Shown here piece by piece: positions 1-3,757 of a stretch of DNA of 3,757 bases; within the stretch, counting starts at the first letter, position 1; each line of letters starts with the position of its first letter. The stretch covers positions 1-3,757 of the IMG/VR virus record IMGVR_UViG_2681813227_000020; one strand, written 5' to 3'. This DNA comes from a virus. Its lineage: Duplodnaviria > Heunggongvirae > Uroviricota > Caudoviricetes. The translations under genes and the position numbers were made by a program. The notes below the pieces were generated by a model. That model was not told the origin of the DNA. It did no database searches and worked only from the letters and a program-made list of their open reading frames with translations.

Positions 1-786
1 ATGAGTACAGCACTCGCAACGCTGGCAGGGAAGCTGGCTGAACGTGTCGGCATGGATTCTGTCGCCCCACAGGAACTGATCACCACTCTTCGCCAGACGG
101 CATTTAAAGGTGATGCCAGCGATGCGCAGTTCATCGCATTGCTGATCGTCGCCAACCAGTACGGTCTTAATCCGTGGACGAAAGAAATTTACGCCTTTCC
201 TGATAAGCAGAACGGCATCGTTCCGGTGGTGGGCGTTGATGGCTGGTCCCGTATCATCAATGAAAACCAGCAGTTTGATGGCATGGACTTTGAGCAGGAC
301 AATGAATCCTGCACATGCCGGATTTACCGCAAAGACCGCAATCATCCGATCTGCGTTACCGAGTGGATGGATGAATGCCGCCGCGAACCATTCAAAACCC
401 GCGAAGGCAGAGAAATCACCGGACCGTGGCAGTCGCATCCCAAACGGATGTTACGGCATAAAGCCATGATTCAGTGTGCCCGTCTGGCCTTCGGATTTGC
501 TGGTATCTATGACAAGGATGAAGCCGAGCGCATTGTCGAAAATACCGCATACACTGCAGAACGTCAGCCGGAACGCGACATCACTCCGGTTAACGATGAA
601 ACCATGCAGGAGATTAACACTCTGCTGATTGCCCTGGACAAAACATGGGATGACGACTTATTGCCGCTCTGTTCCCAGATATTTCGCCGCGACATTCGCG
701 CATCGTCAGAACTGACACAGGCCGAAGCAGTGAAAGCTCTTGGATTCCTGAAACAGAAAGCCTCTGAACAGAAGGTGGCTGCATGA
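1..786 (+). CDS. bet: Red-beta (Bet) single-strand annealing protein, 261 aa
   Basis: ORF 1..786 translates to [21 protein letters not shown]...KASEQKVAA, which I recognise as near-identical to lambda Bet (261 aa). Stop TGA 784-786 overlaps the exo ATG at 783-785. Confidence 0.95.
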
Positions 787-1463
787 CACCGGACATTATC
801 CTGCAGCGTACCGGGATCGACGTGAGAGCTGTCGAACAGGGGGATGATGCGTGGCACAAATTACGGCTCGGCGTCATTACAGCTTCAGAAGTTCACAACG
901 TGATAGCAAAACCCCGATCCGGAAAGAAATGGCCTGACATGAAAATGTCCTACTTCCACACCCTGCTTGCTGAGGTTTGCACCGGTGTGGCTCCGGAAGT
1001 TAATGCTAAGGCGCTGGCCTGGGGAAAACAGTACGAGAACGACGCCAGAACCCTGTTTGAATTCACTTCCGGCGTGAATGTTACTGAATCCCCGATCATC
1101 TATCGCGACGAAAGTATGCGCACCGCCTGCTCTCCCGATGGTTTATGCAGTGACGGCAATGGCCTTGAGCTGAAATGCCCGTTTACCTCCCGGGATTTCA
1201 TGAAGTTCCGGCTCGGTGGTTTCGAGGCCATAAAGTCGGCTTACATGGCCCAGGTGCAGTACAACATGTGGGTGACGCGAAAAGATGCCTGGTACTTTGC
1301 CAACTATGACCCGCGTATGAAGCGTGAAGGCCTGCATTATGTCGTGGTTGAGCGGGATGAAAAGTACATGGCGAGTTTTGACGAGATGGTGCCGGAGTTC
1401 ATCGAAAAAATGGACGAGGCACTGGCTGAAATTGGTTTTGTATTTGGGGAGCAATGGCAATGA
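783..1463 (+). CDS. exo: Lambda-type 5'-3' exonuclease (Red-alpha), 226 aa
   Basis: ORF 783..1463 translates to [38 protein letters not shown]...GFVFGEQWQ, recognised as lambda exonuclease (226 aa). ATGA overlap with bet stop, the classic bet/exo junction. Confidence 0.95.
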
Positions 1464-1642
1464 AGCATCCTCACGATAATATCCGGGTAGGCACGATCAC
1501 TTTCGTCTACTCCGTTACAAAGCGAGGCTGGGTATTTCCCGGCCTTTCTGTTATCAGAAATCCACTGAAAGCACAGCGGCTGGCTGAGGAGATAAATAAT
1601 AAACGGGGGGCTGTATGCACAAAGCATCTCCTGTTGAGTTAA
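1460..1642 (+). CDS. orf60a: Small exo-xis region protein Orf60a-like, 60 aa from ATG 1460 (62 aa if ATG 1454 is used)
   Basis: ATG at 1460 overlaps the exo stop (TGA 1461-1463) as ATGA; an in-frame ATG also exists at 1454. Protein [60 protein letters not shown]. Size and position match lambda orf60a immediately downstream of exo. Confidence 0.7.
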
Positions 1643-1806
1643 GAACGAGTATCGAGATGGCACATAGCCTCGCTCAAATTGGAGTCAGGTTTGTGCCAAT
1701 ACCAGCAGAAACAGACGAAGAATTTCATACGTTAGCCACATCCCTTTCACAAAAGCTGGAAATGATGGTGACGAAAGCAGAAGCAGATGAGAGAGACCAG
1801 GTATGA
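1615..1806 (+). CDS. orf63: Small exo-xis region protein Orf63-like, 63 aa
   Basis: ORF 1615..1806, protein [64 protein letters not shown]-rich Shine-Dalgarno (GGGGGG 1603-1608) about 6 nt upstream. Overlaps the 3' end of orf60a by 28 nt in another frame, as in lambda. Size and position match lambda orf63. Confidence 0.75.
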   Translation: MHKASPVELRTSIEMAHSLAQIGVRFVPIPAETDEEFHTLATSLSQKLEMMVTKAEADERDQV

Positions 1807-1886
1807 CAACCACTGAATGCATTCTTCTGGCAGCGGGCTTCATATTCTGTGTGCTTATGCTTGCCGACATGGGACTTGTTCAATGA
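1803..1886 (+). CDS. Candidate 27-codon hydrophobic micro-ORF (MTTTECILLAAGFIFCVLMLADMGLVQ), unannotated in the ORF track
   Basis: ATG 1803-1805 overlaps the orf63 stop (TGA 1804-1806) and its own stop (TGA 1884-1886) overlaps ATG 1883 of the next gene, so it is ATGA-coupled on both sides. It encodes an uninterrupted ~15-residue hydrophobic stretch, long enough for a single membrane-spanning helix. No independent SD. Could be chance. Confidence 0.25.
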   Translation: MTTTECILLAAGFIFCVLMLADMGLVQ

Positions 1887-2098
1887 CACCTCAGCAAGAA
1901 AACGCCCTTCGCAGCATTGCCCGTCTGGCTAACTCTGAAATCAAAAAAGCCAGACAGCAGTTTCCGGATAAAAACGTCGATGACATTTGCCGTAGCGTAC
2001 TGAAGAAGCACCGCGAAACGGTAACGCTGATGGGATTCACACCGACTCATTTAAGCCTGGCAATCGGTATGTTAAACGGCGTCTTTAAGGAACGGTGA
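1883..2098 (+). CDS. orf61: Small exo-xis region protein in the orf61 position, 71 aa from ATG 1883 (93 aa if ATG 1817 is used)
   Basis: Open frame 1817..2098. The stretch from ATG 1883 (MTPQQENALRSIARLANSEIKKARQQFPDKNVDDICRSVLKKHRETVTLMGFTPTHLSLAIGMLNGVFKER) looks like a genuine small helical protein. The 22 codons from 1817 (MHSSGSGLHILCAYACRHGTCS) are Cys/His-rich, low quality, and overlap the micro-ORF frame. Gene symbol is positional (between orf63 and orf73), not sequence-verified. Confidence 0.55.
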   Translation: MTPQQENALRSIARLANSEIKKARQQFPDKNVDDICRSVLKKHRETVTLMGFTPTHLSLAIGMLNGVFKER

Positions 2099-2117
2099 AC
2101 ATGAAAAGCAAAATCAT

Positions 2118-2147
2118 CAGGGAGCTACAGGCTCCTTTTTTATTATT
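2118..2147 (+). terminator. Candidate rho-independent terminator inside the operon (hairpin GGAGC-tacag-GCTCC followed by TTTTTTATTATT)
   Basis: Stem GGAGC 2121-2125 pairs with GCTCC 2131-2135 around a 5-nt loop, extendable by A-U and G-U pairs at 2119-2120 / 2136-2137, then a T-run from 2136. Lies in the 98-nt gap between the orf61-position gene and orf73. Confidence 0.45.
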
Positions 2148-2196
2148 CGCATTCACCCTCAAGCGTATTAACCAACAATTCAGGGATTAATGAAAG

Positions 2197-2418
2197 ATGG
2201 CAGACCTCATTGATTCAGCATCAGAAATTGAAGAATTACAGCGCAACACAGCAATAAAAATGCGCCGCCTGAACCACCAGGCTATATCTGCCACTCATTG
2301 TTGTGAGTGTGGCGATCCCATAGATGAGCGAAGACGCCTGGCCGTTCAGGGTTGTCGGACTTGTGCAAGTTGCCAGGAGGATCTGGAGCTTATCAGTAAA
2401 CAGAGAGGTTCGAAGTGA
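2197..2418 (+). CDS. orf73: TraR/DksA-family C4 zinc-finger protein (lambda Orf73-like), 73 aa
   Basis: Protein MADLIDSASEIEELQRNTAIKMRRLNHQAISATHCCECGDPIDERRRLAVQGCRTCASCQEDLELISKQRGSK. Acidic N-terminal helix (D3, D6, E10, E12, E13) followed by Cx2C (C35, C38) ... Cx2C (C56, C59) with an extra Cys at 53, the hallmark architecture of TraR-like proteins. 73 aa, as lambda orf73. Stop overlaps ea22 start (GTGA at 2415-2418). Confidence 0.85.
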   Translation: MADLIDSASEIEELQRNTAIKMRRLNHQAISATHCCECGDPIDERRRLAVQGCRTCASCQEDLELISKQRGSK

Positions 2419-3053
2419 GCGAAATTAACTATCAGGAACTGCGTGAAGCGGCAGCGCAGGCAATGCATGACGACTGGGGATTTGATGTGGACCTTTTCCA
2501 TGAGATGGTAACACCATCGATTGTGCTGGCACTGCTGGATGAACGGGAAAGAAACCAGCAATACATCAAACGCCGCGACCAGGAGAACGAGGAGATTGCG
2601 CTTACGGTTGGGAAGCTGCGTGTTGAGCTTGAAGCAGCAGAGAACAACCTTATTGATAGTGAATGCCATGTTGCTGAACTGGAAGAAGCTCTACGCGATA
2701 AGCAGGCGTTACTTGAAGCCTCAGAAAAGCGCAACGCAAAATTACAAAGCGAGAATGCATACATCCGCAACCGGTACAAAGAACTGGACCTATTAATCGG
2801 GAAAAACATTCTGGTCATGCAGGCTGCCATTATCGAATGGCAGGCAACTGGCGACGCTAAGAGCGGACTAGCATGGATTTATAACACACTGTTTGGCCCT
2901 GGCGAATTACCGGACGAATCTGAGAAAGATGCTCAGGCCTACTTTAATCGCAAATATGCACCGATTGACGAAAAGCTTATGGCGCTTCACAAGTGGTTTT
3001 GGGAACAAAGTGAAGCCGAGCGCGCCGCTGGCATTCGCATCAAAGGAGAGTGA
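2415..3053 (+). CDS. ea22: Ea22-family protein, 212 aa, with a central coiled-coil segment
   Basis: GTG start at 2415 with SD AGAGAGG (2403-2409) 5 nt upstream. N-terminus MSEINYQELREAAAQAMHDDWGFDVDLFHEMVTPSIVLALLDERERNQQYIKRRDQENEEIALTVGKLRVEL and C-terminus ...AERAAGIRIKGE resemble my recollection of lambda Ea22, while the middle (heptad-like, E/A/L/K-rich: ELEAAENNLIDSECHVAELEEALRDKQALLEASEKRNAKLQSENAYIRNRYKELDLL) is different and longer (212 vs 182 aa in lambda). Confidence 0.8.
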   Translation: MSEINYQELREAAAQAMHDDWGFDVDLFHEMVTPSIVLALLDERERNQQYIKRRDQENEEIALTVGKLRVELEAAENNLIDSECHVAELEEALRDKQALLEASEKRNAKLQSENAYIRNRYKELDLLIGKNILVMQAAIIEWQATGDAKSGLAWIYNTLFGPGELPDESEKDAQAYFNRKYAPIDEKLMALHKWFWEQSEAERAAGIRIKGE

Positions 3054-3054
3054 G

Positions 3055-3258
3055 ATGAACGGACAAATCTCAATTGTTCGACCGGGAGCATGTGACGATT
3101 GCGAGATACGAATGATTATTCGTCTGGCGATGGGGAAAACAATAACTGCTCTCATTACTCCAGAAAATCTCGCATTAGCATTAACCGGAAAGTCAGACCT
3201 GCCAGTAGAGCTAAAGCTGCGAAATGTTGAGATTAAGGTGAATATCAGCAATGAATAA
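3055..3258 (+). CDS. Hypothetical small protein, 67 aa, with one CxxC pair (C13, C16)
   Basis: ATG 3055 lies 1 nt after the ea22 stop (TGA 3051-3053), with a GGAG Shine-Dalgarno (AAAGGAGAG, 3042-3050) upstream inside the ea22 3' end. Protein MNGQISIVRPGACDDCEIRMIIRLAMGKTITALITPENLALALTGKSDLPVELKLRNVEIKVNISNE. The ORF-track entry 2893..3258 is this frame extended upstream into ea22. It occupies the position where lambda carries ea8.5, but I do not recognise the sequence. Confidence 0.6.
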   Translation: MNGQISIVRPGACDDCEIRMIIRLAMGKTITALITPENLALALTGKSDLPVELKLRNVEIKVNISNE

Positions 3259-3330
3259 CAATCCTCGCATTCGCGGGGATTTCTTTTATCTGAACTCGCT
3301 ACGGCGGGTTTTGTTTTATGGAGATGATAA

Positions 3331-3498
3331 ATGCACTTCCGAGTCACAGGTGAATGGAATGGAGAACCATTCAACAGAGTTATCGAAGCCGAGAACATCA
3401 GCGACTGCTATGACCACTGGATGATATGGGCGCAGATAGCACATGCAGAAGTAACCAATATTCGAATTGAAGAACTGAAAGAACACCAAGCCGCCTGA
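3331..3498 (+). CDS. Hypothetical small protein, 55 aa, conserved-looking prophage protein of unknown function
   Basis: ATG 3331 preceded by GGAG (3320-3323) at 7-nt spacing. Protein MHFRVTGEWNGEPFNRVIEAENISDCYDHWMIWAQIAHAEVTNIRIEELKEHQAA has a globular-looking composition (aromatic core residues, charged C-terminal helix). Stop TGA 3496-3498 lies in the loop of a strong intrinsic terminator. Below the ORF-track length cutoff. Possibly related to small DUF-type proteins found next to xis in E. coli prophages, but I cannot verify this. Confidence 0.55.
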   Translation: MHFRVTGEWNGEPFNRVIEAENISDCYDHWMIWAQIAHAEVTNIRIEELKEHQAA

Positions 3499-3512
3499 TG
3501 GCGGTTTTTTTA
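3488..3512 (+). terminator. Strong rho-independent terminator (CCGCC-tgat-GGCGG followed by TTTTTTT)
   Basis: Perfect 5-bp GC stem 3491-3495 / 3500-3504 with loop TGAT, extendable by G-U and A-U pairs at 3488-3490 / 3505-3507, followed by 7 T (3505-3511). The loop contains the stop codon of the 55-aa ORF. Confidence 0.7.
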
Positions 3513-3556
3513 TTACCTGATTTGCAGGTTCGATTCCATATTCGGAGATAGCACTC

Positions 3557-3757
3557 ATGCAACACGAACTACAACCTGATTCACTGGTTGATTTGAAATT
3601 CATCATGGCTGATACTGGCTTTGGTAAAACCTTCATCTATGACCGGATTAAGTCCGGCGACCTGCCAAAAGCCAAAGTTATCCACGGGCGAGCAAGATGG
3701 TTATATCGTGACCATTGTGAGTTCAAAAATAAACTCTTAAGCCGCGCCAATGGGTAA
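3557..3757 (+). CDS. xis: Excisionase / AlpA-family helix-turn-helix DNA-binding protein, 66 aa
   Basis: ATG 3557 with GGAGA (3544-3548) 8 nt upstream. Protein MQHELQPDSLVDLKFIMADTGFGKTFIYDRIKSGDLPKAKVIHGRARWLYRDHCEFKNKLLSRANG. The motif around FIMADTGFGKTFIYDRIKSGDLPKAKVIHGRARW is typical of AlpA/Xis-type HTH proteins of E. coli prophages and is not lambda Xis. The position at the end of the left operon fits an excisionase followed by an integrase outside the window. Confidence 0.8.
   Translation: MQHELQPDSLVDLKFIMADTGFGKTFIYDRIKSGDLPKAKVIHGRARWLYRDHCEFKNKLLSRANG

Follow-up and report, generated by a model that had tools for sequence, protein, structure and literature searches.

A putative small gene encoding a 27-residue hydrophobic peptide upstream of the orf61-position gene in the early-left operon of lambdoid phages

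Analysis of the DNA between orf63 and the gene at the orf61 position of a lambdoid prophage revealed that a 27-codon micro-ORF (positions 1803-1886, plus strand) probably represents a true small gene belonging to the early-left operon (pL, exo-xis) of lambdoid phages, judging from the way its sequence has evolved. An earlier note on this DNA had interpreted the micro-ORF as a possible unannotated gene, with lambda Kil as the precedent. The evolution typical of a coding gene, the placement of the SD motifs and a start of the downstream gene at 1883 agree with that interpretation; the word "unannotated" and the analogy with Kil had to be revised.

The window, i.e., the whole stretch of DNA that was analysed (3757 bases), was identified by its gene order and Pfam matches as an early-left (pL) exo-xis stretch of a lambdoid prophage. 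The record closest to it, a prophage in E. coli O55:H7 CB9615, shares 99.6% identity over positions 1600-2110. All genes considered here lie on the plus strand. They comprise bet (1-786), exo (783-1463), orf60a/DUF1317 (1460-1642), orf63 (1615-1806), the micro-ORF (ATG at 1803-1805, TGA at 1884-1886), a 71-aa gene that is the true "orf61-position" gene (1883-2098) and a 29/31-aa ORF encoding MNMKSKIIRELQAPFLLFAFTLKRINQQFRD (2095/2101-2190). Downstream of the latter are located orf73 (TraR/DksA family), an Ea22-like gene, two small ORFs and xis. The assignment of orf63 is based on a match to Pfam DUF1382 (E 7e-30) and on the same annotation in RefSeq relatives; its TGA stop occupies 1804-1806, and the orf63/DUF1382 protein has a solved NMR structure. 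Overlaps of the ATGA/GTGA type recur in the operon (bet/exo, exo/orf60a, orf73/ea22). In the case of orf60a, two in-frame ATGs are possible, at 1454 and 1460 (window 1454-1463), and the RefSeq start at 1460 gives an ATGA overlap with the exo stop. The 29/31-aa ORF, which only some records annotate, shows a dN/dS of 0.15 and contains an intrinsic-terminator-like hairpin (2119-2137) and a T-run; it probably corresponds to "orf2313", the 31-aa ORF reported on the basis of ribosome profiling in lambda. The annotated genes in the exo-xis block score as non-essential by CRISPRi (PMC10695390).

The micro-ORF encodes the peptide MTTTECILLAAGFIFCVLMLADMGLVQ. Its start overlaps the TGA stop of orf63 in an ATGA at 1803-1806, and its stop overlaps the ATG of the 71-aa gene in a second ATGA at 1883-1886. 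The frame opened by ATG 1803, its peptide and the two overlaps are thus present in the sequence as the earlier note had described them. The description of the peptide as almost entirely hydrophobic also proved accurate, with a GRAVY of 1.66 and a best Kyte-Doolittle mean of 2.38 over 19 residues (2.87 over 16). On the Kyte-Doolittle scale, the hydrophobic segment is long enough to span a bilayer. In the peptide, a short acidic-polar head (MTTTE) leads into a hydrophobic stretch of about 16-20 residues, and the tail (DMGLVQ) is again short; a single membrane helix is predicted at about residues 6-21/26. The only charged residues are E5 and D22. Since lysine, arginine and histidine are all missing, the peptide departs from the positive-inside pattern typical of membrane anchors, and the lack of lysine and arginine means that tryptic proteomics would miss it.

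Ranked by hydrophobicity against every stop-free 27-residue segment that the six frames of the window contain, the peptide is in the top 0.2%. When the interior of the ORF was shuffled 200,000 times at the nucleotide level, 29% of the shuffles remained open and 0.046% were both open and equally hydrophobic. The micro-ORF is unlikely to be the product of chance. The only other stretch containing a 27-residue window as hydrophobic lies in a frame antisense to bet (256-348, minus strand; GRAVY 1.97); this frame forms no start-to-stop ORF of interest and was taken as a chance control, showing that hydrophobicity alone is no evidence for a gene. Two other explanations of the region were considered and rejected. 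An RNA element was discarded, as the region folds worse than its shuffles (z=+1.68) and an Rfam match is absent. A programmed -1 frameshift joining the peptide to the 71-aa protein was discarded as well, as inspection by eye revealed no conserved slippery heptamer, and the absence from the window of the T-run of the lambda allele also counts against it.

Phage lambda carries the same ORF (NC_001416 30925-31008, complement), encoding the peptide MTTTECIFLAAGFIFCVLMLADMGLVQ. In tblastn searches, copies of the peptide were found in 175 phage records and in 38 records of the plasmid collection; the phage copies all share at least 88.9% identity, and no copy below this level was found in phages and plasmids. 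Of 5426 complete E. coli genomes, 3144 (58%) contain the DNA of the micro-ORF, at 4262 places. The search of phages, plasmids and IMG/VR returned no diverged homologue of the peptide, all copies being at least 88% identical in protein, and a degenerate back-translated pattern for GFIFCVLML without the common Ile codon had no match in IMG/VR. As far as these collections indicate, the micro-ORF is confined to lambdoid phages of Escherichia/Shigella, and, with diverged homologues lacking, the comparative power is limited to population-level variation. Several candidates for divergent relatives were rejected. The "distant" relatives of the 71-aa protein P0106, P0111 and P0114 (49-54% identity) are indel-ridden assemblies and not examples of true divergence, and two apparent alternative N-termini turned out to be an IS66 insertion junction (P0046, 100 aa) and the edge of a prophage remnant (P0066, 76 aa). 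Lambda matches in Shewanella, Bradyrhizobium, Pseudomonas, Paenibacillus, Kitasatospora and others represent contamination with lambda DNA; the contaminant contigs (L098-L111, L104, L114) carry the A7 allele discussed below and are evidently lambda control DNA.

The micro-ORF is intact in 324 of the 329 loci that cover it, and three of the exceptions lose codon 27, the last one, only. This test has low power since protein identity among the copies is never below 88%. ORF intactness was also rejected as a discriminator of frames, as both overlapping frames are open almost everywhere: the frame opened by ATG 1817, which yields a 93-aa product by running into the 71-aa gene, is open in 328 of the 329 loci. 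About 5% of the 71-aa genes are not accompanied by any micro-ORF. The earlier note had regarded relatives that break this frame and preserve the overlapping one as a refutation of the gene. One such genome was found, that of Escherichia sp. E1V33. In E1V33, the junction GGAGGCGGCATGA, which comprises the SD and the ATGA, is kept and 14 nt are missing after ATGACAA, with the result that the micro-ORF frame is cut short and the coupled ATG shares its frame with the 71-aa gene. E1V33, which is one lineage, looks like a 14-nt deletion derivative. The micro-ORF is destroyed by this gap and is therefore dispensable. A natural fusion of orf63 with the micro-ORF occurs on six contigs, and IS66 insertions and prophage-edge truncations were also found at the locus.

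The reading frames were compared over 358 loci that could be aligned, drawn from annotated records, IMG/VR and metagenomes. Distinct (site, allele) changes were counted against the consensus, and with a transition:transversion weight of 2 about 25% of them are expected to be synonymous. The dN/dS values were obtained pairwise (NG86) among the major haplotypes. In the micro-ORF frame (1806-1882), 14 synonymous, 14 non-synonymous and one stop change were observed (p=0.0056; dN/dS 0.13). Third codon positions hold 15 of these 29 changes, and the sole stop change costs codon 27 only. For variants seen at least two times, the respective numbers were 12, 7 and 1 (p=0.0009). In the third frame of the same segment we observed 6, 22 and 1 changes (p=0.74; dN/dS 1.45), and in the 1817 frame 8, 19 and 2 (p=0.43; dN/dS 0.93 over 1820-1882). 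The frame-specific conservation that the earlier note had asked to be checked is thus found in the micro-ORF frame only, the off-frames being not significant. Among the neighbouring genes, the synonymous, non-synonymous and stop changes numbered 25, 28 and 3 for orf60a (p=0.004; dN/dS 0.19), 30, 37 and 0 for the 71-aa gene (p=0.0004; dN/dS 0.03) and 12, 32 and 1 for orf63 (p=0.38; dN/dS 0.35). The part of orf63 that does not overlap its neighbours (1643-1802) has no significant synonymous excess, and its dN/dS of 0.35 corresponds to a weaker constraint than that on the micro-ORF.

Because one of the samples had been fished with a pattern inside the micro-ORF, the test was repeated on differently anchored loci. 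With 120 metagenome loci anchored in the 71-aa gene, the micro-ORF frame gave 10 synonymous, 9 non-synonymous and one stop change (p=0.014). In this unbiased metagenome sample, 101 of the 105 covering copies are intact and 86 of the 105 encode the identical peptide. The substitution pattern indicates that the micro-ORF frame is under purifying selection at the amino-acid level and that the N-terminal extension of the 93-aa form is not; as all copies are at least 88% identical and distant homologues are missing, this signal rests on just 29 distinct changes.

The start signals of the micro-ORF were analyzed together with the boundary of the module to which it belongs. Upstream of ATG 1803 there is a weak SD-like stretch, TGAGAGAGA (1788-1796, plus strand), with a pairing energy of -5.3 kcal/mol with the 16S 3' end and a spacing of 6, so that in the commonest, orf63 context the SD of the micro-ORF is weak to modest. 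In 55 loci, a phage N6-adenine methyltransferase takes the place of orf63. At these loci, the similarity to the window starts exactly at 1803, the methyltransferase stop overlaps the micro-ORF ATG as ATGA, and a strong GGGAGG (-10.3 kcal/mol) is located 3-4 nt upstream of that ATG. This GGGAGG can serve the 1803 start only. The upstream proteins of the methyltransferase context (L004 1440-1510) and of E1V33 (L097 600-710) are unrelated, and both end in EAA followed by the stop, encoded by GAGGCNGCATGA. These shared ends suggest that the SD and the ATGA junction travel with the micro-ORF module.

The 71-aa gene has its own weak SD-like site at 1867-1875 (plus strand; core GGGA at 1871-1874), which pairs with -3.9 kcal/mol at a spacing of 7 to ATG 1883 and sits inside the micro-ORF. 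Its start codon is GTG in 38 of 337 loci and ATG in the others. A start of this kind, with a weak SD or a GTG and overlapped by the micro-ORF TGA, led us to infer translational coupling. The expression of the micro-ORF may then be pictured as follows. Being co-directional with its neighbours in the N-antiterminated pL unit, it would be transcribed together with them. Ribosomes that finish orf63, or the methyltransferase, would most likely re-initiate at the ATGA at 1803, aided by the modest SD in the former context and by the strong SD in the latter. The product would be a 27-residue single-helix inner-membrane peptide, and its translation would probably deliver ribosomes to the 71-aa gene via the second ATGA. 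As to the activity, analogy permits a weak guess that the peptide binds and modulates a membrane protein, like known small membrane proteins of enterobacteria, rather than acting as a lytic toxin.

The same features could be explained if the micro-ORF were translated only as a device coupling orf63 to the 71-aa gene and the peptide itself had no function. The ATGA overlaps at both ends fit this explanation, as coupling of translation at ATGA-type overlaps was strict for 13 of the 14 gene pairs tested, of which five came from E. coli (Huber et al. 2019, PMC6728339). It is also in line with the differences in start signals: where the micro-ORF is present, the 71-aa gene has the weak SD or GTG start, and where it is absent the gene has a better SD, as seen in L005, a locus with an MTIEH... 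module that was examined in detail (GAGG, -5.6 kcal/mol). A pure coupling ORF, however, need only stay open, yet the dN/dS of the micro-ORF is 0.13 and the peptide is identical in most of the unbiased metagenome copies and far more hydrophobic than the shuffles. We consider a functionless peptide unlikely.

The micro-ORF would be an untranslated artefact if the region encoded the N-terminus of a 93-aa Orf61 starting at ATG 1817. Many records and the Phi24B literature use the coordinates 1817-2098, PHROG 303 models the 93-aa form, the frame is open almost everywhere, and in E1V33 the ATG that has a strong SD and is ATGA-coupled reads the 1817 frame. Other observations speak against a start at 1817. 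The dN/dS of 0.93 in 1820-1882 is close to neutral and without synonymous excess. No usable SD was found in range of ATG 1817, the best one being -3.8 kcal/mol at a spacing of 13, and PGAP starts the gene at 1883. Homologues of the 71-aa gene that carry other 5' modules (MTIEH... or MTLKE...) and no micro-ORF have their first Met at the position corresponding to 1883. When the 93-aa form was modelled with AlphaFold2, residues 1-20 reached a pLDDT of about 48-55 and the helical domain behind them 76-89, and in the published modelling of the 93-aa Phi24B form, residues 1-23 were modelled inconsistently and were excluded (PMC8614690). The name "ZapA" is based on a Pfam match below threshold (E 0.018; 15.8 bits vs. 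a cut-off of 23.8), and E1V33 is most simply explained by the 14-nt deletion. For the 71-aa protein itself, we found no NCBIfam model and no solved homologue, and its AF2 model is a small helical domain. The neutral 1817 frame, the module boundaries, the SD positions and the low-pLDDT extension allowed us to conclude that the downstream gene starts at 1883, as the earlier note had proposed, and encodes 71 aa. The supposed N-terminal extension of the 93-aa form (1817-1882, plus strand) was judged not coding, and a micro-ORF that is only an artefact of a longer Orf61 is improbable.

It was also considered that the region is a non-coding spacer, with the ORF and its overlaps arising by chance and its conservation reflecting recent common ancestry. 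The close similarity of the copies, which leaves intactness with little power, the openness of both overlapping frames and the equally hydrophobic chance window antisense to bet would all be compatible with a spacer. It does not account for the three-base periodicity of substitutions and the synonymous excess, both specific to the micro-ORF frame, nor for a mosaic junction located exactly at the ATG with the SD retained; moreover, an untranslated gap of 76 nt would be odd among the densely overlapping genes of this operon. A spacer is therefore quite improbable. Dual coding, in which the micro-ORF peptide and a long isoform of the downstream protein are both translated, would agree with two frames open in nearly all copies and with the fused long form tolerated in E1V33, and it is scarcely credible given that common synonymous polymorphisms of the micro-ORF freely alter the residues of the other frame (dN/dS 0.93) and that ATG 1817 lacks an SD.

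The description of the micro-ORF as unannotated holds for RefSeq/PGAP and for every phage record opened, and fails for some GenBank records and for UniProt. Several E. coli assemblies in GenBank list the exact peptide as a "hypothetical protein" (e.g., KIG30274.1), UniRef contains it (A0A0A2SGE8), and the commonest variant of the peptide was called by gene callers on 981 contigs of the protein collection. RefSeq/PGAP leaves 1807-1882 empty and takes the downstream gene from 1883 (71 aa). Many phage records take it from 1817 (93 aa), some under the name "cell division protein ZapA". The hand-curated records of phage 21 and vB_EcoS_P27 use the start at 1883 and mark its ribosome-binding site inside the micro-ORF. 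Annotation of the micro-ORF itself was not found in any phage record opened. The peptide string gave no match in the searchable literature, and the peptide is absent from the supplements of an EHEC small-gene study and an Enterobacteriaceae microproteome study. According to a review, the extra ORFs detected by ribosome profiling of lambda in this region are only a 7-aa and a 31-aa ORF, not the micro-ORF (PMC8614690).

In the case of phage lambda, the annotated orf61 (NC_001416 30839-31024; L007 2040-2225, minus strand) begins within orf63, at an ATG, passes through the micro-ORF region in another frame, then covers the first ~22 codons of the 71-aa gene and ends in a frameshifted tail. The reference lambda sequence has seven A residues (A7) where the window has six (A6, 1943-1948), and this frameshifts the 71-aa gene. 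A6 occurs in 321 of 348 loci and A7 in 22, at least 18 of which are lambda itself. The same review states that lambda Orf61 "appears truncated" (PMC8614690). A comparison of the primer arms of the published deletion (PMC4699033) with the lambda sequence revealed that the delta-orf61 allele keeps codons 1-12 of the micro-ORF and deletes codons 13-27, i.e., the hydrophobic half of the peptide, and that the deletion ends inside the 71-aa gene. As this gene is already frameshifted in lambda, the peptide may account for at least a part of the orf61 phenotypes, which relate to the timing and the efficiency of the lytic development that follows induction. That the 27-aa peptide, rather than "Orf61", is the active product behind at least part of them is a tentative proposal drawn from the frameshift and the layout of the deletion, and we regard it as doubtful. 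If true, lambda and Stx phages would have in the peptide an early factor, so far unrecognised, that acts at the membrane and influences whether lysis or lysogeny results.

Should the micro-ORF be a gene, an early membrane peptide has gone unrecognised in lambda and in most Stx phages, and its sequence is present in more than half of the complete E. coli genomes. The "Orf61" proteins of published modelling and deletion work (lambda, 61 aa; Phi24B and 933W, 93 aa) would then be mis-drawn: their first 22-31 residues would be the micro-ORF read out of frame, the real product would have 71 aa and be frameshifted in reference lambda, and the published delta-orf61 phenotypes would confound two genes. 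The interest of the micro-ORF comes mainly from its presence in lambda and from the redrawing of orf61. Lambda is among the best-annotated genomes, and its exo-xis block, which affects the induction of Shiga-toxin prophages, is actively studied. The case also illustrates how a small gene can escape pipelines that scan intergenic DNA only, if a start codon is placed too far upstream.

The peptide MTTTECILLAAGFIFCVLMLADMGLVQ did not match any Pfam, PHROG, NCBIfam or PADLOC family. The precedent of lambda Kil, invoked in the earlier note, turned out to be only a loose one, as no sequence similarity links the peptide to Kil (no Pfam family matched at E<=1). Both are small non-essential products of the same pL operon that were long under-annotated. 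Kil is, however, a separate gene, located upstream of gam in the closest relative, and its 47-aa product acts on FtsZ in the cytoplasm and is not known to act as a membrane helix. With the type I toxins (Hok, TisB, Ibs, Ldr, ShoB) the peptide shares its very short length and the dominance of one hydrophobic helix. It differs from them in that the micro-ORF is embedded in a polycistronic operon and its translation is predicted to be coupled; a simple scan showed no antisense promoter-like site on the minus strand near 1803-1886, and no Rfam match to an antitoxin RNA was obtained at the micro-ORF. A further comparison is offered by the small single-pass inner-membrane proteins of enterobacteria, a class reportedly defined by Hemm, Storz and colleagues. 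Its members include KdpF (29 aa), YohP (27 aa), AcrZ and MgtS. Like the peptide, they are shorter than 50 aa, contain one hydrophobic segment of helix length, are missed by annotation pipelines and are often encoded between or overlapping larger genes. KdpF also resembles the peptide in the absence of basic residues. The micro-ORF peptide has no sequence similarity to these proteins and, unlike them, is phage-encoded, in a phage early operon. As in the ATGA-coupled gene pairs (PMC6728339), ATGA overlaps preceded by intragenic SD motifs are found, here on either side of the micro-ORF; the difference is that the micro-ORF is the middle member of a chain and has only 27 codons. The 31-aa "orf2313" (PMC8614690; window 2095-2190) is likewise a tiny, inconsistently annotated ORF of the exo-xis block, which differs from the micro-ORF in having been reported by ribosome profiling (PMC8614690) and in encoding an amphipathic and basic product.

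Follow-up and report, generated by a model that had tools for sequence, protein, structure and literature searches.

What does a 73-residue protein, encoded between the recombination genes and the excisionase of a lambdoid prophage, do to the host in which it is made? The window analysed here, a stretch of 3,757 nucleotides from the IMG/VR virus record IMGVR_UViG_2681813227_000020, contains such a gene, and a first-pass annotation had proposed that its product is a TraR/DksA-like regulator that binds the secondary channel of RNA polymerase. The reading frame lies on the + strand (2197..2418) and extends from the ATG at 2197 to the TGA at 2416-2418, giving a translated protein of 73 amino acids (MADLIDSASEIEELQRNTAIKMRRLNHQAISATHCCECGDPIDERRRLAVQGCRTCASCQEDLELISKQRGSK). 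Cysteines were read at positions 35, 36, 38, 53, 56 and 59. The four zinc ligands named earlier (C35/C38/C56/C59) were correctly placed, while C36 and C53 had gone unmentioned. These four residues form a CxxC-x17-CxxC pattern of putative zinc ligands, and the corresponding C4 zinc knuckle (C35-x2-C38 ... C56-x2-C59; 2299..2373) falls within the Pfam match at residues 33-64. The acidic N-terminal helix that had been described was borne out as well, since residues 1-15 hold five acids (D3, D6, E10, E12, E13) and no basic residue. Here the protein carries a DxxDxA motif (D3-L-I-D6-S-A8; codons 2203..2220). Alignment further assigned the R46/R47 codons within the knuckle (2332-2337) to R48/R49 of TraR, and the E64 codon (2386..2388), an acidic residue of the C-terminal helix, to TraR E66. 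Two antisense ORFs across the gene (2187-2294 and 2346-2669) showed no matches to Pfam or PHROG families.

Orf73 is a protein of the DksA/TraR family. The profile search that had been suggested as a check on the 73-aa protein returned Pfam PF01258 (zf-dskA_traR) with 35.8 bits (E=7.7e-9), above the curated gathering cutoff of 24.9, with residues 33-64 aligned to profile positions 4-35 of 36. PHROG 54 ('DksA-like zinc-finger protein') was matched over the whole length (E=3.8e-25), and in E. coli OkiPb01711 (NZ_AP042673) the product is named 'TraR/DksA family transcriptional regulator' by PGAP. NCBIfam TIGR02419 ('phage/conjugal plasmid C-4 type zinc finger protein, TraR family') was a near miss: residues 3-64 aligned to positions 1-64 of 64 (E=1.1e-14), and the score of 54.8 bits lay below the cutoff of 59.7. 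NF010268 ('conjugal transfer protein TraR'), the equivalog model of F TraR, gave 26.3 bits, far under its cutoff of 108. Given these two sub-cutoff scores, Orf73 is homologous to F TraR without being its orthologue. A single-sequence search of the PDB matched YbiI (2kgo) and F TraR (5w1s, 6n57 and related RNA polymerase complexes), and HMMER aligned Orf73 residues 1-64 collinearly with residues 1-66 of F TraR (5w1s_M; E=8e-5).

We then built an alignment of Orf73 with its lambda counterpart, with F TraR and with seven more distant phage homologs of 35-60% identity, drawn from GenBank records of Enterobacter, Klebsiella, Yersinia P2-like, Pseudomonas, Vibrio and Salmonella phages. Across these 10 homologs (35-97% identity), the invariant columns were D6, A8, C35, C38, I42, R46, R47, C56, C59 and E64, and position D3 was D or E in all 10. 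With the exception of I42, the invariant columns are positions published as functional in TraR, namely the DxxDxA motif, the zinc ligands, R48/R49 and the acid of the C-terminal helix. In TraR, R48/R49 contact the rim helices and beta'Si3 (PMC9239242). Their equivalents in Orf73, together with that of E66, are R46/R47 and E64, all invariant in the alignment. The acidic C-terminal-helix residue is also one of four hallmarks listed for Orf73 in PMC8614690. A profile built from the alignment reached DksA (1tjl, E=5e-4) and YbiI in the PDB; its match to TraR is circular, because TraR belongs to the profile. Short, single-helix, ppGpp-independent homologs have been grouped as the TraR-like subfamily (Gopalkrishnan et al. 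2017/2022), and by its sequence Orf73 would belong to this subfamily, with 73 aa and, in place of the DksA coiled coil, a single predicted N-terminal helix. A single-sequence AlphaFold2 model (pLDDT 60, pTM 0.30) placed a helix at 5-30, a knuckle and a second helix at 56-70. With a pLDDT of only 60, this model lends the fold weak support, and the low-confidence layout of helix, zinc knuckle and helix is compatible with the TraR type. For lambda Orf73, a published AlphaFold model has a pLDDT of 93 (PMC8614690), and in the same work Donaldson modelled Orf73, including the phi24B and 933W proteins, on the TraR-RNA polymerase complex.

The comparison with lambda bears most directly on function. 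In tblastn searches, Orf73 of the window was identical to the copy of phage 933W (73/73), a protein that occurs in many Stx phages, and it matched lambda Orf73 at 71/73 positions (97.3%). Relative to lambda, the two substitutions are I4L and V49A, both conservative; at the nucleotide level, four synonymous differences accompany the two non-synonymous ones. I4L falls on one of the 'x' positions of DxxDxA, and the TraR residue opposite V49A is I51, so that D3, D6, A8, the four zinc cysteines, R46/R47 and E64 are all avoided. We infer that L4 and A49 leave the activity of the protein intact. The 100 nt upstream of the gene were identical in 933W and nearly identical in lambda. In NC_001416, lambda orf73 lies at about 30392-30613, in an unannotated gap between orf61 and ea22 (start 30395). 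The near-identity to the lambda and 933W copies, together with the place between orf61 and ea22, makes the gene a member of the Orf73 orthologue group of the lambdoid exo-xis region. We note that the RefSeq records of both lambda (locus L002, 2893-3114) and 933W (L003, 4873-5094) leave orf73 unannotated despite its experimental characterisation. A scan of IMG/VR gave 80 loci (L005-L084), in which all orf73 copies were 97-100% identical. For this reason they provide no independent evidence of residue conservation, and they served for junction and hairpin statistics only.

Within a lambdoid E. coli prophage, the window makes up the 'exo-xis' section of the leftward early (pL) operon, and its convincing genes are all on the + strand. 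In order, these are bet (1-786, RecT family), exo (783-1463, YqaJ), orf60a (about 1460-1642, DUF1317), orf63 (1615-1806, DUF1382), orf61 (1883-2098, PHROG 303), orf73 (PF01258, PHROG 54), a mosaic variant of ea22 (2415-3053, 212 aa, Pfam Ead_Ea22 from residue 2), a 67-aa ORF (3055-3258, PHROG 1222), a 55-aa orf55 homolog (3331-3498, 96% identical to lambda Orf55) and an excisionase gene of TorI type (torI/xis, 3557-3757). Megablast found the region in 554 phage records, chiefly Stx-converting and lambda-like phages; of 5426 complete E. coli genomes, 4545 contain it as well. The sole full-length match (99.0%) was a prophage of E. coli OkiPb01711, with the repressor, cIII, kil and gam upstream of the stretch and torI, adjoining dsdC, at its end. 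At this prophage end (L004, 9557-9757), no integrase lies beside the excisionase gene, whose product belongs to the TorI (KplE1/CPS-53) type rather than to that of lambda Xis. The start of orf61 is ambiguous, with 93 aa from ATG 1817 in 933W, 71 aa from ATG 1883 according to PGAP and JLK-2012, and 61 aa in lambda; the 93-aa product of 933W is oddly labelled 'cell division protein ZapA'. The 67-aa ORF, whose PHROG is of unknown function, takes the place of lambda ea8.5, and no ea8.5 homolog was found within the window. A strong hairpin resembling an intrinsic terminator (3488-3517) follows the orf55 homolog. On the basis of modelling, a resemblance of lambda Orf55 to T7 Gp2, an inhibitor of RNA polymerase, has been proposed (PMC8614690), and the operon may therefore encode a second small protein directed at RNA polymerase besides Orf73.

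As the first-pass annotation had stated, orf73 is coupled directly to ea22: the GTG start of ea22 overlaps the stop codon of orf73 (GTGA, 2415-2418). The junction (GAAGTGAGCG) was identical in lambda, in 933W and in 80/80 IMG/VR loci. The ORF that follows it stops after five codons (VSEIN*) in 16 of the 80 loci and is otherwise 55 to 272 aa long, which shows that the pairing of orf73 with ea22 is not obligatory. In the window, the first ~75 aa of Ea22 resemble lambda Ea22 and the remainder diverges (212 aa vs 182 aa in lambda). PGAP called the ea22 gene of the closest genome a partial pseudogene.

For the lambda protein, characterised in 2022 by Gopalkrishnan et al. (PMC9239242), the activity proposed here has been measured. 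When induced, lambda Orf73 complements a dksA-null strain, and in competition with labelled DksA for RNA polymerase it performs as well as TraR. Its IC50 for inhibition of rrnB P1 is ~50 nM without ppGpp, rpsT P2 is likewise inhibited, and D3N or D6N cripples the protein in vitro (PMC9239242). Expressed from pL in a defective prophage, it lowered pre-rRNA to 29% and rpsT mRNA to 45%; growth slowed after about 1 h and plating fell ~10^4-fold, and ectopic expression had the same effects (PMC9239242). The two experiments proposed in the earlier reading, transcription from rrnB P1 and growth inhibition on overexpression, have thus already turned out positive for lambda Orf73. Lysogens with intact orf73 produced 3-4 fold more phage after mitomycin C induction than deletion or D3A/D6A mutants, and the lambda lytic promoters tested were not affected by the protein (PMC9239242). 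Taken together, the Pfam match, the similarity to TraR over the full length and the lambda experiments (PMC9239242) uphold the assignment as a TraR-family regulator that acts through the secondary channel without ppGpp. The further description of a 'ppGpp-like' reprogramming held in part. Inhibition of rRNA and ribosomal-protein promoters fits it, but thrABC, argI and rpoH P3 showed little or no activation by lambda Orf73 in vitro (PMC9239242). Because the positively regulated promoters tested were not activated, lambda Orf73 is not a full mimic of ppGpp/DksA, and the inhibitory half of the TraR programme alone has been demonstrated for it.

By analogy with this 97%-identical lambda protein, Orf73 of the window is very probably a ppGpp-independent secondary-channel regulator of RNA polymerase that shuts down rRNA and ribosomal-protein promoters early after pL induction and so diverts host resources to the phage. 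Expression would come from the pL operon once the phage infects the host or the prophage is induced. The N-terminal helix with its DxxDxA motif (D3, D6, A8) would then enter the secondary channel of the host RNA polymerase, while the C4 zinc domain with R46/R47 would lie against beta'Si3 and the rim of the channel, and the C-terminal helix would contact betaSi1. We infer these contacts from the cryo-EM structures of TraR. Without ppGpp, the bound protein would destabilise the open complexes of rRNA and ribosomal-protein promoters. The host would then make ribosomes and grow more slowly, transcription capacity would be freed for the phage and its yield could rise several-fold.

The same mechanism might serve a mainly pro-lysogenic role, in which slower growth and reduced ribosome synthesis of the host shift the lysis-lysogeny decision in favour of lysogeny and host survival. 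We consider this possible, if doubtful, as the main role. According to the summary of Zdrojewska et al. 2019 given in PMC8614690, deletion of orf73 in lambda and Stx phages led to lower host survival after infection and to lower lysogenisation, and in the account drawn from PMC8614690 both orf73 and the translationally overlapped ea22 are classed as pro-lysogenic. The conserved GTGA overlap with ea22 would fit such a shared role. However, the 3-4 fold higher yield with intact orf73 after mitomycin C is a pro-lytic effect (PMC9239242), and the pairing with ea22 is not obligatory, as the 16/80 loci with a five-codon downstream ORF show. The two roles can coexist, since the pro-lytic effect was seen on induction and the pro-lysogenic one on infection, and both may hold, depending on the route of entry.

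A second alternative, which we regard as improbable, places the principal target in the initiation of host DNA replication, for example at the dnaA promoters, in line with the 'bin' phenotype of the exo-xis region. Earlier work, as cited in PMC9239242, implicates orf73, ea22, ea8.5 and orf55 in a block of host replication initiation, and at high concentration lambda Orf73 inhibits dnaA P2 (IC50 ~420 nM) and dnaA P1 in vitro (PMC9239242). Yet compared with rrnB P1, the IC50 is roughly 8-fold higher at dnaA P2 and 30-fold higher at dnaA P1, and when Orf73 was made from a single-copy prophage, dnaA mRNA was little or not affected while pre-rRNA fell more than 3-fold (PMC9239242). That the TraR likeness is a zinc knuckle only, in a small zinc-finger protein whose target is DNA or another protein rather than RNA polymerase, is hardly credible: the PF01258 match is indeed confined to residues 33-64 and the TIGR02419 and NF010268 scores both lie under their cutoffs, but the similarity to TraR spans residues 1-64 and includes DxxDxA, the conserved positions are those that contact RNA polymerase, and the 97%-identical lambda protein occupies the DksA site on the enzyme (PMC9239242).

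Returning to the regulator of rRNA and ribosomal-protein promoters, its expression had been described as occurring only after antitermination. The top + strand hit of our terminator scan was a strong terminator-like hairpin inside orf60a, just past exo (1524..1556). This is the expected position of lambda tL3, a terminator that pKD46 (lambda 31088-33241) presumably carries after exo. The hairpin has the same sequence as the predicted t1 of PMC4195576 (Table 4). A second terminator-like hairpin (+ strand, GGGAGC-TACA-GGCTCC followed by a T-run; 2119..2147) lies 50 nt upstream of orf73, and it also appeared in the MFE fold. It is identical in lambda and 933W, its core is kept in 80/80 IMG/VR loci, and it corresponds to the t2 predicted by Bloch et al. 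2014 (PMC4195576, Table 4). In all, five + strand terminator-like sites of our scan coincided with t1-t5 of that study. Bloch et al. 2014 also predicted a promoter p1 with the -35 element TCATCA and the -10 element TTTTATTAT (PMC4195576). This sequence is present in the window (2114-2146), where it overlaps the hairpin and its T-run, and it is weak relative to the consensus (TCATCA 3/6, TTTTAT 4/6, 18-nt spacer). Our own sigma-70 scan returned no + strand promoter upstream of orf73.

Transcript levels differ between phages. In phi24B, qPCR showed orf73/ea22 mRNA as high as that of N, and after induction with H2O2 the orf73 and ea22 mRNAs were the highest of the region; in lambda, the mRNAs of orf73, ea22 and ea8.5 were lower than those of genes upstream of the hairpin (PMC4195576). 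Expression exclusively after antitermination is therefore not established: the location downstream of the pL terminators, including the hairpin at 2119-2147, and the lower mRNA levels in lambda speak for it, while the phi24B mRNA level and the predicted p1 (PMC4195576) speak against it.

The hairpin is spanned by a small reading frame. A 31-aa ORF (2095..2190, + strand), for which neither a Pfam nor a PHROG family was found, starts with a GTG that overlaps the stop codon of orf61 (GTGA). Its TAA in turn overlaps the ATG of a 7-codon ORF (MKDGRPH; 2190..2213, + strand), which overlaps the ATG of orf73 out of frame, so that a chain of small ORFs covers 2095-2213. Among the lambda peptides from ribosome profiling that PMC8614690 quotes are a 31-aa 'orf2313' and a 7-aa 'orf2311'. 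From their size, and for the former also its position, the two ORFs of the window probably correspond to these peptides, as far as the quoted entries permit the comparison. Ribosomes translating across the hairpin could influence termination or the initiation of orf73. One may thus conceive of a local layer of control, composed of the hairpin within the translated 31-aa ORF, the 7-codon ORF and the weak predicted promoter, by which orf73-ea22 of Stx-type phages may escape strict pL/N control, for instance under oxidative stress. We rate this as rather unlikely; if true, host shut-down would be tuned separately from the recombination genes.

The gene, the family and the mechanism of Orf73 have already been published, and the locus carries little weight as a discovery. 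A 73-aa regulator was nevertheless named correctly from raw sequence, which makes the case usable as a positive control. Whether orf73 acts in lysis, lysogeny or both matters in Stx phages, in which prophage induction drives toxin production.

Among known systems, the closest counterparts are lambda Orf73 (alias Orf2310) and the Orf73 of Stx phage 933W, which share with the copy of the window its length, its placement between orf61 and ea22 and the GTGA overlap. Downstream, the genes of the window differ in a mosaic Ea22, a TorI-type excisionase and the lack of ea8.5. [quoted passage not shown] F-plasmid TraR (PDB 5W1S; cryo-EM 6N57/6N58, 6PSQ-6PSV) is likewise a protein of 73 aa with a single N-terminal helix bearing DxxDxA; both proteins also have the C4 zinc domain, the RR pair and an acid in the C-terminal helix. 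Its IC50 at rrnB P1 equals that of lambda Orf73, and both act independently of ppGpp (PMC9239242). The differences are a sequence identity of about 30% (22/73), the origin of TraR from a conjugative tra operon rather than a phage early operon, a change of the TraR motif ExxRK to ExxRL in Orf73 (PMC8614690), and the activation of promoters by TraR, which lambda Orf73 does not share (PMC9239242). DksA of E. coli (PDB 1TJL) and YbiI (PDB 2KGO) have the C4 zinc-finger domain PF01258 in common with Orf73, and DksA binds the same site on RNA polymerase as lambda Orf73 (PMC9239242). DksA, in contrast, comprises 151 aa, presents two Asp at the tip of a coiled coil and requires ppGpp for full activity, whereas TraR and Orf73 each use one helix and work unaided, at lower concentrations.

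Follow-up and report, generated by a model that had tools for sequence, protein, structure and literature searches.

The gene at positions 2415 to 3053 (plus strand) of the 3,757-nt stretch of viral DNA analysed here, referred to as the window, combines the N-terminus of lambda Ea22 with a C-terminal half of the 933W type. This allele lies outside the three described Stx variants and is common in E. coli genomes. Ea22 is already known to be a mosaic gene, and the one small new point that we put forward, as a candidate reading of the nucleotide sequence, is that its conserved last eight codons may, in addition, supply the gene that follows with its ribosome-binding site and start and form a short joint for recombination. 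The overall explanation, namely a lambdoid Ea22 member in which a coiled-coil stalk and a C-terminal domain form a scaffold assembled from cassettes, with such a role for the 3′ junction, is in our judgement likely to be right.

[quoted passage not shown]

The coding sequence (2415..3053, plus strand) has a GTG start and a TGA stop, encodes 212 aa, and is supported by the ORF list, Pfam and phrog. Its product matches the Pfam family PF13935 Ead_Ea22 (InterPro IPR025153) over residues 2–99 with 77.4 bits (E=2e-21), well above the gathering cut-off of 27 bits, and phrog_250 (E=1.5e-84); a search of NCBIfam gave no family. The identical protein is recorded in NCBI as ‘MULTISPECIES: ead/Ea22-like family protein’ on 445 contigs, and its 212-aa relatives are each present on 1000 or more. 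The ORF is a real, ordinary and already catalogued member of the lambda Ea22 family.

Immediately upstream lies a gene for a TraR/DksA-type zinc-finger protein (2197..2418, plus strand; Pfam PF01258, E=7.7e-9; phrog_54), the homologue of lambda orf73, whose TGA stop overlaps the GTG start of ea22 in a GTGA sequence that is identical in lambda. Downstream, a 67-aa ORF (3055..3258, plus strand) matches phrog_1222, a family of unknown function (E=3.4e-40), and is annotated ‘hypothetical protein’ in NZ_AP042673. The gene order bet-exo-orf60a-orf63-orf61-orf73-ea22-...-xis is collinear with lambda, with bet and exo encoded within the window according to the ORF list, and ea22 follows the homologues of orf60a, orf63, orf61 and orf73 as a member of the pL-transcribed exo-xis block. 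The gene would be an early accessory gene of this region in an E. coli lambdoid prophage.

A mosaic of lambda-type and 933W-type cassettes

Positions 1–2639 of the window are 96.8% identical to lambda DNA (blastn) and the homology ends at 2639; the sole later match to lambda is a 31-nt island at 3026–3056, 100% identical and with unrelated sequence on either side. The boundaries with lambda, one at gene nt 225/226 and the other 27 nt short of the stop, are sharp, as is that with 933W, located by blastn at gene nt 50–108. At the protein level, 67 of the first 77 residues (87%) are identical in lambda Ea22 (182 aa), as are all of the last eight, AGIRIKGE, and a global alignment of the 127 residues between these conserved ends needs many gaps and yields only 25 identities. 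The sequence-only reading, which had called the N-terminal ~70 residues and the tail Ea22-like and had contrasted a length of 212 aa with the 182 aa of lambda, is confirmed on both counts, the second by the ORF list and the lambda Ea22 record. Its view of the region as recombination-prone and mosaic is likewise borne out by the sharp boundaries against lambda and 933W, and pairwise alignment revealed no uniform identity with lambda or with the Stx-phage variants. Uniform identity is trivially found with identical database entries (445 contigs).

The first constant segment, C1, covers residues 1–16 (MSEINYQELREAAAQA; 2415..2463, plus strand) and is a leader helix common to lambda and 933W by blastn and alignments, AlphaFold2 placing the helix at residues 6–16; collinearity of the window with lambda extends over the whole segment, that with 933W as far as 2463. 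It is followed by a variable cassette, V-N, at residues 17–36 (2464..2522, plus strand), which here is of the short lambda type: the region is a gap in the 933W blastn match and collinear in lambda. At least six alternative versions of V-N occur in the alignment of homologues, Stx-phage homologues having another sequence together with a 45-residue insertion, and megablast matches to phages begin at gene nt 109. The N-terminal ~70 residues, proposed earlier as a conserved unit, are thus conserved with lambda at 87% identity but contain a second swappable cassette at 17–36.

The second constant segment, C2, corresponds to the proximal coiled coil (residues 37–75; 2523..2639, plus strand) and matches both lambda and 933W by blastn. 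From there the protein passes into a distal coiled coil of the 933W L0069 type, unrelated to lambda (residues 76–113; 2640..2753, plus strand). Identity with 933W reaches 99.4% over 2523–3054 (532 nt, blastn), and within the 933W type the constant segment of codons 37–75 extends to about codon 113. The 80 viral contigs compared gave 41 unique Ea22 proteins, which have the N-terminal part in common but form 11 clusters by their C-termini. The earlier suggestion of a modular protein holds as regards a mosaic with sharp boundaries, but the replaced unit is the distal third of the coil plus the complete C-terminal domain (~100–204) and not a central core. The gene would be built from cassettes with three constant in-frame joints, at codons 1–16, at codons 37–75 and at the 31-nt 3′ junction. 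Ea22 mosaicism and the entire mosaic architecture seen here have already been published (PMC7093339, PMC10834534).

A coiled-coil stalk and a widespread C-terminal domain

The a/d heptad register stays unbroken from residue 37 up to about residue 140, with modest significance in a shuffle test (P=0.014), and continues across the junction between lambda-type and 933W-type sequence in the distal coil. AlphaFold2 models residues 34–145 as a single continuous helix, with block-mean pLDDT of 87–95 across residues 41–110 and about 90 in C2. The large central coiled coil of the Ead/Ea22 family is thus present by prediction from both heptads and AlphaFold2. A heptad-patterned centre rich in E, A, L and K had been noted; the register at 37–140 and the richness in E, L and A (17, 15 and 12% of residues 78–125) agree with this, but K amounts to only 8% and residues 141–204, where the heptad signal is absent (P=0.64), are not coiled coil and are part of a separate conserved helical domain. 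The predicted plan of the protein would be a short lambda-type N-terminal region, an unbroken coiled-coil stalk of ~100 residues and a compact all-helical C-terminal domain.

This C-terminal domain (residues 114–204; 2754..3026, plus strand) is predicted to be all-alpha, carries the motif W-I-x-N-x-L-x-G-P-G-E and has no Pfam family. The columns from N114 to A204 are invariant in being shared by proteins of E. coli, Salmonella, Citrobacter and Klebsiella whose N-termini are unrelated, and many small coiled-coil prophage proteins have the domain at their C-terminus; its relatives amount to 386 cluster representatives in one search and 1136 proteins in another. It is also found fused to, or adjoining, genes for DUF550 dATP/dGTP pyrophosphohydrolases. 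Comparison with Citrobacter gave a dN/dS of 0.06, and comparison with Klebsiella a pS of 0.82 and a pN of 0.04, values that point to strong purifying selection on the domain.

AlphaFold2 places helices at 148–160, 167–181 and 186–204 with pLDDT of only 50–65, that is, with low confidence, and the domain modelled alone reached a mean pLDDT of 59. A Foldseek search of the PDB with this low-confidence model returned nothing below E=3 and was treated as meaningless. PDB sequence searches gave just summed weak matches to designer PPR repeats for the full-length protein, and nothing below E=0.1 for a 26-sequence profile of the domain; a Pfam scan of ten longer relatives found sub-threshold coiled-coil families only. 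The domain is of interest as a widespread and strongly constrained module without a Pfam family.

The conserved tail looks like a gene-boundary element

The junction element (3026..3057, plus strand) comprises the codons for (A)AGIRIKGE, in which an AAGGAG Shine-Dalgarno sequence is embedded, and continues through the TGA stop and a single base to the ATG with which the following gene starts. Since this ATG (3055) lies 1 nt past the ea22 stop and 6 nt past AAGGAG, the 67-aa ORF is probably translationally coupled to ea22, as judged from the layout; a literature search combining ‘ea22’ and ‘translational coupling’ found no papers. The arrangement GCTGGCATTCGCATCAAAGGAGAG-TGA-N-ATG sits between unrelated upstream and downstream sequences: the same junction nucleotides are found behind seven or more unrelated C-terminal domains and ahead of nine or more different downstream genes, and these domains and genes are found in reassorted combinations. 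An identical tail 24-mer is present in 13 of 16 unique genes. The tail shows about threefold less diversity at third codon positions than the conserved coil does (0.046 versus 0.145), a contrast that concerns only eight third positions in sequences chosen for ending in GIRIKGE.

In members of the family with other tails (KGDKS, HKESA, PQEVN, EDILR) the layout of Shine-Dalgarno sequence and ATG is preserved, with a stop overlapping or abutting the ATG and a purine-rich Shine-Dalgarno-like motif. The relatives with the same domain in Klebsiella and Citrobacter have altered the peptide (GIKVEAE, GIGVKGE) and kept the purine-rich motif and the abutting or overlapping ATG. Lambda has the same tail, yet its downstream ATG reads ATC and no gene starts there, therefore the ribosome-binding-site function cannot be the sole reason for conservation.

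An R/K-G-E ending has been reported for all Ea22 proteins (PMC7093339), and the ‘+GE’ ending has been described as of unknown significance (PMC7093339, PMC10834534). A simple candidate explanation at the nucleotide level would be that it represents the Shine-Dalgarno sequence and start of the next gene together with a Red-beta joint of minimal size. The K-G-E codons would constitute the AAGGAG ribosome-binding site, with the stop abutting the ATG of whichever gene follows, and the tail would be conserved because the 3′ junction doubles as ribosome-binding site and abutting start of that gene. The minimal segment for efficient pairing is 23–27 bp for Red-beta and 31–34 bp for RecA (PMC3945230); the 27–31 identical bases would thus be of sufficient length for Red-beta-mediated homologous exchange, so that C-terminal domains and downstream genes could reassort independently at this point. 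The conserved tail, which AlphaFold2 predicts to be disordered and whose eight codons are conserved as nucleotides together with the stop and the next ATG, looks like a gene-boundary element and not a protein module.

The antisense reading frame

On the minus strand, an ORF of 132 aa with 29% Ser (2432..2830) is a compositional by-product and not a gene. This had been proposed with GAA/GCA-rich codons as the cause, and the by-product part is upheld but not the codons, all 38 antisense Ser codons lying opposite sense GAN (28/38; Glu/Asp) or CTN (10/38; Leu). A codon-shuffle test gave only P=0.027, a Pfam search of the ORF found no match and a promoter scan upstream of it detected no promoter-like site. 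The ORF matches phrog_13760, which most likely reflects over-annotated phage records. Conservation is uninformative in this case because the third codon positions of both strands coincide in the antisense frame; by this frame geometry, changes synonymous in the sense strand tend to be synonymous in the antisense one too.

The DpdH label

The PADLOC model PDLC02890 ‘DpdH’, a profile of only 127 positions, matches residues 101–199 (E=8.7e-37) and likewise all tested proteins related through the C-terminal domain; lambda Ea22 gives no match. According to a preprint (10.1101/2025.02.24.639861), dpdH encodes an ATPase domain that takes part in DNA replication. No dpdA (TGT-like), dpdB or helicase genes were found in the window, nor dpdA, dpdB or helicases in four genomic contexts of the domain (Klebsiella, Citrobacter, Yersinia and E. 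coli), all of them lambdoid early or nin regions. In the light of the literature and these four contexts, the match was rejected as evidence of membership in the Dpd 7-deazaguanine restriction-modification system. Given the short profile, the ATPase description and the absence of dpd neighbours, the PADLOC label may belong to a mis-assigned model.

Alternative explanations

It could be argued that AGIRIKGE is conserved as a peptide, for instance a tag for docking, degradation or regulation common to all Ea22 variants, to which the Shine-Dalgarno and start layout is incidental. The reported R/K-G-E at the ends of all Ea22 proteins (PMC7093339), the retention of the tail in lambda though no start codon follows, and the AlphaFold2 prediction of an exposed and disordered tail (pLDDT below 50), as expected of a tag, fit such a reading. 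We consider it unlikely, as it is the nucleotides, beyond the residues, that are near-invariant (the 24-mer shared by 13/16 unique genes), conservation reaches beyond the stop to include the start codon of downstream genes that are unrelated to one another, and the layout persists both where the peptide changes, in Klebsiella and Citrobacter, and behind the quite different endings KGDKS, HKESA, PQEVN and EDILR. Decay of the gene from a longer ea22 of the Stx-phage type, with loss of the N-terminal insertion, would account for the PGAP annotation ‘incomplete; partial in the middle of a contig; missing N-terminus’ given to the 100% identical gene of E. coli OkiPb01711, and viral contigs do contain truncated alleles, with lengths of 55, 83 and 100 aa. 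A pseudogene is nevertheless hardly credible for an ORF intact from lambda's own GTG start, including the GTGA overlap with orf73, whose short N-terminus is arranged as in lambda (87% identity at residues 1–77), whose exact protein is found on 445 contigs, with 212-aa relatives each on at least 1000, and whose C-terminal domain shows strong purifying selection.

Hyper-variable cassettes in early accessory regions of prophages are typical of defence and anti-defence genes. The C-terminal domain might be a DpdH-related defence or counter-defence module, and Ea22 proteins scaffolds for exchangeable effectors and not lysis-lysogeny regulators as such; the match of PDLC02890 to the window protein and to all tested domain relatives, lambda Ea22 excepted, and the DUF550 pyrophosphohydrolase genes fused to or beside the domain would agree with this. 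We regard it as very unlikely in view of the 127-position profile, of the preprint (10.1101/2025.02.24.639861) in which dpdH is an ATPase-domain gene, and of the lack of dpdA, dpdB and helicases in all four contexts examined, which are lambdoid early or nin regions. A broader version, in which Ea22 proteins are coiled-coil scaffolds whose effector domains are hot-swapped at dedicated in-frame joints, the 27–31-nt element combining the roles of tail, of ribosome-binding site plus start for the gene behind it, and of minimal Red-beta substrate, and the domain found here is a defence or counter-defence effector and not a lysogeny regulator, is one that we find decidedly doubtful.

Role and significance

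The preferred reading remains that of a lambdoid Ea22 scaffold assembled from cassettes. By analogy, we infer the functional role of the window protein from the literature on the lambda, Phi24B and P27 proteins, which have other C-terminal domains. Ea22 is pro-lysogenic, its deletion speeding induction and lowering the yield of lysogens (PMC7093339), and a full-length tetramer with a dimeric C-terminal domain has been described for lambda Ea22 and the P27 variant; results of the 2020 ACS Omega study of Ea22 biophysics (PMC7271347) are given as reported in PMC10834534 and PMC8614690. The stalk would oligomerise the protein and display the C-terminal domains, as in lambda and Stx-phage Ea22, these domains would bind a putative host or phage partner, and the protein would bias the lysis-lysogeny decision towards lysogeny. 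Ea22 is one of few pro-lysogenic accessory genes in lambdoid and Shiga-toxin phages, and therefore its variants bear on the ease of Stx prophage induction; the present copy contributes little, both this very protein and the mosaic principle having been recorded before.

Comparison with known systems

Lambda Ea22 (NP_040612, 182 aa) occupies the same slot directly after the TraR-like orf73, shares the GTGA overlap, and is identical to the window in its last eight codons plus TGAGAT. The window protein is 30 residues longer, with a stalk ~40 residues longer, and its distal coil and whole C-terminal domain are unrelated to those of lambda. The lambda C-terminal domain is mixed alpha/beta by NMR (beta1-beta2-alpha1-beta3-beta4-alpha2; Goddard et al. 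2024, PMC10834534), whereas that of the window is predicted to be all-helical, and we found no alignable similarity to the lambda alpha/beta domain (lambda residues ~103–174) beyond residue ~112 of the window protein.

L0069 of 933W (AAD25414, 257 aa) is essentially identical over residues 37–210, a span that includes the distal coil, the C-terminal domain and the tail (177/192 identities overall, ~100% from residue 37 on). Both proteins match PF13935 alone, L0069 being a Stx-phage variant without DUF551, and we infer that it is the published variant ‘V1’ of Goddard et al. 2024, the window protein having the V1-type distal coil and C-terminal domain. Variants V1–V3 are all said to contain an extra N-terminal segment absent from lambda, and the C-terminal domains of Stx-phage variants are unrelated (PMC7093339, PMC10834534). 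The window protein, in contrast, lacks the 45-residue Stx insertion of 933W and is of the lambda type at residues 17–36, and the gene downstream in 933W is a different one.

The third group of relatives are small ‘ead/Ea22-like’ prophage proteins of 106–163 aa in Citrobacter, Klebsiella, Salmonella and Yersinia, whose C-terminal domain is 45–99% identical to that of the window. Their N-terminal halves are unrelated to the window's, many are without a PF13935 match, and some of the genes are located not in exo-xis but behind the replication genes, in the nin region. In all of these proteins the domain forms the C-terminal part and follows a short coiled coil, and, as in the window, the tail carries a Shine-Dalgarno-like motif and an abutting ATG.

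Genomic context of the Ea22-family gene

The window corresponds to the early-left region of a lambdoid prophage, which is transcribed from pL and shown here in the direction of transcription. It carries bet (1-786), exo (783-1463), genes similar to orf60a (DUF1317; 1454-1642), orf63 (DUF1382; 1615-1806) and orf61 (1817-2098), a TraR/DksA zinc-finger gene homologous to lambda orf73 (2197-2418), the Ea22-family gene in question (2415-3053, + strand), small ORFs matching phrog_1222 (3055-3258) and phrog_676 (3331-3498), and a TorI-like excisionase gene (3557-3757). The latter encodes 66 aa; its RefSeq counterpart, a KplE1-type excisionase gene, is named 'response regulator inhibitor TorI'. In Escherichia coli OkiPb01711, dsdC adjoins the prophage end. 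Taken together, the TorI-type gene and the position of dsdC locate the window in the argW-dsdC locus, at the attR-proximal end of a lambdoid prophage.

A small ORF at 2101-2190 (MKSKIIRELQAPFLLFAFTLKRINQQFRD) has a conserved counterpart, a 31-aa ORF, between orf61 and orf73 of lambda, a region where small ORFs have been detected by ribosome profiling according to the literature. Inside it, at 2119-2137, lies a terminator-like hairpin with a T-run after it (AGGGAGCTACAGGCTCCTTTTTT), and three further terminator-like hairpins are found on the + strand 3′ of the ea22 block (3260-3281, 3292-3311 and 3488-3507), the last after the phrog_676 ORF and within a segment 96.9% identical to lambda. Overall, the scan of 2000-3757 gave 6 sites versus 1.6 expected from shuffles.

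Mosaic structure of the gene

The GTG start of 2415-3053 overlaps the upstream stop (GTGA), exactly as in lambda, and the 212-aa product matches Pfam Ead_Ea22 over residues 2-99 (77.4 bits, cut-off 27; E=2e-21) and phrog_250 (E=1.5e-84). The alignment with lambda Ea22 (NP_040612, 182 aa) has 67/77 identities across residues 1-77, the same final eight residues, AGIRIKGE, and 25 identities, heavily gapped, in the intervening 127 residues; the conserved ends and the different, longer middle noticed in the sequence-only reading are thus borne out. In DNA sequence, window and lambda run collinear at 96.8% identity from nt 1 to 2639, where homology ends abruptly, to return as a 31-nt island at 3026-3056 (100%) and again at 3255-3510. 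Phage 933W matches the window at 97.2% identity over 1-2463 and at 99.4% over 2523-3054, with unrelated sequence in between (2464-2522); its protein L0069 (AAD25414) differs in being 257 aa long, with a 45-residue insertion where the window protein has a short lambda-type sequence.

From these two comparisons the gene is therefore a five-piece mosaic, in which constant segments common to lambda and 933W (residues 1-16; residues 37-75, the proximal coiled coil; residues 205-212 with the stop) alternate with a variable cassette of lambda type (residues 17-36) and a variable segment of 933W type unrelated to lambda (residues 76-204). In proteins with this C-terminal half, at least six unrelated sequences, from 0 to about 60 residues long, occupy the place of residues 17-36. 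Two common natural deletion alleles in the alignment of related proteins (A3) lack the whole central coil, residues 43-99 (P0135 on 71 contigs, P0139 on 351). Truncated alleles of 55, 83 or 100 aa are present on many viral contigs (L046-L061, from IMG/VR; also L042 and L011); they have a premature stop within or just past the proximal coiled coil, after which lambda-like sequence goes on out of frame. The ea22 gene is frequently inactivated in prophages.

The coiled coil and the C-terminal domain

A single unbroken heptad register runs from residue 37 to about residue 140 (shuffle P=0.014), with V, R, I, N, V, L, L, V, L, L, N, N, Y, I and M in successive a positions, and stays in phase over the lambda/933W junction. 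AlphaFold2, with a 28-sequence alignment, predicted one helix spanning residues 34-145 (block-mean pLDDT 87-95 for residues 41-110), about 40 residues longer than that of lambda Ea22, which makes 'extended coiled coil' a fair label. Residues 141-204 gave no heptad signal, hence are not coiled coil, and are part of a separate domain.

This domain, from about residue 100 to 204, recurs behind unrelated N-termini in proteins of 106-163 aa from E. coli, Salmonella, Citrobacter, Klebsiella and Yersinia, with columns invariant or nearly so among relatives from N114 to A204 and a conserved core of E-x-D-L-L-F-G...A-V-I-E...W-I-x-N-x-L-x-G-P-G-E-x-P...D-A-Q-A-Y-F. An exhaustive HMMER search found it in 386 cluster representatives, nearly always in C-terminal position, and a profile search in 1136 proteins. 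Selection on it is strongly purifying, with a dN/dS of 0.06 against a Citrobacter copy, and against a Klebsiella copy pN is only 0.04 at a pS of 0.82 (synonymous sites saturated). Pfam holds no family for it and the PDB no relative; AlphaFold2 models of it are all-helical with low confidence (pLDDT 50-65), which is why the fold search came back empty. In one related protein (P0159) the domain is fused to a DUF550 N-terminus. A DUF550 dATP/dGTP pyrophosphohydrolase is also encoded directly downstream or one gene further on in the Citrobacter loci and in one of the two Klebsiella loci, L085 (loci L085, L086 and L087).

The gene is mosaic and modular, as had been proposed from the sequence, but the swapped unit had been placed in a central coiled-coil core. 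Since the C-terminal part is a separate recurring domain, the unit differing from lambda instead comprises the distal stalk and an entire effector-like C-terminal domain.

The PADLOC model PDLC02890 ('DpdH', 127 positions) matched residues 101-199 (window 2715-3011; E=8.7e-37) and all tested relatives of the domain, and left lambda Ea22 unmatched. We do not take this match as evidence of membership in the Dpd system, given that dpdH is described as an ATPase-domain gene of the 7-deazaguanine restriction operon (preprint 10.1101/2025.02.24.639861) and that dpd genes are absent from all four genomic contexts examined. The label is probably misleading, and the model itself may be mislabelled.

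The antisense ORF

The antisense ORF (2432-2830, - strand) encodes 132 aa, 38 of them serine, and had been taken for a by-product of GAA/GCA-rich codons. By-product it is: all 38 serine codons lie opposite sense GAN (28) or CTN (10), the scan found no promoter-like site upstream, and Pfam gave no match. The codons responsible are those for Glu/Asp and Leu rather than GAA/GCA. Against shuffled codons its length stands out only mildly (P=0.027, three frames tested). The ORF matches phrog_13760 (E=2.9e-41), most likely reflecting phage records with overlapping ORFs annotated on this stretch; since several Stx-phage records carry up to four overlapping 'hypothetical proteins' along it, the family probably derives from over-annotation.

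The conserved tail as a candidate gene-boundary element

Ea22 ORFs were taken from 80 viral contigs, found by the N-terminal 77 residues, and the 41 unique proteins, where at least 130 aa long, fell into 11 C-terminal clusters. AGIRIKGE or a one-residue variant ends at least seven of these unrelated clusters. The conservation holds at the nucleotide level, as GCTGGCATTCGCATCAAAGGAGAG-TGA-(G/T)-ATG with unrelated coding sequence before and unrelated genes after; the tail 24-mer is identical in 13 of 16 unique genes, and third-position diversity is 0.046 in the tail versus 0.145 in these genes' conserved coiled-coil block. The K-G-E codons read AAGGAG, 6 nt before an ATG that lies one base past the stop and, in the window (3055), opens a 67-aa ORF. 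Elsewhere in the family, other endings come with the same layout, a purine-rich motif and then an ATG overlapping or abutting the stop (AAGGGAGATAAATCATGA; AAGGAGAGTGCGTAATG; CAGGAGGTTAATTGATG; Klebsiella, AAGGTGGAGGCTGAGTGATG; Citrobacter, AAGGGGGAATGAGATG).

Pairings of C-terminal domain with downstream gene are reassorted: the window-type domain is followed by four different genes, and two downstream genes each stand after two different domain types. The island of 27-31 identical bases fits the minimal efficient pairing segment of Red-beta (23-27 bp) or RecA (31-34 bp) (PMC3945230), and bet and exo are encoded just upstream. The tail had been regarded as an Ea22-like protein end; its conservation as nucleotides points, in our reading, to a gene-boundary element, which would act as ribosome-binding site, translational coupling point and homologous-recombination joint. 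Against this, lambda retains the tail with an ATC in place of the downstream ATG, and we add the caveat that the tail peptide itself may have a role. The significance of the '+GE' ending is listed as unknown (PMC7093339), and our literature search turned up no publication that connects ea22 with translational coupling.

Comparison with known Ea22 proteins

The exact 212-aa protein is on 445 contigs as NCBI 'MULTISPECIES: ead/Ea22-like family protein', and relatives of equal length (212 aa) at 90-97% identity are on at least 1000 contigs each. A 100% identical intact copy lies in the OkiPb01711 prophage next to dsdC (NZ_AP042673.1; L090 3616-4254); its PGAP label, a partial pseudogene 'missing N-terminus', is an annotation artefact, presumably because the reference protein has the longer Stx-type N-terminal insertion.

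Full-length Ea22 is tetrameric, the lambda C-terminal domain dimeric and the phenotype pro-lysogenic; the Stx-phage variants V1-V3 have unrelated C-terminal domains and an extra N-terminal segment, and ea22 genes are explicitly stated to be mosaic (PMC7093339, PMC8614690, PMC10834534). L0069 is presumably V1, since PF13935 is its sole Pfam match and L0065 carries DUF551. We infer from homologues that the coiled-coil scaffold would present an exchangeable C-terminal domain and so bias the phage towards lysogeny. The window gene has already been catalogued, and the mosaicism of its family is published. Only two points add slightly to the literature: a nucleotide-level reading of the tail, and a C-terminal domain that is strongly constrained and has no name.

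Follow-up and report, generated by a model that had tools for sequence, protein, structure and literature searches.

The Small Gene in the ea8.5 Slot of a Lambdoid Prophage Encodes a Member of HkaF (PHROG 1222), a Widespread Family of Phage Early Proteins

INTRODUCTION

In lambda and Stx phages, the exo-xis region as a whole changes lysogenization and induction (PMC3824215, PMC8614690, PMC7093339), and ea8.5 is reported to influence phage development more strongly than any other exo-xis gene (PMC10789677). The structural work on lambda Ea8.5 that is cited in PMC8614690 describes a helical hybrid homeodomain/zinc-finger fold with a zinc site (PDB 2M7A). Another protein of the region, lambda Orf55, has been modeled as a T7 Gp2-like RNA polymerase binder (Donaldson 2021, PMC8614690). 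The papers on the exo-xis region do not discuss the open reading frame (ORF) that is the subject of the present work, and we found no paper on its phage HK620 counterpart, hkaF, or on the corresponding family, phrog_1222, including in the supplements of an anti-defense prediction preprint.

We examined a 3,757-bp stretch of DNA (hereafter the window), which represents the early-left end (pL side) of a lambdoid prophage displayed in the direction of transcription (Table 1). An initial annotation had drawn attention to a 67-residue ORF within it, described as an orphan CxxC protein and proposed as a host-interaction or anti-defense factor. The window copy proves to be one further allele of a known conserved hypothetical, and the main value of the analysis is corrective; it also sets the boundaries of the cassette on which the gene is carried and the residues that are conserved family-wide.

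Table 1. Features of the 3,757-bp window (position 1 is its first nucleotide)
Feature	Position	Strand	Remarks
bet	1-786		
exo	783-1463		
orf60a / DUF1317	1454-1642		
orf63 / DUF1382	1615-1806		
orf61-like gene	1883-2098		
orf73, TraR/DksA-like	2197-2418		
Ead/Ea22-like gene, 212 aa	2415-3053	+	Pfam Ead_Ea22, E 2e-21; PHROG 250, E 1.5e-84
Translation-initiation region	3031-3054	+	Last ~8 codons of upstream gene (...GIRIKGE-stop), Shine-Dalgarno, TGA, one spacer base
Candidate coding sequence, 67 aa	3055-3258	+	HkaF / PHROG 1222 family, small phage early proteins
Variant C-terminal tail	3244-3258	+	N-I-S-N-E-stop in place of the usual K-stop; right mosaic junction
Two tandem intrinsic-terminator-like hairpins, each with a T-run	3260-3311 (3260-3281, 3292-3311)	+	Terminator scan
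orf55 homologue, 55 aa	3331-3498	+	96% identity to lambda Orf55 NP_597778; PHROG 676
Strong terminator hairpin, bidirectional-looking	3488-3507		At end of orf55 homologue; terminator scan
TorI-type excisionase gene, 66 aa	3557-3757	+	TorI annotation in near-identical prophage

RESULTS AND DISCUSSION

Position and start signals of the candidate gene

The gene order of the window (ea22-like, candidate, orf55 homologue, xis) matches that of lambda (ea22, ea8.5, orf55, xis), which places the candidate in the ea8.5 slot, as first annotated, and within the variable region between the recombination genes and xis that had been pointed to as a site of cargo. What it shares with Ea8.5 is this pL operon slot, with ea22 on one side and orf55 on the other, and the standing of a small early accessory protein. 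No BLASTP alignment with lambda Ea8.5 was obtained at an E value of ≤100, in agreement with the earlier view that the two are unrelated. Moreover, Ea8.5 is helical with a zinc site, whereas the candidate is predicted to be β-rich with no conserved Cys or His ligands, and a Foldseek search of the PDB with its model returned no Ea8.5 homologues. Membership in the Ea8.5 family was rejected on the absence of sequence similarity and on a predicted structure of four strands and one short helix, with no homeodomain-like zinc fold.

The candidate ORF runs from an ATG at position 3055 to a TAA at 3256-3258, and its translation is exactly the 67-residue sequence initially quoted. A Shine-Dalgarno sequence (AAGGAG, 3043-3048) lies 6 nt 5′ of the ATG, and a single base separates the stop codon of the ea22-like gene (TGA, 3051-3053) from the start. 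The description of a well-formed small gene, with a good Shine-Dalgarno sequence and clean start and stop codons and tightly coupled to ea22, thus holds. The Ead/Ea22-like gene itself begins with a GTG that overlaps the stop codon of the orf73/TraR-like gene. In the prophage, expression of the candidate would come from the early-left (pL) operon, in which it follows bet, exo, and the exo-xis genes.

Evidence for translation and selection

From 87 of 90 sequences (89 related loci plus the window, 63- or 67-residue forms only), 40 distinct nucleotide alleles were obtained. The median dN/dS over the 604 allele pairs with dS > 0.05 was 0.11, and variable sites at codon positions 3, 1, and 2 numbered 59, 30, and 12, respectively. 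Because dN/dS is ~0.1, the candidate is taken to be a translated gene; absence of translation, which the initial annotation had named as one of the points on which its reading would fall, is contradicted both by this ratio and by the prevalence of third-position variation. By these measures, the ORF is far beyond a chance one and is under strong selection.

A chance ORF or a decaying remnant with no functional gene might be suspected from the atypical C-terminal tail of the window copy and from the adjoining deletion scar. Against this stand, besides the dN/dS, the Shine-Dalgarno sequence and coupling kept across related loci and a confident predicted fold that is reproduced in distant homologues. 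The variant tail, for its part, lies past the last predicted strand and recurs in three other loci (L007 to L009) and in the prophage of E. coli OkiPb01711, and we give a nonfunctional gene next to no probability.

A widespread family without a characterized member

The candidate is not the orphan it was taken for. It matches the PHROG 1222 profile with an E value of 3.4e-40 (residues 1-62 against positions 1-62 of 63), and its homologues form 88 clusters at 90% identity in a collection of 5.8 billion proteins, 96 representatives at 50% clustering, and 147 proteins when a broader profile is used. By tblastn, the family is present in 181 phage GenBank records, and by megablast, the gene is found in 716 of 5,426 complete E. 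coli genomes (~13%). Members consist of a single domain of ~63 residues encoded in a phage early or accessory cluster, and the candidate likewise is a 67-residue protein with a variant 5-residue tail, encoded in the pL-side exo-xis region.

The product of hkaF in HK620 (AAK28854), recorded as “unknown,” is 92% identical to the candidate. Together with the 63-residue proteins of BP-4795, JLK-2012, mEp460, Salmonella phage ST160, and many Stx1a- and Stx2a-converting phages, it shows 90 to 98% identity over residues 1 to 62, and, like the candidate, these relatives come after an Ead/Ea22-like gene, to which they are coupled at the same 1-nt distance. P22-like phages are also among the carriers; lambda and phi24B have no gene of the family. 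The host genera are Escherichia, Salmonella, Enterobacter, Citrobacter, Cronobacter, Lelliottia, Yersinia, Serratia, Pectobacterium, Erwinia, Tatumella, and Rosenbergiella. Virulent carriers include Dhillonvirus, Avunavirus Av-05, and Rogunavirus ACG-M12, and E. coli lambdoid copies are 65 to 79% identical to copies in virulent phages or other genera. A 77% identical homologue with Ea22-like and DUF551-type neighbors was also found on a 420-kb contig (CACSKA010000005.1) labeled Chryseobacterium sp. 18061, a genus of Bacteroidota; the contig looks like an enterobacterial contaminant or a mislabeled assembly.

The family nevertheless has no characterized member; database and fold searches gave only “hypothetical protein.” No characterized homologue emerged from Pfam, NCBIfam, PADLOC, PDB sequence and fold searches, BFVD, or two large homologue searches. 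Queried with the candidate protein, Pfam, NCBIfam, and PADLOC returned zero families (for PADLOC, 0 at an E value of ≤1), and the source names of the homologues were all “hypothetical protein,” save for a JGI label, on one zinc-ribbon fusion, that is spurious. When 45 family members were scanned against Pfam, 8 gave an MDMPI_C match (best E value, 3e-4), which was set aside as a weak spurious motif match. A family carried by roughly one of every eight complete E. coli genomes is thus very common, yet it has no Pfam or NCBIfam model.

The CxxC motif and the conserved residues

The label “CxxC protein” did not survive alignment, since neither cysteine is conserved. The window copy reads C13-D-D-C16, but the commonest allele (27 of 90 loci) has DDRE where the window has DDCE; position 16 is Arg, Ser, Glu, Gln, Lys, or His in other members, and many have Ala, Ser, Thr, or Gly in place of C13. 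The CxxC is an accident of the window allele. Two cysteines by themselves are insufficient for a zinc site. A zinc-binding or redox-active CxxC protein, for which the C13-D-D-C16 of the window copy would speak, is refuted by a family with zero conserved cysteines and Arg for C16 in its commonest allele, and we attach virtually no credence to it; the cysteines would have no part in the mechanism.

In the broad family, G45 alone is invariant, and I7, R9, and T44 are near-invariant. The family signature comprises h-S-h-x-R near the N terminus, (P)E(D/N)(F/L)ALALTGxS(D/E)(V/L)P in mid-protein, and RN in the last strand. The window copy has all the family-wide residues, i.e., I7, R9, T44, G45, and the ALTGxS(D/E)xP and RN motifs.

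A cassette with defined junctions

In 83 of the 89 related loci, the gap between the upstream stop codon and the start codon is 1 nt, and in 74 the next gene begins two bases past the candidate's stop codon. The upstream gene is Ead/Ea22-like in 65 loci, an unrelated 155-residue ORF in 15, and a 164-residue ORF in 3; elsewhere it is the DNA polymerase gene (Dhillonvirus) or a DnaB-type helicase gene (Erwinia phage 49). Nearly all close relatives keep the string CATCAAAGGAGAGTGAGATGAAC, even though the sequence farther 5′ and the upstream gene vary, and in enterobacterial prophages the differing upstream genes all end in ...I-K-G-E-stop. They share this ending because the last ~25 nt, CATCAAAGGAGAGTGAGATG, travel with the small gene, whose Shine-Dalgarno sequence they supply. 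On this sequence evidence, the gene moves as a promoterless cassette (its own Shine-Dalgarno sequence plus the ORF), translationally coupled to whatever is upstream, and it is tied neither to Ea22 nor to the ea8.5 slot. We are therefore nearly certain that the candidate is a genuine, translated, and constrained member of the widespread ~63-residue HkaF family (PHROG 1222), carried as such a cassette and coupled to the upstream early gene.

The right-hand boundary of the cassette is the stop codon, and a DUF551/EaA-type gene comes next in 78 loci. Family members are usually 63 residues long and end in ...EIKVK, the 67-residue form ending in ...KVNISNE being a rarer variant that arises from a mosaic junction. 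The window copy thus differs from the HkaF relatives, which end in ...KVK and are followed by the DUF551/EaA-type gene, whereas it is followed by hairpins and orf55. Homology to the common 63-residue form stops at about 3254-3257. The ...KVNISNE tail is shared by the window, L007 to L009, and the OkiPb01711 prophage; in L007 to L009, it precedes a 1.7-kb module with an antirepressor gene (PHROG 1726, E 2e-96). This module (L007, 4241-5985) is missing from the window, which joins the orf55 region via 35 unmatched bases (3295-3329). A 57-codon ORF at 3251-3424 (MNNNPRIRGDFFYLNS...) overlaps the candidate's stop codon, and in L007 to L009 the same sequence leads into the antirepressor module; the ORF is a remnant left where the window lacks the module.

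The two hairpins directly 3′ of the candidate have a predicted RNA folding energy of −26.4 kcal/mol (z = −3.8 versus shuffles). Since they lie inside the pL operon, 5′ of orf55 and xis, read-through would need N-type antitermination. An Rfam search of the window found no RNA family.

Genomic contexts, fusions, and anti-defense

A neighborhood survey of the kind proposed in the initial annotation found homologues in the early regions of temperate and virulent phages with no single partner gene, and the same junction occurs with three or more unrelated upstream genes. In the virulent Dhillonvirus SSL-2009a, the order is DNA polymerase, HkaF gene, VRR-NUC-type endonuclease, Lar-like protein, helicase, and methyltransferase, and in Avunavirus Av-05, the gene sits among small early genes near the DNA polymerase gene. 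In Erwinia phage 49, which is temperate, the gene belongs to the nin region and directly follows a replicative DnaB-type helicase gene, with Lar, NinX, and Dam genes after it. In a prophage of Erwinia tracheiphila, the homologue overlaps the start of a small DNA methyltransferase gene; in the E. tracheiphila locus L006, the methyltransferase copy after HkaF (4192-4685) is frameshifted, and an intact copy (6822-7295) lies 2.6 kb downstream. A homologue of ~35% identity follows a GamL-RecT-YqaJ recombination module, and rarer two-domain relatives (130 to 170 residues) of metagenomic phages are encoded beside SbcC-like, RNR, ThyX, dUTPase, and RuvC genes.

These two-domain proteins (P0142, P0145, P0151, P0163, P0166, P0169, and P0173; L091, 6001-6399; L092, 6001-6522) combine an N-terminal HkaF-like domain with an unannotated C-terminal domain that has a recurring GW...Y.GS...Y.Y pattern. 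In two E. coli proteins (P0088 and P0109; PHROG 11564), the last 38 residues of HkaF follow the N-terminal two-thirds of a small SAM-dependent DNA methyltransferase, and such chimeras account for the candidate's odd “DNA methyltransferase” PHROG match. In six further proteins (P0068, P0093, P0102, P0119, P0130, and P0098), zinc-ribbon modules, N or C terminal, or an EndoVII/HNH module are fused to the HkaF domain; some of these may be read-through of adjoining small genes. Domain fusions were discarded as functional clues, as they gave no informative family match and several look like read-through or deletion chimeras. The Ea22-HkaF “fusions” P0089 to P0092 were likewise discarded, their linker being an out-of-frame translation of the Ea22 3′ end, which makes them frameshifted or overextended gene calls. 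The same holds for a 121-residue, TTG-started ORF at 2893-3258 of the window, the upstream part of which is not conserved and again represents the out-of-frame Ea22 3′ end.

The initial annotation had proposed an anti-defense factor, i.e., a protein that inhibits restriction-type or other DNA-targeting immunity early in infection. In its favor, all of it circumstantial, the gene does occupy a known lambdoid cargo hotspot and early accessory regions of virulent phages; in SSL-2009a and Erwinia phage 49, a Lar-like restriction-alleviation gene stands two genes downstream; in the E. tracheiphila prophage, the next gene encodes a small DNA methyltransferase; and methyltransferase-HkaF chimeras exist. 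The gene is also phage restricted, being found on 5 of 72,556 plasmids, all of them non-mobilizable and 88 to 111 kb in size. By the same count, a plasmid leading-region location was rejected, and absence from the leading regions of conjugative plasmids counts against anti-defense, as do the lack of a PADLOC match, a predicted fold unlike any solved anti-defense protein in the PDB, and the small number of independent contexts behind the neighbor association. High conservation across genera and lifestyles together with a low dN/dS is, in addition, unlike an arms-race gene. Searches for the known anti-defense families (Acr, Ocr/Ard, Gad, Tad, and Lar) in Pfam, NCBIfam, and PHROG, which are general libraries only, gave no functional match. 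Overall, we consider an anti-defense role a live but unlikely rival to the reading favored below.

Predicted structure

An AlphaFold2 run on a 45-sequence alignment gave a model with a pLDDT of 88.3 and a pTM of 0.70, in which four strands and one short helix follow in the order β1 (4-8), β2 (18-25), β3 (28-34), α1 (36-43), and β4 (52-56). Independently predicted BFVD models of homologues of ~32% identity, from Erwinia phage 49 and ACG-M12, superpose on it at TM scores of 0.80 to 0.87. Structure prediction followed by Foldseek, a check suggested in the initial annotation, thus yielded a confident model and no match in the PDB (best E value, 0.2); the BFVD fold search returned uncharacterized family members only. 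The modeled HkaF domain is accordingly without a structural relative in the PDB searches.

At the sequence level, PDB searches with narrow and broad profiles recovered only a ubiquitin hairpin motif of 20 residues (IRMIIRLAMGKTITALITPEN on the candidate side), scoring 10 bits per domain. The order of hairpin then helix is common to the candidate and to the β1-β2 hairpin of ubiquitin. Homology to ubiquitin was rejected, since the impressive E values are due to the repeats of polyubiquitin and are inflated by their summation, and a ubiquitin-like β-grasp fold was rejected for want of a significant whole-domain match in sequence or fold. Matches to InlB-type B-repeat and RCC1-like repeat proteins in the search with representatives amounted to 2 to 6 bits per repeat and were dismissed as artifacts of the same summation.

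In size (55 to 65 residues) and in having few strands and one helix, the candidate resembles the small β/α early inhibitors T7 Gp2 and phi29 p56 and the lambda Orf55 model; by analogy, early expression and presumed binding of a host protein would be common to all of them. The fold of the T7 Gp2 type, three strands and a helix, was not found in the candidate.

Possible roles

The reading that we favor, tentatively and at somewhat less than even chances, is that HkaF is a nonenzymatic early protein whose binding partner is a conserved component of host or phage DNA metabolism. It would act as a single-domain binder built of a four-stranded β-sheet and one short helix. A sheet domain this small could not bury both faces, so it probably dimerizes or docks onto a partner, an argument drawn from the secondary-structure content of the monomer model. 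A DNA-metabolism role is favored by the placement of the gene after bet and exo in the window and near GamL-RecT-YqaJ, DnaB-type helicase, and DNA polymerase genes elsewhere, and by the SbcC-like, RNR, ThyX, dUTPase, and RuvC neighbors of the two-domain relatives; this recurrence beside replication and recombination genes, taken with the size of the fold, suggests dimerization or docking on a DNA-metabolism protein. The family (63 to 67 residues) has no conserved catalytic-type motif. With 8 acidic and 8 basic residues, the candidate carries no net charge, so that it does not qualify as a DNA mimic and is not an obvious DNA binder. The siting among DNA-metabolism genes may merely reflect early-gene clustering there, and the Lar-like and methyltransferase neighbors would, by association, suit anti-restriction equally well.

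Since virulent phages keep the gene, it would serve lytic development, as opposed to integration, immunity, or lysogenic conversion; that temperate and virulent phages alike carry it under strong purifying selection likewise points to usefulness in lytic growth. The low dN/dS and the 65 to 79% identity maintained across genera and lifestyles suggest that the target is probably conserved and not fast evolving. HkaF would then act early in lytic growth on a component conserved across Enterobacterales, the likeliest target being a host or phage replication, recombination, or repair protein and not a lysogeny-specific factor.

A modulator of the lysis-lysogeny decision, like the exo-xis proteins Ea8.5, Orf60a, Orf61, Orf63, Orf73, and Ea22, would accord with the effects of the region on lysogenization and induction (PMC3824215, PMC8614690, PMC7093339) and with residence in the slot of ea8.5, the gene of strongest effect (PMC10789677). 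The family occurs equally in strictly virulent phages, which have no lysogeny; phi24B and lambda, in which the exo-xis effects were measured, lack it; and the candidate is unrelated to Ea8.5. Such a role therefore seems improbable. Still less probable, to the point of being very doubtful, is an envelope or lysis factor underlying the “enterohemolysin-2” phenotype, in which cloned phage DNA leads to release of the ClyA cytolysin in E. coli K-12. It is brought to mind by the HK620 record, which annotates hkaF as “similar to ORF in enterohemolysin-2 clone,” and by Oscarsson et al. 2002 (as cited in PMC7093339), according to whom the ehly1 and ehly2 determinants trigger ClyA release and encode no hemolysins. 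The phenotype, however, was ascribed to the clone and its Ea22-like ORF and never mapped to the small ORF, and direct reading of the candidate sequence shows no signal peptide or membrane segment.

To return to binding of a conserved component, a bolder version holds that HkaF is a new small fold by which temperate and virulent enterobacterial phages neutralize one conserved host machine or immune component, e.g., a DNA-repair or restriction-type nuclease. This is speculative and, in our estimate, has perhaps one chance in a handful of being right; if true, HkaF would be an unrecognized and very common host-takeover or anti-defense factor in ~13% of complete E. coli genomes. A protein of 63 residues is of convenient size for nuclear magnetic resonance and pulldowns.

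Neighboring features of the prophage

A 99% identical prophage adjoins dsdC in E. coli OkiPb01711, where the candidate is annotated “hypothetical protein.” RefSeq treats the Ea22-like gene of this prophage as a partial pseudogene, yet, read from its GTG start, it matches Pfam Ead_Ea22 in full from residue 2. In its C-terminal half (residues 101 to 199), the Ea22-like protein of the window matches the PADLOC model DpdH (E 8.7e-37; model positions 13-111 of 127). Either the C-terminal domains of Ead/Ea22 proteins have a relative in DpdH of the Dpd DNA-modification island, or prophage sequence went into building the PADLOC model. The OkiPb01711 excisionase (L002, 7557-7757) is annotated TorI (response-regulator inhibitor), and the prophage abuts dsdC with no integrase on the excisionase side, a KplE1/CPS-53-like arrangement. 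The integrase of HK620 is likewise annotated as similar to the cps-53 integrase.

Follow-up and report, generated by a model that had tools for sequence, protein, structure and literature searches.

The window, that is the whole stretch of 3757 nucleotides analysed here, is a run of genes on one strand that belongs to the early-left operon of a lambdoid prophage of E. coli. It starts with bet (1–786, Pfam RecT) and exo (783–1463, Pfam YqaJ), which are followed by homologues of lambda orf60a and orf63 (1454–1806; DUF1317 and DUF1382), a DksA/TraR zinc-finger gene (2197–2418), an ead/Ea22 gene (2415–3053), an open reading frame (ORF) of 67 aa (3055–3258) and another of 55 aa (3331–3498). The latter is the counterpart of lambda lambdap35 (orf-55) and the last gene of lambda type. 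Downstream come an intrinsic terminator (3488–3511), a spacer or leader (3512–3556) and a gene annotated here as torI (3557–3757), for a 66-aa winged-helix recombination directionality factor (RDF, or excisionase) which is also an inhibitor of TorR. All the genes and the terminator are on the plus strand.

The Bet protein shares 259 of its 261 residues with that of lambda (99.2%) and Exo shares 221 of 226 (97.8%). The DNA is 96.8% identical to that of lambda across positions 1–2639 and 96.9% identical across 3255–3510. An earlier note on this DNA had described bet and exo as essentially identical to those of lambda, which these figures bear out. The 55-aa ORF matches lambda NP_597778 at 53 of 55 residues and PHROG 676 with an E value of 2e-39; in lambda, orf-55 likewise sits immediately 5' of xis.

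The ead/Ea22 gene is itself a mosaic. The similarity to lambda ends within it, at 2639, and comes back only for 3026–3056, and the region matches HK620 at 2527–2634 and 3021–3254. In the window the gene is an intact ORF of 212 aa with a GTG start; its equivalent in the closest genome is flagged as a pseudogene that lacks the N-terminus.

The terminator and the mosaic joint

The terminator at 3488–3511 consists of an 8-bp stem with five G-C pairs (3488–3507) closed by a 4-nt loop (AAGCCGCC-TGAT-GGCGGTTT) and of seven T's which extend to 3511. The calculated stability of the hairpin is −13.0 kcal/mol. With a T-run directly after a G+C-rich hairpin, it is an intrinsic (Rho-independent) terminator. 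The region contains five terminator-like sites, compared to 0.5 expected from shuffled sequences. Two more terminator-like hairpins with T-runs, at 3260–3281 and 3292–3311, stand side by side between the 67-aa and the 55-aa ORFs, so that torI and the Red genes have at least three terminator-like sites between them.

In Enterobacter, Dryocola, Citrobacter and a metagenome-assembled genome (MAG), the torI homologues are preceded at the same place by hairpins of other sequence, which are also followed by a T-run. The conservation of the structure without that of the sequence suggests that the insulation of the excision gene is a selected feature of the module. In four such loci, the hairpins lie about 40–70 nt upstream of the torI homologue and are all followed by a T-run and ATTGCCTG.

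The similarity to lambda, which resumes at 3255, stops at 3510; this position corresponds to lambda 29106, the final T of the T-run. The similarity to the KplE1 prophage of E. coli K-12 starts at 3504, that to HK620 at 3451 and that to Sf6 at 3447. Since the lambda match runs to 3510 and the HK620 and Sf6 matches begin at 3451 and 3447, a segment of 60 bp (3451–3510, plus strand), made of the end of the 55-aa ORF and the terminator, is common to genomes of lambda type and of HK620/Sf6 type, and the switch from one module to the other takes place in the T-run. The joint between the end of the early-left region of lambda type and the start of the module of KplE1/HK620 type is thus placed at 3504–3510, between the limits of the lambda and KplE1 similarities. 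The common segment is likely to be the substrate of the homologous exchange behind the joint; positions 3480–3514 are matched at 99% identity or more by 122 phage records.

The earlier note had proposed that a Red module of lambda type is joined here to an excisionase which is not that of lambda, and the limits of the two similarities confirm it. The note had the region begin at 3513; its coordinates for the ORF, the terminator and the spacer are right, but the switch itself occurs 3–9 nt earlier.

In 80 viral contigs that encode an identical TorI, the similarity to the window upstream of the gene begins at 3229–3330 (41 contigs), 3447–3451 (11), 3490 (14) or 3501–3507 (13); in none does it begin 3' of 3507, so that torI is always accompanied by the 45-nt spacer. 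When positions 3380–3640 are used as a query, the matches in E. coli genomes break near 3501–3514 (query positions 122–135). Out of 5426 complete E. coli genomes, 602 cover at least 80% of the length of this 261-nt query, which spans the joint. The joint is an ordinary and common mosaic of lambdoid phages, of a kind that is already known.

TorI and its recombination module

The ORF at 3557–3757 starts with ATG and its stop codon ends at the final base of the window. Its 66-aa product is identical, over 66 of 66 residues, to the "Tor inhibition protein" of PDB entry 1Z4H, that is TorI of E. coli K-12. The match to a protein whose structure has been solved excludes that the ORF is a chance one. 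The products of hkaC in HK620 and of gene 18 (gp18) in Sf6 are also identical to it, with genes 96–97% identical at the DNA level. The torI gene of the window differs from those of K-12, HK620 and Sf6 by four to seven nucleotides, all at synonymous third positions, which may be counted as a sign of selection. RefSeq calls this gene torI in the closest genome, and the protein matches PHROG 66, "excisionase and transcriptional regulator", with an E value of 3e-8. Judged by its sequence, the 66-aa protein is TorI, the RDF of the argW-specific recombination module found in KplE1, HK620 and Sf6. A single-sequence AlphaFold model of the protein was an all-helical artefact with a mean pLDDT of 56 and was dropped.

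TorI is the RDF of the KplE1 (CPS-53) prophage and is needed for excision (PMC2951348, PMC3509656). It is a winged-helix protein that binds cooperatively to five sites in attL (PMC3509656), of the GTTCG, GATCG and GTCCG types (PMC2951348). The residues named as involved in DNA binding, F22, Y28, R45 and A46 (PMC3509656), are present in the protein of the window, which is identical to TorI throughout. TorI contacts the integrase IntS and represses the intS promoter, and it drives excision from the argW tRNA gene; TorI-dependent recombination between attL and attR has been shown for the identical protein (PMC2951348, PMC3509656). It also inhibits TorR (PMC3509656, PMC2951348). The earlier note had opposed a role in excision to that of a transcription regulator unrelated to it, an opposition that does not apply to TorI, which inhibits TorR, represses PintS and is an excision factor too.

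That the excisionase at the end of the operon is not lambda Xis, as the earlier note had it, is confirmed by BLASTP, which gives no alignment between the two proteins at E ≤ 100; there is no match to the Pfam lambda-type excisionase either. The same note had described the protein as an AlpA-like helix-turn-helix excisionase. It is indeed an excision factor, but the AlpA label is overstated, as the scores are below the Pfam cut-offs and the protein is exactly TorI. Phage_AlpA (PF05930) gives 12.7 bits (E = 0.12), under the curated gathering cut-off of 21, and HTH_17 (PF12728) gives 16.9 bits (E = 0.008), under that of 27; the latter score is consistent with a distant relationship only. The NCBIfam search returned no family for the protein. 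K-12 AlpA shares just 6 of 20 residues with it, locally, over the helix-turn-helix. The AlpA protein of CP4-57 is, like TorI, a small prophage helix-turn-helix protein (about 70 aa) tied to excision. However, AlpA activates the integrase gene intA (RefSeq "DNA-binding transcriptional activator AlpA"), whereas TorI is an architectural factor and a repressor of intS.

Lambda Xis and TorI play the same role, that of a small winged-helix excision factor which directs the integrase, but TorI binds the arm beside the integrase gene (attL) and has an additional C-terminal helix (PMC3509656). In lambda, xis overlaps int, the two genes are co-transcribed and attP is downstream of int, whereas torI and intS are split by attP and transcribed separately (PMC2951348).

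The best full-length match of the window is in the genome of E. coli OkiPb01711, with 99.0% identity across the whole window (38 mismatches). In this genome, the 16-nt att core CTGCAGGGGACACCAT is found 74 nt past the torI stop codon and is followed by the host gene dsdC. At the other end of the prophage, about 41 kb upstream of torI, are the argW gene and an IntS that shares 99% identity with that of K-12. The attachment site of the torI module is thus argW in the closest genome, and not the attB of lambda, in agreement with the claim of the earlier note that this is a hybrid lambdoid element whose integration specificity differs from that of lambda.

The OkiPb01711 prophage (NZ_AP042673.1, 3132475–3173594), which extends between argW/intS and torI/dsdC, is P22-like: it has a tailspike, a P22-type capsid, gp4, gp10 and lambda-like O/P replication genes. 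This P22-like podovirus prophage carries a lambda-type gam-bet-exo set where HK620 and Sf6 have annotated recombination genes of the abc type. Seen from the side of the virion, the closest relative is an HK620-like phage that gained the Red genes of lambda, rather than a lambda phage that gained a foreign excisionase.

The arrangement is the same in the well-known members of the group. In KplE1 of K-12, HK620 and Sf6, the leader is the same as in the window from the T-run on (3504–3556), with one or two positions that differ, and an arm repeat likewise overlaps the torI stop codon. The spacing of the argW att core in K-12 KplE1 is that of the closest relative, whose IntS it nearly shares. The neighbours upstream of the leader differ: yfdT and ypdJ in K-12, and eaG-type genes and P22-type abc/erf-like recombination functions in HK620 and Sf6, compared to lambda orf-55 and the Red genes in the window.

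The last bases of the window, TGGGTAA (3751–3757, plus strand), are the first seven nucleotides of the attP/attR arm repeat TGGGTAAAATAGCGGGTAAAATA; they overlap the torI stop codon, and the remainder of the repeat lies past the window. The repeat_region annotated as attP in HK620 (locus coordinates 3271–3293) maps to position 3751 onward. All the homologous loci, among them those of OkiPb01711, K-12, HK620 and Sf6, keep the GGGTAAA repeats as well as the att core at 74 nt past the stop. The window itself ends at the torI stop, and attR, the att core and intS are known from these close relatives. Many prophage contigs of IMG/VR end exactly at this stop codon, as the window does. Such an end is probably the boundary of a prophage prediction, set at the last gene, which trims attR.

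In the phage form of HK620 and Sf6, the gene order is torI-attP-int on one strand (hkaC(torI)-attP-int in HK620). Since attP lies between torI and int, the two genes are found at opposite ends of the prophage. The earlier note had proposed to look for an integrase downstream of the excisionase, and had taken its absence there as an argument against its reading of the locus. This is the wrong test, because attP splits torI from intS: in OkiPb01711 it is dsdC that follows torI, even though TorI has been proven to act in excision.

It is very likely that positions 3513–3757 are the upstream part of a recombination module of KplE1/HK620/Sf6 type joined to a segment of lambda type, with torI presumably expressed by read-through. 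They comprise the 45-nt leader and torI of the site-specific recombination module of KplE1 (CPS-53), HK620 and Sf6, to which the lambda-type early-left segment (from bet and exo to orf-55) is joined inside the T-run of the terminator. In the prophage, torI would close the leftward early operon and would abut attR, which is the layout seen in the closest relatives. The arm repeats for IntS would begin at 3751 and the att core would lie 74 nt past the window, with intS at the other end, beside argW, under an autoregulated promoter.

The argW T-arm copy in the leader

The leader contains a conserved element that falls outside this explanation. Positions 3522–3537 (plus strand), TTGCAGGTTCGATTCC, are an exact 16-nt copy of bases 46–61 of the argW tRNA of K-12, that is the 5' strand of the T-stem, the T-loop and two more nucleotides. 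In argW these bases are immediately 5' of the att core. The number of 16-nt argW matches expected by chance is estimated at about 1e-4. The core of the copy, GGTTCGATT.C (3527–3537), is the sole invariant non-coding run in an alignment of ten lineages (from E. coli, Enterobacter, Serratia, Citrobacter, Pantoea, Edwardsiella and a MAG). The position of the copy is fixed in 75 of 80 viral loci, where its first base is 35 nt before the ATG. No such motif precedes the torI homologues of Dryocola, Tatumella, Arsenophonus, Proteus and several Pantoea and Erwinia.

Neither ARAGORN nor the Rfam search finds a tRNA gene or a tRNA family here. With permissive thresholds, the Rfam search of 3200–3757 gives only sub-threshold chance matches, for example isrK on the terminator, with 18 bits for a threshold of 50. 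No mention of this motif in connection with KplE1 was found in the searchable literature.

Of two further readings of the copy, one was rejected and the other found no support. The first considers the whole spacer as a decayed 3' half of argW, whose acceptor strand would have supplied the ribosome-binding site, but the part of the spacer that follows the motif is no more similar to argW 62–75 than shuffled sequences are (p = 0.2–0.95). In the second, the copy would be a hot spot of recombination, with argW::torI remnants left behind, but no chimeric arrangement of this kind is present in 5426 genomes.

The copy may tentatively be regarded as an inert fossil, the remnant of an older attachment sequence derived from the tRNA, or of captured host DNA, which would mark the ancestral left edge of the module. 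It duplicates the tRNA bases directly 5' of the att core, several lineages have unrelated sequence to the left of the motif, as is expected at an old junction, and some of the lineages that lack the motif keep the gene. However, a neutral relic would be expected to decay as its flanks do, whereas the core does not vary between genera. The lack of significant similarity between the remaining spacer and the 3' end of argW also goes against such an origin. One history of this kind would further lead to an argW::torI arrangement, which none of the 5426 genomes carries.

With nearly the same probability, the copy may be a working cis element that tunes torI, either as an operator for TorI or IntS or as a signal that acts at the RNA level next to the ribosome-binding site. 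The exact match of 16 nt is to the very tRNA that the module targets, which is hard to attribute to chance. The GGTTCGATT.C core alone is invariant in the ten lineages, where the flanks and the third positions of the coding sequence have diverged, and its distance to the Shine–Dalgarno sequence and to the ATG is constant. The copy contains the pentamer GTTCG, and TorI sites are of the GTTCG, GATCG or GTCCG type, with site I4 reading TGGTTCGC (PMC2951348). However, the GTTCG pentamer occurs in the window at the rate expected by chance, and a weight matrix derived from the five sites in attL ranks the motif outside the top 25 of the window, so that the copy was rejected as a canonical TorI site. 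TorI binds several sites cooperatively (PMC3509656), whereas a single conserved site is present here. The motif is missing in several genera and is therefore dispensable, and the 3' half of the T-stem has been lost in the E. coli lineage, which makes a T-arm hairpin impossible.

The best match of the TorI matrix in the window is at 3564–3571, on the minus strand. It falls in coding sequence whose codons other genera do not conserve, and is therefore probably due to chance. The GTTCG pentamers at 3528–3532 (plus strand) and 3565–3569 (minus strand) are inverted with respect to each other and bracket the ribosome-binding site and the start codon of torI.

Transcription of torI and meaning of the locus

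In lambda, the pI-xis-int segment occupies the same place as torI does here, at the end of the pL operon, after the same orf-55 and terminator, the DNA being 96.9% identical as far as the T-run. There, the same T-run is followed at once by the cII box of pI, TTGCGTGTAATTGC, and by the xis start codon, whereas the window has a degenerate look-alike of the cII-type box. The spacer of the window, 45 nt long (3512/3513–3556), contains the Shine–Dalgarno sequence of torI, GGAGA (3543–3547, plus strand), 9 nt before the ATG, the GGAG of which (3543–3546) is conserved in the homologues. It also contains a TTAC-N5-TTGC box (3513–3525), a possible −35 hexamer, TTACCT (3513–3518), and a possible −10 hexamer, CATATT (3536–3541), which matches the consensus at four of six positions at best.

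The earlier note suggested that this spacer may hold a promoter. A promoter has been placed by the annotators of HK620 ("phage integration", with a cII box) and of Sf6 (pI) at the counterpart of 3511–3549 (plus strand), and a dedicated start site for torI is possible on that account; these promoters and the cII site are predictions in the records, at the homologous position. However, a sigma-70 consensus scan of 3200–3757 finds no promoter, and neither the putative −35 nor the putative −10 hexamer is kept across genera in the ten-lineage alignment. No TTGC-N6-TTGC box is present in 3480–3757, even with one mismatch. The CII of the closest relative is only 33% identical to that of lambda, and its own pRE-like box has the N6 spacing. 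The spacer thus appears to hold just a weak promoter candidate, without the features of a cII-activated promoter of pI/pRE type.

Expression of torI by antitermination or read-through appears to account better for these observations. The presence of terminators of other sequence upstream of the torI homologues favours it, together with the published uncoupling of the transcription of the integrase and of the RDF, in which the supply of RDF controls excision (PMC2951348). The negative promoter scan also supports it. In the closest relative, Gam, kil and cIII are encoded upstream of torI on the same strand, as is a weak match to an N peptide (20.1 bits, under the Pfam cut-off of 27.9). Rho reportedly controls the transcripts of RDF genes (as cited in PMC11551753). 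The TorI protein would be made after induction, when leftward transcripts that are antiterminated or that escape Rho pass the terminators, and probably not from a strong promoter of its own.

In the alternative, which follows from the earlier note, a xis-int operon begins with an excisionase of the AlpA family, and both genes are driven from a promoter in the spacer. In a refined form, this promoter would resemble lambda pI and be activated by cII, with transcription beginning downstream of the ribosome-binding site; in the circular phage, Int would then be made without TorI. The analogy with lambda, whose pI start we take to be at the corresponding coordinate, would put the start near 3550, past the GGAG. 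The promoter and cII site annotated in HK620 and Sf6 speak for this scheme, as do the location directly after the T-run, where lambda keeps its pI cII box, the common strand of torI, attP and int in the circular phage, and the arrangement TTACCT-17 nt-CCATAT (or 18 nt-CATATT), which is weakly promoter-like. We consider it unlikely, as the consensus scan is negative, the box reads TTAC-N5-TTGC instead of TTGC-N6-TTGC whereas that of the relative keeps N6, the hexamers vary across genera while a different motif is kept, and the scores for Pfam AlpA and HTH_17 are below their cut-offs. The xis-int operon as such does not stand: attP separates torI from int in HK620, host DNA (dsdC) follows torI in the prophage, which makes a xis-int transcript impossible there, and intS has its own promoter, mapped experimentally, autoregulated and overlapping attL (PMC2951348).

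The earlier observation is thus confirmed and its interpretation partly supported. The gene, the structure of the protein, the recombination module and lambdoid mosaicism are all well described, and the value of the present analysis lies mainly in a correct annotation: the element is best called an argW-integrating prophage in which excision is controlled by the supply of TorI. The T-arm copy in the leader is the sole feature that has no existing explanation. If it is functional, it would be a small addition to what is known of the control of excision-factor expression in a well-studied system; as a cis element, it would couple the expression of the excision factor to the same tRNA-derived sequence with which the module recombines.
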